Notes under the pieces: generated by a model
Told to the model about the DNA's origin: nothing
What the model saw: the letters and a program-made list of their open reading frames with translations, nothing else
Databases searched by the model: none
Position numbers and translations under genes: made by a program
NCBI GenBank assembly: GCA_965205425.1
Contig: CBDBGZ010000002.1
Location: forward strand, 1 to 55,019
Reading direction: 5' to 3'
Length of the DNA: 55,019 bases
Source: Nitrosopumilus sp.
GTDB taxonomy: Archaea > Thermoproteota > Nitrososphaeria > Nitrososphaerales > Nitrosopumilaceae
In this document: positions 1-55,019 of the stretch, piece after piece
Numbering within the stretch: the first letter of the stretch is position 1
Layout: each line of letters starts with the position of its first letter

Positions 1-564
1 TTTTTTAGCATAATCTGAAAAAACTGTTTTTTCAATATCTCCTTTTGTTGGTAAATCTTTGATAATTTTTGATTGTAGGTGATAAATTCCGGCATTCATC
101 CATAAATCTGAAATTTCTTTTTTTTCTTTAAATTTTGTAATTTTGTCCTCATCTACTTCCAAAATCCCAAATTTTGTCCTCAATTCTACTGCAGCTATTG
201 CATTTTCAGTTTTTGATAGTTTTTTTAAATCAATATTTGTAATTGTGTCCCCGTTAATTACAAAAAATGTCTTGTCTTTGATCATTTTTGCAGCTTTCTT
301 AATTGCTCCGCCCGTACCTAGTGGAGATTTTTCAATAGAATAATTAATTTTTATTCCAATTTTTTTTATATCTAAATAATCTTCTATCATATCTTGTTTA
401 TACCCTGTACAAATTATAACTTCATCAATTCCAAATTTTTTAAGATATCTTAACTGCCATTCAATTATTGGTATATTTTTGATTGGTACTAGGGGTTTTG
501 GAACATAATCTGTAATCGGTCTTAATCTTTTACCTCTTCCTCCAGCTAAAATTATTGCTTTCAT
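1..564 (-). CDS. Nucleotidyltransferase (NDP-sugar synthase family), runs off the window edge
   Basis: Manual translation from the ATG at 564: MKAIILAGGRGKRLRPITDYVPKPLVPI...EKSPLGTGGAI...NGD; the start overlaps the upstream stop (TAATG). Confidence 0.9.
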   Translation of the reverse strand, partial: MKAIILAGGRGKRLRPITDYVPKPLVPIKNIPIIEWQLRYLKKFGIDEVIICTGYKQDMIEDYLDIKKIGIKINYSIEKSPLGTGGAIKKAAKMIKDKTFFVINGDTITNIDLKKLSKTENAIAAVELRTKFGILEVDEDKITKFKEKKEISDLWMNAGIYHLQSKIIKDLPTKGDIEKTVFSDYAKK

Positions 565-812
565 TATTTGTTGTCAGATTTTTTAGGTTTTATGTTTTCA
601 GATTCTACTAAATCTTCCATCTTTTTTGCAAATTCATTGTATATTTTTTCAAGATCTTTTAAAGGCATTTCAATTCCCAATAGTTTCATAGTTTTATTCC
701 AAGACTCGATATATTTTTCATCATCTAGTCCTTTTCCAAGAGTTTCAGCTATGGAATGGACTCCTTCTGTTTTACCTAGAGCATAAATTGCAATGTCTTT
801 GTCAGTTAACAT
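564..812 (-). CDS. Hypothetical protein (82 aa)
   Basis: ORF translationally coupled to the nucleotidyltransferase. Confidence 0.7.
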   Translation of the reverse strand: MLTDKDIAIYALGKTEGVHSIAETLGKGLDDEKYIESWNKTMKLLGIEMPLKDLEKIYNEFAKKMEDLVESENIKPKKSDNK

Positions 813-814
813 AA

Positions 815-940
815 TTATTCATTCTCCGTCAGATAGTAATGTAATTCTGTATAGCATTCTACACAATATTCTTCAAAATCTGTGTGATCACAATCATATA
901 CCTTATTCACATCATTTTCACATTTTGCACAAGTTGGCAT
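815..940 (-). CDS. 41-aa Cys-rich microprotein (putative zinc finger)
   Basis: Manual translation MPTCAKCENDVNKVYDCDHTDFEEYCVECYTELHYYLTENE; fills the gap between co-oriented genes. Confidence 0.7.
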   Translation of the reverse strand: MPTCAKCENDVNKVYDCDHTDFEEYCVECYTELHYYLTENE

Positions 941-951
941 GGTATTTTCAT

Positions 952-1341
952 TTAGGATTTTGCTATTTTGATGCCGCCTAAAGCCAATTGAATTGCGGCT
1001 GGAACAAACATCATTGCCATAGATGCTATTGGATCTCTATCTGAAGATTCTGCTGCAGGAGCAGGGTTTACTAAAACTACAATTCCTCCAATAATGATTA
1101 AGATCCCTGAGATGATTATTAAAATCCCTAATCCTTTTGAAGGTTCTTTTCTAGAAATGAAAAATGCAATTATTGGTAATACTAATGCCGGTCCACCAAG
1201 ACCCATACCTCTTTGCATATGATCAAGGGGTAAAAATCCATGATCACTATCTGATGACATTGCAACTGCTACATCGGCAGCATAAAGTGAAAGTAACCCT
1301 ACTGCAATTCCAGCAAGGATCAATGATGCAGTTAATGCCAT
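952..1341 (-). CDS. Hypothetical membrane protein
   Basis: About four hydrophobic segments. Confidence 0.75.
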   Translation of the reverse strand: MALTASLILAGIAVGLLSLYAADVAVAMSSDSDHGFLPLDHMQRGMGLGGPALVLPIIAFFISRKEPSKGLGILIIISGILIIIGGIVVLVNPAPAAESSDRDPIASMAMMFVPAAIQLALGGIKIAKS

Positions 1342-1375
1342 GAAAAATTTTCTTCTTCACAATTAATAAACCTAA

Positions 1376-2518
1376 TCAGATTGATTGTATTGCCGCCTTC
1401 TCTTTGAGGGCATTTAGTTTTTCAATCAACTGATCAATTGTTTCACCATTGCTCCCTACTAGGTTGAAATGACCTAATTTTCTTAGAGGTTTTGAAATTT
1501 TCTTTCCATACATTTTCAAATATACATTGTCAGTGGAAATTTCTAGAGGCTTATACTCACCTTGAAATTCTTTTGAGCCAAGTATATTGTACATTATTGT
1601 ATTGTAAACTAGTTTGGTACTGCCTAACTCCAAACCTAAAATTGCTCTAAGATGTTGTTCAAATTGTGATGTTTCACTTGATTGCAATGAATGGTGACCA
1701 GAGTTATGAACACGAGGTGCAATTTCATTAATTACTATGGAGTCATCTTGAGTAACAAACATTTCAATTCCAAATATTCCTGCCCCCTTTAGAACAGTCA
1801 TTGTTTTCTCAGCTATCCCCTCTGCTTTTTTTGTGACATCCTTAGAAACCCTGGCAGGAGCAATGGTTTCACGAAGAATATTCTCTTCATGAATATTTTC
1901 AACTAAAGGATATGTCTTGATTTGTCCTTTTGTGTTTCGAGAAGCAATTACAGACACCTCCATTTTAAAGGGAACAAATTTTTCTAACAATAATTTTTGT
2001 CCTTTGAAATAATCATATGCTATTTGAATATCATTTTCAGAATCAATTTTATAATTTCCTCTTCCATCATATGCATCTCTTCTAGCTTTTAGTAATGCAG
2101 GATATCCAAATTTTTGTAATGTGTTTTTTACATCCTCAATATCTTCAATTTTAACAAAATCTGGAATTGGAATATTATTTTCTTTCAAAAATGTTTTTTG
2201 CAAATATTTGTCTTGGATTATTCTTAACGTTTCAGGGGAAGGATTAATTTCTGCATTTTTTTCAACAGATTTTAAAACTTCACTATCTCCAGATTCTATT
2301 TCATATGTAATGATATCTGATTTTTGAGACAGTTCAATTATTGCATCTTTGTCTTTAAAATCAGCAATAATTTGTGTGGCTCCAACCTGTGCTGCAGGAC
2401 AATTCTCAGTAGGGTCTAATACAATGATTTCAGATATGTCCTCAGGTAGTTTTTTAGCAGCTTCTGCAATCATCATCCCTAATTGACCTCCACCAATAAT
2501 CCCCAAAATTTTTCCCAT
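1376..2518 (-). CDS. purK: N5-carboxyaminoimidazole ribonucleotide synthase
   Basis: GGGQLG, YDGRG and NEIAPRVHNSGH motifs; divergent from purE. Confidence 0.97.
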   Translation of the reverse strand: MGKILGIIGGGQLGMMIAEAAKKLPEDISEIIVLDPTENCPAAQVGATQIIADFKDKDAIIELSQKSDIITYEIESGDSEVLKSVEKNAEINPSPETLRIIQDKYLQKTFLKENNIPIPDFVKIEDIEDVKNTLQKFGYPALLKARRDAYDGRGNYKIDSENDIQIAYDYFKGQKLLLEKFVPFKMEVSVIASRNTKGQIKTYPLVENIHEENILRETIAPARVSKDVTKKAEGIAEKTMTVLKGAGIFGIEMFVTQDDSIVINEIAPRVHNSGHHSLQSSETSQFEQHLRAILGLELGSTKLVYNTIMYNILGSKEFQGEYKPLEISTDNVYLKMYGKKISKPLRKLGHFNLVGSNGETIDQLIEKLNALKEKAAIQSI

Positions 2519-2623
2519 ACTTCAAGGATATTTTTCGATTAAAAAAATCTAATGTCGATATACAAAACAGATCTGTATTTTTGTAATAGAATTGTTAATT
2601 ACTCTCTAGTTTTTTCTATTATC

Positions 2624-3199
2624 ATGGCATATTCTAAAAAACCCCTTGTTGGAATTATCATGGGATCTAGTTCAGATACTAGAATAATGCAAGGTGCTGC
2701 AGAAATTTTAGACGAGTATAAAATTAAACATGAAGATCAAATTGTATCTGCACATCGAACTCCTGCAAGATTAGCAGAATATGCAAAACATGCTGAAAAG
2801 ATGGGTTTCAAAATAATTATTGCAGGAGCTGGAGGAGCTGCCCACTTACCTGGAATGATTGCATCCCATACAACAATACCAGTAATTGGTGTACCAATCC
2901 TAGTATACAATGACAAACATCACAAAAAAACAGATACTGAAAAATTTTCAGCTTTTGGAGGTTTAGATTCATTATTATCAATAACTGAAATGCCTTCTGG
3001 TTCTCCTGTAGTTGCAGTTGGAGTAAACAAGGCAGGCAACGCAGGAATTTATGCTATGAAAATACTTGCAAATGAATTTCCAGATTTAAAAAAGAAGTTA
3101 AAACAACATAAATCAAATCAACATAATTCTGTTATGAAAGAATCAGATCAATTAAAAAAACAAGGCCTTTCAAAATTTGCAAAAAAGAAATTCAAATGA
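2624..3199 (+). CDS. purE: N5-CAIR mutase (start probably ATG 2624; track ORF opens at 2552)
   Basis: IIMGSSSD, SAHRTP and AGAGGAAHLPGMIAS motifs. Confidence 0.97.
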   Translation: MAYSKKPLVGIIMGSSSDTRIMQGAAEILDEYKIKHEDQIVSAHRTPARLAEYAKHAEKMGFKIIIAGAGGAAHLPGMIASHTTIPVIGVPILVYNDKHHKKTDTEKFSAFGGLDSLLSITEMPSGSPVVAVGVNKAGNAGIYAMKILANEFPDLKKKLKQHKSNQHNSVMKESDQLKKQGLSKFAKKKFK

Positions 3200-3200
3200 T

Positions 3201-4409
3201 CTAAGTTAACAAGGTAAATTGAATATTTTTCTTTTTTAATGAATCAATCAATAATTGAGCTTGTTCCATTCCCTGTGTTTCTAAACTTAATGTAACTCCT
3301 GCAGAACCTGCATTAATTTCAGAACTTAATCTGTCATGTACAACCTCTACAATATTTGCATTGGCTAGAGTAATTTCATCAACAATTTCTTTGAAAGCCC
3401 CTGGCCTATCAGGCAGTAAAATAGATAATTTTAGTAATCTTCCCATAGCTGCAAGACCTTTGTCTACAATTTGGCCTAAAAGATACATGTCTACATTACC
3501 ACCAGCCAAAACTGCAACTACTTTCTTCCCAACTGCAGGTTTTTTTGAAATTAAATATGCCAAACTTGAAGCACCAGCTGGTTCTACAACAAATTTCATT
3601 CGTTCCATTAATAGAAACATTGCTTTAGTAATTTCAACATCATCAACTAGAACTATTTCATCAATGAGTTCTTTGATTACGGTAAATGTTAATTGCCCAG
3701 GTACTTTAACAGAGATACCATCAGCTATAGTTCTATCTCCTCCACTTGAAGTAACAGAACCTTGTTTTACCGAATCATACATTGATGGGAATGATTTTGA
3801 TTGCACTCCTATAACTTTGATATTGGGATTTTTTTCTTTAATTGCAATTAATGTACCTGCAGCTAATCCCCCACCACCTATGGGCAAATAGATTTCATCT
3901 ACATCTGGCAAATCTTCTAGTATTTCTAGTCCAATTACACCTTGAGCTGCAATTATTTGGGGATCATCAAATGCATGTATCATTGTTGCACCTGTTTCTT
4001 TTGCTATTTCTTTAGCTTTTGATGAGGATTCATCATAATTTATGCCCTTTAAAATTACATTGGCCCCATAACCTCTAGTAGCAGCTACTTTTGCAGGAGA
4101 TGCATTTTTGGGCATTACAATAGTACAAGGAATTTTTTCTAAGGATGATGCAAATGCAACACCTTGCGCATGGTTACCAGCTGATGCTGCAACAACTCCC
4201 TGTTTTTTTTCTTCATCGGTTAATGATTTTATTTTAAAATAAGCTCCACGAATTTTGAATGAACCTGTCTTTTGTCTAAACTCTGCTTTTAGATATACAT
4301 CGGAGCCAGTTATCTCACTAAATGTGGGAGTATGTATCAGAGGTGTTTTTTTAATTTCATTTCCTCGTAATGCATTTGCAGCTAGTATGTCATCATATGT
4401 AGGGTTCAT
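3201..4409 (-). CDS. ilvA: Threonine ammonia-lyase with C-terminal ACT domain
   Basis: TGSFKIRGA PLP-lysine motif, SAGNHAQG, GGGGL, and DRPG ACT motif. Confidence 0.93.
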   Translation of the reverse strand: MNPTYDDILAANALRGNEIKKTPLIHTPTFSEITGSDVYLKAEFRQKTGSFKIRGAYFKIKSLTDEEKKQGVVAASAGNHAQGVAFASSLEKIPCTIVMPKNASPAKVAATRGYGANVILKGINYDESSSKAKEIAKETGATMIHAFDDPQIIAAQGVIGLEILEDLPDVDEIYLPIGGGGLAAGTLIAIKEKNPNIKVIGVQSKSFPSMYDSVKQGSVTSSGGDRTIADGISVKVPGQLTFTVIKELIDEIVLVDDVEITKAMFLLMERMKFVVEPAGASSLAYLISKKPAVGKKVVAVLAGGNVDMYLLGQIVDKGLAAMGRLLKLSILLPDRPGAFKEIVDEITLANANIVEVVHDRLSSEINAGSAGVTLSLETQGMEQAQLLIDSLKKKNIQFTLLT

Positions 4410-4522
4410 TGGAAATGATGCTAATGATTTGGTGTATTTTACTTCTTCTACAGAAAAGTTACATCATTAGTCAAATTTTATGTGTAAAATTTCAGGAATG
4501 CCTAAATACTTGGGAATTTTCA

Positions 4523-5533
4523 TGCTGTGTTTCCCAACATGACTAGTTGATCCAATTAATTTCATCACCCAAGCTTTAGATCAGAATATTCTGTATTATT
4601 CCATGAACAGAAACTGGAAAAATTACAACAAAACACTAGTTAGACGTGGAGAAATCATGTTGTCCTTTGACGCAATGGAATCATGGAGTATGGAACTAAA
4701 AGAGATGAATCACAAAAAGGAAGGTCATCGATTTGTCTATCCTGAATCCTTCATGGAGGCACTAGGATACTGTCATCTCTATTTGCATCTTCCATTCAGA
4801 CAAACAGAAGGTCTGATAAAATCACACCTCCAATCCAAAACAAAGACTCCCACATATTCTGCCATTTGGAAACGTGTCAACAAACTTGACATCAAGATGA
4901 ATCCAAAACTAGGAAAAGACATTGTCATTGCAATAGACTCAACTGGAATCAAGGTTGCAAACAGAGGTGAGTGGATGAGACAGAAATGGCAGAAGAGAAG
5001 AGGATTTCTTAAAATTCATGTGGCAGTAGATGTGAAATCTAAACAGATCACAGGGATTGATATTACAGATGACAAGTCACATGATTCAAAACATTTCATA
5101 TCGCTAGTTGAGCAATCAAAACAGTTTGGCAATGTCACTAAAACTTTGGCTGATGGTGCATATGATACAAAGGATAATTTTTCATATCTGTATTATGATA
5201 ATGATATTCTACCTGCAATTAAAACAAGAAAAAACTCATCAGTTGTAACTGATTGTTATCCTCGGAGAAAGTCCGTTTTGGCACAATTGTATAACTTGGA
5301 TCTATGGAAGCTCAGCGTAAGCTATGGGGATAGATGGATTGTAGAGGGAGTATTCTCTGTATTCAAAAGAATATTTGGAGAGCATGTGACATCGCACAAG
5401 AGAGAAAACATGATTCATGAATTGAAAATGAAAGTTTGTCTGTACAATAAAATGATTGCAATGCAATAGAATCAGAAATGATTTCAAAGCATCAAAGAGT
5501 GTTGATGGTTATTTGGGGTTGGGAAACAAAGTA
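4523..5533 (+). mobile_element. IS5-family (ISH1-like) insertion sequence, apparently intact
   Basis: Imperfect TIRs TGCTGTGTTTCCCAAC / GTTGGGAAACAAAGTA; 8-bp target duplication AATTTTCA at 4515-4522 and 5534-5541. Confidence 0.9.
4603..5469 (+). CDS. IS5-family DDE transposase
   Basis: IDSTG, KIHVAVD, ADGAYD and RWIVEGVFS motifs. Confidence 0.93.
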   Translation: MNRNWKNYNKTLVRRGEIMLSFDAMESWSMELKEMNHKKEGHRFVYPESFMEALGYCHLYLHLPFRQTEGLIKSHLQSKTKTPTYSAIWKRVNKLDIKMNPKLGKDIVIAIDSTGIKVANRGEWMRQKWQKRRGFLKIHVAVDVKSKQITGIDITDDKSHDSKHFISLVEQSKQFGNVTKTLADGAYDTKDNFSYLYYDNDILPAIKTRKNSSVVTDCYPRRKSVLAQLYNLDLWKLSVSYGDRWIVEGVFSVFKRIFGEHVTSHKRENMIHELKMKVCLYNKMIAMQ

Positions 5534-5614
5534 AATTTTCATTAAAATTATACACAGGGATCGGATCTCCCCTTTGAGATAATATCTCATTTTCCGGTTT
5601 CCTGGGTTTTATAA

Positions 5615-6454
5615 TTAAGATTGAATTACTGCTTCAAGTTCAGATAATCGATTTAAAATATTTTCTTTAGTAGAATCAGACATTTTTCTAGGATCAAACA
5701 CTCCTTCACGATTTTCATTTTTTATGAATTCTAAATCTAAGGATAACAAACATCCTTCTTCGCCCCCGACCAACTTAGGATCATCAATTAATACCGGGGA
5801 TGTTTGATATGTTTCTACCAATAGTGAATCAAGTTCAGAAAATAATTTAGTCTTTTTTTCAGATAGTTCTTGGAAATCAACTCCTGCATCTTTTTGTATT
5901 TCTGAAAATACTTTTTCTCTAAATTCATCATTTTCATAAAATACTTCAAATAATTTTTGATGATCAAAATCCTTGTACCCCATTTCTTTTAATTTATTCA
6001 AAACTATTTGATCACTATTATCTGAAAGTTGTTCTTGTTCATTTTTTGTTAAATCAACAATTTCAGATAGTTCTTTTTGGCAATCTATAACTCTTTGATC
6101 TGGTTTGTAATATAATAACACGTGAAACTGTAAAGATAAATGCCCTGAAATTAAATAATTCCCTTTTTTAATTTCAAACTTTGTAAAAATTCTCCTTACA
6201 TCTTGATTGTTTGTAATTGAAACATCTTGTAATGACCAATTTTTTAATGAATCATTAATTTTTTGGAAATAAGATGATACAAGTTTAGGATCAAATGTTT
6301 TTTGTTCAGTGATGGTAGAATCCCCCATCATCACTTTAACATTAATCATTTTTGTTAAATCAACCATTTTGGAAAGATAAGATTGTTGAATTTTCTCATT
6401 TTTTTCATTAAGCAATTGAATGAATTCATTAGATGATCTTGAACCTAATCTCAC
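5615..6454 (-). CDS. Hypothetical protein (279 aa)
   Basis: Long ORF; no motif recognised. Confidence 0.8.
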   Translation of the reverse strand: MRLGSRSSNEFIQLLNEKNEKIQQSYLSKMVDLTKMINVKVMMGDSTITEQKTFDPKLVSSYFQKINDSLKNWSLQDVSITNNQDVRRIFTKFEIKKGNYLISGHLSLQFHVLLYYKPDQRVIDCQKELSEIVDLTKNEQEQLSDNSDQIVLNKLKEMGYKDFDHQKLFEVFYENDEFREKVFSEIQKDAGVDFQELSEKKTKLFSELDSLLVETYQTSPVLIDDPKLVGGEEGCLLSLDLEFIKNENREGVFDPRKMSDSTKENILNRLSELEAVIQS

Positions 6455-6527
6455 ATGAAATATCGAGGAACTGCTCTCCTTAAACCTTCATGATTAAATC
6501 TAAATAGATTGAATCGTCGTTATAGGC

Positions 6528-6650
6528 ATGGAGTCATCCAAAATTGCTTGTGATAATTGTAATGAAGATATTACAGAGTATTATCATGGTGGGTATAAGG
6601 GAAAAAGAGGTAAATGCCCCAAATGTGGAGTAGATTTTCCCCTGGAATGA
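6528..6650 (+). CDS. 40-aa CPxCG-type zinc-finger microprotein
   Basis: Manual translation MESSKIACDNCNEDITEYYHGGYKGKRGKCPKCGVDFPLE; ends 8 nt before the cyclase gene. Confidence 0.75.
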   Translation: MESSKIACDNCNEDITEYYHGGYKGKRGKCPKCGVDFPLE

Positions 6651-6658
6651 GGTAAAAT

Positions 6659-7456
6659 ATGACTGAAGAAGAAAATGAACCAAATCAAGAATCTGAAAAA
6701 ACAGAGCAAGACAATATGGTTGTAGACATGTTACTTAGCAAGAATCAACAACAAACATTAGATTCCGAAACTATGATTTTAGAAACACAAAAACGTGTTT
6801 GGGCTGCCCTCAAAAAAGGTTATGAGTATTCAGGATTAATTGACGAGTCCGACGCATTTCTAAGAAAAAATGTTTTTTCAAAATTAGACATGGTTGTACT
6901 CTATGTAGATTTAGTTGGATCCACCACAATGACTTTAGAAATGCCTCCAGAAAAAATTGCGATTATTATTAGTTCATTTTCTCAAGAAATGGCAGCAGTG
7001 ATCAGACAACATCATGGTTATGTTTTAAAATTTGTAGGTGATGCCGTTATCGGGTATTTTGTAGGAGATAAAATGCAAACAGGAGATAATGCTGTAAATT
7101 GTGCAAAGTCAATGATTTCAATTATACAAAAAGGAATCAACCCAATTCTAAATCAATATGATTATCCAGATTTAATGGTGAAAATTGGAGTAGATTTTGG
7201 TCAAAATATTGTAGTAAGGTATGGCGCAGATGTTGAAAACTCTCATGTAGATTTAATGGGACCTGCTATGAACATTGCAGCAAAAATTCAAAACATGGCA
7301 AAACCAAATCAAATTTTGATTGGTAGTGATGTATACCAAAGATTACACCCTAGTTCTCAAAAAGATTCTTCACAAGTAATTTGGACTAAAGATGAATGGA
7401 AGTATCGTTCTAGAACTACCGGTGAAACCTACAATGTATATGAATTCAAAGGATGA
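6659..7456 (+). CDS. Class III adenylate/guanylate cyclase
   Basis: YVDLVGST, KFVGDAV and GPAMNIAAKIQ motifs. Confidence 0.92.
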   Translation: MTEEENEPNQESEKTEQDNMVVDMLLSKNQQQTLDSETMILETQKRVWAALKKGYEYSGLIDESDAFLRKNVFSKLDMVVLYVDLVGSTTMTLEMPPEKIAIIISSFSQEMAAVIRQHHGYVLKFVGDAVIGYFVGDKMQTGDNAVNCAKSMISIIQKGINPILNQYDYPDLMVKIGVDFGQNIVVRYGADVENSHVDLMGPAMNIAAKIQNMAKPNQILIGSDVYQRLHPSSQKDSSQVIWTKDEWKYRSRTTGETYNVYEFKG

Positions 7457-7471
7457 ACATCAATAATATTT

Positions 7472-7618
7472 TTAAACTGTAAAATTATCTGGACATTCTA
7501 CATGCTCATAATGATGCTCTGTAAATTTTTCTTGAACAACATAAATTACAATTTTGTGAAGATCTTTCTCTCCAATATCTTTTTTACATTTTAAACATGC
7601 TTTTTTTGATGCGTCCAT
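7472..7618 (-). CDS. 48-aa putative metal-binding microprotein
   Basis: Manual translation MDASKKACLKCKKDIGEKDLHKIVIYVVQEKFTEHHYEHVECPDNFTV (CxxC...HxxC). Confidence 0.65.
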   Translation of the reverse strand: MDASKKACLKCKKDIGEKDLHKIVIYVVQEKFTEHHYEHVECPDNFTV

Positions 7619-7746
7619 GTGTATCAGCGATCCAAAGTGGGAATCTATAAGGATCTGCGATCAGCTCAAGTTGAGCTAAAACGACCGACATTTAGCTTCA
7701 TTGTTTATCAAATGACTAAAGCAAGCCACAAATATAGCAAATATGG

Positions 7747-8127
7747 ATGATAATTATGGATAATATGGTAGCAAATCACCTGCGTGACTTGTATGGATTA
7801 AATCCAAACATACCACACATAGCATTCCAATTCCCAAGATTGCCTCCAGGATTATCAAACCCAATGTTCAAAAATCATGAAAATCCAATGAAAGAACAAT
7901 TTTTGAAAAATGCTGAAACAATAAATCAAAAATTGCAAGGATTTCAGCACATGTATCAACAATATGCGGCAGGTTTACTTTCAATGAATTCTACTGTAAT
8001 CCCACCAGGACATCCAGCATACACAAGACAGAATTCCATAGAAACACTCCAAACGGAAAATGATAAGCTGATAAAAGAAAACTTGGAATTAAAGAAAAAA
8101 TTAGAAAAAGAATCAAATTCTAAATAA
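7747..8127 (+). CDS. Hypothetical protein with C-terminal coiled coil
   Basis: ORF track; heptad-like C-terminus. Confidence 0.7.
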   Translation: MIIMDNMVANHLRDLYGLNPNIPHIAFQFPRLPPGLSNPMFKNHENPMKEQFLKNAETINQKLQGFQHMYQQYAAGLLSMNSTVIPPGHPAYTRQNSIETLQTENDKLIKENLELKKKLEKESNSK

Positions 8128-8186
8128 TAACTTCTAGTTCTAAAAATTACAATTAGACAACATCCTTATTAATTTGAAAAATTAGT

Positions 8187-8579
8187 TTGATCATGGTAAA
8201 AACTCCTGCAGAGAAATGGAAAGATACAGTAATAAAATATAGAAAACAATGTCAGAAAATTTTAGAAATCTCCAATAATATCAGATATGCAGGAGTGGTA
8301 AATGCATATGGTAGAACGTTAACTGGAATGATCAAACCAACTCTAAAACCATTATTACAATCAGAGGATTTCAAAAATGAGTTATTTGTAATTTCTACCT
8401 TAATTTCATTAAGGAAAGACACTGTTGGAACTGTTGGAAAATTAGAACATGTAGTTTTACAACATCAAAAAATTACAATTGTAATTTTACATAAAAACAA
8501 TGTGACATACTATGTCTCAATAAATAAAAAAGAAAAAGGCTTAGAGAAGATTGTTTCTTTAATTAAAAAGACAATCTAA
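8187..8579 (+). CDS. Roadblock-like thaumarchaeal protein
   Basis: IRYAGVVNAYGR pattern typical of this family. Confidence 0.6.
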   Translation: MIMVKTPAEKWKDTVIKYRKQCQKILEISNNIRYAGVVNAYGRTLTGMIKPTLKPLLQSEDFKNELFVISTLISLRKDTVGTVGKLEHVVLQHQKITIVILHKNNVTYYVSINKKEKGLEKIVSLIKKTI

Positions 8580-8989
8580 GCTGGTGTAAATCCTTGATAT
8601 CCGCCAGTTTGTCGATCTTTATCTTCGAAAATAGGTTCAAATAATGAAATAAGATAACCGTCAGGATCCAACACTATTGCATTTTTTCCTGCATCTTTTT
8701 CAACTATATCACGATGAATTGTGACACCTTTTTCTTTTAGTTCATCAACGGCAGATTGTACATCGCCAACAAGAAATCCAATAGTAATCCCATTATCAAT
8801 AGAATCGCCAATATGTTGTGCTGTTAACGATGCTGGATGTAAACTCAATAAAGCACCAGAAGTACCCAAATCAACCCATGATCTTCTTTGATTTTTAATT
8901 GGAAGACCAATGATTTCATGGTAAAATTGTAGGGATTTATCAATGTCTTTAACTGCTAAAATTACATTGCCCACTTTTTTGATGTTCAC
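8576..8989 (-). CDS. VOC/glyoxalase family protein
   Basis: LAVKDIDKSLQFY and DPDGYLI motifs. Confidence 0.9.
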   Translation of the reverse strand: MNIKKVGNVILAVKDIDKSLQFYHEIIGLPIKNQRRSWVDLGTSGALLSLHPASLTAQHIGDSIDNGITIGFLVGDVQSAVDELKEKGVTIHRDIVEKDAGKNAIVLDPDGYLISLFEPIFEDKDRQTGGYQGFTPA

Positions 8990-9025
8990 AGATATACTAG
9001 CTAGAAGTTCTTTAAATCCATTGCG

Positions 9026-9244
9026 TCATTGCACTTCAACCATAGTTTCGGTTCTATCAACCCCACTAATTTTCTGAATTTGGTTTGCTACTTCTTTAAT
9101 CTGGATTAGTTCTTTGACATCAATTATTGCAACTGCGTCAAATTGCCCACTAGTTGGAAATGAATCTGCAACAGATGTAATTTTTCTCAATCTTGCAGCA
9201 ATGAGTTTTTTGGGAGACTTTACTAATATTATTGCTCTTACCAT
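9026..9244 (-). CDS. Stand-alone Lrp/AsnC ligand-binding domain
   Basis: TSGQFD and ISGVDRTET motifs; no HTH. Confidence 0.8.
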   Translation of the reverse strand: MVRAIILVKSPKKLIAARLRKITSVADSFPTSGQFDAVAIIDVKELIQIKEVANQIQKISGVDRTETMVEVQ

Positions 9245-9477
9245 CCCATATTTACCTCCACTTCAATCAATGTTTCAGTTGTAACAATGTCTTTGATCTT
9301 TTTAAAATCAATTACCATATTGTTAATTTCATCAATATTCCCTTGTAATAGAACACTAATGTCGGCCCTACCTGCTACTACCATAATCTGTTTTACTATC
9401 TTTCGTTTTTTCTTTAAAATTCCAACAACAGAATCTACCTTACCGGGTTTTACAGTAATTAAACATAAAGCTCGCAT
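9238..9477 (-). CDS. Stand-alone Lrp/AsnC ligand-binding domain
   Basis: LITVKPGK, VAGRADI and TTETLI motifs. Confidence 0.8.
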   Translation of the reverse strand: MRALCLITVKPGKVDSVVGILKKKRKIVKQIMVVAGRADISVLLQGNIDEINNMVIDFKKIKDIVTTETLIEVEVNMGW

Positions 9478-9511
9478 GAATAGTATACGTCACCGGATCG
9501 GATAAAGATTC

Positions 9512-9760
9512 CTAGTCAGATGCTTCTTGTGAACGGGCCTCTTCAAGATATGCTCGTCGTTCTTCATTGACTTGCTCTTGATCAATCTCAATATCATCAT
9601 CAACTATGACAATACCCATATCTCCTGATGGTTCATCTTTTACTTTTTTGGTTTTTGCTTTAGATTTGGCACCTTTAGCTTTTGTTATTTTAGCTTTAGA
9701 GGTAGTTTTTTTTGCAGGTGTTTTTTTTGTAGTTTTCTTTGCAGTTTTTTTCCCAGCCAT
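9512..9760 (-). CDS. Small protein with Lys/Ala/Thr-rich N-terminus and acidic C-terminus
   Basis: Composition: KKTAKKTTKKTPAKK...DDDIEIDQE. Confidence 0.75.
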   Translation of the reverse strand: MAGKKTAKKTTKKTPAKKTTSKAKITKAKGAKSKAKTKKVKDEPSGDMGIVIVDDDIEIDQEQVNEERRAYLEEARSQEASD

Positions 9761-9929
9761 GAATCTCGAAAATCAAGAGGTGGGGTGGTTTTTAAAGATT
9801 ATGCAGAATATGATTTAGATCTATATGTGAAAATATTATCGATCTAGTAGACCATCTGAGTCAAGAATTAACTCATGATGGGCTTTATCATTGAATAATT
9901 TGTACATGTTCTATTGGAGGTGAAAGGAC

Positions 9930-10265
9930 ATAGCAACATTAGCAGATTACCAAATAATTGGAGATAGTGCATCACTGGCAAAAATAGGGGAACAGTCATT
10001 TACAATAACATTTGTAGAAGATTCAGACTATACTCAAGGGGAAATTGTTACAAAAGGAGTAAAAATTACTACAAAAGAGATGTTTGAAGTTGATGGAAAT
10101 CATATTAACAAATTCCACACTACTCGTGTAGCAATCGTAAACAGATTCAAAAACGAAAAGTTACGTGAAGATGTTAACCAGAAACAAATTCCACTTGGAC
10201 CAGTCAAATGCATATCTGAAAAATCATCATCTGGGAAAAATTTTTTTAATCTAGTAGACGCATGA
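9930..10265 (+). CDS. Hypothetical protein, probably 111 aa from an ATA start (track ORF 10080-10265 is its C-terminal part)
   Basis: SD GGAGGTGA at 9916-9923; frame open from ATA 9930; in-frame stop at 9921. Confidence 0.6.
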   Translation: MATLADYQIIGDSASLAKIGEQSFTITFVEDSDYTQGEIVTKGVKITTKEMFEVDGNHINKFHTTRVAIVNRFKNEKLREDVNQKQIPLGPVKCISEKSSSGKNFFNLVDA

Positions 10266-10466
10266 TTAATGAATGTCTAGAAAGGTTTTCCACCTTCTCT
10301 TTATTTTGTTAAAGAAAAGGGAATAAAATGAAAACCAAATCTATTACGTCAATAATCTACTTAACCCTATTGTAATTTTAAAAAATGACGATGTTGATGA
10401 TAAGAATATTGTATGGGATTACTGCAAAGTAGTGAAAAGTATGTTTCCACACTAATGATTAAACAG

Positions 10467-10540
10467 TGCCGCGGGCGGGATTTGAACGCGCGACAGCCCG
10501 GTCTTCAGCCGAGTGCTCTCCCAGGCTGAGCTACCACGGC
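10467..10540 (-). tRNA. tRNA-Phe(GAA)
   Basis: GCCGTGGTAGCTCAGCCTGGGAGAGCACTCGGCTGAAGACCGGGCTGTCGCGCGTTCAAATCCCGCCCGCGGCA folds as a cloverleaf with GAA anticodon. Confidence 0.95.
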
Positions 10541-10584
10541 ACTTAGAAAAAAAGGATTATGATGAGGAATTAAAGTTTGTCTTT

Positions 10585-11121
10585 TTAGATCTTCCAAGGG
10601 ATATCGTCGATATTTTTCCGTTTATTGATCAATCTACCCATTACAAAAAACAAATCAGACAGTCGATTGAGATATTTGATGCAATTAGAGTTAATTTCAT
10701 CTTTTTCACTCAATTGAACAGTTTGAGATTCTGCTCGTCTGACTACAGTTCGAACATAATGTAATTTGGCAGCAGATGGATCTCCTCCAGGTAAAATAAA
10801 ATTAGTCAATGGAGGTAATTCTGATTCAAATTTATCAATATGTTGTTCCAATTTTTCTATCATTTCAAGAGAAACTCTATTTTTGACATCATTGAGATTT
10901 GGGTTGGATAGATCTGCCCCCACTAAAAAAAGGTCATTTTGAATCTCAGTTAAAATTTTAGTAATATCATCATCTAATGGTTCTGATAGAACGATACCCA
11001 GAGATGCATTAGCTTCATCTACCGTACCATATGAAACAATTCTTGGATGGGATTTGTCGATTCGGTAATTTCCTTGCAAGCCTGTACTTCCATCATCACC
11101 AGTTTTTGTGTATATTTTCAT
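10585..11121 (-). CDS. ATP:cob(I)alamin adenosyltransferase, PduO type
   Basis: KIYTKTGDDGST, RRAE and YLNRLSDLFF motifs. Confidence 0.95.
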   Translation of the reverse strand: MKIYTKTGDDGSTGLQGNYRIDKSHPRIVSYGTVDEANASLGIVLSEPLDDDITKILTEIQNDLFLVGADLSNPNLNDVKNRVSLEMIEKLEQHIDKFESELPPLTNFILPGGDPSAAKLHYVRTVVRRAESQTVQLSEKDEINSNCIKYLNRLSDLFFVMGRLINKRKNIDDIPWKI

Positions 11122-11172
11122 AATGTACTAATTTTGAAATAACTATTATGTGATTCGTAATGATAAAACATC

Positions 11173-11703
11173 ATGATAATAGATTTTTTCATAACTGCTG
11201 CTAATTTGAAAAAAATCCAAAGACAAGGGTGGATTGACAAATTAGATATAAAAAATCCTGAATCAGTAGCAGACCATTCGTATTCTATGGCAATGATGGG
11301 GATGATCATATCAGACATGGAAAATTACAATTCTGGAAAAATTCTTAAAATGATATTACTTCATGACTTGGCAGAATCAAAGATTGGGGATTATACACCA
11401 GGAGGAATTTCGAAGGAAAAGAAGATGGAATTAGAAAATGATGCATTTTCTAAAATTATAAAAAATTTACCCAGTAAAATAAAAACACAATATGAGATAT
11501 TATGGGATAATTATCAAAAACATAATTCATCAGAAGCCAAAATAGTACATCAACTAGACAAATTGGAGATGGCCCTTCAAGCTAAAATATATCAAAAAGA
11601 AGGTCATTCCAAAGAGAAATTAAATCTTTTTTTGAAATCTGCAGAAAATGAAATTACACATCCTAAATTAAAAGAATTATTTAGAAACATCATTGAAGAT
11701 TAA
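11173..11703 (+). CDS. HD-domain hydrolase (5'-deoxynucleotidase-like)
   Basis: RQGW, ESVADHS, HDLAE and DKLE motifs. Confidence 0.9.
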   Translation: MIIDFFITAANLKKIQRQGWIDKLDIKNPESVADHSYSMAMMGMIISDMENYNSGKILKMILLHDLAESKIGDYTPGGISKEKKMELENDAFSKIIKNLPSKIKTQYEILWDNYQKHNSSEAKIVHQLDKLEMALQAKIYQKEGHSKEKLNLFLKSAENEITHPKLKELFRNIIED

Positions 11704-11708
11704 AAGAT

Positions 11709-11933
11709 ATGGAAAATAATGAAAAAGACCAATTAATAGATGCACAAAAACAAGTGATTGGTATCTTGTTTGAAGTAATCAAAAGATTACAAGCAAATAA
11801 TGATTTAGATGAAGAGTATTTTCAAATACTATCTCAAGAGGTAAAAAACGATGTTCGCATTACTGAAATTCAAAATGAAAGAACAGAAAATGCAAAAATT
11901 GTCGGCAGATTATTAGAACAGTTAGAGAACTAA
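11709..11933 (+). CDS. Hypothetical protein
   Basis: ORF immediately after the HD gene. Confidence 0.7.
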   Translation: MENNEKDQLIDAQKQVIGILFEVIKRLQANNDLDEEYFQILSQEVKNDVRITEIQNERTENAKIVGRLLEQLEN

Positions 11934-12229
11934 TTCCCACAACTACAATCATCATCAGAAATAATTCTTAGATGAGCTGTTTGTTGATATTTATCTTGAA
12001 TATAATTAGCAAGATTTACAATTCGAACTCGAGGTTCTTTTGTTGTCCAATTACCCTCATTTTCAAACCAAAATTCTATTTCATCAAGATCATATCGTTC
12101 ACTTTGTTCAACTAAACCTTTGAAGATCAACTTAATTTCGTCAATTTCAGATTCAGATAGTTTTGATTTGTTTTCAACCATTGTTGTAATTTCGTTTAGT
12201 TTGATTATTACGGGATTGGTCAAAGGCAT
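11930..12229 (-). CDS. Hypothetical protein
   Basis: ORF track. Confidence 0.7.
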   Translation of the reverse strand: MPLTNPVIIKLNEITTMVENKSKLSESEIDEIKLIFKGLVEQSERYDLDEIEFWFENEGNWTTKEPRVRIVNLANYIQDKYQQTAHLRIISDDDCSCGN

Positions 12230-12302
12230 GTTTTTTCTAACTTTAAGATTCTATAACAATCTTTAGAGGAAAATTGTTATAACAATTAGGTATTTGTGAA
12301 TC

Positions 12303-12650
12303 ATGCAATATTTCCAGGCTTTGAAATTAGGTCAAAAAAGAGTTGCAGAAGCAAGAGAATATCTTAACACTTTAACAAATGGAAAAGCCATGCCAGCCTT
12401 AGCACTTGCAGATTCGAAATCCAATGTGTGGGCACCCGTAGGCGAGGAAAACATGTATGCATTTGTAGATGAATCCGCAGGGTTTGTTTTGACCGATAAT
12501 AGTGGATACATTCTTGCTCTAGTAGACAAAACGGGTTCATCAAAAACCATTGTCCAAGGAGTAACAAAACAACAAAAAGAGCTTTTGGAAGAATCCTTCA
12601 AAAAAGACAACATTCCAAAATTTGAAGGTAAAGTAATCTTACCTGTCTAG
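12303..12650 (+). CDS. Hypothetical protein
   Basis: ORF track; genome-typical codon use. Confidence 0.7.
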   Translation: MQYFQALKLGQKRVAEAREYLNTLTNGKAMPALALADSKSNVWAPVGEENMYAFVDESAGFVLTDNSGYILALVDKTGSSKTIVQGVTKQQKELLEESFKKDNIPKFEGKVILPV

Positions 12651-12701
12651 TCTCAAGAAAAAAACGTAAGCTTTAGTTATGATATAATATAGAATAAGAA
12701 A

Positions 12702-13925
12702 ATGAGCAAATTTTCTCAAGAAATTGAGGTTGGAGGACATTTAATTGATTCTTCAATTTTAACTAAGATCTTTGATAAAATAATGGACTTGCATGGAGAA
12801 TTTCAAGTTCAAGAAATTGAGATTGGTAAAAAGAAAAGAGATCAATCATTTGCACGATTATTAATTACAGGTAAAAATCAAAAACACCTAGATGAGATTT
12901 TAGAGATGGTTTATCGTTTAGGGGCCGTATCAAAGATTCAACAACAAATCACATTAAAAAAATCTCCAAAAAATTATGTAATGCCAGATAATTTTTACAG
13001 TACAACAAATAATCATACCCATGTATTTCATAAGGGAAAATGGATTCCTGTAGAAAATATGATGATGGACAAGTGTATTGTTGTCAAAGGCAATAGAGCA
13101 TTTTGTGTTCCAGTAAGAGATGTAAAAAAAGGTGATCAAATTATTGTGGGAGAAAAAGGTATCAAAATTACACCACCTGAACGTCCAAGAGAAGGAGTCA
13201 ATGTTTTTGAATTTATGGGAAGTTCAAGTTCCAGTGAGAGACCAACTCAGCATATTGCTAAAAAAGTAGCTGATGATATTTACAATACCAAAAAGAATGG
13301 GGGTAAAATCGTCATTGTAGGCGGTCCTGCAATAGTACATACGGGAGCAGATGATTCAGTTTCAGAATTAATCAGAGCGGGGTATATTGATGGAGTATTG
13401 GCAGGAAATGCATTAGCAGTTCATGATATTGAATATGCAACACTAGGTACATCTCTAGGAATGAATGTTCATGATGCCACTCTAGCATATCATGGTCATA
13501 GAAATCATATGGATACAATCAATGCAGTTTTCAAAGCAGGTTCAATTGCAAATATGGTAAAAACTAAAAAATTAACAAAAGGAATAATGTACGAATGTGT
13601 AAAAAATAAAGTGCCATTTGTATTAGCAGGATCCATTAGAGATGATGGACCATTACCAGATGTAATCACAGATGTTGCCCAAGCACAAAGAGAATACAAA
13701 AAAGTTCTAAAAGATGCAAGTATGGTAATAATGATTTCGACGATGTTGCACTCAATTGCAACAGGTAACATGTTACCTGCAAATGTCAAAGTAATTGTAG
13801 TAGATATTAGTCAACCAACAGTTACAAAACTCATGGATAGAGGAACATGGCAAGCCCTGGGAATTGTATCTGACGTAGGGGCATTCTTACCTATGGTTGC
13901 ACAGCAAATTAGAAAAAAGAAATAA
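12702..13925 (+). CDS. TIGR00300 / LOR-SDH-domain protein (ornithine cyclodeaminase-like)
   Basis: GHLIDS, FYSTTN, GNALAVHDIE and AGSIRDDGPLP motifs. Confidence 0.85.
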   Translation: MSKFSQEIEVGGHLIDSSILTKIFDKIMDLHGEFQVQEIEIGKKKRDQSFARLLITGKNQKHLDEILEMVYRLGAVSKIQQQITLKKSPKNYVMPDNFYSTTNNHTHVFHKGKWIPVENMMMDKCIVVKGNRAFCVPVRDVKKGDQIIVGEKGIKITPPERPREGVNVFEFMGSSSSSERPTQHIAKKVADDIYNTKKNGGKIVIVGGPAIVHTGADDSVSELIRAGYIDGVLAGNALAVHDIEYATLGTSLGMNVHDATLAYHGHRNHMDTINAVFKAGSIANMVKTKKLTKGIMYECVKNKVPFVLAGSIRDDGPLPDVITDVAQAQREYKKVLKDASMVIMISTMLHSIATGNMLPANVKVIVVDISQPTVTKLMDRGTWQALGIVSDVGAFLPMVAQQIRKKK

Positions 13926-14044
13926 TCAATGCATTAGTCTTGGATGCAACAATTGCAAACCATCTGTATTAAGATCAATTGGATGAATTTGTTCACTGTG
14001 TTTTATTCCACGCATTTTTGTGACTTGAATAGTTCTCTCCATAG
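13926..14044 (-). pseudogene. 3' remnant of a KaiC/RAD55-like ATPase gene
   Basis: ...MERTIQVTKMRGIKHSEQIHPIDLNTDGLQLL...stop resembles the KaiC-domain C-terminal KMRG motif; the 5' part is replaced by a MITE. Confidence 0.7.
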
Positions 14045-14046
14045 TA

Positions 14047-14178
14047 TAGCGAGAAGCATAAGTTCGTGAGTTATTTTTTAGGTGTTTCAATTTGTTTATT
14101 CGTATTTACCTATAGGTAAGATCAATTGATTTCTAGTTTTTTGAAATTATTTAGTTCATGAACTTTATCTTTTCGCTA
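14047..14178. mobile_element. MITE family A, copy 1 (IS630-like ends)
   Basis: Ends TAGCGAGAAGCATAAGTTC / GAACTTTATCTTTTCGCTA flanked by TA; similar to 14458-14588. Confidence 0.9.
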
Positions 14179-14180
14179 TA

Positions 14181-14994
14181 CAAATGCTTCAAAAAGAAAA
14201 TTTCCTAGGGGATTTAAATGAAGGACAAAAAGATGCAGTAGATGAAATTTATACATCAACAATTAGACTAGAAAAATTAATTGGGGATATTTTAACAACA
14301 CAAAAATTAGATTTAGGAAAATTAGTTTTTAATGAAGAAGACATCAATGTTTCAGATTTACTATATGGATTAATGAAAGAATTTGAACCAATTGCAGTTG
14401 AGAAAGAGATTTCAATTACTGCAAATTTCAACGAAGAGATTCAAATTTTTAGTGATATAGCGAGAAGCATATGTTCATGAACTATTTTCAAGGTGTTTCA
14501 ATTTGTTTATTCGTATTTACCTTAGGTAAAATCATCTAATCTCTAGTTTTTTGATGATTTTTAGTTCATGAACTTTATCTTTTCGCTATAGAGATAGAAT
14601 CAATCAAGTATTTTCCAATTTGATTAAAAATGCAATAGACTATGTTTCTCCAAATTCAGGATGTATAGAAATAGGAATGAAAGATGGTTTAAAGGATGTA
14701 GAATTTTTTGTTAAAGATAACGGGGTTGGAATTTCAAATGAGCATAAAAAGGAACTATTCAAAAAATTCTATCAAGTAGACACATCATCAAAGAGGAAAA
14801 AGGGAGGAAGTGGTTTAGGTTTAGCAATATGCAAAGGTATTGTCGAAGGCTTAGGGGGTAAAATCTGGGTTGAAAGTAAAGAAAATGTTGGCACAACATT
14901 CTTTTTTAAAATTCCAAAAAACCTATCAATTTATCCAAAAATAATAGATCAACTGAAAAACAAGAAATTAGCATTTAACTTTTACGTACAATAA
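14181..14994 (+). pseudogene. Sensor histidine kinase, 5'-truncated and split by a MITE
   Basis: End of HisKA plus HATPase (NLIKNA, DNGVG, GGSGLGL). Removing the MITE and one TA restores the frame SDRDRINQVFSNLIKNA. The H-box is missing. Confidence 0.9.
14458..14588. mobile_element. MITE family A, copy 2
   Basis: Same TIRs; TA duplication at 14456-14457 and 14589-14590 inside the kinase. Confidence 0.92.
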
Positions 14995-15047
14995 ATCCGG
15001 ATGAATGCTACGCTTATCTTAAATTAAAAAATAAACATTTTATTTTA

Positions 15048-16001
15048 TTGGACAAGAATAGGTATGGGCCTTATTCTCTAGGAGTAATGGTATTGTTAGG
15101 ATTAATTGTAAATCCTGCATTTGCAGAACTTACCACACTGAATGTTAATGAAAACTCATTTCTCAAAGGTGAACAAATATTATTTTCAGGAAGTGTTGAA
15201 AAAGGTGCATCAGGATTAGTGACAATTGTTATTAGAGATCTTGATGATAAATTTGTTTTACTAACACAGGCAATAATAAACCACGATGATACATTTGAAA
15301 AAAGTGTAAGAATTGAGAATAAATTTACAGAGTATGGAATGTACACAGCAAATGGATTTATTCGTAATATGACAGAAGGAATTTCAACTGAATTTATTGT
15401 TTCATTAAATACAGTCTCTAATGAAAGTATTACTGACATAAATGAAAATGAACAATTAGTTGAGGAATCATCACCAAAACAACCTGAGCCAATACCAATT
15501 GAAAGTAAATCTAACTATGCAAATTTTGTAGACCCTAGTAAGGAACCATCATATTATGTTGAAAGATACTATTCTGAAACAACATACAAGAGTTGGTTTG
15601 ATAGGAATTATCCAGGTCTTACAATAGAAGAAGCAGTTGGATATACAGACAATATAGAAGAAATAAAATCTACAGTTCAAGAGATAATTGATAACGATAT
15701 CATTCCAGAAGCACAGGCTTCATCAATTGTAGAGCCTGCTCAAAAAATTACAAATAATTCAGATATTGCCCAAATGTCATTAGCAATAGCAGCTTTAGGC
15801 ATACTATTCGGGGCAGTATATGGAGTAAAAAGACAAGTGGATAATAATTCAAGGCAGATTTCAATCAACAAAGATGTAATTCGGAAAAAAATTATCCATC
15901 CAATTATGGGTTCGTCCCCATTAGATATTCTTCAAATAAGACTTGCTAAAGGGGAAATATCATTAGAAGAATTTGAAGATTTAGAAAAAAAACTAAAATG
16001 A
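15048..16001 (+). CDS. Secreted/membrane-anchored protein with C-terminal SHOCT-like motif
   Basis: Signal peptide, transmembrane segment, and RLAKGEISLEEFE. Confidence 0.75.
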   Translation: MDKNRYGPYSLGVMVLLGLIVNPAFAELTTLNVNENSFLKGEQILFSGSVEKGASGLVTIVIRDLDDKFVLLTQAIINHDDTFEKSVRIENKFTEYGMYTANGFIRNMTEGISTEFIVSLNTVSNESITDINENEQLVEESSPKQPEPIPIESKSNYANFVDPSKEPSYYVERYYSETTYKSWFDRNYPGLTIEEAVGYTDNIEEIKSTVQEIIDNDIIPEAQASSIVEPAQKITNNSDIAQMSLAIAALGILFGAVYGVKRQVDNNSRQISINKDVIRKKIIHPIMGSSPLDILQIRLAKGEISLEEFEDLEKKLK

Positions 16002-16004
16002 ATT

Positions 16005-17375
16005 CTAATTAGGGATTTTTACATTATTTTTTAAAAGAAGCAATTCATCTACTGCATCTTTTTTTAACGCATCAAAGAATTTTTCAATCATTCCAAGACC
16101 TGCAACCACTTTAGGGGCATTCTGTTTAACAAATTCTAATTTATCAGAATGAGTTTTAGGTTTTTCAGATTGATAACACTCATAGACTTTGGAACCATCA
16201 TAATCTACATATGCAATTCTTGCACTAAAATCAGTTCTCTCTAGAACTAAGCTATCGCCACCTACTATTGCAGTATGATAAGGATGAACAATGAATGCTT
16301 CAGATAATTTTTGAGAAGTTCTAATCTTTGCTTTTTGTAATTCTGGAGCATATGCATTAAAATCAGCTAGCAAATAGAATGTTGCTTCAGGTTTTGTTGC
16401 TTTGACACCATCAATGGCAGTTAATGTATTGTAAGTATATTCACCCATAATTTTGTGAATATTTCTAGTAATTTCAAAATATTTATCCATCTCATGACTA
16501 ATTTCAAACCCAGGAATTGCAGCATGTTGTATTGGAGTTGATACTGCTGTGTATTCAGTTGCAAGTATTTTTTTAAATTGAGATTTAAGATCAGTTGCAT
16601 GTTGTGGGAAAATTACATATCCCAATCTATATCCCCCAGCTGCATGGGATTTTGATAATCCATTTGTTACAAAAGTTCCTTCAGGATAAATTTTTCCCAT
16701 ACTAACAAATTTAGAAAAGTCATAAGTTGTTTGGGCATAGATTTCATCAGAGATTACAGTAATGTTTAATTCTCTACATACATCTGCAATTTCTTCCAAC
16801 TCTAAACGATTGTATAGCAAACCTGTTGGATTATGAGGATTATTTAAGATCAATATTTTTTGTCTATCCTGCAATCTTAATGCAAGACGTCGAAGGTCAT
16901 TGGGTGCGATTTTTTTATTTGCGCGTGTTGGTAACATATGATAATTTTTCTTTAAAAATCTAATTTGAGGAAGATAACCTAGCCAAGCAGGAGTAGGTAG
17001 AATTACAGTTCCATGTAAAATTTCTAAAAGATTGAAAATTAATTCCTTTGTTCCTGGACCAACATAGATTCTATCAGGAGATACATCCATGTGGAAATAA
17101 TGTTTATTGTATTTTGAAATTGCATTTCTTAATTCAGGAATACCTGGAACGGGAGCATATTCTCCCTTGTTTACGTTTTTGATTAGTGCTTCCTGAATGA
17201 GTCGAGGTACAGGGAAAGGAGATTGGCCAAAGGCAAATCCATAGAATCCAAATCCACACTCAGGATGAGTACAATCCGAGTGGAATTCCTGAAGAAATGT
17301 GTTCAATTTTAGATTTTCAGGCATCTCAATATCTTCTACTTGTTGATCAACTACAAATCTCATGCCTGTTATCAA
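16005..17375 (-). CDS. PLP-dependent aminotransferase class I/II
   Basis: NNPHNPTG, SDEIY and GLSKSHAAGGYRLG motifs. Confidence 0.92.
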   Translation of the reverse strand: MITGMRFVVDQQVEDIEMPENLKLNTFLQEFHSDCTHPECGFGFYGFAFGQSPFPVPRLIQEALIKNVNKGEYAPVPGIPELRNAISKYNKHYFHMDVSPDRIYVGPGTKELIFNLLEILHGTVILPTPAWLGYLPQIRFLKKNYHMLPTRANKKIAPNDLRRLALRLQDRQKILILNNPHNPTGLLYNRLELEEIADVCRELNITVISDEIYAQTTYDFSKFVSMGKIYPEGTFVTNGLSKSHAAGGYRLGYVIFPQHATDLKSQFKKILATEYTAVSTPIQHAAIPGFEISHEMDKYFEITRNIHKIMGEYTYNTLTAIDGVKATKPEATFYLLADFNAYAPELQKAKIRTSQKLSEAFIVHPYHTAIVGGDSLVLERTDFSARIAYVDYDGSKVYECYQSEKPKTHSDKLEFVKQNAPKVVAGLGMIEKFFDALKKDAVDELLLLKNNVKIPN

Positions 17376-17431
17376 GAATTTTGATTATTACATAAAGCGT
17401 GAAATAGAAAAAATCAAAAAGTTAGTAAATG

Positions 17432-19378
17432 TTAACCAATTTTTGAAATTTCATCCAAAATTTGAGGGTTTTCTAATGAGGATAAATCGCCAAGATCTTG
17501 ACCCAAAAGTTTTGATTTTAACAATCTTCTCATAATTTTTCCAGTTCTAGTTTTTGGCAAATCAGGCAATTGGAAAACAAATTTAGGTTTTGCAACTTTG
17601 CCAATTTTTTTACTGATGTAATCAGATATTTCAGATTCTAAATTCACATCATTCTTCTTATCTGAAACAAAAAAAACAACTATTGCTTCACCTGTGAGTT
17701 CATCAGGGATTGCAATTGATGCAGCATCAGATATTTTATTATGGGAAATAACTGCATGTTCAATTTCTGCAGTACTCATTCTATGACCAGATACATTAAT
17801 GACATCATCAGTTCTTCCACGCATATACCATAAATTATCATCATCTACATAGACATAATCACCATGAAACCAAATATTTTTAAATTTAGACCAGTATGTA
17901 TCAAAATATCGTTCATCATCATTTAGTAATCCACGAGTCATTGCAGGCCAAGGGGATTTTATTACTAGATAACCATTTTGTGTTCTAATAGAATTTTTAT
18001 CATCATCAATGACATCCAAATTCATTCCAGGTACAGGTATTCCAACAGTAGAGGGTTTTAATTTCATTCCAGGGAAAACAGAAAGCATTGCACCACCAAT
18101 TTCAGTACCACCAGATAAATTTATTATTGGAATTTTTTTGTTTCCAACTTTTTCATAAAGCCACCACCAAGAATCTTCATCTAATGGTTCTCCAGTTGTA
18201 GGAATATTTTTGATTTTATCTAATGGAAATAATTTTAATGGTTCAACATTATTTTTCTTAAACAATCTTACAGCAGTTGGGGAAATTCCAAAAATTGTAG
18301 CTTGGTAATTAGAGAGCATTTTCCAAAGTCTGTCATATTTAGGGAAATCCAATCCGCCGTCATAAATTACAGCACTAGCACCCATTATCAAAAGCCCATA
18401 AACATTCCAAACTAATCCTGTAATCCATCCAATATCAGCAGGCCAAAATAGTATATCTTGTGCCTGAGTATCAATCAAATATGCAGCCTGATGACCTGCA
18501 AATACAGAAAAACCGCCATGAGTATGAACTACTCCTTTAGGCTTTCCAGTTGTGCCAGAAGTATACAAAATAAACAAAGGATCTTCAGAGTTTAAAATTT
18601 CAGTATTGCAAATATTGTTTTGAGATGACATTAGTTCATCATAAAAAACAAGTTGTTCAGATTTTTCATATCTATCAACTCCCTTGTAGGGAATGACAAT
18701 AATTTTTTCTATAGAAGTATTTTTAATTGCAACATCAACTGAATTTTTTTGTGAAACAGGTTTACCTTTTCTGTGAAATCCATCTGAAATTAAAAGAATC
18801 TTAGCATTACAATCTTGCAATCTAACATGTAGTGATTCAGAACTATATCCCGAAAAAATCACGGTTTGAATTGCTCCAATTTTAGCAGCTGCAAGTATTG
18901 AAATTATTGCCTCTTCAATCATGGGTAAATAAATTGCAACAACATCACCTTTTTTTACACCCAATGATTTTAGTCCATTTGCAAGCTTAGATACTTTAGA
19001 ATCTAGTTCAAAATAGGAGATTTTTAATTTTACTCCATCTTCGGATTCAAAATAATATGCAGTTTTATCAGGAGTTAATTTAACATATTTTTCAACAGAT
19101 GATTTGTAGATGTTTGTTTTACCATCAACAAACCATGTAGTCCAGGCAATTCCTTTGGAAGTATCTAAAATTTTTGAATAAGGCGCATCCCAGACAATAC
19201 CAAGATCATCATCAACTGATTTCCAAAACCATTCTAAATCATTTTTAGATTTTTTAGATAATTCTTCTAATGAGGATATGTTATGTTTTTGCATAAATTT
19301 GTAAATATTCGATTCTTGGATTTGTTTTTCAGATGGAATAAACTCAAAATTAGACAAAAGATAACTTTTCAGTTTCAT
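17432..19378 (-). CDS. AMP-forming acyl-CoA synthetase (acetate-CoA ligase-like)
   Basis: YTSGTTGKPKG, GRTDDVINVSGHR and PKTRTGKIMRR motifs. Confidence 0.92.
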   Translation of the reverse strand: MKLKSYLLSNFEFIPSEKQIQESNIYKFMQKHNISSLEELSKKSKNDLEWFWKSVDDDLGIVWDAPYSKILDTSKGIAWTTWFVDGKTNIYKSSVEKYVKLTPDKTAYYFESEDGVKLKISYFELDSKVSKLANGLKSLGVKKGDVVAIYLPMIEEAIISILAAAKIGAIQTVIFSGYSSESLHVRLQDCNAKILLISDGFHRKGKPVSQKNSVDVAIKNTSIEKIIVIPYKGVDRYEKSEQLVFYDELMSSQNNICNTEILNSEDPLFILYTSGTTGKPKGVVHTHGGFSVFAGHQAAYLIDTQAQDILFWPADIGWITGLVWNVYGLLIMGASAVIYDGGLDFPKYDRLWKMLSNYQATIFGISPTAVRLFKKNNVEPLKLFPLDKIKNIPTTGEPLDEDSWWWLYEKVGNKKIPIINLSGGTEIGGAMLSVFPGMKLKPSTVGIPVPGMNLDVIDDDKNSIRTQNGYLVIKSPWPAMTRGLLNDDERYFDTYWSKFKNIWFHGDYVYVDDDNLWYMRGRTDDVINVSGHRMSTAEIEHAVISHNKISDAASIAIPDELTGEAIVVFFVSDKKNDVNLESEISDYISKKIGKVAKPKFVFQLPDLPKTRTGKIMRRLLKSKLLGQDLGDLSSLENPQILDEISKIG

Positions 19379-19399
19379 TAAAGGTAAAAAGATTTTTTG

Positions 19400-19663
19400 T
19401 TATGAAATATCAATACCCAAACGTCTTGCACATGCTATAGCTGCTTTGCCTGCATCTTCATCAATACCCACATCAACTAATTTTTTAGTCCAACCAGTTT
19501 GTGTGCCCATGGTATTTTCACGATAGTATTCTCTCAAAATTATGCCTATTTCTGCATCTAATTTACGCCTGGTTGCATCATTCATACCTGCTTGAAGAAT
19601 TGTAGCATCAGATGTTGCTAAAATTTTGATAAATTCTATATTTTCTAAAGAAAGTTCAGCCAT
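19400..19663 (-). CDS. Hypothetical protein
   Basis: Coupled to the gatB stop codon. Confidence 0.75.
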   Translation of the reverse strand: MAELSLENIEFIKILATSDATILQAGMNDATRRKLDAEIGIILREYYRENTMGTQTGWTKKLVDVGIDEDAGKAAIACARRLGIDIS

Positions 19664-21069
19664 CAGATTCCAATTTGTTTTTTAAGCAAGTCTAATGTCA
19701 AAGCTGGATCTGCCTTACCTTTTGTTTTTTGCATTACCTTGCCAACTAAATAATTAATTGTTTGTGGATTTGATTTTGCTTGCTCAACAGCTTGTGATTC
19801 TTCTGAAATCACTTGTGTTATAATATCAGATAATTCAGATTCATCAGAAACATTTCCAAGATCTAATTCTTTAATTACCGTAGACAAATCTTTTCCTGTT
19901 TTTAATATTTCATGTAATGCATTTTTAGATGAATTTCTAGCAATTTTTCCAGATTGAATTGAATCAGCTAGTTCTTTTAAATGAGTTGAAGTAAATTTTG
20001 AGGCTTCTCGTTTTTCTCGGGTATCAACCAAACCCATAAGATCAGTAGTAATTATGTTTGCCACTTCTTTTGCATTAGATTCAGTGTGAGATTCTTCAAA
20101 CAAATCAGAATAATATTTGTCTGAAGATAGTACATCAGCAACTTGTGCAGGTATGCCATATTTTGAAACATATCGTTCTTTTTTAGAACTAATACTTTCA
20201 GGCATTTCAAATTGTAATTTTGTATGAATTTCAGGATCCATCTTAATCCAAGGAATATCTCCTTCTAAGAAATAGCGATAGTCAAGTTCTTCTTCTTTAG
20301 AACGTGATGAAACAGTAATTTTTCGTTTATCATCCCAATGACGAGTTTCTTGGATTATTTCTATATCTCTTGAATGTAAACTCTCTTGTCTTGTAATTTC
20401 AAAATGAGTTGCTTTTTCTAAATCATGAAAAGAACCGATATTTTTTATTTCAACTTTCTTTCCACCTTCAATTGAAACATTTGCATCAGCTCTCATTGCG
20501 CCTTCTAAACTAGGATCTGCAACGCCAAGATTAGTAAGAATGTCTGACAAAATATTTAGAAAATCTCTTACTTCTTTAGGAGTTTCAAAATCAGGTTCTG
20601 TAACAATTTCTACTAAGGGTGTACCTGCACGATTGTAATCTACTAGTGTAATTTGATTTTTAGAGGAACTTCCTTCATAAATTAGACGCCCAGGATCTTC
20701 TTCAAGTTGAATTCTAGTAATTCTAATTTTTTTGTCCCCAACCATAATAGAACCAGTTCCCCCAACGCTTGTATCACCATAAATATTCAATTGGGTAATT
20801 TGGAAATTTTTTGGAGAATCAGGATAAAAATAATTTTTTCTAAAAAATGCAATTTTTTCAGGAGTTGAACAATTTAATGCCATTGCAATTATTGTTGCTT
20901 TTTTTACTGCTTCTTGGTTTAATCTAGGTAAACTTCCGGGCAATCCCATACAAACAGGACATATGTTTTCATTAATTTCAAATTCTCTATAATTTGCCTT
21001 ACATGAACAAAACAATTTACTATTCAAATTAGTTAATTGACAATGAATTTCCAAACCAATCATGGTCAT
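19663..21069 (-). CDS. gatB: Asp/Glu-tRNA amidotransferase subunit B
   Basis: IGLEIHCQL, RKNYFYPD and DYNRAGTPLVEIVTEPD motifs. Confidence 0.98.
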   Translation of the reverse strand: MTMIGLEIHCQLTNLNSKLFCSCKANYREFEINENICPVCMGLPGSLPRLNQEAVKKATIIAMALNCSTPEKIAFFRKNYFYPDSPKNFQITQLNIYGDTSVGGTGSIMVGDKKIRITRIQLEEDPGRLIYEGSSSKNQITLVDYNRAGTPLVEIVTEPDFETPKEVRDFLNILSDILTNLGVADPSLEGAMRADANVSIEGGKKVEIKNIGSFHDLEKATHFEITRQESLHSRDIEIIQETRHWDDKRKITVSSRSKEEELDYRYFLEGDIPWIKMDPEIHTKLQFEMPESISSKKERYVSKYGIPAQVADVLSSDKYYSDLFEESHTESNAKEVANIITTDLMGLVDTREKREASKFTSTHLKELADSIQSGKIARNSSKNALHEILKTGKDLSTVIKELDLGNVSDESELSDIITQVISEESQAVEQAKSNPQTINYLVGKVMQKTKGKADPALTLDLLKKQIGI

Positions 21070-22511
21070 GGTGGAACCTCCGGCAGGTTGACAGTTTGTT
21101 CTAATGCATATGCGGCTTGTAACAATAATTTATCATCCATTGAATTAGCCATTAATTGAATACCAATAGGCAATCCATTTGAAACAGCATATGGAACTGA
21201 AATTGCAGGTTTTCCAGTAAGATTTGCAGTAACTGTGTTGATATCTACCAAAAATAAAGACACAGGATCATCAATCTTTTCTCCAATTTTAAATGGAAGA
21301 ATTGGAACTGTTGGGGCAATTAATAAATCAAATTTTTTGAATGCTTCATTGATTTCTTTTGTGAGTTTACTTTTTACTTTTAATGCTTTTAAGAAATATT
21401 TACCTGCGTGTCCTGCAGATGGAACAAACCCGCCAATAATCATTCTTCTTGTTACTTCAGGGCCAAAATTCCGTCGAGCTTTTGAAATGTAAGAATTGAA
21501 TTCGTATCCTTCAAGAGGGAAATCATAACCATATCTTAGGTTATCATATCTTGCAAGATTACTACCTGCTTCAGTTGCAGTAATTGTATAATATGCTGCA
21601 ACAGAATATTTTACCATATCAAGGGATATTTCCTCACATATTGCACCCAAGCTTTCAAGTTTAGAAATGGCATCTTTAGTTGCAGAAAGAACTTCAGGAT
21701 CAATTCCTTCGCCAATCATTTCTTTGATTATGCCTATTTTTTTACCCTCAACGCCAGATTCTATGCCTAAAAGGTAGTTTTCATTTTTGTTATCAATTGT
21801 AGTATTATCATTTGGATCAATTCCTGCAATCATGTTCAACATGAATGCTGTATCCTTTACAGTTCTAGTGAGTGGGCCAATTTGTTCAATACTGTTTGCA
21901 TATGAAATCAAACCATACCTGCTGATCAAACCATAGGTTGGTTTGTATCCAACTGTAGAACAAAAACTTGCAGGATTTCTCACAGAACCTCCAGTATCAG
22001 ACCCAAGAGATGCCACACATTCAAAAGCACTAACAGAAACAGCACTACCACCGGATGAACCTCCAGGTATACAATCAACATTCCAAGGATTTCTACTTGG
22101 CCCATATGCACTAAATTCGGTTGTTAGTCCCATGGCAAATTCATCCATGTTTGCTTTTCCAATAAATATTGCATCTTCTTGTTTTAATTTTGTAATTACT
22201 GTTGCATCATATGGAGCAACAAAATCTTCAAGCATTTTTGATGCACATGTAGTTTTAGAATCTTTAATGCACATATTGTCTTTAATAGAAATAGGCATTC
22301 CAAAACAATCACCAATTTTTTCGCCAGATTTTATTTTTTTATCAATGTTTCTAGCTTGATCAATTGCTTTGTCATTTACAGATAAAAAAGCATGTAATTT
22401 TTCATCTACATTTTGAATTCTTTCAATTGTTTTTGCAACAAAATCTTCTGCAGACATATTCCCAGTTTTTACTTCTTGAATATAATCAAGAGCAGAGATT
22501 TTTAGATTCAT
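21066..22511 (-). CDS. gatA: Asp/Glu-tRNA amidotransferase subunit A
   Basis: Amidase signature GGSSGGSA and GSDTGGSVRNPA. Confidence 0.98.
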   Translation of the reverse strand: MNLKISALDYIQEVKTGNMSAEDFVAKTIERIQNVDEKLHAFLSVNDKAIDQARNIDKKIKSGEKIGDCFGMPISIKDNMCIKDSKTTCASKMLEDFVAPYDATVITKLKQEDAIFIGKANMDEFAMGLTTEFSAYGPSRNPWNVDCIPGGSSGGSAVSVSAFECVASLGSDTGGSVRNPASFCSTVGYKPTYGLISRYGLISYANSIEQIGPLTRTVKDTAFMLNMIAGIDPNDNTTIDNKNENYLLGIESGVEGKKIGIIKEMIGEGIDPEVLSATKDAISKLESLGAICEEISLDMVKYSVAAYYTITATEAGSNLARYDNLRYGYDFPLEGYEFNSYISKARRNFGPEVTRRMIIGGFVPSAGHAGKYFLKALKVKSKLTKEINEAFKKFDLLIAPTVPILPFKIGEKIDDPVSLFLVDINTVTANLTGKPAISVPYAVSNGLPIGIQLMANSMDDKLLLQAAYALEQTVNLPEVPP

Positions 22512-22774
22512 GAAGACATCTTTGGTGCACGAACGTATGTCCCCTTGTAGTGGTTTAGTTTTTCAATTAGTTTATCATCAAATGGAATATGTTCATCATC
22601 TCTTAGGTCAGATATTAAAATTTCAGGCATTGAAATTTCTTCAGATTCAACACCAGCAGAATCTAAAATATCAAAGTAATCTATCATGTTATGGACTTTT
22701 TCAACATATTCTTTATGGTTATCAATATCAATTTTCATTAATTTTGAAACAAGTTCAATTTCTTCTTCAGTAAC
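22508..22774 (-). CDS. gatC: Asp/Glu-tRNA amidotransferase subunit C (start approximate)
   Basis: Size, position, and LRDD...YVRAPK motif. Confidence 0.88.
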   Translation of the reverse strand, partial: VTEEEIELVSKLMKIDIDNHKEYVEKVHNMIDYFDILDSAGVESEEISMPEILISDLRDDEHIPFDDKLIEKLNHYKGTYVRAPKMSS

Positions 22775-22786
22775 CATATAATTCAC

Positions 22787-24097
22787 CTATGGAGTTAGTC
22801 TGTCCACATCTCTTGGGTAAAATGTAGTATCACGAATGTTTTCAGTACCTGTTAAGACCATAATTAGTCTCTCAAGACCAATCCCACAACCTGCGTGAGG
22901 AGGAACACCATAATCAAATGCCCCAAGATGATATTCAAAGGCATCAGTTTTCATTCCTTTATTTTTCATTCTCTCAGCTAATTCACCTCGTTTTTCAATT
23001 CTTGTACTACCTGAAGATAATTCTAAATCACCATACATCAAATCAAACGATTCTGAAACTTTTGGATTAGATTTACTATCTTTAACGTAGAAAGGTTTTG
23101 GTGCAAGTGGCCAATCAGTAATAAAATAAAAACCATCTAGGCCTATTTTTTTCAAATTGGAAGGATACAAGTCATCACCCCATTCAGTCTTTGCTCCAGC
23201 TTTTTGAATTTTATCTACTAATTCATCATAAGTATATCTTGGAATATGTTCAGGTATGTCTATTGTGGGAAATTCAGATGAAGGGTTATCCTTTACATAT
23301 TCATTAACAGATTGAATTGAAATTTTGATTATTTTTTCAATTCGATTCATTACATCATTATAATCAACAAATGCTTCCTCTAAATCGATAGATATCGCTT
23401 CAGCTAAATGTCGATTAGTTCTAGATGGTTCGGCTCTAAAAATAGGAGCAATCTCAAAAACTTTTTCAAAACTCATTGTTAATTGTTCTTTGTATAATTG
23501 GGGACTTTGAGCTAAGAATGCTTCTTTGTTATAGTAAAATATCGGAAATAGTGCAGCTCCACCTTCAGTTGCAGTTGCAATCATTTTAGGAGTATTAATT
23601 TCTACAAAATTTTGTTTTCCAAAATACTCTCGAATTGATTTTAAAACCAAACTTCTAGTTTTGAAAACATGTTGAAGGACATCACGTCTAAGATCAATGG
23701 GTCTTACTTCTAATCTAGTATCGATGTTTTTTACAGTTTTAACAGTAGGCTCAAAAGGAGGTACTTTTTCAACTTCTGAAAAAATTCTTAATTCAGTTGG
23801 AATTATTTCAAATCCACTAGGTGCTTTTTCAGATACTTTGACATTACCAGTAATTGCAATTGAGGAATGCGCTTTTAGTGAAGAGATTTTTTCACGTATT
23901 TCATCAGGACAATCTCCTTTTTTTGCGACAATTGAAAGATCACCGTTTTTGTCACGAATAGTACCAAAACTGATGTTTCCATGTCCTCGAATTGTCAGAA
24001 CCCAGCCCATTACAGTAACTTGAGTACCGTCCATTGTGGAGTTTATTTCATTAGAATAATGAGATCTACGTAAAGATCCTAGTTCAGTTTCAATCAT
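22787..24097 (-). CDS. aspS: Aspartyl-tRNA synthetase (archaeal, probably non-discriminating)
   Basis: LAQSPQLYK, FRAE and PPHAGCGIGLERL motifs; operon with gatCAB. Confidence 0.96.
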   Translation of the reverse strand: MIETELGSLRRSHYSNEINSTMDGTQVTVMGWVLTIRGHGNISFGTIRDKNGDLSIVAKKGDCPDEIREKISSLKAHSSIAITGNVKVSEKAPSGFEIIPTELRIFSEVEKVPPFEPTVKTVKNIDTRLEVRPIDLRRDVLQHVFKTRSLVLKSIREYFGKQNFVEINTPKMIATATEGGAALFPIFYYNKEAFLAQSPQLYKEQLTMSFEKVFEIAPIFRAEPSRTNRHLAEAISIDLEEAFVDYNDVMNRIEKIIKISIQSVNEYVKDNPSSEFPTIDIPEHIPRYTYDELVDKIQKAGAKTEWGDDLYPSNLKKIGLDGFYFITDWPLAPKPFYVKDSKSNPKVSESFDLMYGDLELSSGSTRIEKRGELAERMKNKGMKTDAFEYHLGAFDYGVPPHAGCGIGLERLIMVLTGTENIRDTTFYPRDVDRLTP

Positions 24098-24204
24098 AAT
24101 TTACTTTATTCCTGATATCATGGTGTAATTAATTTTTATATAAAATAGTGAACCTTTACCTTAATTTTCATAATGCTTATAGCCAGTTAAAATTCCAAAA
24201 AAAC

Positions 24205-24396
24205 ATGATGATATTGATGGCTCTGGTAATTGCAATGTTTGTAATTGTAGGAGTTTATGTAGGATATCACGCTTCACAACAAGTAGAAGAGGAAGGAGAA
24301 GTACACAATATCAACATAGATTTAGAAATACTTGATCAAGACTCAGGACTAATACAAATTCTTCAAAATCCAGAACTTAGAAAAGCAATACTGTAA
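24205..24396 (+). CDS. Small single-TM hypothetical protein (start uncertain)
   Basis: Hydrophobic N-terminus within track ORF 24148-24396. Confidence 0.5.
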   Translation: MMILMALVIAMFVIVGVYVGYHASQQVEEEGEVHNINIDLEILDQDSGLIQILQNPELRKAIL

Positions 24397-24437
24397 GATA
24401 GTACCAGATTAAATTATAGCAAATTATATGAATATTC

Positions 24438-24650
24438 ATGACACTTTCAGATAAAGAAAAGATCATAGCAATCATTTCAAATGGAATTGCAGTATTTTCA
24501 TTGCTACAGGAAAGAGATGAATTACCAAAAAATACAACAATGTATGATTTTGTATTAAAAGTAATTCCAGAAAATATCAAGTCAGAATTGAGTGTTGAAT
24601 TGATTGATGAAATATTCCAATATGTCACAACTGCACATAATAGTTCATAA
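24438..24650 (+). CDS. Hypothetical protein
   Basis: ORF upstream of purP. Confidence 0.7.
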   Translation: MTLSDKEKIIAIISNGIAVFSLLQERDELPKNTTMYDFVLKVIPENIKSELSVELIDEIFQYVTTAHNSS

Positions 24651-24670
24651 AGTCCATTAACATACCCAAA

Positions 24671-25702
24671 ATGTCAATGACTTCAATTGCAACTTTAGGC
24701 TCACATTGTTCTTTACAGGTTCTAAAAGGAGCAAAAGATGAAGGATTAAAAACAATTCTAGTATGTGAAAAAAAACGTGAGAAACTGTACAAAAGATTCC
24801 CATTTATCGATGAATTAATTATCGTAGATTCTTTCAAAGAAGTACTTGATCAAAAATGCCAATCAATTCTTGAAGAAAATAATGCAGTGTTAATTCCTCA
24901 CGGTACACTAGTTGCACAAATGAGTTCTGAAGAAATCGAGTCAATCAAAACTCCAGTATTTGGCAACAAATGGATTCTCAGGTGGGAGTCTGACAGAGAA
25001 ATGAAAGAGCAACTCATGAGAGAAGCAAAACTTCCAATGCCAAAACCAGTTACGGAACCAAAAGAAATTGAAAAATTAGTAATTGTGAAAAGACAAGGAG
25101 CAGCTGGAGGTAAAGGTTACTTTATGGCAGCAAATGAAGTGGATTACAATAATAAAAGAAATCAATTGATTTCAGAAGGAATTATTTCTAAAGATGAAAC
25201 TCTATACATTCAAGAATATGCCGCAGGTGTTTTAGCTTATTTGACATTTTTCTATTCTCCATTAAAAGAAGAGTTAGAATTCTTTGGAGTTGATCAAAGA
25301 CATGAATCTGACATTGAAGGATTGGGAAGAATTCCTGCAGAACAACAAATGAAATCTGACAAAGTTCCATCTTTCAATGTAATTGGAAATAGTCCGCTAG
25401 TTTTACGAGAATCATTATTAGATGAAGTATACAAAATGGGAGAAAATTTTGTAGAGGCAGCTAAAAGAGTAGTTAAACCTGGAATGAATGGTCCATTTTG
25501 TATTGAAGGAGTTTATGATGAAAATGCAAAATTCACATCTTTTGAATTTTCAGCAAGAATTGTAGCAGGTTCAAATATCTACATGGATGGTTCACCATAC
25601 TACTCACTATTATTCAATGAAACAATGAGTATGGGGAAAAGAATTGCTCGCGAAATTAAAACAGCCTCAGAATCAAATCAACTAGATAAAATTACTACGT
25701 AA
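24671..25702 (+). CDS. purP: Formate-dependent AICAR formyltransferase (ATP-grasp)
   Basis: IATLGSHCSLQ, GGKGYF and FEFSARIVAG motifs. Confidence 0.93.
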   Translation: MSMTSIATLGSHCSLQVLKGAKDEGLKTILVCEKKREKLYKRFPFIDELIIVDSFKEVLDQKCQSILEENNAVLIPHGTLVAQMSSEEIESIKTPVFGNKWILRWESDREMKEQLMREAKLPMPKPVTEPKEIEKLVIVKRQGAAGGKGYFMAANEVDYNNKRNQLISEGIISKDETLYIQEYAAGVLAYLTFFYSPLKEELEFFGVDQRHESDIEGLGRIPAEQQMKSDKVPSFNVIGNSPLVLRESLLDEVYKMGENFVEAAKRVVKPGMNGPFCIEGVYDENAKFTSFEFSARIVAGSNIYMDGSPYYSLLFNETMSMGKRIAREIKTASESNQLDKITT

Positions 25703-25713
25703 AATAGCAAATT

Positions 25714-26499
25714 CTATTTTGTGATAACTTCCATACCATGTTGAGATTTGATAATGTATTTGTCACGTATTTTTACACTAACCCAATCAATGAAAAGAAC
25801 AGTTACCAATACAACTAACATGAATATTGCTGCTTTTCCATATTCAAAGAATTTGATATAGTTGATGATATAAAATCCAATTCCACCTGCACCAACCAAT
25901 CCAAGTATACTGGTTTGACGTACATTGTAATCAAACATGTATAATATTTGGCTTAACAAGTGAGAAGCAGATTCAGGTATTACCACATATCGAATCAATT
26001 GCCATTTGGATACGCCAATAGAACCAACGGCATCCATAGGATCAGAATCGATAGTTTCTATTGCCTCATATTGTAATTTTGCAACAAATCCAACTGTATA
26101 CATAACAATTGCCAAAACACCTGCAAATGTCCCCAATCCAACCATTATTACAAATAAAATTGCCCAGAGAATAGAAGGGAATGTTCGAATTGCTGCCAAC
26201 AATGCACGAACTGGAGCATAAACATACTTGCTGTTTAGATTTCTTGCGGCAAACATACTAAGAGGTAGAGCAATTGCAGTTCCAACTACAGTTCCAATAA
26301 ATGCCATTTGAATAGTTTCAAACATTGCCCAAAGTGCAGTAGGAATATACTTTGGTTCAACAAGTAACATTTCCTCCACAACAATAGCAAGATTTGGTAA
26401 ACCTTCAGCAAATTCCAATGGATTTGCATCTACATTATAAGACGCAACTACTACAAGTGCAACAATAATTCCAATTACAATATTATTTTTTGGAGTCAT
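25714..26499 (-). CDS. phnE: Phosphonate/phosphite ABC transporter permease
   Basis: TM helices; NVRQTSILGLVGAGGIG. Confidence 0.93.
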   Translation of the reverse strand: MTPKNNIVIGIIVALVVVASYNVDANPLEFAEGLPNLAIVVEEMLLVEPKYIPTALWAMFETIQMAFIGTVVGTAIALPLSMFAARNLNSKYVYAPVRALLAAIRTFPSILWAILFVIMVGLGTFAGVLAIVMYTVGFVAKLQYEAIETIDSDPMDAVGSIGVSKWQLIRYVVIPESASHLLSQILYMFDYNVRQTSILGLVGAGGIGFYIINYIKFFEYGKAAIFMLVVLVTVLFIDWVSVKIRDKYIIKSQHGMEVITK

Positions 26500-27313
26500 C
26501 AGAATACATCCTCATGATTTCTTCAGTGTTCATGTCACCGGTTTGAAAATCAACTATAGTGTCACCCTCAACTCCAATTTCAAGTATTTTGTGACCTTCT
26601 TTAATTACTGCAACTCTATTTGCGTATTCTAAGGCTAATTGCATGTCATGATGTACCATAATTGCAGTCAAATTCATTCTTTTTTGAGCATCTGCAATCA
26701 AATTCATTATTTCACGTGCAGTAACATGATCTAATTCTGAAACAATCTCATCAGCTAATAAAATTGTAGGTTTTTGCATTAATGCCCTAGCAATTGCAAC
26801 TCTACGTTTTTCACCACCACTTAACATGTAGGCCTTTCTATCTTCTTTTCCAGTTAAACCAACAAGAGACATTATTCTTTTAGCTTCTTTAATTTCAGGT
26901 TCAGGGAATTTTTTTAATAATGATTGAATTTTATTCAATCTAGGCAAAGCGCCAATCAAAATATTTTCTAACACTGTAACATTTTTTATCAATCCAAGAC
27001 TTTGTGGAATGTAACCAATACTATGCATCATTTTTTTAAATTTTTTGTTATTCATATTAGGAGTAACATAATCAATTTTGATAGTTCCTTTGCTAGGAAT
27101 CATCATCCCGTTCATTAATTTTAATAAAGTAGATTTTCCAGAACCAGATTGACCTACAATTGCATAATTAGTTCCCCTATCAATAGATAGATTGATTCCA
27201 TCTAGTGCAAAATTTTTAGAATCATATGATGTCCATACGTCACTCATCTGAATAATTTTGTTTGTAGAAATTAATGAAAAAGAAGGGTTTTGGGTCATCT
27301 GAATTTGTTTCAT
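26483..27313 (-). CDS. phnC: Phosphonate/phosphite ABC transporter ATPase
   Basis: GQSGSGKST, LSGGEKRRVAIARAL and LADE motifs. Confidence 0.92.
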   Translation of the reverse strand: MKQIQMTQNPSFSLISTNKIIQMSDVWTSYDSKNFALDGINLSIDRGTNYAIVGQSGSGKSTLLKLMNGMMIPSKGTIKIDYVTPNMNNKKFKKMMHSIGYIPQSLGLIKNVTVLENILIGALPRLNKIQSLLKKFPEPEIKEAKRIMSLVGLTGKEDRKAYMLSGGEKRRVAIARALMQKPTILLADEIVSELDHVTAREIMNLIADAQKRMNLTAIMVHHDMQLALEYANRVAVIKEGHKILEIGVEGDTIVDFQTGDMNTEEIMRMYSDDSKK

Positions 27314-27330
27314 TTCAAGAATCCCGGGTT

Positions 27331-28425
27331 TTATTTGCTCTTGTTATATTTATCAAGAATTAATTGATCAAGTCCGGTTAAAGCATCAATAAAGTCTCCA
27401 AATTCACCAATGTGCATGGTAGTTGTAGTTGGGACTAGTGCTTCTGCACCATACAAGTCGGCCAAAATATGATTATTTTCATCATAGTTGAGTTCAACTA
27501 GTGCATCAACAAGTGCATTTTTGGTAGATTCTGACATGTCAGCACTTACCATAAACACATGTGATGGTACAGGTCCAATTGTGGTAACTGGACGGAGTTT
27601 TACTTGATCTTCTAATTCAAGATATTTTTGTGGAGCAATATCTGAACCAAATGCAACATCTACATTCTCATTTAGAAGCAATTGTAATGCAGCCTTGTAT
27701 CCACCTGCAAAAGTATAACTTTCAAAGCTATTTGCCAATGCAGATTCCAAAGCAACAATATCATCACCTTCAATGGTAACATGACCTTCAGTAACTAAAG
27801 TTCCCATAGGTCTAACAAAACCAGATGAACCAGTAATGCTAGTAAATGCTACTTTTTTGCCAACTGTATCTTCCAATGAATTAATAGAATCATTTTCAGC
27901 TAATGTCCAAACGGTTGCTTGATAATTTATCTTACCTTTGACAAGTTCTGCCATTACAGCTTCTGCACCAGTTCGTTGGTGAGTAATCCATGCAGGACCA
28001 GTATCCATAAAAGCAGCATCAATGTGACCAAATCTCATTCCTTCGATAATAGTCTCATAATTTGTTGGGACAACAATTTCAACATCTACACCAAGTTCCG
28101 ATTCAAGAAATGTTTCTAATGCTTGAGCTTTAGGAGTTAGTTCATCAGCTTTTTCAACTGGAATAAATCCAATGGTAAGAGTATCGACATCTACAGTGTT
28201 AGATTCAGATGAAACATTGATGACGCCATTTTCTAACAAGAATGTAATTCCATTTAGAAAAGTTTCGTCATCCAAAGTACCATCAGCCCACCAGCCAGCA
28301 TTTGTTTTAATCCAATCCGGGACCAAACTTTCAGCTTGAGCAGTTTGAGATAATGGTACAGACAATACACCAATTGCAAATACAGCAATCAATGAGAATG
28401 TAATTTCTCGTTTCATGATTAACAA
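27331..28425 (-). CDS. phnD: Phosphonate/phosphite ABC substrate-binding protein
   Basis: PhnD-type motifs (NYETIIEGM, TGSSGF); N-terminal VPDWIKTNAGWWADG thaumarchaeal motif. Confidence 0.9.
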   Translation of the reverse strand: MLIMKREITFSLIAVFAIGVLSVPLSQTAQAESLVPDWIKTNAGWWADGTLDDETFLNGITFLLENGVINVSSESNTVDVDTLTIGFIPVEKADELTPKAQALETFLESELGVDVEIVVPTNYETIIEGMRFGHIDAAFMDTGPAWITHQRTGAEAVMAELVKGKINYQATVWTLAENDSINSLEDTVGKKVAFTSITGSSGFVRPMGTLVTEGHVTIEGDDIVALESALANSFESYTFAGGYKAALQLLLNENVDVAFGSDIAPQKYLELEDQVKLRPVTTIGPVPSHVFMVSADMSESTKNALVDALVELNYDENNHILADLYGAEALVPTTTTMHIGEFGDFIDALTGLDQLILDKYNKSK

Positions 28426-28484
28426 AAAATTAGGTTCAGCTAAATTATTTAAATCATGGTTTCATTCCAAATTATCATTCCAAG

Positions 28485-28500
28485 TCTATAGAATGAGAAT
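28485..28500. promoter_or_regulatory. Candidate operator upstream of phnD
   Basis: TCTATAGAATGAGAAT; the exact reverse complement occurs at 29650-29665. Confidence 0.55.
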
Positions 28501-28504
28501 AATA

Positions 28505-28666
28505 TCACTCAATAGGCTTTATTGATACAATATCATCAGGGGTACCAAAATATCGTTTTTCGTGACAACTTTCACAAACTAACCATTCAGGTTCATAAAC
28601 ACTCCCTTTAGCACCCTTGTAAATTATTTTGAATGTAGGAGTATGGACTTCACTGCATATGTTCAT
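28505..28666 (-). CDS. 53-aa microprotein with CxxxH / CxxCH
   Basis: Manual translation MNICSEVHTPTFKIIYKGAKGSVYEPEWLVCESCHEKRYFGTPDDIVSIKPIE. Confidence 0.6.
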   Translation of the reverse strand: MNICSEVHTPTFKIIYKGAKGSVYEPEWLVCESCHEKRYFGTPDDIVSIKPIE

Positions 28667-28709
28667 TTTACAATCATAAGAAATCAGGAATTTTTACTAT
28701 ATAATACAA

Positions 28710-28851
28710 TAGACCTCTTGCGTAATTATAGAGATTTTTTCTCAAATTTTGTATTTTAACAGAATTCATACCTGAAAATTCAAATTTCTCAACCAATTTG
28801 AAAAATCCTGCAGCAAAATTCACGCCTAGAAATAATTACGCAAGACGTCTA
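28710..28851. mobile_element. MITE family B
   Basis: 20-bp inverted repeat TAGACCTCTTGCGTAATTAT / ATAATTACGCAAGACGTCTA (1 mismatch); flanks fit a TA or AAT duplication; non-coding. Confidence 0.85.
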
Positions 28852-28911
28852 ATCATGAAAATCTCAAAAATGGAATTTTATGAAAGTTGTAATTATTTTT
28901 TTGTACAAATA

Positions 28912-29274
28912 TTATGAATTAGATTTTGGGTTTACTGTATTTGAATACAGATTCAAACTAGGCTCCAAGTTATCCAAGGTGATTTCAACCTTGCCAATTC
29001 TACTCCGATATAATTTAATTTTTTTACCCTCAGCAGAAATAACATATTTGTCCACTTCAGCAAGGGCAAGATCTTCTAATGTAGACAAAGTTTTGTAAAC
29101 AGTTGAAAGAGATATTTTTAATTCATCTGCAATTTGCGTGGCATCTTTTGATTCATTTTTTACTGAAAATAAAACTGAACGTGTACACACATTACTAAGA
29201 GATTCAATAATTTTTTGTGTAATGTCAAACTCTGAAAGCTGGATTATTGTTGGGGATTTTTGCAAAAATATCAC
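28912..29274 (-). CDS. Winged-HTH transcriptional regulator (ArsR-like)
   Basis: ATQIADELKISLSTVYKTL. Confidence 0.85.
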   Translation of the reverse strand: MIFLQKSPTIIQLSEFDITQKIIESLSNVCTRSVLFSVKNESKDATQIADELKISLSTVYKTLSTLEDLALAEVDKYVISAEGKKIKLYRSRIGKVEITLDNLEPSLNLYSNTVNPKSNS

Positions 29275-29604
29275 TTAATTTGGTATTAATGTAAGTACAG
29301 GTTCAGGTTTTCTAATAGATATATCGGCTTTACTGATTCGGCTTCGATAAACCTTGTATTTTCGTCCTTTATCAGATAGCATCCATTTTTCAACTTCAAT
29401 TAAGGTTAATTCTTCAAGATCTGTTAATTTTTTGTATACTGAACTAAGAGGGATTTTGAGTTTGTTTGAAAGTTCAGCTGCAGTATTCCCTTTTTTAATT
29501 ATGGAAAATAAAATTGCTCTAGATTCTGAATCAGCTAATACTTCTATTACTTTTTGAGTGATATCATATTTTTTTAATTGTGGTAATGTTAATTTTCGAG
29601 ACAT
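29275..29604 (-). CDS. Winged-HTH transcriptional regulator (paralog of the neighbouring gene)
   Basis: AAELSNKLKIPLSSVYKKL; shares DITQK and YRSRI with 28912-29274. Confidence 0.87.
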   Translation of the reverse strand: MSRKLTLPQLKKYDITQKVIEVLADSESRAILFSIIKKGNTAAELSNKLKIPLSSVYKKLTDLEELTLIEVEKWMLSDKGRKYKVYRSRISKADISIRKPEPVLTLIPN

Positions 29605-29649
29605 GTAAATACAAAAAATATTGTACGTATATTTAAACGAGATGCAATA

Positions 29650-29665
29650 ATTCTCATTCTATAGA
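29650..29665. promoter_or_regulatory. Candidate operator upstream of the regulator pair
   Basis: ATTCTCATTCTATAGA, the reverse complement of 28485-28500. Confidence 0.55.
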
Positions 29666-29675
29666 TTCAGAATTA

Positions 29676-30404
29676 TTATGAATATGGAGTTGTTTCTTTA
29701 TGAGATTCAAATTTATTCCAGAATAATCCCAAAATTATACCAATTGAAATCCAAAAGGATGAAATTCCTAGAATCGACATTAATCTAAATTCATTTACAA
29801 GATTCACAGGAGCTGTGATTTCATCAGGATTTTCAGGCATTACAAAGAAAACTGCAGATATGAAAATACCATAGCCGATTACAGATACAAATTTTTTATT
29901 ATTTTTAAATTTCTTAGATAATTTGTAAAATGCAAGTGCGCCCACTCCAGATATTGCAATAAAAGAAAGATACAAGATTGCCCTCAACACAATGGTTTCC
30001 GCATCACCTACGGTTGGAGGATTTGCAGGATATTTGATAAAAGGTATCAGATACATAGTAAACCACATCATTCCAGATAATATGATGGATTTTTTTACAG
30101 TGTGATTGCCAGGTAGTGAATTTTTGGATAATGCAAACACTATTCCAAAAAGAGATCCTACAGAAGTTCCTAAAATAACACCTGCAAGAACTTGTCCGCT
30201 TTTCTGCCAAGTTCTGTATCCATCATATTCTGCCCAAAATTGTGGGGTGTCTTCTGCTTCTCCAGAATCAAATAAATTTTGATTTTCAATTCCTATGGCT
30301 TGATCAAGATATGGCTCAACGATTGCAAAGTTTACAGTTCCATGAATTAGGCCTGCAAGTGCACCAGAGAGCAAAACAATTGTGATAAAAATAATAGTTT
30401 TCAA
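29676..30404 (-). CDS. cbtA: Putative cobalt transporter subunit CbtA
   Basis: EPYLDQAI and KYPANPP motifs; TM helices. Confidence 0.88.
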   Translation of the reverse strand: MKTIIFITIVLLSGALAGLIHGTVNFAIVEPYLDQAIGIENQNLFDSGEAEDTPQFWAEYDGYRTWQKSGQVLAGVILGTSVGSLFGIVFALSKNSLPGNHTVKKSIILSGMMWFTMYLIPFIKYPANPPTVGDAETIVLRAILYLSFIAISGVGALAFYKLSKKFKNNKKFVSVIGYGIFISAVFFVMPENPDEITAPVNLVNEFRLMSILGISSFWISIGIILGLFWNKFESHKETTPYS

Positions 30405-30416
30405 AAGAGAGAATGC

Positions 30417-30653
30417 CTAATGACAAGGAAAGCCTGCTGCATGTCTCATATCATGAGTGAACTCATGAATTACCAAAGGATCAAAACCACCATTAGTTCC
30501 ATCTGCAGCAAATACTAAATTTACAATATGACCATTATCAAATCCAACAACAAATAATCCTGCAGTAAATACAATAGCTAATGCAAGAATTGCCAGTTTT
30601 GATACCCCAATTTTTGAGACAGTAATTTGTCTTGATTCAGACATGAAAATCAT
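30417..30653 (-). CDS. cbtB: Putative cobalt transporter subunit CbtB
   Basis: C-terminal HEFTHDMRHAAGFPCH. Confidence 0.93.
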   Translation of the reverse strand: MIFMSESRQITVSKIGVSKLAILALAIVFTAGLFVVGFDNGHIVNLVFAADGTNGGFDPLVIHEFTHDMRHAAGFPCH

Positions 30654-30788
30654 CTTTCTCTGAATATATTTAAGCCCTTGGATGATGATTTTACTTATAA
30701 AGAAATCAGATGTTCTTTACAAAATCTGTTTGTATAAGATCTAACATACTGGTCTTTTTGATACATTTTTTCCATAAAAAATTGTAAA

Positions 30789-31565
30789 ATGAGCACATCA
30801 AATACAAATACAAAAGACGAAAAGTATGAAAAACAACTCTCGGAGATCATACAAGGAGAATTAATTGATCTCTATGGAGCTAGTGGATACAAATCAATTA
30901 TGCAGACAATGGTAAAAATCAGTGGAAGGGATGAACAAGAAATTATTACAAATTACGAATTATTTGCAGAATTATCTGAAGGAGTATTTGGTAGATTAGC
31001 AGAGACAAAAATATTGGGCACAATTAAACTTGAAATGCTCAAGATTGGAGAGAAGAATATTCATCAAATTAAATCATCTAAAGAAAAATCTTTGAGAATA
31101 CTAATTGCAGATGATGAAATTGATATTTTGACTCTTTACAAAACATTCCTAGAAGCAAAAGGTAAAGAAATCACAACTGTGACTGATGGTCGTAAATGTG
31201 TTGAGATGTACAAAAAGAAAAACAATACCGAAACATCAGGAAATTATTTTGATGTCGTAATATTAGATCAAAAAATGCCAATCATGACAGGATTACAAGC
31301 TGCAGTGAAAATTCTAGAGATTAATCCTCAACAAAAAATTATTTTTGCATCAGGATATCTTGAAAAAACATTACTTGATGTATTAACAGTATTAAATAAA
31401 GCAATTGCAGTAATTGAAAAGCCATTTTCACTTGACGTGTTAGACCACATGATAAACAGTACAGAAATATTTGAAAAATTAGAAAAAATTTCAATAAATC
31501 AAGAAGAGAAAGAGATCAAACAAAAAATATCAGAAATAGTAACAGTTTTAGAAAATCAAATTTAG
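30789..31565 (+). CDS. Response regulator receiver protein with N-terminal extension
   Basis: ILIADDE, LDQKMP and EKPF motifs. Confidence 0.9.
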   Translation: MSTSNTNTKDEKYEKQLSEIIQGELIDLYGASGYKSIMQTMVKISGRDEQEIITNYELFAELSEGVFGRLAETKILGTIKLEMLKIGEKNIHQIKSSKEKSLRILIADDEIDILTLYKTFLEAKGKEITTVTDGRKCVEMYKKKNNTETSGNYFDVVILDQKMPIMTGLQAAVKILEINPQQKIIFASGYLEKTLLDVLTVLNKAIAVIEKPFSLDVLDHMINSTEIFEKLEKISINQEEKEIKQKISEIVTVLENQI

Positions 31566-31605
31566 ATTAGAGAAAATATTTACTTGAAATAAAAGTAATC
31601 TCAGC

Positions 31606-32250
31606 ATGACAAGATTTGTTTTACTAGGAATACCAGTAGTAATTGGAATTATTACAGGTGGGTTTTTGGCATTTTATCCTGAATCTGAATCGGGCTCAGA
31701 TTTTCTTACTGTAAAAAAATTAAACAATGGAGGTTCTCTAATTATGGGCAATGAAAATGCACCAATTACAATCTTAGAATGGGGGGATTATCAGTGTACA
31801 TTTTGCTACAAATTCCATCAGAATACTCTAGATAAAATTAATGAAGACTTTATCAAAACAGGGAAAGTCAAACTTGTTTTCAAAGATTTTCCATTAAATG
31901 GGTTGGATTCACTACTTGCGGCAGAAGCCGCATATTGTGCAAATGATCAAGGGAAATATTGGCAATTCCATGATGAATTATACGAAAACTGGGGAGGTGA
32001 AAGAACAGGTTGGATTACAAGGGATTCTTTAGATGAATTTGCAACAAGTGTTAGTTTGGATTTAGAGGAATTCAACAAGTGTATAGATGATGAAAAATAT
32101 CAAAACAAGGTTATTTCACTCCATGAGTTTGGAAAAGAGATAGGAATTGACGCCACTCCATCATTTTTAGTATTTAATGATGAAAAAATTATCAAAATCA
32201 GAGGGAATCAACCATTTGAAGTATTTCTTAAAACATTTGATGAACTATAA
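31606..32250 (+). CDS. DsbA-family oxidoreductase
   Basis: DYQCTFC and ATPSF motifs. Confidence 0.92.
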   Translation: MTRFVLLGIPVVIGIITGGFLAFYPESESGSDFLTVKKLNNGGSLIMGNENAPITILEWGDYQCTFCYKFHQNTLDKINEDFIKTGKVKLVFKDFPLNGLDSLLAAEAAYCANDQGKYWQFHDELYENWGGERTGWITRDSLDEFATSVSLDLEEFNKCIDDEKYQNKVISLHEFGKEIGIDATPSFLVFNDEKIIKIRGNQPFEVFLKTFDEL

Positions 32251-32304
32251 TTTTCAAAGTTAATCATTCAAAAAGATATATTCGCAAATTAAGAACAGAC
32301 CATA

Positions 32305-33585
32305 ATGCCTAAGATCGATATTGAAAAACAAGATTCAGTAAAAATATACAAAATTAGAAAAACCTTAGAAGAGTTATCTCAAAAATCAGGTCGAGGTACA
32401 GAATTAATCACAGTGTATATTCCAAAAGGAAAACAATTACATGAAATAATCAATTCACTCCAGCAAGAACAAGGAACAGCTGATAACATAAAATCAGATT
32501 TAACAAGATCACATGTTGTAGATTCTCTAGGAAAAGTTGTCCAGAGATTAAAGTTGTATAAAAAAACACCAGAAAAAGGACTGGTTATATTTTGTGGTGC
32601 ACTACCACCAGAGGAAGGTGGACCATTAGGAAGTGAAGTTGTCACAATTTGGGAAATTGATCCTCCAAAAGATCTGAATCAATATTTGTACAGATGTGAT
32701 GATCACTTCCACGTAGACATCCTAAAGGATATGTTAAAGGATGACAATTTAATTGGATTTTTAGCTATTGACGCAAAGGATGCAGGTTGGGGATTATTAC
32801 ATGGGGATAAAATTGAAGTATTGTCACAAACAGGTTCGGGAGTTGCTGGAAAACACAGACAAGGAGGACAATCTGCAAAAAGATTCCAGAAATTAAGAGA
32901 AATGGAATTAAGTTATTTCTATAACAGAGTTGCTCAAACTACTAGAGAATATTTTATCGACATTTACCCAGTAAAAGGATTAATCATTTCAGGTCCAGGA
33001 CCTACAAAAGAAGATTTCATAAACGGGAATTATCTAGAATACAGGTTACAAAATAACATTATCAATACAATTGATGCATCCTATTCTGGAGCTGAAGGGA
33101 TTAGAGAAGCATTTGCAAAATCTTCAGACATTTTAGGTAATTTCAGACTAGTTGAAGAGAAAAAAATGGTAGAAGATCTTTTCAGAGAAATCAACACAAA
33201 TACAGGAAAAGGGTCTTATGGTTTACAAGAAGTAATAGAATTTTTAAAAAATAATGTTGTTCAAATTTTGTTAATTACAGATAATACAAATCTACACAGA
33301 GTTGAAGGAAAATGCAAACGTTGTAATCACATCCAAGAAGAGATAGTTGAAAGACCATTAGTCATTCCAAAAAAGACAGAATATTCATCAAAACCATGTC
33401 CAGGATGTAATGCTATGGAAGTAGAAGTTAATGAACAAGACATTGTAGATTATTTGCAAATATTAGCATCTAAAACAGGATCACAGCTTGAAGTAGTTTC
33501 TGGAAGTGCGGAACACGGGAATATGCTTGCAAGTTTAGGGAAAATTGGTGCAATTTTGAGATACAATCCAGGTCATTCTAAATAA
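32305..33585 (+). CDS. prf1: Peptide chain release factor aRF1
   Basis: NIKS, YRCDDHF and GGQS motifs. Confidence 0.98.
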   Translation: MPKIDIEKQDSVKIYKIRKTLEELSQKSGRGTELITVYIPKGKQLHEIINSLQQEQGTADNIKSDLTRSHVVDSLGKVVQRLKLYKKTPEKGLVIFCGALPPEEGGPLGSEVVTIWEIDPPKDLNQYLYRCDDHFHVDILKDMLKDDNLIGFLAIDAKDAGWGLLHGDKIEVLSQTGSGVAGKHRQGGQSAKRFQKLREMELSYFYNRVAQTTREYFIDIYPVKGLIISGPGPTKEDFINGNYLEYRLQNNIINTIDASYSGAEGIREAFAKSSDILGNFRLVEEKKMVEDLFREINTNTGKGSYGLQEVIEFLKNNVVQILLITDNTNLHRVEGKCKRCNHIQEEIVERPLVIPKKTEYSSKPCPGCNAMEVEVNEQDIVDYLQILASKTGSQLEVVSGSAEHGNMLASLGKIGAILRYNPGHSK

Positions 33586-33989
33586 GACCGAATTTTTTTA
33601 GATAATTCTAATAATTCATCATCACTAGAAATTTGACGTTTTGTCCATACAGTTCCTTTACTATTGTATCTAGGAATGATATGAATATGTACATGAGGTA
33701 TGATTTGTTTTGCTGCTCTTCCATTATTTTGACCCAGACTAAATGCATCAGCACCGGTAGCTTCCAAAATTGCTTTTGCTATTTTTGGGACTATTGAGAA
33801 AACATTTCCAACATCATTAGAATCCATGTCAGTGATTTTTTCATGGTGTTTTCGAGGAATAACTAAACTGTGGCCAACATCGATTGGATATTTATCTAAA
33901 AATGCCACATGGGATTCATCTTCATAAAGGAAATAACCATCTCTTTTGCCATCTAAAATATCACAAAAGATACAACTCATAGAGAACAA
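33573..33989 (-). CDS. HIT family protein
   Basis: CIFC and HVHIH motifs. Confidence 0.95.
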   Translation of the reverse strand: MFSMSCIFCDILDGKRDGYFLYEDESHVAFLDKYPIDVGHSLVIPRKHHEKITDMDSNDVGNVFSIVPKIAKAILEATGADAFSLGQNNGRAAKQIIPHVHIHIIPRYNSKGTVWTKRQISSDDELLELSKKIRSYLE

Positions 33990-34340
33990 GATTTAGTGAT
34001 TTTATTTATTACTTTTATTCAATTTAAAATGAAATTATTTTTTTGTCAGGCACAGATTGTCAACTGTGAAAAGTAAAACCCAAAGATTTAGTTTTCTTCT
34101 TTTCCACAATGCATGCATCTTTTTGTGGATAAAATCTCAAACCACACAAAATCATGAATAAATCCCTCTTTGCAAGTCACATGTACTGTAAAAGAAATAA
34201 CATTACAAAGAATCTAGTCAAAAACAGTATCGATCAACATGAACAATTTTTGGGATTTCAATATGCTCATACTCGACATGTGACACAACAGATAGTTACG
34301 AATGGTTAATTAGGGCAATTTTGTGAGTTGAATTAATCCA

Positions 34341-34937
34341 ATGGGCCGAAAAGAGAGACGAGAACGTGAAGTAAAACGTGAAAATTACGCTACAAAACAT
34401 TCTGCAGAAAAAAGAAAACAAACCCTAATTGCAATTGGTGTGTTAGCTGTAATTGTAGTAATTGTCGGATATGCAGCATACCTGTTTTTGAATATGACAG
34501 AAACTGCACCTGGAGGACCAGAAAATGCAGGGGCATTAGGTAGTGAGCACTCACATGCAGCACTGTTAGTAAAGATTTTTGGAGATACATTTGAATTTTC
34601 TAGTCCAGCATTTCAAATCAAATCAAGTTGGATTCATTTTGAAGGAAGAGACGGGTCTACAATCCACAAACATGCAACAGGAGTAGATTTAGGATATCTC
34701 TTTGACACATTGGCAATTGGTCTTGATGAACAATGCTACATTTTCCCAGATGGAAAACAATTTTGTTCTGATGAAGACTATAAACTGAAATTCTTCATCA
34801 ACAGAGAACAAGTTTCAGATATTAGGGATTATCAAATCATGGAAGATGATAGAATTTTGATTGTATTTGGATCAGAAACTCCTGATGAAATTGAAGCATA
34901 TCTATTACAATTAGATAATCAAGAATTAGTAAAATAG
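34341..34937 (+). CDS. Hypothetical single-TM protein with His-rich motifs
   Basis: TM segment; HSHA, IHFE and IHKH. Confidence 0.8.
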   Translation: MGRKERREREVKRENYATKHSAEKRKQTLIAIGVLAVIVVIVGYAAYLFLNMTETAPGGPENAGALGSEHSHAALLVKIFGDTFEFSSPAFQIKSSWIHFEGRDGSTIHKHATGVDLGYLFDTLAIGLDEQCYIFPDGKQFCSDEDYKLKFFINREQVSDIRDYQIMEDDRILIVFGSETPDEIEAYLLQLDNQELVK

Positions 34938-34942
34938 AATCC

Positions 34943-35155
34943 TCAAGATTCTTCTTTTGTAGTAAATGATGATGCATTTTTGTCAAAGAACATGTAAAAG
35001 CCACATTGTACACATCTTAAAACAGTCAAATCAGTAGTAAGAAATTCCTTATCTTCAAAACGTCCGCTAAGTTTAACATTGTCTCCAGCAATCTCAGCCT
35101 TGTTGCTCTTACAGACTGGACATTCTAATGCTTTTTGTTCCATAAAACGGTTCAA
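34943..35155 (-). CDS. Small zinc-ribbon protein
   Basis: CPVC...CVQCG. Confidence 0.75.
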   Translation of the reverse strand: MNRFMEQKALECPVCKSNKAEIAGDNVKLSGRFEDKEFLTTDLTVLRCVQCGFYMFFDKNASSFTTKEES

Positions 35156-35254
35156 AATATTTACAATTTAAACTCAATGAAAGATTTCAATCACATAATT
35201 GCAATAAAGTCTCAATTTGATGGGATTATATCGCACTGAAATATTAAAAAAGAC

Positions 35255-35413
35255 ATGATTCCAAAAGGAAACATACCAGGCGTATGTGAAGATTGTGGTG
35301 AACACATCACATATTCTAAAAATAGCATGCAAACTCATGCAGAACTTTTGAAAAAACATCGATGTCCAAAATGTGGGAATTTTGCATTAAAAACACTAAG
35401 TTCAGATATTTAA
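35255..35413 (+). CDS. 52-aa CPxCG-type zinc-finger microprotein
   Basis: Manual translation MIPKGNIPGVCEDCGEHITYSKNSMQTHAELLKKHRCPKCGNFALKTLSSDI. Confidence 0.7.
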   Translation: MIPKGNIPGVCEDCGEHITYSKNSMQTHAELLKKHRCPKCGNFALKTLSSDI

Positions 35414-35515
35414 TTAGATAGAGGCAGAGACTGGTTTTCTCTTTTTTAATTAGTCAATTATGATATTGACAATATCAATAAAGTCTAAATTATACCAATC
35501 TAAATTTGACATGTT

Positions 35516-37189
35516 ATGGAAATATCTAGTCAAAACGTTGTAGGAGGAACAGCTCGTTCACCTCATAGAGCAATGTACAAAGCTATGGGATTAGATGATA
35601 ACGATCTCAGTAAACCATTCATCGGAGTTTGTCATACGGGGAATGAAGCAACTCCATGTAACATATTATTGCCAACATTAGCTGAAGAAGCAAAAAAAGG
35701 AGTTGTAGAAAACGGAGCAACCCCAAGGATATTTTCAACAATAGCAGTCAGTGACGGAATTGCCATGGGACATGAAGGAATGAAATCATCTTTGATATCA
35801 CGTGAAGTTATTGCAGATTCAATTGAATTGATGGTAAGAGCCCATCAATACGATGGAATTGTAGGAATTGCAGGATGTGATAAAAGTTTACCAGGTACAA
35901 TGATGGCAATGGCCAGACTCAATCTACCATCAGTCTTTGTATACGGAGGAACAATCATGCCAGGGATTCTAGATGGGAAAGAGCTAACAGTGGTGGATGT
36001 TTATGAAGCAGTTGGCGCATATGATGCTGGACAAATTTCTTTAGAAATGTTAAAAAATATTGAAAATACAGCATGTCCTAGTTCTGGTTCATGTGGTGGA
36101 ATGTTCACTGCAAACACAATGGCATCAATTTCAGAAGCTATAGGATTAGCATTACCAGGAAGTGCAAGTCCACCTGCAGAAGATGAACGACGAAACAAAA
36201 TGGTTTACGATACAGGTGCTGCATGTGCAAAATTATTAGAATTAAACATTAAACCAAGAGACATTATGACGTATGAAGCATTTGAAAATTCAATTGTAAT
36301 GCTTAATGCAGTTGGCGGTTCAACAAATGGAATTTTACATTTACTATCAATGGCAAATGAAGCTGGAGTAAAATTAACTTATGATGATTTTGAAAGAATT
36401 AGAAAAAGAACTCCACACATTGCAGATATGAAACCTGGAGGAAGTTATGTAATGAATAGTCTAGATAAAATTGGAGGAATTCCATTTGTTCTAAAAAAAT
36501 TAGCAGACAAAGGATTACTTAATGGAGATTGTATTACAGTCACAGGAAAATCAATTCAGCAGAATTTGGATTCAATGAGTATTCCTGAACCAGAACAATC
36601 AATCATTAGACCAATTGAGAATCCAATACATACAGTAGGAACTGCAGTTGTACTCAAAGGTAGTCTTGCCCCAGAAGGAGCAGTAATTAAAACTGCAGGA
36701 GTAGAAATGACAAAATTTACAGGTAAAGCCAAAGTCTTTGACAGAGAAGAATACGCTTTTGATGCAGTTGCCAAAGGCGATGTTGAAGAAGGAGATGTTG
36801 TTGTGATTAGGTATGAAGGTCCAAAAGGCGGTCCAGGTATGAGAGAAATGCTTGCAACAACTGCAGCGCTAGTAGGTCAAGGTTTAGGTAAAAAAGTAGC
36901 AATGGTAACGGATGGACGATTTTCGGGAGGAACCAGAGGATTCATGGTAGGACATGTTGCACCAGAAGCATATGTTGGAGGTCCAATTGCACTCGTCAAA
37001 GACGGTGATGAAATTACAATAGATACAGAAACTACAATTATTGATCTTCATGTTTCAGAAGAAGAATTAGCAAAAAGAAAAGAATCTTGGAATAAACCCC
37101 AACCAAACTATACATCAGGTGCATTAGCAAAATATGCAACACTTGTAGGCTCAGCTGCGCAAGGTGCAATTACAACAGCCAACCCTTAG
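35516..37189 (+). CDS. ilvD: Dihydroxy-acid dehydratase
   Basis: [29 protein letters not shown] and TDGRFSGG motifs. Confidence 0.98.
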
Positions 37190-37324
37190 AAGAACAAATT
37201 GTCTGTTGTATCCCAAAATCAGTTCGTCCCTTATTTTACATCTTTTCTTCTTTTCCTGTCTGTTCATCAATAATTATATGAGACTTGGGCATAATGATTT
37301 ACAAAATGTTTTCATGATTTTGAT

Positions 37325-37910
37325 GGCCTTGTAGAAACCATCTGATTTTAACCCAATTGTGATACATTCTAGCTAATTTAGATCCATTAGGATTGTATTT
37401 GCAGATTACAGTATGGTCTCATCATACGTCAAAATGTGCAAAACACTACTCAATATAATCACCAGATGCAGAATTCCCAGGTTCTTACATCCAAAATCAA
37501 ATCATATCTATTCTGTTTGGACACATCTCATACTCTTGGCAATACGACAGTACGAATCAAAGAGTTATAGAAGATTTACAGAATTTTTAGAAGAATGTGT
37601 AGGAATTCAGGAATATCTTGGTTTGTCTACCATTCCACATTACACCACACTACAAAAGGCAGCTGCAAGACTGGAAGGAAATCTGTTACATAAAATGTTG
37701 CAGGAATTCATTTTGTACAAAAAAGTCAGACTGGTTCTAGCTGGAATTGATGGTAGCGGATTCAGTTACAGTACAGCATCATACTATTATACAAAAAGAG
37801 TACAGTTACGCAGGAATTTCCTAAAAGTTGTTGTTTGTGCTGACATGAATACACAGCTTGTTTGCTGTGTCATGACACACCACAACATGCAACATGATAA
37901 TCCTGATTTT
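37325..37910 (+). mobile_element. 5' half of an IS5-like element (transposase from 37413), truncated by the ISH3 element
   Basis: SYRR, IPHYTTL and GIDGSG motifs; candidate left end GGCCTTGTAGAAA; no continuation after 39232. Confidence 0.8.
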
Positions 37911-39232
37911 CCAGTAGATGGGAAAGTACATCAAATTACACATTCTAGGAAATAATTATTTTTGTTATTTCTAAAGTAATGAATAATTATCTTTACAAAG
38001 AAATATTTGAGAATTTCAATTGATATTATTGGTTTGTAATTTTTTACATTGGTTTCTTCTGAGATAATCAAATTAGCAATTATCCATGCATTGTACAAAA
38101 TCAATGAATAGTAAAAATACAACAATCTTATGGATTGGTTTGAACTGGTGGTTTTTGGTCTGAACCTTCCCACACATGCATATCCTGTTTCAATTCCCCA
38201 ACGTTTCTTGTAATCAGTTGGAATGTTTTGTATGTTATATGATATTTCTTTTGGTGAAACGTTTGTTGCAAACACAACATACTGATCAATAATATTTGAT
38301 TTTTTTCTTGCATTTTTGTTTGGCAGAATAACTAGATTAAATGATTCTACATGTCCTGATGATGATTTTATTGTGTATGGCGAGATTGATTTTCTATCTC
38401 CATTAACGTATTGTAAAATGGCATCTTTGATTCGAGAATTCTTTTTTGCAGGCATTAGAAATTTTAAATTCTTTTGTTTTATTTCTGAAATTGTTCCAGC
38501 TGTGAAAAACTCCCTATCCACTAGCAATAGTTTAATCTTGATTCCATTATTGATGCCATCAGAGAGTAATTTACGCACAAAATCGGCATTTGATATGTTG
38601 TCATACAAAGGATAACAACCTAATTGAGCCCTGATTCTTTTTTCAACGCACTGCATGGTGCAGTAACTCTCAAAATGAGTAGTACTGTTTTTTGATTTTG
38701 ATTTTATTAAAGAATGGTTTGGCAATTTGTCATATCTTGGGATTAGATGTTTGTCAATTGCCACAGTAACTGGTTGCTCCAATACTCCCAATTCTTGTAA
38801 TTTTGATATGGTACTATCCAGTGAACGATGTAATTGAATTTGCATTGTTTTTTGTGATATTTTTGATATAATTTTTCTCAACCATGAAACCCGTTGGAGA
38901 AGCATTATCTGATTCCATTGCCAGTCTCTTTAATCCAGATTCAGAATATGAATTTCCCAAACACAATGACATGATAGAATTATGTGCATCTGCATTGTGG
39001 AACCGTGAGTTATTTTTACTAGAGCATGGAAACAACAAGATATTGTACATTATTTTAGTGATAATCTCAAATGCTTTAGATAGTATCACGCCTTGGTGTG
39101 TCATGGTATCAAATGAAGTACAATGCATATTTGATGGAGTGACATACTTTCATCAAGCTTTTTCTATCTGAATAGATTGATTGAATAATTGATAGTTTTT
39201 GATCTAAATTGAGTTACTTTCCCATCTACTGG
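37911..39232 (-). mobile_element. ISH3-family insertion sequence
   Basis: Perfect 18-bp TIRs CCAGTAGATGGGAAAGTA / TACTTTCCCATCTACTGG; no clean target duplication. Confidence 0.9.
37931..39128 (-). pseudogene. ISH3-type transposase, frameshifted near 38890
   Basis: Two overlapping ORFs join at SPTG/SWLRK; AIDKH, VDREF and YKKRWGIETGY motifs. Confidence 0.85.
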
Positions 39233-39564
39233 ATTTAAACAATATGAAAATTAGACAATCCTAATTAGCTTATTCTAATTAGTTTGCACTAATTTTTACC
39301 CACAACAAATCAGTTATTGACAATTAAATTTTCAAGAGATAACCCATAATACGAACTGTCTATAGGTTTCAATGTTTGCATTAATTCCATTTTTAACAAC
39401 TTGATTTCTTTTTCAGTTTTCATATTATTAGACAGATTATCTTTGTGATAATCTTCTCTTTTCAAATACTACAAACCTATAGCTAACAAAATACTAATTT
39501 TAGAAATTCCAATTATAGAAAATAGTCAATATGCTTAAGTTTAGAGATCATAGAGGGAATAGTC

Positions 39565-39817
39565 ATGGATGAACCAATAGTAGAGATTTCAAAGCAGTTG
39601 ATATCTGCAGATTATGAGATCGGTGCAATATCAAAACAATGGGCAGTACTAAAGCATGAGTATCGAAGCAGTAAAGATCCCACAATCAGAGCAGAGATTA
39701 AAGAAAAGTGGGACAAACTGGAAACCAAAAAAAAAGAATCTTGAAATGAATCGTAGGAAGATAATTGAGAAGAAAGAAGAGATCGAATTCAAAAGTAGAT
39801 GGAAGGACTGGAAATGA
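39565..39817 (+). pseudogene. Small coiled-coil protein frameshifted at an A9 run (39727-39735)
   Basis: MDEPIVEISK...KLETKK; removing one A continues KNLEMNRRKIIEKKEEIEFKSRWKDWK-stop. Confidence 0.55.
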
Positions 39818-39859
39818 AATTATCAATAAGCTTAAGTTCACAGAAAATTCAAAAAATTA

Positions 39860-40299
39860 TTGAGTTTTGAACCTAATTACAGAGCAACATTAGTGATTTT
39901 AGACGACATTGAAGTAAACGGACTAGTTCAATTCAACAAAGAATATGCAGATGAAGAGTTTTTCAGAAATTTTATAAAATTTAGAAAAGCATTTTCTCAT
40001 TCAATGAGTGAATTAATTAGTAAACTAGACACATTTGAAACAAAAAGTAATGAAATGACGAGTTTAATTATTTATTCAGAGTTATCTTTTATCAATTCTC
40101 ACTTAGATGCAATAAAAAATTTCTTAAAATTATCATCAATCCAATAAAACTAGACGAGGGATTTGGTAAAGATACTACGCTTCAACAAATGATTAAAAGA
40201 ATTTCCAAAAAGATGAATTATAATCAAAAATTGCAAAATTCAATTGAAGGGTTATTTTACTTGATTTCAGAGAGGCCACAGTACAAGAATTATTTCTGA
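39860..40299 (+). pseudogene. Hypothetical protein, probably frameshifted near 40128
   Basis: ORF 39860-40147 continues in another frame (IINPIKLDEGFGKDTTLQQMIKRI...). Confidence 0.5.
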
Positions 40300-40343
40300 T
40301 TAAAAAAACAGATCATTTAACCATTTACCCAAATAACTCAAAA

Positions 40344-40538
40344 ATGCAAAAACAACTAGACATTAAAGATTTGGCAGACTATGCATCGCAAGCAATGGAG
40401 ATACTTTCTGCAATGTTTGATTGGTCAAATGGAAAAACAAAAAACCAAAAGAAAAATCCTGATAAATTAGATGGCATTGTAAATGATTTGGCAAAACAAG
40501 TACAAGAACTAGATAAAAAACTTGAGAAATTTTCTTAA
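40344..40538 (+). CDS. Hypothetical protein
   Basis: ORF track. Confidence 0.6.
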   Translation: MQKQLDIKDLADYASQAMEILSAMFDWSNGKTKNQKKNPDKLDGIVNDLAKQVQELDKKLEKFS

Positions 40539-40539
40539 A

Positions 40540-41205
40540 TTATTCTAAATTATTCAAATAGTATTTTTCAACACGTTCAGCCATGGGGTCAATGTAATCA
40601 TCACAGGTTTTGACAAATTCCTGCCTAGTGTTTTTTTCACTGCTGACTAGAATTACTACCTGATTAATTGATTGTCTTGTAACTTCTTTAAACATTTGAG
40701 CATAACAGGTAGTTTGTAAATAATACTCATACATGTATTCATCAACTTGAGGTTTTCTTTTTGTTTTGTAATCGATAATAGATAATTCGCCATTGTATTC
40801 AGCAATTAAATCACTAGTCCCTGCAACTTTTAGTTTATCTGAATACATTCGTTGTTCAATACTAGTAACATTTGAAATATTTTCAAGGAATGGTTTGAGA
40901 TTGTTAAAATGAGCAATTGGTAACAAATCAAATTCTTCCATAGACAAATTATTACTCAAATAATCTTCAATCATTTTATGGGATTGAGTACCAATGTCTT
41001 GTGCTTGTTTTGTAATGTATTTATGGGCGGGTTCATTTTCTTTCCATCGAGCCAATCCATTTTTCTTATGTTCAGGAGCAGTAGCTGATAATATTGTACT
41101 AATTGATGGATAAACTTGGTTAAATTTTGTTTGATACCAATGACCATCCTCTCTATCCAATAATGTAGGTTCGCGTGTCTTTAACATCTGTGTAAAGTTT
41201 GTCAC
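40540..41205 (-). CDS. PD-(D/E)XK exonuclease (MGME1/phage-exonuclease-like)
   Basis: YPSISTILS, GTQSH, AGTSDL, IIDYKT and QTTCYA motifs. Confidence 0.88.
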   Translation of the reverse strand: MTNFTQMLKTREPTLLDREDGHWYQTKFNQVYPSISTILSATAPEHKKNGLARWKENEPAHKYITKQAQDIGTQSHKMIEDYLSNNLSMEEFDLLPIAHFNNLKPFLENISNVTSIEQRMYSDKLKVAGTSDLIAEYNGELSIIDYKTKRKPQVDEYMYEYYLQTTCYAQMFKEVTRQSINQVVILVSSEKNTRQEFVKTCDDYIDPMAERVEKYYLNNLE

Positions 41206-41254
41206 TAAAATTTTTAGTAAATAGCAGTTATTGAATGATTTGGAGAGTCATAGA

Positions 41255-41668
41255 TCATGTCATCATTTTTTTAAATTTATTGAATTCAGATCTAGTTTTT
41301 ACAAATTGATCCGTAACAATTTTTTTTAACGTAAATAGATTTTCCATTCTTTCATTAATTATTGAAATTGATTCATTGAAAATTACAGTATCAATAAACT
41401 CATCATTAGGATATACGGTATATTCAAAAAAATTAGAACTAGTTTGAATTTGTAGTTTAAACCCCATTAGTAATCCCAAATCATCATGTTTGTTCAAAAA
41501 TCCAGTAAGACCAGCCTTCAAAGAAGAATCATTTGGGAGAGATTGATATCCAAATTCTAATCCATTTTTATCAATTATGCATGCAACAGGCTTGCCTTGA
41601 GTGTGTAAAACTGTAGAACTATGAGTGAGTACAAATTCTTCAGAGTCAGGCATTTTATCTAACGGCAT
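41255..41668 (-). CDS. Hypothetical protein
   Basis: ORF track. Confidence 0.7.
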   Translation of the reverse strand: MPLDKMPDSEEFVLTHSSTVLHTQGKPVACIIDKNGLEFGYQSLPNDSSLKAGLTGFLNKHDDLGLLMGFKLQIQTSSNFFEYTVYPNDEFIDTVIFNESISIINERMENLFTLKKIVTDQFVKTRSEFNKFKKMMT

Positions 41669-41875
41669 AATCAGATTTCAGATATTTGATTAATAATTTT
41701 TAAATAAATTATTCTTCTTCAGGCTCGTTTGCCTTGTCTCTAACTTTTTTCATTACACAGAATTTACCCAAGGTCTTTTTCCATCCCATAATTTGACAAT
41801 ACAGTTCAGAGTCTTAAGTGTGTTTGATAAATCCAGTCAACACTTGGGTAATAACACAGTCTCATATGTTCATTA

Positions 41876-44575
41876 ATGGTAAATTTACCTCAAATCTTAT
41901 TCATGAAGTTCTGCTCTAATTGCGATACTAGGCTCGTACAAAGTTATGAAGATGTTGGAGGTCCATGGGTTTGTCCTAAATGTAATCCTGAAAAAATACT
42001 GGTCAAAGCCCCAACATATGGAGTAAACTATTCTGGCAGAACAAAACAATGTTCCAAAGGTTGTGGTGCAGAGATTTACTGGGATGAAGGTTTCAAATCA
42101 GATAGTGGAAAGTTTATCCCGATTGATTCAAGAACTGATGAACCACATAGATGTGACGGACCTACAGACGCAGGGGAATATTTCCCCGATGTAATTAAAA
42201 AATATTCAAAACCAAAACCAAAAGATCCTACACCAAGTATTCCAATTCCAGAAAATATTCTATACAATATTAATAAAATTCCAAAATCATTGATTGACAA
42301 TGACAGTATAATTCGAGAAATCATTCAAGGGCACAAAGAAGAATCACTTGCATTAATTCACTACGAACGATTGATTGCACCAGAAGCAGAAAAAATTCCA
42401 ATTGAATCACTAAAAGATGTATTATCAGAAAATATTCTAAAAGGATTAACAAAATATGGATTTACAGGATTTCTACCATTTCAAGAAGAATCTATCAGAG
42501 AAATTCTAAAGGGGAATAATTCAATTATTTCAGCACCTACAGGTTCTGGAAAAACAGAGGCTTTTGCCATTCCAATTTTACAGAAAATTTCAGAAAATAC
42601 TACTCCAGGGGCATTTACATTACTGGTATACCCACTTAATGCACTAATTGACGACCAAGTTTCAAAAATTTCAGATTTAGTTCAGAAATGTAAACTTGGA
42701 GACAAAGTAGGAGTGCATTCAATTCACGGAGGTCAGAGTACAGAATACAAAGATATGATCATATCAGATGCAAGCAGTAAATCATTAATCATTGCAACTA
42801 ATTTTGATTTTATCAATTATCATTTAATTTTACAAGATAAGAAATGGAATGAGTTATTCAAAAATGCAAAAATTATCGTAATGGATGAAGCACATTCCTA
42901 TACAAGCTTTCATGGCTCTAATGTGTATCATGTTTTAAAAAGAATGAAACGATTTATGAATAAAGTTCAGTTTGTAGGCTCATCTGCAACTCTAGATAAT
43001 TCTAAAGAATTTTTTTCAAATATGTTTGATTTACCTGAAGAGTCTTTTTCATACATTAAAAGTCAATTCAGACGAAAACAAAATATGCATATGTTTTTCA
43101 TCATGCCAAGAAAATTCAGACAAAGAACTACCATGGAAATGTTATCATCAATTTGTTATAAAAATAAATCAACTCAGTTGGTGTTTAGTAATTCTCATAA
43201 TGATGCAGAATTTCTTGCCTCAAATGTAGAGACAGCAAATGAAGGAATTAGAATTCAGATTCACAGAGGAGGCTTGGATCAAAGAGACAGAAAAATGTAC
43301 GAATCTCAAATGAAAGCAGGGGAACTAGACATATTATCATGTACTCCAACATTAGAGCTTGGTATCGACATAGGTCATGTAGATGTAGTAATATCTGCAT
43401 TCAAAAATGAATTTGATTCATTTATTCAAAGAATTGGAAGGGCAGGCAGAATGGGTCAAAAATCATATGCAATTTGTGTTTTTGATCCTGATGATGCAGC
43501 ATGTCATTATTTCGCACGGCATATAGACGAATACCTAAAACAGGATCACATTATTCCAATCAACAAGAAAAATCCAATTATTTCAGATAGACATGTAGAG
43601 TCAGTAGAAATTGAAGACCAAGCTGCAAATGAGTCAGACAAATCACAGTTCTTTGATTTTGCAAATAGTGTGAATCTTAGAGGAGCATCAGAAGAAATTG
43701 CCATTTATTACAATTCTAGAAAAATTGGAACCAGAGGAGTGCCTGTAGGATATTATCAACTACATCAAAAAGCAATCTATCACTTTAACAAGCAAAACTA
43801 TGAGGTAAATTCTCTCATAAAATCTCAAAAGGGTGCAAGGGCATACCTTGTAAGATCAAATGAAAAAGGAAAAAGAACAATCCCCATAGTCAAAACATCC
43901 ATAATTCAAACCTTAGAAGGCAAGGCAACTCATAGAGAAATCGAGATAAAATCTAAAAAAATATCATTAAGATATGGAATGATTTCACTAGATAGAACCA
44001 TTACAGGATACATGAAAGGAAATTACAATGAATCAGCAGACAAGTTTGCAATGTATAATGGTAGCAATATTTCAAGCTGGAGAAATTTCCATTGGAAATC
44101 AAAGCATTCCTCAGTGAGCATAACAATACCACCAGAATTTATCTCAAAAGCAATTTCCGATTCTAAAAGTTCCATAGTTAATGATTCTAGAGTTCACACA
44201 ATCGCACATATCTTAGTTAACGCAAGTAAAATTTTAACAAAATCAGAATCAAGCGATATTGATGTTTATTATGAAAAAGGAGTAATCTACCTTTATGATA
44301 ATTCATCAGATGGATTTAATGGGTGCAGTAAGATAGCATTTGATGAATTTGAAAAAATACTAAGTACCGGGTTCTCTCTTTTACAGGATTGTGATTGTCC
44401 TACAGGTAAATCCCAAATAGAAGATGAAAAAAAATGGGGAGGATGTCCAAAATGCACATTTACCACAAATTATTGTCAGACCAAAAATAAGGAATTATCT
44501 AAAAAGGGTGCAAAAGAATTTTTTTCTGCTTTTCAATCATTATCTTTTCCGGAAATTATTTCACCCCTTAACTAG
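41876..44575 (+). CDS. SF2 DEAH helicase of Hrq1/SftH type with C-terminal 4-Cys (DUF1998-like) domain and extra N-terminal zinc ribbons
   Basis: PTGSGKT, YPLNAL, DEAH, SAT, LELGIDIG and QRIGRAGR motifs; CDC...GCPKC. The C-terminal residues come from the IS481 end. Confidence 0.9.
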   Translation: MVNLPQILFMKFCSNCDTRLVQSYEDVGGPWVCPKCNPEKILVKAPTYGVNYSGRTKQCSKGCGAEIYWDEGFKSDSGKFIPIDSRTDEPHRCDGPTDAGEYFPDVIKKYSKPKPKDPTPSIPIPENILYNINKIPKSLIDNDSIIREIIQGHKEESLALIHYERLIAPEAEKIPIESLKDVLSENILKGLTKYGFTGFLPFQEESIREILKGNNSIISAPTGSGKTEAFAIPILQKISENTTPGAFTLLVYPLNALIDDQVSKISDLVQKCKLGDKVGVHSIHGGQSTEYKDMIISDASSKSLIIATNFDFINYHLILQDKKWNELFKNAKIIVMDEAHSYTSFHGSNVYHVLKRMKRFMNKVQFVGSSATLDNSKEFFSNMFDLPEESFSYIKSQFRRKQNMHMFFIMPRKFRQRTTMEMLSSICYKNKSTQLVFSNSHNDAEFLASNVETANEGIRIQIHRGGLDQRDRKMYESQMKAGELDILSCTPTLELGIDIGHVDVVISAFKNEFDSFIQRIGRAGRMGQKSYAICVFDPDDAACHYFARHIDEYLKQDHIIPINKKNPIISDRHVESVEIEDQAANESDKSQFFDFANSVNLRGASEEIAIYYNSRKIGTRGVPVGYYQLHQKAIYHFNKQNYEVNSLIKSQKGARAYLVRSNEKGKRTIPIVKTSIIQTLEGKATHREIEIKSKKISLRYGMISLDRTITGYMKGNYNESADKFAMYNGSNISSWRNFHWKSKHSSVSITIPPEFISKAISDSKSSIVNDSRVHTIAHILVNASKILTKSESSDIDVYYEKGVIYLYDNSSDGFNGCSKIAFDEFEKILSTGFSLLQDCDCPTGKSQIEDEKKWGGCPKCTFTTNYCQTKNKELSKKGAKEFFSAFQSLSFPEIISPLN

Positions 44576-45582
44576 GAGAGCATCATTCCCATACTATCGT
44601 ATGCGTGGGTATCGTGGCATACCTATGGTAAAGTTAGATGAGAATAAGATCAGGTGGATTATACAATCTAAAAATGAAAAAGTCAAGAATTTAGATATTT
44701 CAGTAATCCTCAAGATAACGCCTAGAAGAGTACAACAAGTCTACTCTCAGTACAAAAAAACCAAAAAGATTCCCACACTCAAAAGACCAGGGCGTCCAAA
44801 AAAGCCAGTCACTGTACACGAGATAGAGCTAGTCAAACAAGTTCAAGAAAAATTTCATACAAACGCACTATACCTTGAGAAAATCATATCAAAATTGTAC
44901 AATACCAAGATAAACCACAATCGCATCCACAAGATTATGCTAGATGAAGGATTATCAGTTGAGCAACCACGGAAAAAGATGAGAAGAAAGTGGATCAGGT
45001 ATGAACGTGAATATTCAAATTCACTGTGGCATACTGACTGGCACACAATACATGATTCACGCTGGGCAGGAAAACAACTAATTGCATTTGAAGATGATGC
45101 CTCACGATTTATCACGGGTTTCGGAGTGTATGATGAGGCAACATCTGTGAATTCTTCTGAAGTACTATCTGATGCAATAAAGAATCACGGTAGACCAGCA
45201 TCTGTACTATCTGATAATGGAAAACAGTTCACATCAAATGTCAATACTCTTGATCATAACAAGCCAGTAGACTTTGAGCAGCAACTAATGAGACATCACG
45301 TAAAGCACTCTCGTACAAGAGTGAGACATCCACAAACAAATGGTAAGCTAGAAAAGTTCTGGGATATCTTTGAGTGTAAAATAGAATACTTTGAGTCAGT
45401 GGAGCAGTTTATGCATTGGTACAATCACATTAGAGTTCATGGCGCACTAGACTTGGATAACATGGAGACACCATCTGATGCGTATCACTCCAAGATGATA
45501 ACAAACGAAATACTCATAGACCCAAGCATTCTATGGAGGAATTACTCATGAAAGTGACACGAAATAATTTCTGGAAAGAACA
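44541..45582 (+). mobile_element. IS481-family insertion sequence
   Basis: 22-bp imperfect TIRs TATCTTTTCCGGAAATTATTTC / GAAATAATTTCTGGAAAGAACA; 15-bp duplication CTGCTTTTCAATCAT at 44526-44540 and 45583-45597. Confidence 0.92.
44625..45551 (+). CDS. IS481 integrase-core transposase (start 44601 or 44625)
   Basis: LWHTDW, DDASR, SDNGKQF and HPQTNGKLE motifs. Confidence 0.92.
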   Translation: MVKLDENKIRWIIQSKNEKVKNLDISVILKITPRRVQQVYSQYKKTKKIPTLKRPGRPKKPVTVHEIELVKQVQEKFHTNALYLEKIISKLYNTKINHNRIHKIMLDEGLSVEQPRKKMRRKWIRYEREYSNSLWHTDWHTIHDSRWAGKQLIAFEDDASRFITGFGVYDEATSVNSSEVLSDAIKNHGRPASVLSDNGKQFTSNVNTLDHNKPVDFEQQLMRHHVKHSRTRVRHPQTNGKLEKFWDIFECKIEYFESVEQFMHWYNHIRVHGALDLDNMETPSDAYHSKMITNEILIDPSILWRNYS

Positions 45583-45646
45583 CTGCTTTTCAATCATCAT
45601 AATATTTAAAAAATATCTTTTAAAATTATTTATGGATTCTATTAGT

Positions 45647-45793
45647 TCATTGAGTATTTTCAGATATTTTTTTCAATTCAGAAAGAATCAAAACTAGTAT
45701 TTCTTTTTCACTTAATTTCAAAAGTTCTACTGTCTCTTCTTCTGTGAATTTAATTTCTTCATTTATTTTTTCATATGTTTTAAGATCTGTCAT
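45647..45793 (-). CDS. 48-aa hypothetical protein
   Basis: Manual translation MTDLKTYEKINEEIKFTEEETVELLKLSEKEILVLILSELKKISENTQ. Confidence 0.45.
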   Translation of the reverse strand: MTDLKTYEKINEEIKFTEEETVELLKLSEKEILVLILSELKKISENTQ

Positions 45794-45833
45794 ATCACAG
45801 TAGAATTATAGCAAGTGATTAAACTTTTCCAAA

Positions 45834-46025
45834 TCAATCTTGCAGTGAATAGTGAACATCACAAAACAATACAATGCCATGAGGTAATGTTTTGGCAGTT
45901 ATGGAATGTCCATCTTGTAGTCCTTTCCCACAAACATAACACTCCACTTTACTTACGGATGTAGAAACAGCATGTGATTTTAAAATCTGGATATTCTGAA
46001 TGGTTGTTTGATTTACCCCCTGCAT
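45834..46025 (-). CDS. Small zinc-finger protein (start probably MQGVNQ)
   Basis: CYVC...CDVH. Confidence 0.65.
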   Translation of the reverse strand: MQGVNQTTIQNIQILKSHAVSTSVSKVECYVCGKGLQDGHSITAKTLPHGIVLFCDVHYSLQD

Positions 46026-46176
46026 GGTAATTATATTACGTCCAACTAGACTATAAAGGTACCGTACCATACCGTAATCAATACACGCCTAAAAAATCAA
46101 CATTTTCAGACAAAAATAGACAGATCAGAATCATCTCATCACTTTAAATAATAAACCATCAAAATTTTGTCTATGG

Positions 46177-47526
46177 GTGGACACCTTTGGAAAAACACAA
46201 GCAAAAGTAATACCTCTAGATTTATCTGAAAACCAATTTCAAATTTACAATAAAATTTCAAGAAACTATTCACATTCATTTCTATTTGAATCATTAACAG
46301 GCCCAGAAGTTTTAGCTGAGACATCTGTAATGGGTTTTGATCCCAAAATAATTCTCAAAGGATATTCAGATAAAGTAGAAATTATCCAAAATGGAGAAAC
46401 ACAAATCATTCAAACCATAGATCCATTTGCAGAACTAAAAAAATTACTAGAGAAATCTGATGATCAAAGCTATCGGTATTTGGGAGGAGCAGTCGGAGTA
46501 GTTAACTATGATGCAATTAGATTGGTTGAAGAAATAAAAGATTCTCATAACTCACCACAGCCACTAATGGAATTTGGAATTTATGATGACGGGATTCTGT
46601 ACGATAAAATACATGAAAAGTTATTCTATTTTTATCACGATGAGAATAGGTTTGATAAATTTGTAATGGATAGCGTGGAGTTTGGAGAATTTCATGCAAG
46701 TGAAGTAACACCAAATATGGATAAAACAAAATATTCTGAAATAGTAAACAAGGCAAAAAAATACATTCATGATGGAGATATTTTCCAAGCAGTATTATCT
46801 AGAAAATTTGCATTTGATACAAATGGAGACAATCTAACATTATACAAAACACTAAGAAAATTAAATCCATCACCATACATGTATCATCTAAAACAAGATA
46901 CCAAAACAATAATTGGAGCATCCCCTGAAATGCTAGTTAGAATCACTGATGACAAAGTAGAGACATTTCCAATTGCAGGTACCAGAAAAATTACAGATGA
47001 TGAAAACAAAAACAAGGCATTGTCTGAAGAATTAATTCAGGATGAAAAAGAATTAGCCGAACATACAATGCTTGTAGATTTGGGAAGAAATGACATTGGT
47101 AGAGTTTGTAAATATGGAACTGTGCATCCAGAATCATTAATGGAGATAAAGCGATTTAGTCACGTTCAGCATATTGTAAGTCATGTTGTTGGTAATTTAG
47201 ATCCTGAAAATGACATGTTTGACGCATTTCAGGCAGTATTTCCAGCAGGAACAGTATCTGGAGCACCAAAAGTCAGAGCCATGGAGATTATTGATAAATT
47301 GGAAACAGAGGCAAGAGGGCCATATGCAGGAGCTGTAGGATATTTCTCATACAATGGATGCTGTGATTTTGCAATAGCAATTAGAAGCATATTCATTGAA
47401 AACAACAAAGGGTTCGTTCAGTCAGGTGCAGGCATAGTATCAGATTCTGTTGCAGAAAATGAATTCAAAGAAACTGAACACAAAGCAGGGGCCATGCTTC
47501 AAGCATTAAAGGAGGCATCAAATTGA
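46177..47526 (+). CDS. trpE: Anthranilate synthase component I
   Basis: [22 protein letters not shown] and GTVSGAPK motifs. Confidence 0.96.
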
Positions 47527-48119
47527 AATTTTTAATTATTGACAATTATGATTCATTCGTGTACAATATTGCACAGTATCTTGGAGAATTAGGAGTAGAA
47601 TGCGATGTGATTAGAAATGATAAAATCACATTACAGCAAATCAAAGAAAAAAAATATGATGCAATAATTATTTCTCCAGGGCCAGGTACTCCTGAAGACA
47701 AAAAATACTTTGGAGTATGTTCTGAAGTCATTAAAGATATGGGACCAAACGTTCCAATTCTAGGAGTATGTCTAGGACATCAAGGAATAATTGATGCATT
47801 TGGAGGTAAAGTCACCAATGCAGGGTGTGTAAGACATGGAAAGACAAGTCAAGTTGATCATAGTAATTCAAAATTATTTACAGATGTAAAGAATCCATTT
47901 CGAGCAACAAGATATCATAGTTTAGTAGGAGACAAAACAATAATCCCAGATGTGTTAGAGGTAACTGCAACTGCATCAGATGATGGAGAGATTATGGCAA
48001 TCCAACATAAAGAATATCTAATTCAGGGAGTACAATTTCACCCAGAATCCATTATGACAGAAGACGGAAAAAAGATTCTGGGGAATTTTATCAAACAAGT
48101 AAAGGAGAAACAAAAATGA
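47523..48119 (+). CDS. trpG: Anthranilate synthase component II
   Basis: IDNYDSF, SPGPG, GVCLGHQ and QFHPES motifs. Confidence 0.96.
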   Translation: MKFLIIDNYDSFVYNIAQYLGELGVECDVIRNDKITLQQIKEKKYDAIIISPGPGTPEDKKYFGVCSEVIKDMGPNVPILGVCLGHQGIIDAFGGKVTNAGCVRHGKTSQVDHSNSKLFTDVKNPFRATRYHSLVGDKTIIPDVLEVTATASDDGEIMAIQHKEYLIQGVQFHPESIMTEDGKKILGNFIKQVKEKQK

Positions 48120-49162
48120 TTTCAGAATTAATTTCAAAATTACAAGAAAAGACAGATCTCACATATGATGAAATGAATCAAGTAATGACAGATGTACTAT
48201 CAGGTAAAACAGATGATGTTCAAAATGCAGACTTTCTATCATCATTAGCAGAAAAAGGAGAAACAGATGATGAATTATTAGGAATGCTTGATAAAATGCA
48301 GGATTTCTCTCTCAAAGTAGAGGCCAAAAATCAAGGTCCAGTCATAGATATGTGTGGTACCGGAGGTGACAAACTCCAGACATTCAACATCTCCACTACA
48401 GCATCATTTGTGGTTGCTGCAGCTGGTGGAATTGTAGCAAAACATGGGAATCGCTCCAGTTCAGGAGTTTCTGGAAGTGCAGATATTTTTGAATATTTTG
48501 GATATGATTTGAATACAGAACCAGATAAAATCTCAGATACTTTACAAAAGCACAACATCTGTTTTATGTTTGCACAAAAATTCCATCCAGCAATGAAGCA
48601 TGTGTCAACAGCTAGAAAACAATTGAGAAAAAGAACCGCATTTAATCTTCTAGGACCACTATCAAATCCAGCTGGGGTAAAAAATCAACTAGTAGGAGTA
48701 TTCTCCACAGAATATCTAGACAGATTACCACTACTTCTAAAAAGAAAAGGAGCTGAAAATATAATGACGGTTCGTTCAGATGATGGAATGGATGAATTCT
48801 CTACAAGTGCTATAAATCGAGTTTGCATATTAAAAAATGATAAAGTATTGATGAACGCAATAGATCCAGAAGTAGTTGGATTGCATAAATCATCACTAGC
48901 AGATATTCAAATTAAGACAAAAGAAGAAGCAATCAAATCATTTGTTACAGTATTAAACAATACAGCAAATCAAGCAATGATTGAAACTACTGTGTTAAAT
49001 GCAGCTGGGGGTTTAATAGTTGCTAATATTTCTAAAAACTTTGAAGAAGCAGTAGAATTAGCATTAGACACAATAAAAAGTGGTAAAGCATTTTCATTGT
49101 TGGAAAAATTTGTTCAGGATACAGGAGACATTTCAAAATTAAAGGAGATGGATGATGGCTGA
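48116..49162 (+). CDS. trpD: Anthranilate phosphoribosyltransferase
   Basis: CGTGGD and KHGNRSSS motifs. Confidence 0.97.
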   Translation: MISELISKLQEKTDLTYDEMNQVMTDVLSGKTDDVQNADFLSSLAEKGETDDELLGMLDKMQDFSLKVEAKNQGPVIDMCGTGGDKLQTFNISTTASFVVAAAGGIVAKHGNRSSSGVSGSADIFEYFGYDLNTEPDKISDTLQKHNICFMFAQKFHPAMKHVSTARKQLRKRTAFNLLGPLSNPAGVKNQLVGVFSTEYLDRLPLLLKRKGAENIMTVRSDDGMDEFSTSAINRVCILKNDKVLMNAIDPEVVGLHKSSLADIQIKTKEEAIKSFVTVLNNTANQAMIETTVLNAAGGLIVANISKNFEEAVELALDTIKSGKAFSLLEKFVQDTGDISKLKEMDDG

Positions 49163-49931
49163 AAATATTTTACGAAAACTAGTGAATAATTCCCAAATGG
49201 CAATTGATGATGGAGTTTATGATGTAGATACAGATTTACAAAAATCAAGCAAAGACTTTATTCAAATTATCAACACAAATCCTCATCCAACATTACTTAC
49301 TGAAATAAAATTTTCATCACCATCATTAGGTAAAATCAAGACATTAACGGATCCGGCAAGGATTGCAAAACAAATGATTGCCGGAGGCTCAAAGGCACTG
49401 TCAGTTTTGACTCAACCACACCTGTTTCAAGGCTCACCAGAGTATTTCATGAAAGTACGAGAAGCAGTAGATGTACCTATGCTCATGAAAGACATCATGA
49501 TTGATAAGATACAGATTGATGCAGCAAAGAAAATAGGAGCAGATTACATGTTGGTAATCCAGTCTTTGTTTGATCAGAAATTCCTTTCAGATATTGATGA
49601 ATTCATAGGATATGGTCACAAGCAAGGATTGCAAATTTTACTTGAAGTACATACAAAACAAGAACTAGAAAATGCATTAAAAACAAAAGCTGATTTAATT
49701 GGAATAAATAACAGGAATCTAGATACATTAGAAATCGATATTAAAACCACAGAATCAATACTTTCAGGAGTAGAAATATCAAGACCCATTTTATCTGAAA
49801 GTGGAATAAACACTCCTAAGGACATTCAATATCTAAAAAAATACGGGGCTAATGCATTCTTGATAGGTTCAAGCATAATGAAAAGTGATAACATTGAAGA
49901 ACAAGTAAAAAAATTGGTGAGTGCATATTGA
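49152..49931 (+). CDS. trpC: Indole-3-glycerol-phosphate synthase
   Basis: [19 protein letters not shown] and SESGI motifs. Confidence 0.96.
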
Positions 49932-51118
49932 AATATCCTAAAAATGGTCGATTTGGAGAGTTTGGTGGAAAATATATTCCTGAAACACTAGTTCCAGCAG
50001 TTGAGGAATTAGAAGAAAATTATCTTAAATTCAAAAATGATAAAAAATTCAAAAAAGAACTAAATTATTATCTTAAAGTCTATGCCGGAAGACCAACTCC
50101 ATTATACTATGCAAAAAATTTGTCTGAAAAAATTGGCGGAGCTAAAATCTATCTCAAACGAGAAGACTTGCTTCATGGAGGAGCTCATAAAATAAACAAT
50201 ACACTAGGCCAAGCATTACTTGCAAAAAAAATGAACAAGAAAAGAATTATCGCAGAGACAGGTGCAGGACAACACGGAGTTGCAACTGCAATGGCATGTG
50301 CAGCACTTGGAATGAAAGCAGAAGTGTACATGGGGTACAGAGACACAATAAGACAAAAACAAAATGTATTTCGAATGAATATGCTCGGATGTGAAGTTCA
50401 TCCAGTAAAATCAGGCTCAAAAACACTCAAAGATGCAATTAATGAGGCAATTCGTGACTGGATAACAAATGTTGAGAGTACATATTATTTGCTAGGATCA
50501 GCAGTAGGGCCACACCCATACCCTGTAATGGTTAGAGATTTCCAAAGTGTAATTGGTAATGAAATAAAAGTACAAATGAAAAAAATTAACAATAAAACAC
50601 CAGATACAGTAATAGCATGCGTTGGTGGCGGTTCAAATGCAATTGGAACATTCTATCCATTAGTTGATTCAAATTCAGAAATTATAGGAGTAGAAGCTGC
50701 AGGTCACGGATTAAAATCAAAAATGCATTCAGCTACATTGTCTGCAGGAAGTAAAGGGATCTTACACGGTATGATGACATATTTGTTACAAGATAAGGAA
50801 GGACAAGTAACTGAAACTCACAGTATTTCAGCAGGATTAGATTATCCAGGAGTAGGTCCAGAGCACTCTTACTATAAAGACACTAAACGAGTAAAATATC
50901 ATGCAGCAACTGATGCAGAAGTGATTGAAGCATTTCTCACACTAACAAGAACAGAAGGAATCATTCCAGCTTTAGAATCATCGCATGCAATTGCTGAAGC
51001 AATGAAGGTTGCAAGAAAGAGTAAAAAATCAGAATCAATCGTAGTAACTCTTTCTGGAAGAGGAGACAAAGACATTGAAGAAGTACAAAATTATTTGAAT
51101 AAACATGACAAGAATTAA
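49928..51118 (+). CDS. trpB: Tryptophan synthase beta chain
   Basis: [17 protein letters not shown] and [11 protein letters not shown] motifs. Confidence 0.98.
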
Positions 51119-51905
51119 AGAAAAATTTGTAGAGTTGGAGGCAAAAAACCAAAAAGCTCTGATTTCATATATCATGGTAGGGTTTCCAAATGAAAAATCA
51201 ACAATCCCCACAGTAAGAGGGTTAGTAAAAGGAGGAGTAGACATTATTGAATTAGGATTTCCATTTTCTGACCCACTAGCAGATGGTCCTGTAATTCAAA
51301 ATGCAAGTACCACGTCTTTAGAAAAAGGTACCAAGATTGCAAAGTTTTTCACACTTGTAAAAAAAATACGAAAGGAAACAGATGTTCCACTAATCTTAAT
51401 GACGTATACCAATATTTTGTATCATAAAGGGTATGGAAAATTTATTCTTGAAGCTAAAAAAGCAGGAATTGACGGATTTATCCTACCAGATATGTCCATT
51501 GAAGAATCAAAAGAATATCTAAAAGCTGCTAAAAACAATGCAGATACAATATTTTTGATTTCTCCAAATACAAGTAATAAAAGAATTCAAAAAATAGTCA
51601 AAGCATCATCAGGATTTTTGTATCTTGTTGCAGTGTTTGGAACAACAGGAATAAAAACAGGGATTAAAAAATACACTCTGGATGCAATCAAACAAGTCAA
51701 AAAACAAACCAAAGGAAAAATTCCAATAGGGATTGGGTTTGGAATTTCAACACCAGAGGATGTAAAAAAATACATCAAAGCAGGAGCAGATGCAGTAATT
51801 GTTGGAAGTGCATATTTAAAATTAATTGAAAAGACTCCTCAAAACAAACTTGAATCAAAGATTGCATCGTTTACAAAAAGTCTCAAAAAACAAACTGTAC
51901 TCTAA
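51105..51905 (+). CDS. trpA: Tryptophan synthase alpha chain
   Basis: [17 protein letters not shown] and GFGIS motifs. Confidence 0.98.
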
Positions 51906-52093
51906 AAACAATATCGTCTAAGTTGGCGGTCAAGTATGCAAACTTTCATGGAGGAGAACTCAATTTCAGTAATGGCCGCCAAACTAGAGGTTCTCAAATT
52001 ATAGTACACATAGGAGAATAAAACAAAGACGGTATCAATGATTAAAATTTATTTGAAAAGTTGACAAATAATTCACAACTGTAAAGATCGCAA

Positions 52094-52302
52094 TTATCTA
52101 AAGAGGGAGAATTTGGAACGAGTCAAAAACAATGTAGAAACAAGACCAATACTCAAAATGCCTAATGCTAAAAATCCAAATTCAGGAATTACTTTAGTAC
52201 TCATGATTTTAATTTCATTAGAATGAGAAGAAATAAGAATTACAAGTTTTGTACCTGAAGATGTAATTTCAGATTCAAATTCAGTTATTTCATCATCTAC
52301 TA
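52094..52302 (-). pseudogene. C-terminal remnant of a PEFG-CTERM surface protein, cut by IS630
   Basis: ...VDDEITEFESE...IKIMSTKVIPEFGFLALGILSIGLVSTLFLTRSKFSLFR-stop: PEFG, TM helix and basic tail. Confidence 0.8.
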
Positions 52303-53261
52303 TAGTTTAGGCATATAAATTCTGAATAAACTGTCAAGTATTTTAACCCAAAAGATCTAGATCGTAGAATCAATTCATGAAACCATGTCAAAGAGTACAA
52401 GACAATCCAAGGTTTCCTCTGGGAATCAATTCATGAAAGGTACAAGCATTAATTTTTTGAGAAAAGCATGTAAAAATGAACGTAATGCAAAAGCAAAGAT
52501 AAGACTAAAGGCTGCAATTTTACGCAAACAAGACATGAGATATTCTCAAATATGCATCAGTCTTGATATCATACCATCAACTCTTAGTAATTGGTTAAAC
52601 CAAATGAACCGAGAGGGAATATCTGCATCACGCCGCAAGGAATATTCTGGCTCTAGATGTTTCTTAAATAAAAAACAACTAGTGTCATTAAGAGATGATC
52701 TGATTTCAGGTCCAGAAAAGTTTGGATTTAACCAATTCATGTGGAGTACAAGAATGGTAATTACACATGTGAATAAAAAATACAACACACTATACTCTGC
52801 AAGAGGAATGCGTGAATTGCTGCACAGAATTGGATTCTCATCTAAAAAACCACGTCCCACACATCATAAATCAGCCTTAAAAGAGGAACAAACCCGTTTT
52901 AAAAAAACGCAAAAAGGAGTATCAAAAAATATTCCAAATTGGGATACACCACACTATGTCTGGATGAGTCAACAAACAAGATAGCTCCAAATATCAAAAA
53001 AGGCTGGTATCTAAAAGGAAAAAATACACAAACCAAAATCAACTATACTCGAGAAAAGTTTCAATCATTTGGCGCATTGGGCAATAACGATGTATTTTTT
53101 TGCAGGTTCTATGATAAATCAAACACAGACTCATTTCTTGATTTTTTAGAATTACTGCAAAAACAATTTGGCAAGAAACTGTTATTATTTGCAGACAATG
53201 CATCATACCACAAAAGTGTTAGAGTAAAAGAATTTCTCAAAGCACCAAAAAATAAAGGTAA
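52303..53261 (+). mobile_element. IS630-family element (two ORFs, -1 frameshift), interrupted by IS110; 3' part lost
   Basis: TA|TAG left end; ORF A 52385-52984 (HTH; KKPRP); slippery TTTTAAAAAAAC at 52897-52908; ORF B with LDE and DNASYH; the PELNPIE-type third catalytic motif is absent. Confidence 0.88.
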
Positions 53262-53375
53262 CCATATGTGAATAAACAACGAAATTTAGATGGTACTGCT
53301 GATTCTATAGTTTCTAAAAGATACACCTCCAAGAAAAAACCAAAGAAAATCATTAGGACTAGAAAGACAAAACCC

Positions 53376-54377
53376 ATGACCTATGTCGGAATTGATTTGC
53401 ACAAAGAATTCTTACAGGTCGAAACAATGGATGATAAAGGACATACATTATTCAATGAAAAAATTACAAACACCAGAGGGGATATCAAAAAAGCATTTTC
53501 TGCAATCCCAAAAAACTCAAAATGTGTAATGGAATCATCATCTGTCTGGTATGGCGTGTTTAGGTTTCTGCGAGACGAACTAGGATTTGATGTAATACTA
53601 TCAAACCCATATCACACAAAAGCAATTGCAGCATCAAAGAAAAAAACTGACAAGATTGATGCTCACATCTTGGCAGATTTGCTAAGAGGAGGATACATCT
53701 CATCTTGTCATGTACCAGAAAAAGATACCGTGCAAACAAGACAACTGGTGAGATATAGAACCAAACTAGTCCGCAACAGGACAAGGATGAAAAATTTGAT
53801 TCACAGTATAACCTTACAAAATGCAATCAAGATACCAGGAACTGCATTTTCTGATTCATATGTGCACAAACTGTTGGGATTAGATGACTATCGAATAGAT
53901 GGATATCTCAAGATGATAATATCAATCAATGATAGAATCGCAGAGTCAGACATGAGAATCAAGGATGCTCTAAAACATGATTCTAACGCACAACTCTTAG
54001 AATCAATACCTGGTGTTGGAAGATTTACTGCATTAACCATATCCTCTGAAATTGACAATATCGAAAGATTTTCAGATTCTCACAAACTGTGTTCATATGC
54101 AGGAATTGTACCATCGGTGAGAAACTCAGCTGACACCATACGCCATGGGTCCATAACAAGAAGAGGAAGTAGCATGTTACGCTGGGTTCTGGTGGAGGCA
54201 GTACATTCTCATGTAAGATATGCAAAAAACAGCACCATTACAAATTTTTACAAACGTCTTGCAAAAAAGAGGGGGACATCAAAAGCTGCAGTGGCAGCAG
54301 CATCCAAACTGTTGAGAATAATTTACTGGATGTTAAAAAACAACATGACATTTTACCAGTGCATCAAAAATGCATAA
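53376..54377 (+). CDS. IS110 DEDD recombinase (frame open from 53268; ATG 53376 precedes the RuvC domain)
   Basis: YVGIDLHK, MES, KTDKIDA, SIPGVG and YAGIVPSVRNSA motifs. Confidence 0.96.
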   Translation: MTYVGIDLHKEFLQVETMDDKGHTLFNEKITNTRGDIKKAFSAIPKNSKCVMESSSVWYGVFRFLRDELGFDVILSNPYHTKAIAASKKKTDKIDAHILADLLRGGYISSCHVPEKDTVQTRQLVRYRTKLVRNRTRMKNLIHSITLQNAIKIPGTAFSDSYVHKLLGLDDYRIDGYLKMIISINDRIAESDMRIKDALKHDSNAQLLESIPGVGRFTALTISSEIDNIERFSDSHKLCSYAGIVPSVRNSADTIRHGSITRRGSSMLRWVLVEAVHSHVRYAKNSTITNFYKRLAKKRGTSKAAVAAASKLLRIIYWMLKNNMTFYQCIKNA

Positions 54378-54520
54378 TGAAACATTATGATCAGAACTAT
54401 AATCCTCGTTAAACACATTGAGGGAGATCCTCGTTTTGTAACTGCGGCATGGTTCTGATAAATGGATGAAGAATGGTACTGAGGGAGATCCTCGAATAGA
54501 TATGTGTCCGGTTTCATCTT
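54373..54520 (+). ncRNA. Predicted bridge/seek-like RNA of the IS110 element
   Basis: 5' hairpin plus two internal-loop domains, each with TGAGGGAGATCCTCG; loop segments match the element junctions. Confidence 0.75.
54419..54494 (+). repeat. 15-bp direct repeat TGAGGGAGATCCTCG (54419-54433, 54480-54494)
   Basis: Exact copies; each forms a GAGG-GAGAT-CCTC hairpin. Confidence 0.95.
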
Positions 54521-54916
54521 TTGAAAATGAATGGGATCATCTCTAGCGGTAGCCATTCTCATGTGTTGCAAAAGAGTGCAAATGTTTTTAAAGATTTCAC
54601 ATAGATATGTGTTTAGGTCACGCCTAGATTAAACCGAATAATTTAGATCAGAGAAGAATTTTCAAGAAATAATGGACTCTAAACCGTGCAAAAACTGTGA
54701 TGATTTGGCAAGAAAAAACATCGAATTGGAAATCAAAATCATGGAATCTTTAACCTAGCCCCAAACAATGAGGGACAATCTGAGATATTTGCATCGTTTA
54801 ACTTTTAATTCTAGATTTTTAGAGCATTTTCAAAAATAAAAAAAGGCTAGTTCAAAGGCGAACTAACTCGACTGCCAATCACACTTTATTGTATTGTTTT
54901 CTAATTAAACTTTATG

Positions 54917-54987
54917 TGGACTGGCTGGGAATCGAACCCAGACCTCTCAATTGACAGTCGAGAACTCGACCTTCAAGCTACCAGCCC
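54917..54987 (-). tRNA. Atypical tRNA: GUC (Asp) anticodon on a tRNA-Ala-type acceptor stem
   Basis: GGGCTGG TA GCTT GAAGGTC GAGT T CTCGA CTGTCAA TTGAG AGGT CTGGG TTCGATT CCCAG CCAGTCC A; G3·U70 and A73. Confidence 0.85.
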
Positions 54988-55019
54988 ACAAAACATATTA
55001 AAAAATACAAAGTAATAAT

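Follow-up and report, generated by a model that had tools for sequence, protein, structure and literature searches.

The question raised by this locus is whether the non-coding DNA downstream of an archaeal IS110-family recombinase gene encodes an RNA that guides the enzyme to its landing site and to the ends of its own element. The window, that is to say, the whole stretch of DNA analysed, comprises 55,019 nt of a Nitrosopumilus sp. contig (CBDBGZ010000002.1). The host is an ammonia-oxidising archaeon, on the evidence of an archaeal amoA and of copies with a 99% identical recombinase in a Nitrosopumilus MAG. According to the initial annotation, the element is of IS1111 type and carries target as well as donor guides in a 3' bridge/seek RNA; this proposal is supported by compensatory changes in the RNA helices and by guides that change with the flanks across 19 classes. 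We consider it very likely, from sequence comparisons, that 53260–54606 is an active-looking insertion sequence of the IS1111 group (IS110 family), with a DEDD+Ser recombinase and a bridge/seek RNA of ~130 nt (~54390–54522). The element and its neighbours are arranged as follows.

53260..54606, + strand: whole insertion sequence, AACCATATGTG...CACATAGAT, delimited by full copies and empty sites
53376..54377, + strand: recombinase gene of the IS110 family, 333 aa plus stop (stop codon 54375–54377)
52385..53257, + strand: truncated IS630-family transposase gene (HTH and DDE_3 pieces), context and not target
54607..54741, + strand: 135-nt remnant of the IS66-family element X, whose terminal repeat GT^ATGTGTTTAGGTC is the target (the caret marks the crossover; the first two bases are 53258–53259)

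Comparison with empty sites defined an insertion sequence of 1347 bp with the ends AACCATATG...CACATAGAT and a T^A insertion point (after the T). Three full copies (1.35 kb, 100% identity) are located at different loci, and 3 partial copies were found, 2 at contig ends (100%) and 1 internal (99%). The left junctions read G-TAACCATATGTG after unrelated sequence in 6 of 6 cases, and TGTGTTTAGGTC comes next at 2 of 3 right junctions. The uninterrupted target copies read GTATGTGTTTAGG in all 6 cases, and therefore the element extends from 53260 to 54606 with the junctions G-T^AACCAT... and ...ATAGAT^ATGTGTTTA; the boundaries can be slid by 1 nt because T and A border both junctions. Filled sites differ from empty ones by the element and nothing else, which means that insertion is site-specific and without target duplication. 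Excision at a shared A, which would have yielded GTAATGTGTTTA and ATAGATACCAT, had been deduced earlier; the 6 empty sites are one base shorter than that deduced target and place the crossover at T^A. The predicted circle junction is ATAGAT^AACCAT (...TTTCACATAGAT^AACCATATGTGAA...), relative to which the one first given is one A short. In the L031 class, the left junction is TA and the right junction is TT or TG. Contigs of 4 runs, compared with 53000–54900, contained no circle joint and no empty-site joint, such contigs being poor at showing rare forms. One joint entry in run X3 leads from 54443 to 53331 with 29 other letters between, and we attach no interpretation to it.

The target is the terminal inverted repeat of element X (1371 bp), the transposase of which matches PF03050 (E = 7.4e-39). 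The IS630 gene was rejected as the interrupted target: its intact copies continue AATAAAGTAATCATCAG, and the right flank is a different repeat, that of element X. Six perfect target sites are present in contig C4, all of them unoccupied. Sister elements target the left end of related elements of the IS110 family.

The recombinase includes PF01548 (DEDD_Tnp_IS110, RuvC-like; residues 4–145, E = 9.6e-28) and PF02371 (Transposase_20; residues 205–292, E = 2.2e-23), and it scores 250 bits against the equivalog NF033542, “IS110 family RNA-guided transposase” (cut-off 140). It matches ISCro4 (9t56) and IS621 (8wt6) over the full length with E ~3e-12. Residues D7, E53, D92, D95, and S251 form the DEDD+Ser catalytic set and are invariant among the paralogues; the motifs GIDLHK, MESSS, KTDKIDA, and P-x4-S(251) line up with the corresponding motifs in the alignment with ISCro4, the IS621 match being given by its E-value only. 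The catalytic residues of IS621 are D11, E60, D102, D105, and S241, as given in an excerpt of PMC11208158. The description of the enzyme as compact had to be dropped, since its 333 aa are in the range of the chains of IS621 (328 aa) and ISCro4 (341 aa). The solved structural relatives of the recombinase are IS110-group enzymes only, and its putative placement in IS1111 comes from the layout. The IS1111 layout, as excerpts of PMC11187229 describe it, has a non-coding region downstream of tnp, subterminal inverted repeats, and a top-strand match located 5' of, and overlapping, a bottom-strand match. In our element, 229 nt of non-coding DNA lie 3' of the gene (54378–54606) and 116 nt lie 5' of it (53260–53375).

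We aligned 30 distinct relatives of the 3' non-coding region from the same genome and from Nitrosopumilaceae MAGs. RNAalifold identified five helices with 25 pairs, which form two stem/internal-loop/hairpin domains and the following features.

54390..54459, + strand: putative target-binding domain
54390–54395 / 54454–54459, + strand: its helix 1 (RNAalifold, pair counts)
54404–54408 / 54443–54447, + strand: its helix 2 (RNAalifold, pair counts)
54409–54418, + strand: its 5' guide TTAAACACAT (against the right target, 0 of 5000 permutations)
54419–54433, + strand: its hairpin (RNAalifold)
54434–54442, + strand: its 3' guide TTTTGTAAC (against the left target, 0 of 5000 permutations)
54464..54509, + strand: putative donor-binding domain
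54464–54468 / 54505–54509, + strand: its helix 4, GGATG/TGTCC (RNAalifold)
54469–54479, + strand: its 5' strand AAGAATGGTAC, in which ATGGT is complementary to ACCAT of the left end
54480–54494, + strand: its hairpin (RNAalifold)
54495–54504, + strand: its 3' strand AATAGATATG, in which ATAGATA equals the right end and the next A
54519..54522, + strand: T4 run right after the donor domain
54544..54555, + strand: small conserved hairpin motif TAGCGGTAGCCA

Eight of the 25 pairs show two-sided, compensatory changes, amounting to 44 cells in the 30 sequences, and the paired cells reach 99.3%, compared with 30–48% for shifted partners (0 of 500 shuffles as high). We consider it very probable that the non-coding tail folds into a guide RNA with two loops, which pairs with the landing site and with the element’s own ends. 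Of 151 genomes sampled from the family, 19 have a match to a covariance model of this RNA, and 9 of 27 genera are represented. An Rfam scan of 52000–55019 returned only a tRNA as significant (E = 4.4e-11, above the gathering score); the 2 other hits with E ≤ 1 both lie over that tRNA and below their gathering scores.

On re-reading, every string quoted in the initial annotation was found in place, including (i) the closing repeat ATCAGAACT/GGTTCTGAT, an inverted repeat at 54390–54400/54449–54459; (ii) the hairpin TGAGGGAGATCCTCG, which is the same in both domains (54419–54433 and 54480–54494); and (iii) TAAACACATT (54410–54419), GTAA (54438–54441), ATGGTA (54473–54478), and ATAGATA (54496–54502). 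Two of the structures proposed with them were revised. The hairpin CATAATG-AAA-CATTATG (54373–54389, + strand) is present and overlaps the stop codon, but it is rejected as a conserved part of the RNA, with no consensus pairs there in 19 relatives. GATGAA/TTCATC, proposed as the closing helix of domain 2, is paired in 86.6% of cells, whereas the alternative GGATG/TGTCC is paired in 100% and is preferred here, with two-sided changes in neither to decide between them. Position 54406, in the middle of helix 2, is T in the 3 A-type rows and G in most other rows. The T4 run, with CATCTTTTG conserved in most of the 30 aligned rows, is possibly the 3' end of the RNA, acting as an archaeal oligo-T terminator. 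The motif TAGCGGTAGCCA is a weak candidate, with two predicted pairs and one CG→UA change in 2 of 19 relatives.

The guides were compared with their flanks in 78 scanned sequences, of which 60 were parsed and 18 were not; dropping 10 parsed rows (left end missing or abnormal length) and 2 duplicates left 48 insertion sites in 19 guide classes. The right target matches the reverse complement of the 5' guide, and the top strand of the left target matches the 3' guide itself. At 34 of the 48 sites, the reverse-complemented 5' guide and the right target have an exact run of at least 7 nt in common; averaged by class, the run is 6.67, compared with 3.80 ± 0.27 after permutation (0 of 5000 as high, 19 classes). 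For the 3' guide, agreement with the five bases preceding TA is 3.21 of 5, compared with 1.55 ± 0.26 after permutation (0 of 5000). Both strands of loop 1 therefore track their flanks, as had been proposed beforehand as a check. In each 3' strand, the dinucleotide that follows TA equals the partner DNA after integration: it agrees with the left end at 35 of 48 sites and with the right target at 25 of 48, the latter compared with 16% in cross-class pairs.

In this copy, TAAACACAT (54410–54418) pairs with ATGTGTTTA over 9 nt, and T54419 is part of the hairpin stem. The pairings first reported are real, but two of them are shorter than stated because the crossover is one base off: the right-target guide covers 9 nt and not TAAACACATT in full, and ATGGT/ACCAT covers 5 nt and not 6. 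The left-target match in the window is only GTA(AC), and the 9-mer guide word occurs 3 times there compared with 1.5 expected; the window-only signals are modest, and significance comes from the comparison with relatives. Runs of only 2–6 nt were found at 14 of the 48 sites; one of these weak sites is an own-family copy (C9:239001–240356) with the target TA-ATTGTTGTAG, which agrees with the guide at 6 of 10 positions. The register of the guide relative to the crossover differs by 0–2 nt among classes, so that one fixed value for all of them was rejected. Among 20 more divergent relatives, 8 were parsed, 2 of them duplicates of earlier loci, and runs of at least 6 nt were found in 3 of the 6 new ones.

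The second loop is to be read against the ends of the element, which carry the following features.

53260..53272, + strand: left-end tip, extension AACCA (53260–53264) followed by the subterminal inverted repeat TATGTGAA (53265–53272)
54596..54606, + strand: right-end tip, subterminal inverted repeat TTCACATA (54596–54603) followed by the extension GAT
53288..53298, + strand: left-end interior motif AGATGGTACTG, which repeats the donor-loop 5' strand ~28 nt inside the left end
54578..54592, + strand: BRE/TATA-like block GCAAATG-TTTTTAAA, 14–29 nt before the right end and facing outward

The left tip reads AAC[CT]ATATGTG in all parsed relatives, and the 8-bp repeat, flanked here by extensions of 5 and 3 nt, is conserved in relatives. 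In the window alone this repeat is not above chance (outside the 25 longest), and it lies at the short end of the published range, which is given in excerpts as 11–13 bp with extensions of 7 or 6 / 3 bp (PMC11187229) and as 7–17 bp (PMC11208160). ATAGATA at 54496 is part of a longer, 12-nt exact match to the right junction (54496–54507 = 54601–54612). Loop 2 matches both ends of the element and changes together with each of them at a single position: in the 3' strand, ATAGATA occurs with the right end CATAGATA and ATGGATA with CATGGATA; in the 5' strand, ATGG occurs with the left end ACCAT and ATAG with ACTAT. This co-variation is a single two-state position per strand, so few independent events stand behind it.

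The variable word of the interior motif (GGTAC, GGTTG, GGCAC, AGCAT, GGTAT, and GGCAA across lineages) also co-varies with the donor-loop strand in 7 classes, with 17 of 2000 permutations as high. The BRE/TATA-like block keeps the same distance in 14 of 14 classes listed and may be a promoter that drives the recombinase gene after circle formation. A less likely possibility is that the interior motif, if functional, is an extra donor-recognition site of a kind not described for IS621 or ISEc11, either as DNA bound by the donor loop or as a decoy in the 5' UTR, and that it could act together with a complete outward BRE/TATA promoter in the right end, firing into the left end only once the circle has formed.

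These observations bear on whether only domain 1 guides, as a seekRNA, with the ends recognised by the recombinase through the subterminal repeats and domain 2 a scaffold for protein binding that has inherited, without function, its likeness to the ends. We regard this as improbable. IS1111 seekRNAs are short (82–96 nt) and carry target matches, and their authors emphasise that the subterminal repeats may make for a different mode of end recognition (excerpts of PMC11187229); the donor strands vary at just one position each, the 5' donor match is only 5 nt, and the second copy of the donor 5' strand in the left end hints at more than tip pairing. Against this, domain 2 has the architecture of domain 1, and its hairpin shows compensatory changes at two pairs, in 6 and 10 of the 30 sequences. 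Moreover, in 10 of 12 distinct element types listed (those with the motif intact), the 3' strand reproduces the final 7 nt of the right end plus TA, A and G switching together, and the dinucleotide beyond TA agrees with the right target as given above.

In the preferred reading, in which both loops guide, the RNA would be made, would bind the recombinase, and would direct recombination as follows. The 5' loop strand of domain 1 (TAAACACAT) would pair with the top strand right of the crossover (ATGTGTTTA), and the 3' loop strand TTTTGTA+AC would pair with the left target (bottom strand), with the core, and with the outermost bases of the element left end. The 3' strand of domain 2, ATAGATA+TG, would play the same role for the element right end, and its 5' strand ATGGT would pair with ACCAT at the left-end tip. 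Once excised, the circle (junction ...CACATAGAT^AACCATATG...) would recombine with the target after the T without duplication, the programmed target here being the terminal inverted repeat of the IS66-family element.

It is very unlikely that there is no RNA at all and that the non-coding end consists of DNA sites for the recombinase, the flank likeness stemming from a preference for end-like sites. The target TATGTGTTTAGG does resemble the element left end CATATGTGAATAAAC, and folding the window sequence singly gives a z-score of only -2.13 (7 of 200 shuffles as stable); yet the helices stay paired through the two-sided changes, which DNA-binding sites would not need, the guides differ between classes with the ends unchanged, each following its own target, and homologous enzymes are RNA-guided (excerpts of PMC11208160, PMC11208158, and PMC11187229). 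Hardly more credible is a recently dead relic with guides that record past targeting and copies that are now immobile: the six perfect sites are empty, helix 2 carries T where relatives have G, and the run contigs lack a circle junction, but the ORF is intact with all catalytic residues, the three full copies are identical at different loci, and the copies in the other Nitrosopumilus MAG are at other sites with a one-base guide variant, TTAAACATAT (best site an 8-nt match).

A complete and apparently active RNA-guided recombinase system would thereby be placed in the ammonia-oxidising archaea, a globally abundant group. At least 19 natural guide variants with their landing sites make the pairing rules readable (guide length, register, and tolerated mismatches), and a native programmable recombinase, if such it is, could be a start for genome engineering in these archaea. 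In this family, insertion sequences use their guides to target the ends of others, relatives included, which gives rise to nested and chimeric elements. IS4321 and IS5075 of the IS1111 family reportedly sit in terminal repeats of Tn21-family transposons. The target of ISEc21 lies in IS3-family transposase genes (PMC11187229, section 12, in part). Our element resembles these three as an IS110/IS1111 element with a specific target inside another mobile element, and differs in what is preyed upon: an IS66-family terminal repeat here, and the left ends of related IS110-family elements in the case of sister elements.

The characterised systems had been described as bacterial; the mechanism is indeed known from bacteria, yet archaeal IS110/IS1111 elements as such are on record, in the Discussion of PMC11187229 and as 662 archaeal homologues in a preprint (10.1101/2024.06.21.599552), as far as the excerpts of both extend. 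The known mechanism is unchanged by an archaeal element. As described in the corresponding parts of Siddiquee et al. 2024 (PMC11187229), ISEc11, ISPa11, ISKpn4, and ISPst6 share with our element (i) a DEDD recombinase and a long downstream non-coding region; (ii) apparently, subterminal inverted repeats with short asymmetric terminal extensions; (iii) an RNA segment complementary to the top strand located 5' of that for the bottom strand, the two overlapping at the crossover; and (iv) insertion without duplication and natural re-programming between relatives. By contrast, our element has an archaeal host, a repeat of 8 bp with extensions of 5/3 nt rather than 11–13 bp with 7 (or 6)/3, and a full BRE/TATA-like box in the right end, a putative promoter, rather than a split -35/-10 junction promoter.

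IS621 and ISCro4 (excerpts of Durrant et al. 2024, PMC11208160, and Hiraizumi et al. 2024, PMC11208158; PDB 8wt6 and 9t56) resemble our element in the homologous protein and its catalytic residues, in two RNA loops (target and donor), each a stem/internal-loop/hairpin with two guide strands, and in cleavage after the T of a short core; our core-adjacent bases match the exchanged partner DNA in the manner of handshake guides. Unlike these systems, our element has its predicted RNA in the right end and not the left, with the top- and bottom-strand guides in the opposite order and the handshake-like bases on the bottom-strand one, and its core is T^A rather than CT.

The recombinase of the element, an IS1111-type (IS110 family) insertion sequence, scores 250 bits against a cut-off of 140 on the NCBIfam model "IS110 family RNA-guided transposase" and aligns over its full length to ISCro4 and IS621, bridge recombinases of solved structure (E about 3e-12). 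Its residues D7, E53, D92, D95, and S251, all 5 invariant across its paralogues, occupy the positions of the IS621 DEDD+Ser catalytic set, as described in PMC11208158. The features of the element are as follows (window coordinates; slashes in the first line mark the boundaries).

53260–54606, whole element, 1347 bp, GT/AACCATATG...CACATAGAT/ATGTGTTTAGG, from comparison with uninterrupted ends of the repeat X
53376–54374, plus strand, recombinase ORF, 333 aa, PF01548 (E 9.6e-28) and PF02371 (E 2.2e-23)
54390–54395 with 54454–54459, helix 1 (RNAalifold)
54404–54408 with 54443–54447, helix 2 (RNAalifold)
54419–54433, domain 1 hairpin (RNAalifold)
54464–54468 with 54505–54509, helix 4 (RNAalifold)
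54480–54494, domain 2 hairpin (RNAalifold)
54519–54522, T4 run just past loop 2
54578–54592, conserved block GAAAT(G/A)-(T/C)TTAAAAA, 14–29 nt before the right end, in 14/14 classes listed

The window's genome (2.2 Mb in 9 contigs, with archaeal amoA) contains 3 full copies of the element, all 100% identical (the window copy, C5:1379–2740, and C9:239001–240356), together with 2 copies cut by contig ends and 1 partial copy. The left junctions read G-TAACCATATGTG in 6/6 and are preceded by unrelated sequence; the next bases at the right junctions are TGTGTTTAGGTC in 2/3 and ATTGTTGTAGAT in 1/3. The right flank is the end of X, a 1371-bp repeat with 6 copies on contig C4, inverted ends GTATGTGTTTAGGTC and GTACGTGTTTAGGTC, 8-bp target duplications in 5/5 copies listed, and a gene product that is an IS66-family transposase (PF03050, E 7.4e-39). 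A continuation of the left-hand IS630-like gene into this flank was ruled out, intact copies of that gene reading AATAAAGTAATCATCAG. The uninterrupted left ends of X read GTATGTGTTTAGG in 6/6; therefore, the element was inserted between T and A, and its boundary is ambiguous by 1 nt because TA is present at both junctions. The target is the terminal inverted repeat of X; the target GTAATGTGTTTA and circle junction ATAGATACCAT deduced in the initial annotation are each off by one A. In the L031–L041 class of relatives, the targets carry TT or TG where the donor carries TA, and every parsed site has TA at the left junction and TT/TG at the right, a pattern that fits exchange directly past the shared T with no duplication.

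The IS630-family gene (52385–53257) is truncated at 53257, and the IS66-family remnant (54607–54741) extends just 135 nt past the insertion; the locus has undergone rearrangement or deletion in addition to simple insertion. On contig C5, a single X copy has the element at each of its two ends. Neither a circle joint nor an empty-site joint was found in the contigs of the 4 sequencing runs compared with the window, and none of the runs containing this stretch is recorded as RNA. The sole significant match in an Rfam scan of 52000–55019 was a tRNA gene (54917–54987, minus strand; RF00005, 57.4 bits), 310 nt downstream of the element.

RNAalifold, run without guidance on an alignment of 30 distinct 3′ non-coding sequences, gave a consensus of five helices arranged in two domains, each with a stem, an internal loop, and a hairpin. 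Compensatory changes occur in 8/25 consensus pairs, and 99.3% of cells are paired on the consensus, versus 30–48% when the partners are slid by 1–3 columns; none of 500 shuffles matched the observed pairing or co-variation score. The window sequence folded alone is unremarkable (−42.5 kcal/mol, z = −2.13). The domain 2 closure proposed earlier, GATGAA/TTCATC, pairs in 86.6% of cells and, like the predicted helix 4 closure, lacks two-sided changes, so that either may close the domain; the hairpin drawn across the stop codon (54373–54389) is a structure not conserved among relatives. The central position of helix 2 (54406) is T in the three rows of the element's own (A-type) family and G in most other rows.

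The two strands flanking the domain 1 hairpin (loop 1) co-vary with the target sites. Of 78 scanned elements, 60 were parsed; the 50 kept, with both ends defined, represent 48 distinct sites of insertion, and their 5′ guides fall into 19 classes. Read as its reverse complement, the 5′ strand matches the reconstructed right target in an exact run of at least 7 nt at 34/48 sites, with a mean run of 7.19 nt versus 3.57 nt in 2054 cross-class pairs, 1.4% of which reach 7 nt. When classes were permuted, the observed value of 6.67 compared with 3.80±0.27 (0/5000 as high). The match is ATGTGTTTA (9 nt) in the window's family, with a one-base guide variant, ATATGTTT, in another MAG; it is ACAATCATAA (10 nt) in L044 and TGATTCATA in the L031 class, where it occurs at 12 sites within copies of a single repeat. 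The 3′ strand comprises the left target, TA, and the first bases of the left end. Over the 5 nt left of TA, its identities average 3.21/5 versus 1.55±0.26 permuted (0/5000 as high), and matches of 8–10 nt across the whole junction occur in L025, L028, L044, L045, L054, and L062. The window's copy has a left-target match of GTAAC, and 3/6 copies of its family have TTGTAAC.

Several observations count against the guide reading, among them the T at 54406, the failure to find a circle joint in the contigs, and the limited co-variation at the donor ends (below). Runs are just 2–6 nt at 14/48 sites, and six perfect targets are left unoccupied on C4. These targets are the left terminal repeats of IS66-family copies at C4:208441, 225767, 258256, 291690, 298490, and 304665; the right repeats of the same copies carry GTACGTG, with 1 mismatch to the guide. 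The C9:239001 copy is half-matched, its target TA-ATTGTTGTAG sharing 6/10 positions with the guide, and the guide-to-crossover register varies by 0–2 nt between classes. Of 20 additional relatives, sampled for greater divergence, 8 were parsed, 2 of them duplicates of earlier loci; the six new ones have runs of 6–9 nt in 3 and 3–5 nt in 3, and by eye L094 has 8 nt and L096 a 9-nt left-junction match. L099 (G039:C20:23506–25403), also divergent, lies between two direct copies of a repeat about 30 bp long (ATATTATTCGTTTTGAAATTTCAGGTATAATG).

The domain 2 loop (loop 2) corresponds to the donor ends. Its 3′ strand is the same as the final bases of the right end followed by TA: elements with ATAGATA have the right end CATAGATA, and those with ATGGATA have CATGGATA. 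Its 5′ strand complements the tip of the left end (ATGG/ACCAT, ATAG/ACTAT). Co-variation at the donor ends amounts to one two-state position per strand. In each 3′ strand, the two bases after TA equal the sequence past the crossover after integration, at 35/48 sites for the left end and at 25/48 sites, versus 16% of cross-class pairs, for the right target. The left-end interior (53288–53298, AGATGGTACTG) repeats the donor-loop 5′ strand (54469–54481, AATGGTACTG); the variable word changes jointly in both places, also in L026, L028, L031, L043, L099, and L103, with a mean run over 7 classes of 6.28 versus 5.22 permuted (17/2000 as high).

These comparisons show site-specific insertion past T at a 12–13-nt site, apparently set by the two strands of an RNA loop, and element ends that match loop 2. 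By homology with the bacterial systems, the RNA would be held by a recombinase tetramer, loop 1 would pair with both target strands and loop 2 with the circle junction, and Ser251 would cleave beside T. The block at 54578–54592 resembles an archaeal BRE/TATA box, and together with the T4 run it suggests an archaeal-type transcription unit that depends on circle formation. Transcription would start a few bases past the right end; in the circle form it would enter first the left end and then the recombinase gene, and it may end at the T4 run.

The genome contains four more paralogue groups (56–63% protein identity, tblastn). A scan that took one genome for each species yielded 64 loci, almost all of them in MAGs of Nitrosopumilaceae (Nitrosopumilus, Cenarchaeum); another Nitrosopumilus MAG has copies with a 99% identical recombinase, and all relatives share the plan of the 3′ non-coding end. 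A covariance model of both domains matches 17 places in the window's genome (14 at E ≤ 4e-16), 19/151 sampled family genomes, and 9/27 genera, two of the sampled genomes having at least 20 matches each among those listed. Weak matches (E about 1e-6) at C9:75529–75664 and C5:226994–227109 may represent guide regions that have decayed or been orphaned.

Among the sister groups in this genome, the guides of B elements aim at the left end of related elements (AACCAT/ATGTGAA...), and B elements lie in tandem ahead of frameshifted D copies at C9:246100–248441 and C8:46965–49303. In sequencing runs X1 and X4, contig loose ends at 53264 show that, in other samples, such an element lies within the left end of the window's element (window 53264–53265). 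The C copies (C9:39595–40578 and five others) are chimeras with a B-type left end (ACTATA+ACCATATGTGCC) and 5′ half and a D-type 3′ half and guides, apparently produced by nested insertion followed by recombination.

The initial reading of an IS1111-type bridge/seek RNA is supported by helices with compensatory changes and by guides that track the flanks in 19 classes, with the junction corrected by one base and the target changed. For 93% of IS1111 elements, Durrant et al. placed a predicted bridge RNA in the right end (PMC11208160). Both that paper and the Discussion of PMC11187229 mention archaeal members, and preprint 10.1101/2024.06.21.599552 counts 662 archaeal IS110 recombinases. The part of the archaeal insertion-sequence survey PMC13343696 available to us mentions IS110 once and guide RNA not at all. 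In literature on seekRNA/bridge RNA, IS110/IS1111, archaea, and Nitrosopumilus, we found no characterised archaeal system; supplements may list archaeal predictions. The bases after TA may be analogous to the IS621 handshake guides described in PMC11208158 and PMC13626964, here on the bottom-strand guide. The layout is consistent with the IS1111 group as presented by Siddiquee et al. (PMC11187229): (i) the element likewise has a downstream non-coding region; (ii) its subterminal inverted repeats are 8 bp with extensions of 5 and 3 nt, versus 11–13 bp with 7 or 6 and 3 nt; (iii) its top-strand match likewise lies 5′ of, and overlaps, the bottom-strand match; and (iv) it likewise inserts without duplication. 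Judged by its sequence, the element adds a new archaeal member to the IS1111-type bridge/seek RNA elements already known.

What the first reader, a model, noticed from the sequence alone, without database searches (positions are those of the whole stretch)
54917..54987. tRNA with alanine identity elements but an aspartate anticodon
Seen: the acceptor GGGCTGG/CCAGTCC-A gives G1-C72, G2-C71, G3·U70 and discriminator A73. The anticodon loop CU-GUC-AA reads Asp. All four stems pair, but the D-loop is short with G at position 14 and the variable loop is 4 nt. Established: G3·U70 (with A73) is the major AlaRS determinant, AlaRS ignores the anticodon, and AspRS prefers G73. Inference: this RNA would be charged with Ala and could read GAC/GAU. 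That would mean Asp-to-Ala mistranslation, or a non-ribosomal alanyl donor or decoy tRNA. A decayed tRNA-Ala(GGC) with a single G35U change, or a sequencing error, is the mundane alternative.
Basis: partly seen in the sequence, partly recalled or inferred. Interest (0 to 1): 0.8.

Follow-up and report, generated by a model that had tools for sequence, protein, structure and literature searches.

The report
Miscoding tRNA with antisense antidote RNA
This marine archaeon carries a transfer RNA built to insert alanine where aspartate is encoded, right beside a tiny RNA gene that mirrors that tRNA's decoding arm. The same pairing recurs in many archaea and bacteria, which points to an apparently undescribed all-RNA poison-and-antidote module.

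Summary
The tRNA is real: G1-C72, G2-C71, G3·U70, A73, anticodon GUC. It is not a sequencing error, not a one-step tRNA-Ala mutant and not a code change; canonical tRNA-Asp and three tRNA-Ala are present.

About 35 nt downstream lies a ~47-nt unit with a TATA-like box, a 15-nt stretch antisense to this tRNA's own anticodon arm, and a terminator hairpin whose loop pairs with its D-loop.

All 7 alanine-identity, non-alanine-anticodon tRNAs of this genome have such a partner; none of the other 46 tRNAs does. So do 41 of 45 archaeal relatives (Asp, Phe, Leu, Glu, Ile anticodons) and 87 of 108 GUC relatives from metagenomes, most behind a -35 promoter motif. The partner tracks each anticodon change. 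Orphan partners occur, and no protein partner was found.

Best reading (~0.6): an RNA-only toxin-antitoxin module, with a mistranslating tRNA silenced by a cognate anti-tRNA. Expression, charging and toxicity are untested. Ten literature searches found no description, and look-ups in this scan found only a related serine-type tRNA family in this genome.

The parts
54917..54987 (-). tRNA with alanine identity (G1-C72, G2-C71, G3·U70, A73) and Asp anticodon GUC; proposed toxin
   Evidence: identical copy in L317
54953..54955 (-). anticodon GUC, with C32, U33, A37, A38 (lacks the Asp determinants C38 and G73)
   Evidence: determinants from PMC9976931 passages
54902..54909 (-). TATA-like box, about 25 nt before the antisense segment; putative promoter of the small RNA
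   Evidence: conserved in alignment A1; shifts together with the antisense segment in L012; archaeal TATA spacing is recalled
54838..54884 (-). putative ~47-nt anti-tRNA small RNA (proposed antitoxin); 5' end is an estimate
   Evidence: no Rfam family
54867..54881 (-). 15-nt segment antisense to the anticodon arm (12 Watson-Crick + 3 G·U pairs, one G·U at U35)
   Evidence: L317 has the Watson-Crick base opposite U35
54846..54867 (-). terminator-like hairpin; its loop and 3' arm are complementary to the tRNA D-loop, D-stem and 5' acceptor strand
   Evidence: terminator-like site
54838..54844 (-). U-tract ending the small RNA
54988..55019 (-). upstream region, cut by the contig end; homologous to the back-to-back promoter region of the divergent subfamily (TATA-like 55012-55019 for the tRNA, 54996-55003 on the other strand)
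   Evidence: promoter function inferred
53268..54377 (+). IS110-family transposase (neighbour, not part of the module)
52385..53271 (+). split HTH + DDE_3 transposase (neighbour)
54579..54740 (.). multi-copy non-coding repeat, probably an IS end or MITE (neighbour)

Best explanation
A ~160-nt, protein-free toxin-antitoxin cassette of two RNAs. (1) The tRNA is processed and charged with alanine by the host's single AlaRS through G3·U70/A73, and reads GAC/GAU, putting Ala at Asp codons and poisoning the proteome [inferred]. (2) A separately promoted ~47-nt RNA pairs with the anticodon loop and the D-loop, invades the weak anticodon stem and zips along the tRNA's 5' half, unfolding it so it cannot mature, be charged or decode [complementarity, specificity and covariation shown; binding inferred]. 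In this tandem arrangement a read-through precursor would also fold on itself and be inert. (3) If the presumably short-lived small RNA is no longer made (loss of the DNA, transcription shut-off by a virus, stress), the stable tRNA is released and growth stops, giving addiction to the surrounding mobile DNA or abortive infection [inferred by analogy with type I/VIII systems].
For: Own genome: 7 of 7 G3·U70/A73 non-Ala tRNAs have an 11-16 Watson-Crick antisense run over the anticodon within 200 nt, versus 0 of 46 other tRNAs. Archaeal relatives: 41 of 45. Metagenome GUC relatives: 87 of 108. Swapped-partner controls: 6 of 404, 28 of 606 and 92 of 840. Covariation: 15 of 25 pairs change on both sides, 90.7% of cells pair, 0 of 500 shuffles reach this, slid controls 21-43%. 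Computed binding: cognate -19.0 vs non-cognate -1.8 kcal/mol; 36 of 41 small RNAs bind their own tRNA best; the window's RNA gives -18.0 with its neighbour, -7.8 with the next best and -5.6 with canonical tRNA-Asp among 53 tRNAs. In tandem, divergent and convergent layouts the promoter and terminator face so that the antisense strand is made. TTGAC precedes 73 of 88 segments versus 23 of 1723 control windows. Searches that left the acceptor free recovered only G3·U70/A73 tRNAs: 5 of 5 and 3 of 3. The TA-like asymmetry is seen: 6 of 10 small-RNA hits lack a cognate tRNA, and L446 has a damaged tRNA with an intact partner. Occurrence is patchy (12 true of 19 matching genomes among 401) and IS-adjacent (7 of 7 within 1.5 kb, versus 15 of 41 canonical tRNAs and 35% of random sites). 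Archaeal anticodons are confined to Phe, Asp, Leu, Glu and Ile. Miscoding allo-tRNAs and tRNA-ProX are toxic in E. coli (PMC5389517, PMC10404621).
Against: There are no expression, charging, proteomic or toxicity data. GUC is a strong AspRS determinant, strongest in bacteria, and the window tRNA also has G10·U25 (an Asp element in yeast, PMC9976931), so part or all may be aspartylated and harmless. The window tRNA has G14/C21 instead of A14/A21, and its minimum-energy fold is not a cloverleaf; some relatives have C33. Some intact-looking tRNAs have no partner nearby: 4 of 45 archaeal, 21 of 108 metagenome, and most viral hits (5 of 93 positive; 1 of 6). No consistent defence-gene or mobile-element context beyond transposases. 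The G·U-over-A·C bias is significant in archaea (29 vs 10) but not in bacteria (35 vs 25). Family members are related, so counts and shuffles overstate independence. The small RNA's own fold is not significant (z -1.0).
Confidence: 0.6

Rival explanations
1. Switchable, beneficial mistranslation: the same two RNAs, but the small RNA is a rheostat that lets low-level Asp-to-Ala (or Phe/Leu-to-Ala) error through under stress, helping the cell or corrupting viral proteins without arresting growth.
For: tRNA-ProN raised carbenicillin tolerance in E. coli (PMC10404621 passages). Attenuating features (G14/C21, C33 in some members, weak anticodon stems). Dedicated promoter for the small RNA.
Against: Patchy distribution, up to seven modules with different anticodons in one assembly, nested replacement of one module by another and orphan small RNAs look like selfish turnover, not a conserved stress pathway. 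No regulator gene is linked.
Confidence: 0.16
2. Non-ribosomal alanyl donor or decoy: the small RNA permanently masks the anticodon so the tRNA carries Ala for another pathway or soaks up anticodon nucleases.
For: The anticodon loop is covered in every positive case, by the way the test is defined. Alanine identity is strictly kept.
Against: The archaeal small RNA also pairs with the D-arm and the 5' acceptor strand, which would destroy the AlaRS site. No transferase or other partner gene is shared. A decoy would not need alanine identity, and a donor would not need a changing sense anticodon.
Confidence: 0.08
3. The small RNA is a guide for editing, modification or cleavage of the anticodon arm by a host enzyme, for example converting the anticodon or marking the tRNA for decay.
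For: 10-20 nt complementarity centred on the anticodon is guide-like.
Against: No box C/D or H/ACA-type Rfam match. The same design occurs in bacteria, which lack those guide systems (recalled). No fixed mismatch at one target base: L317 and L002 are fully Watson-Crick across the anticodon.
Confidence: 0.07
4. A spare tRNA-Asp that is aspartylated through its anticodon, with the antisense RNA only limiting its level.
For: Intact G34-U35-C36 and G10·U25 (PMC9976931). GUC is the commonest anticodon among the bacterial hits.
Against: G73 and C38 are absent, canonical tRNA-Asp is present, the same alanine acceptor carries Phe, Leu, Glu and Ile anticodons in paralogues, and no canonical tRNA of the genome has a partner.
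Confidence: 0.05
5. DNA-level artefact: a decaying tRNA with a partial duplicate kept alike by template switching or gene conversion, with no RNA function.
For: The small RNA is evidently derived from a copy of the tRNA's 5' half. A few pattern positives (L185, L057) are plain tRNA fragments. The G·U bias is not significant in bacteria.
Against: Own promoter and terminator always face the antisense way, whether the DNA repeat is direct or inverted. G·U excess in archaea (29 vs 10). Intact stems with compensatory changes. Same design in two domains.
Confidence: 0.04

Closest known systems
Type VIII toxin-antitoxin systems (creTA; SdsR-RyeA), as defined in TADB 3.0 (PMC10767807, passages read)
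   Same: Toxin and antitoxin are both RNAs, adjacent, on the same or opposite strands.
   Different: Here the proposed toxin is a full cloverleaf tRNA acting by miscoding, and the antitoxin pairs directly with it. CreA needs CRISPR Cascade to repress creT transcription (abstract starts of PMC9458426 and PMC10097628). SdsR and RyeA overlap on opposite strands, whereas these genes do not overlap. Toxicity is untested here.
Allo-tRNAs (Mukai et al., PMC5389517; parts 2-3 of 5 and passages read)
   Same: Ser or Ala identity with non-cognate anticodons, GUC among the commonest; miscode and kill E. coli; often near TA genes and transposons; Acidobacteria prominent.
   Different: Allo-tRNAs have 8/4 or 9/3 acceptor branches and a long V-arm and are bacterial. 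These are canonical 7/5 short-arm tRNAs in archaea and bacteria. The main text has no 'antisense' or 'complementary'. Its supplement was not read.
tRNA-ProX family (PMC10404621, passages read)
   Same: Natural dual-identity tRNAs that mistranslate, are toxic in E. coli and are sporadically distributed.
   Different: Pro identity, encoded with a dedicated ProRSx, Actinomycetes only; 'antisense' and 'antitoxin' do not occur in the text. This module has no synthetase and has a cognate small RNA.
Type I TA / cis-encoded antisense RNAs such as hok/Sok (search listing; mechanism recalled)
   Same: Short terminator-ended antisense RNA with its own promoter beside its target.
   Different: The target is a tRNA, not a toxin mRNA, and no protein is involved.
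Engineered tRNA-Ala anticodon variants in yeast (10.1101/2022.11.23.517754; abstract, section 18 and passages read)
   Same: 52 of 57 variants mistranslated and 36 of 60 slowed growth; G34 variants of the two-codon boxes, including Asp and Phe, were the more severe.
   Different: Synthetic, eukaryotic, no natural inhibitor.

Membership tests
tRNA (RF00005) | Cloverleaf scoring above the Rfam cut-off | tested here: met
   57.4 bits vs 29; ARAGORN
Alanine-identity tRNA | G1-C72, G2-C71, G3·U70, A73 | tested here: met
   features from PMC9976931
Alanine-identity tRNA | Charged with Ala by AlaRS | not testable with these tools
   one intact AlaRS with editing domain is present; charging not measured
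Canonical tRNA-Asp | G34, U35, C36 | tested here: met
Canonical tRNA-Asp | G73 and C38 | tested here: not met
   A73 and A38; determinants
Point mutant of host tRNA-Ala(GGC) | Near-identity to a host tRNA-Ala | tested here: not met
   27-31 differences
Codon reassignment | Asp codons align with Ala in conserved proteins; canonical tRNA-Asp lost | tested here: not met
   14 of 14 Asp in TrpB align with Asp in the best PDB match (one protein only); canonical tRNA-Asp present
Allo-tRNA | 8/4 or 9/3 acceptor branch and long variable arm | tested here: not met
   7/5 structure, 4-nt variable loop
tRNA-ProX-type | Pro identity and adjacent dedicated synthetase | tested here: not met
   Ala identity; no shared synthetase neighbour; one AlaRS in the genome
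Type VIII toxin-antitoxin | Two adjacent RNA genes, no protein toxin | tested here: met
   (gene anatomy only; transcription not shown)
Type VIII toxin-antitoxin | Antitoxin is specific for its cognate toxin | tested here: met
   computational only: covariation, cofolding
Type VIII toxin-antitoxin | Toxin RNA inhibits growth and antitoxin RNA rescues | not testable with these tools
   needs expression experiments
Type VIII toxin-antitoxin | Both RNAs are expressed; antitoxin is less stable | not testable with these tools
   no RNA run was available to lay
creTA | CRISPR-repeat-like antitoxin beside cas genes | tested here: not met
   no cas operon among scanned neighbours (the one Cas12f-like hit is a TnpB)
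Archaeal box C/D or H/ACA guide RNA | Rfam match or box motifs | tested here: not met
   only two sub-threshold chance hits

The most novel reading that the evidence does not exclude
A widespread class of RNA-only toxin-antitoxin modules in archaea and bacteria, in which the toxin is a deliberately miscoding tRNA (alanine on Asp, Phe, Leu, Glu or Ile codons) and the antitoxin is a co-evolving anti-tRNA small RNA that covers its anticodon. Release of the tRNA corrupts the genetic code on demand, for addiction or antiviral abortive infection. New specificities arise by matched changes in the anticodon arm and the small RNA.
Probability: 0.6. Interest if true: 0.96.

Novelty: categorically new. 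Interest (0 to 1): 0.92.

Why it matters
It would be a toxin-antitoxin system whose toxin is a tRNA and whose weapon is the genetic code itself, and it would add to the two experimentally validated RNA-RNA systems listed in TADB 3.0. It offers an explanation of why harmful miscoding tRNAs persist in genomes, a question left open for allo-tRNAs and tRNA-ProX. It shows natural sequence-specific inactivation of one tRNA by a small RNA. At ~160 nt, needing only host AlaRS, it is directly testable in laboratory strains and could serve as a tunable mistranslation or kill switch. Standard annotation hides it by calling these genes tRNA-Asp, -Phe or -Leu.

Tried and rejected
Sequencing error: rejected. 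Single G35U change of tRNA-Ala(GGC): rejected. Asp-to-Ala codon reassignment: rejected on one protein and the presence of canonical tRNA-Asp. Small RNA aimed at host tRNA-Asp or another host tRNA: rejected by cofolding against 53 tRNAs.

Expression: no RNA holder listed, so no statement either way. X5 did not cover the gene.

Whole-molecule RNAduplex energies over 400-nt flanks separated the family from canonical tRNAs only weakly, so I used contiguous and fixed-register pairing and cofolding instead. The serine-type GAA tRNAs and two other odd tRNAs of this genome have no adjacent antisense, and genome-wide 12-mer complements gave only scattered hits.

Protein partner: none shared among 81, 149, 120 and 66 proteins scanned. 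These were 77 of 80 ORFs plus 4 window ORFs, 149 of 182, 111 of 147 plus 9 others, and a 66-protein subset. No orphan small RNA was found in the own genome with two motifs. Rfam has no family for the small RNA.

Pattern slips: the pattern was off by one and caught only longer variable loops, and that was mis-set. In one search, 7 of 19 matching genomes were dropped: 4 canonical Ala(UGC) read in a shifted frame and 3 non-family. In one search, three AAG anticodons were printed as TAA through a register slip and are counted as AAG. No phylogenetic independence test was run.

Full report
OBSERVATION. The gene is as described, on the minus strand at 54917-54987 (ARAGORN; Rfam 57.4 bits): G1-C72, G2-C71, G3·U70, A73, loop CU-GUC-AA, G14, 4-nt variable loop, no encoded CCA. 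The window is contig C2 of a 2.2-Mb assembly and ends 32 nt upstream of the gene. The genus is Nitrosopumilus, judged from record titles of same-genus genomes. Contigs from three public runs of two studies match the gene and its downstream 80 nt without a difference; a fourth run does not cover it. Metagenome contig L317 has the identical tRNA. The assembly has a canonical tRNA-Asp, tRNA-Ala GGC/UGC/CGC and one intact AlaRS. All 14 Asp residues of the window's TrpB align with Asp in its best PDB match. The tRNA differs from the host tRNA-Ala genes at 27-31 positions. Sequencing error, a single G35U change and codon reassignment are therefore rejected.

A FAMILY. The assembly holds seven tRNAs with G1, G2, G3·U70 and A73 but non-Ala anticodons: three GUC, two AAG, two GAA. 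Contamination is 5.23% and some core tRNAs are duplicated with 90-95% identical flanks, so the seven may come from two strains. Pattern searches found relatives in 7 of 151 and 13 of 130 genomes of the genus (two partial patterns) and in 19 of 401 genomes of the order. Of those 19, 12 are true family members, all in the window's family. These are lower bounds. Among 41 archaeal modules the anticodons are GAA 13, GUC 10, AAG 9, CAG 3, CUC 2, GAG 2, AUC 1, GAU 1 (three AAG corrected by hand). A search for G35 non-Ala anticodons in 218 genomes gave 3 hits, all shifted readings of GAA/GAG members.

THE PARTNER. Thirty-six bases downstream of the window tRNA begins a 15-nt stretch antisense to its anticodon arm (54881-54867; 12 Watson-Crick, 3 G·U). 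It is followed by a terminator-like hairpin (54867-54846) and a U-tract, and preceded by a TATA-like box (54909-54902). The hairpin loop and 3' arm are complementary to the D-loop and 5' acceptor strand, so the ~47-nt RNA mirrors tRNA positions 1-41. In this genome 7 of 7 family tRNAs have a run of at least 11 Watson-Crick pairs over the anticodon within 200 nt; 0 of 46 other tRNAs do. In the first pooled set the test was met by 22 of 26 Nitrosopumilus, 29 of 103 GTDB and 5 of 93 viral pattern hits, many of the latter not being intact tRNAs. Among fully paired GUC hits it was 24 of 32. It was met by 15 of 17 further hits from the order-wide scan, 41 of 45 archaeal tRNAs with a fixed-register test, and 87 of 108 distinct GUC tRNAs from metagenomes (47 different anticodon arms among the 88 positives including one viral). 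Swapping partners gives 6 of 404 (different anticodon), 28 of 606 and 92 of 840 (same anticodon, different arm). A few positives are mere tRNA fragments (L185, L057).

IT BEHAVES AS AN RNA. On a MAFFT alignment of ten tandem modules, 90.7% of cells pair and 15 of 25 pairs show changes on both sides; 0 of 500 shuffles reach this and slid registers give 21-43%. The structure was derived from these related sequences and two rows are misaligned, so this is not a probability. Paralogues within one genome that switch anticodon switch the partner in step (G489: AAG, GAA, GAG; G000 C4: AAG, GAA). The partner lies downstream on the same strand, upstream and divergent, or convergent, and each time its promoter and terminator face so that the antisense strand is made. 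In bacteria TTGAC precedes 73 of 88 segments, against 23 of 1723 control windows, and strong terminator hairpins follow. Mismatches favour G·U over A·C in archaea (29 vs 10, p = 0.003, not independent) but not in bacteria (35 vs 25). The window itself has G·U opposite U35 where L317 has A-U. Computed binding is -19.0 kcal/mol for cognate and -1.8 for non-cognate pairs, and 36 of 41 small RNAs prefer their own tRNA. The window's RNA gives -18.0 with its neighbour and -5.6 with canonical tRNA-Asp. A read-through transcript of tRNA plus partner folds into one hairpin (-55.2, z -5.6) that destroys the cloverleaf.

IDENTITY IS NOT AN ARTEFACT OF MY PATTERNS. Searching from the small-RNA side gave 10 hits in 7 of 89 genomes. 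The five adjacent tRNAs all have G3·U70/A73, and four are cognate. Six hits lack a cognate tRNA: three are intact anti-GUC units whose tRNA is broken or replaced, one sits behind a non-cognate AAG tRNA, and two are truncated or doubtful. A search with the acceptor left free in 351 genomes of an acidobacterial class gave 3 hits, all G3·U70/A73, one with a damaged D-arm but intact partner. Canonical tRNA-Asp coexists in the carriers checked (4 of 5 genomes show it).

CONTEXT. No protein family other than transposases recurs beside the modules. Isolated neighbours include a Fic protein, an MqsA-type pair, a phage integrase and VirB4-like ATPases. All 7 modules of this genome lie within 1.5 kb of IS-like sequence, versus 15 of 41 canonical tRNAs and 35% of random sites. 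In L317 the window's module sits between the orphaned small RNA and the 3' remnant of an AAG module, so modules appear to replace one another.

MECHANISM. Shown: gene anatomy, specificity, covariation, distribution. Inferred: transcription, alanylation, decoding, toxicity, role. G3·U70 is the major, conserved AlaRS determinant, and G73, the anticodon and C38 determine Asp identity (PMC9976931 passages). The tRNA lacks G73 and C38, so Ala charging is likely, although competition from AspRS through GUC is a real caveat. Asp codons are 5.9% of codons in long ORFs here. In yeast 52 of 57 tRNA-Ala anticodon variants mistranslated (10.1101/2022.11.23.517754). Allo-tRNAs and tRNA-ProX are toxic in E. 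coli. A harmful tRNA with a dedicated, co-evolving antisense RNA, patchy spread and antitoxin-only remnants is best read as an RNA-RNA toxin-antitoxin module (0.6). Rivals: regulated mistranslation (0.16), masked alanyl donor or decoy (0.08), guide RNA (0.07), spare tRNA-Asp (0.05), DNA-level duplication (0.04). I put about 0.9 on the small RNA being a real cognate inhibitor whatever the tRNA's purpose.

COMPARISON AND NOVELTY. It works like a type VIII TA system, but membership needs toxicity and rescue, which are untested. The two validated type VIII systems are creTA and SdsR-RyeA (PMC10767807). It is not an allo-tRNA (7/5 fold, short arm) and not tRNA-ProX. Ten searches of the paper library listed no paper describing a miscoding tRNA with a cognate antisense RNA. 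'Antisense' does not occur in the main text of PMC5389517, PMC7609411, PMC10404621 or PMC11415595. The library lacks most subscription journals, and no supplement was read; the allo-tRNA loci in the supplement of PMC5389517 may bear on this. What I saw of each paper: PMC5389517, parts 2-3 of 5 and passages; the bioRxiv tRNA-Ala paper, abstract, section 18 and passages; PMC9976931, PMC10767807, PMC11415595, PMC10404621 and PMC7609411, passages; all others, listings only. Earlier notes of this scan: nothing by sequence; a serine-type GAA family in the same genome, which lacks an adjacent partner by my test; and cyanophage small RNAs antisense to a host tRNA-Val, a different arrangement.

VERDICT. 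A real, conserved two-RNA module found in both prokaryotic domains, not found described, with a clear and cheap decisive experiment. Interest 0.92.

Noticed in passing
No adjacent antisense RNA found; one lies about 430 nt from a GUC module.
   Followed up: partly
G000 C9:356124-356210(-) and C9:1042184-1042268(+): Two more odd long-arm tRNA-like genes (called Arg-CCT and Gly-ACC by ARAGORN), without an adjacent antisense.
   Followed up: no
L317 (Ga0233439_10004408), around the tRNA: The window's GUC module is nested inside an AAG module: an orphan anti-AAG RNA lies upstream and the 3' half of the AAG tRNA downstream, suggesting modules replace one another by recombination.
   Followed up: partly
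L158, L194, L195, L242, L248, L253: A fourth layout (Patescibacteria among the labelled records): the anti-anticodon segment plus an AU-rich terminator lies 65-95 nt upstream on the same strand, possibly an attenuated leader.
   Followed up: no
L163, L200: G3·U70 tRNAs without an antisense partner are instead flanked by long inverted repeats that would enclose the tRNA in a stem.
   Followed up: no
G000 C9:254430, C9:711261; L302, L456, L457: Family members with C33 instead of U33, possibly attenuated; missed by U33-based patterns.
   Followed up: partly
L015 (G036:C2:457938), L006 (G014:C1:1455864): L015 has lost its upstream promoter and small RNA, apparently to an insertion; L006 is a decayed copy of the window's tRNA lacking the D-arm and the partner.
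   Followed up: partly
G000 C4/C5, C4/C6, C4/C8, C5/C9, C4/C9: Five core tRNAs (Leu-CAA, Tyr, Thr-TGT, Ser-TGA, Glu-CTC) occur twice, three of them with 90-95% identical flanks of 1-3 kb; possible strain mixture or segmental duplication.
   Followed up: partly
window 46177-51905 (+) and 54579-54740: A run of tryptophan-synthesis genes (TrpB confirmed; the others named from recalled similarity), and a multi-copy non-coding repeat. About 10% of the assembly is IS-like.
   Followed up: no
viral loci L037-L155: Many viral G3·U70/A73 tRNA-like genes carry diverse anticodons (CUA, UAG, UAA, AUG, AUA) and no antisense partner; possibly suppressor or miscoding phage tRNAs of another kind.
   Followed up: no
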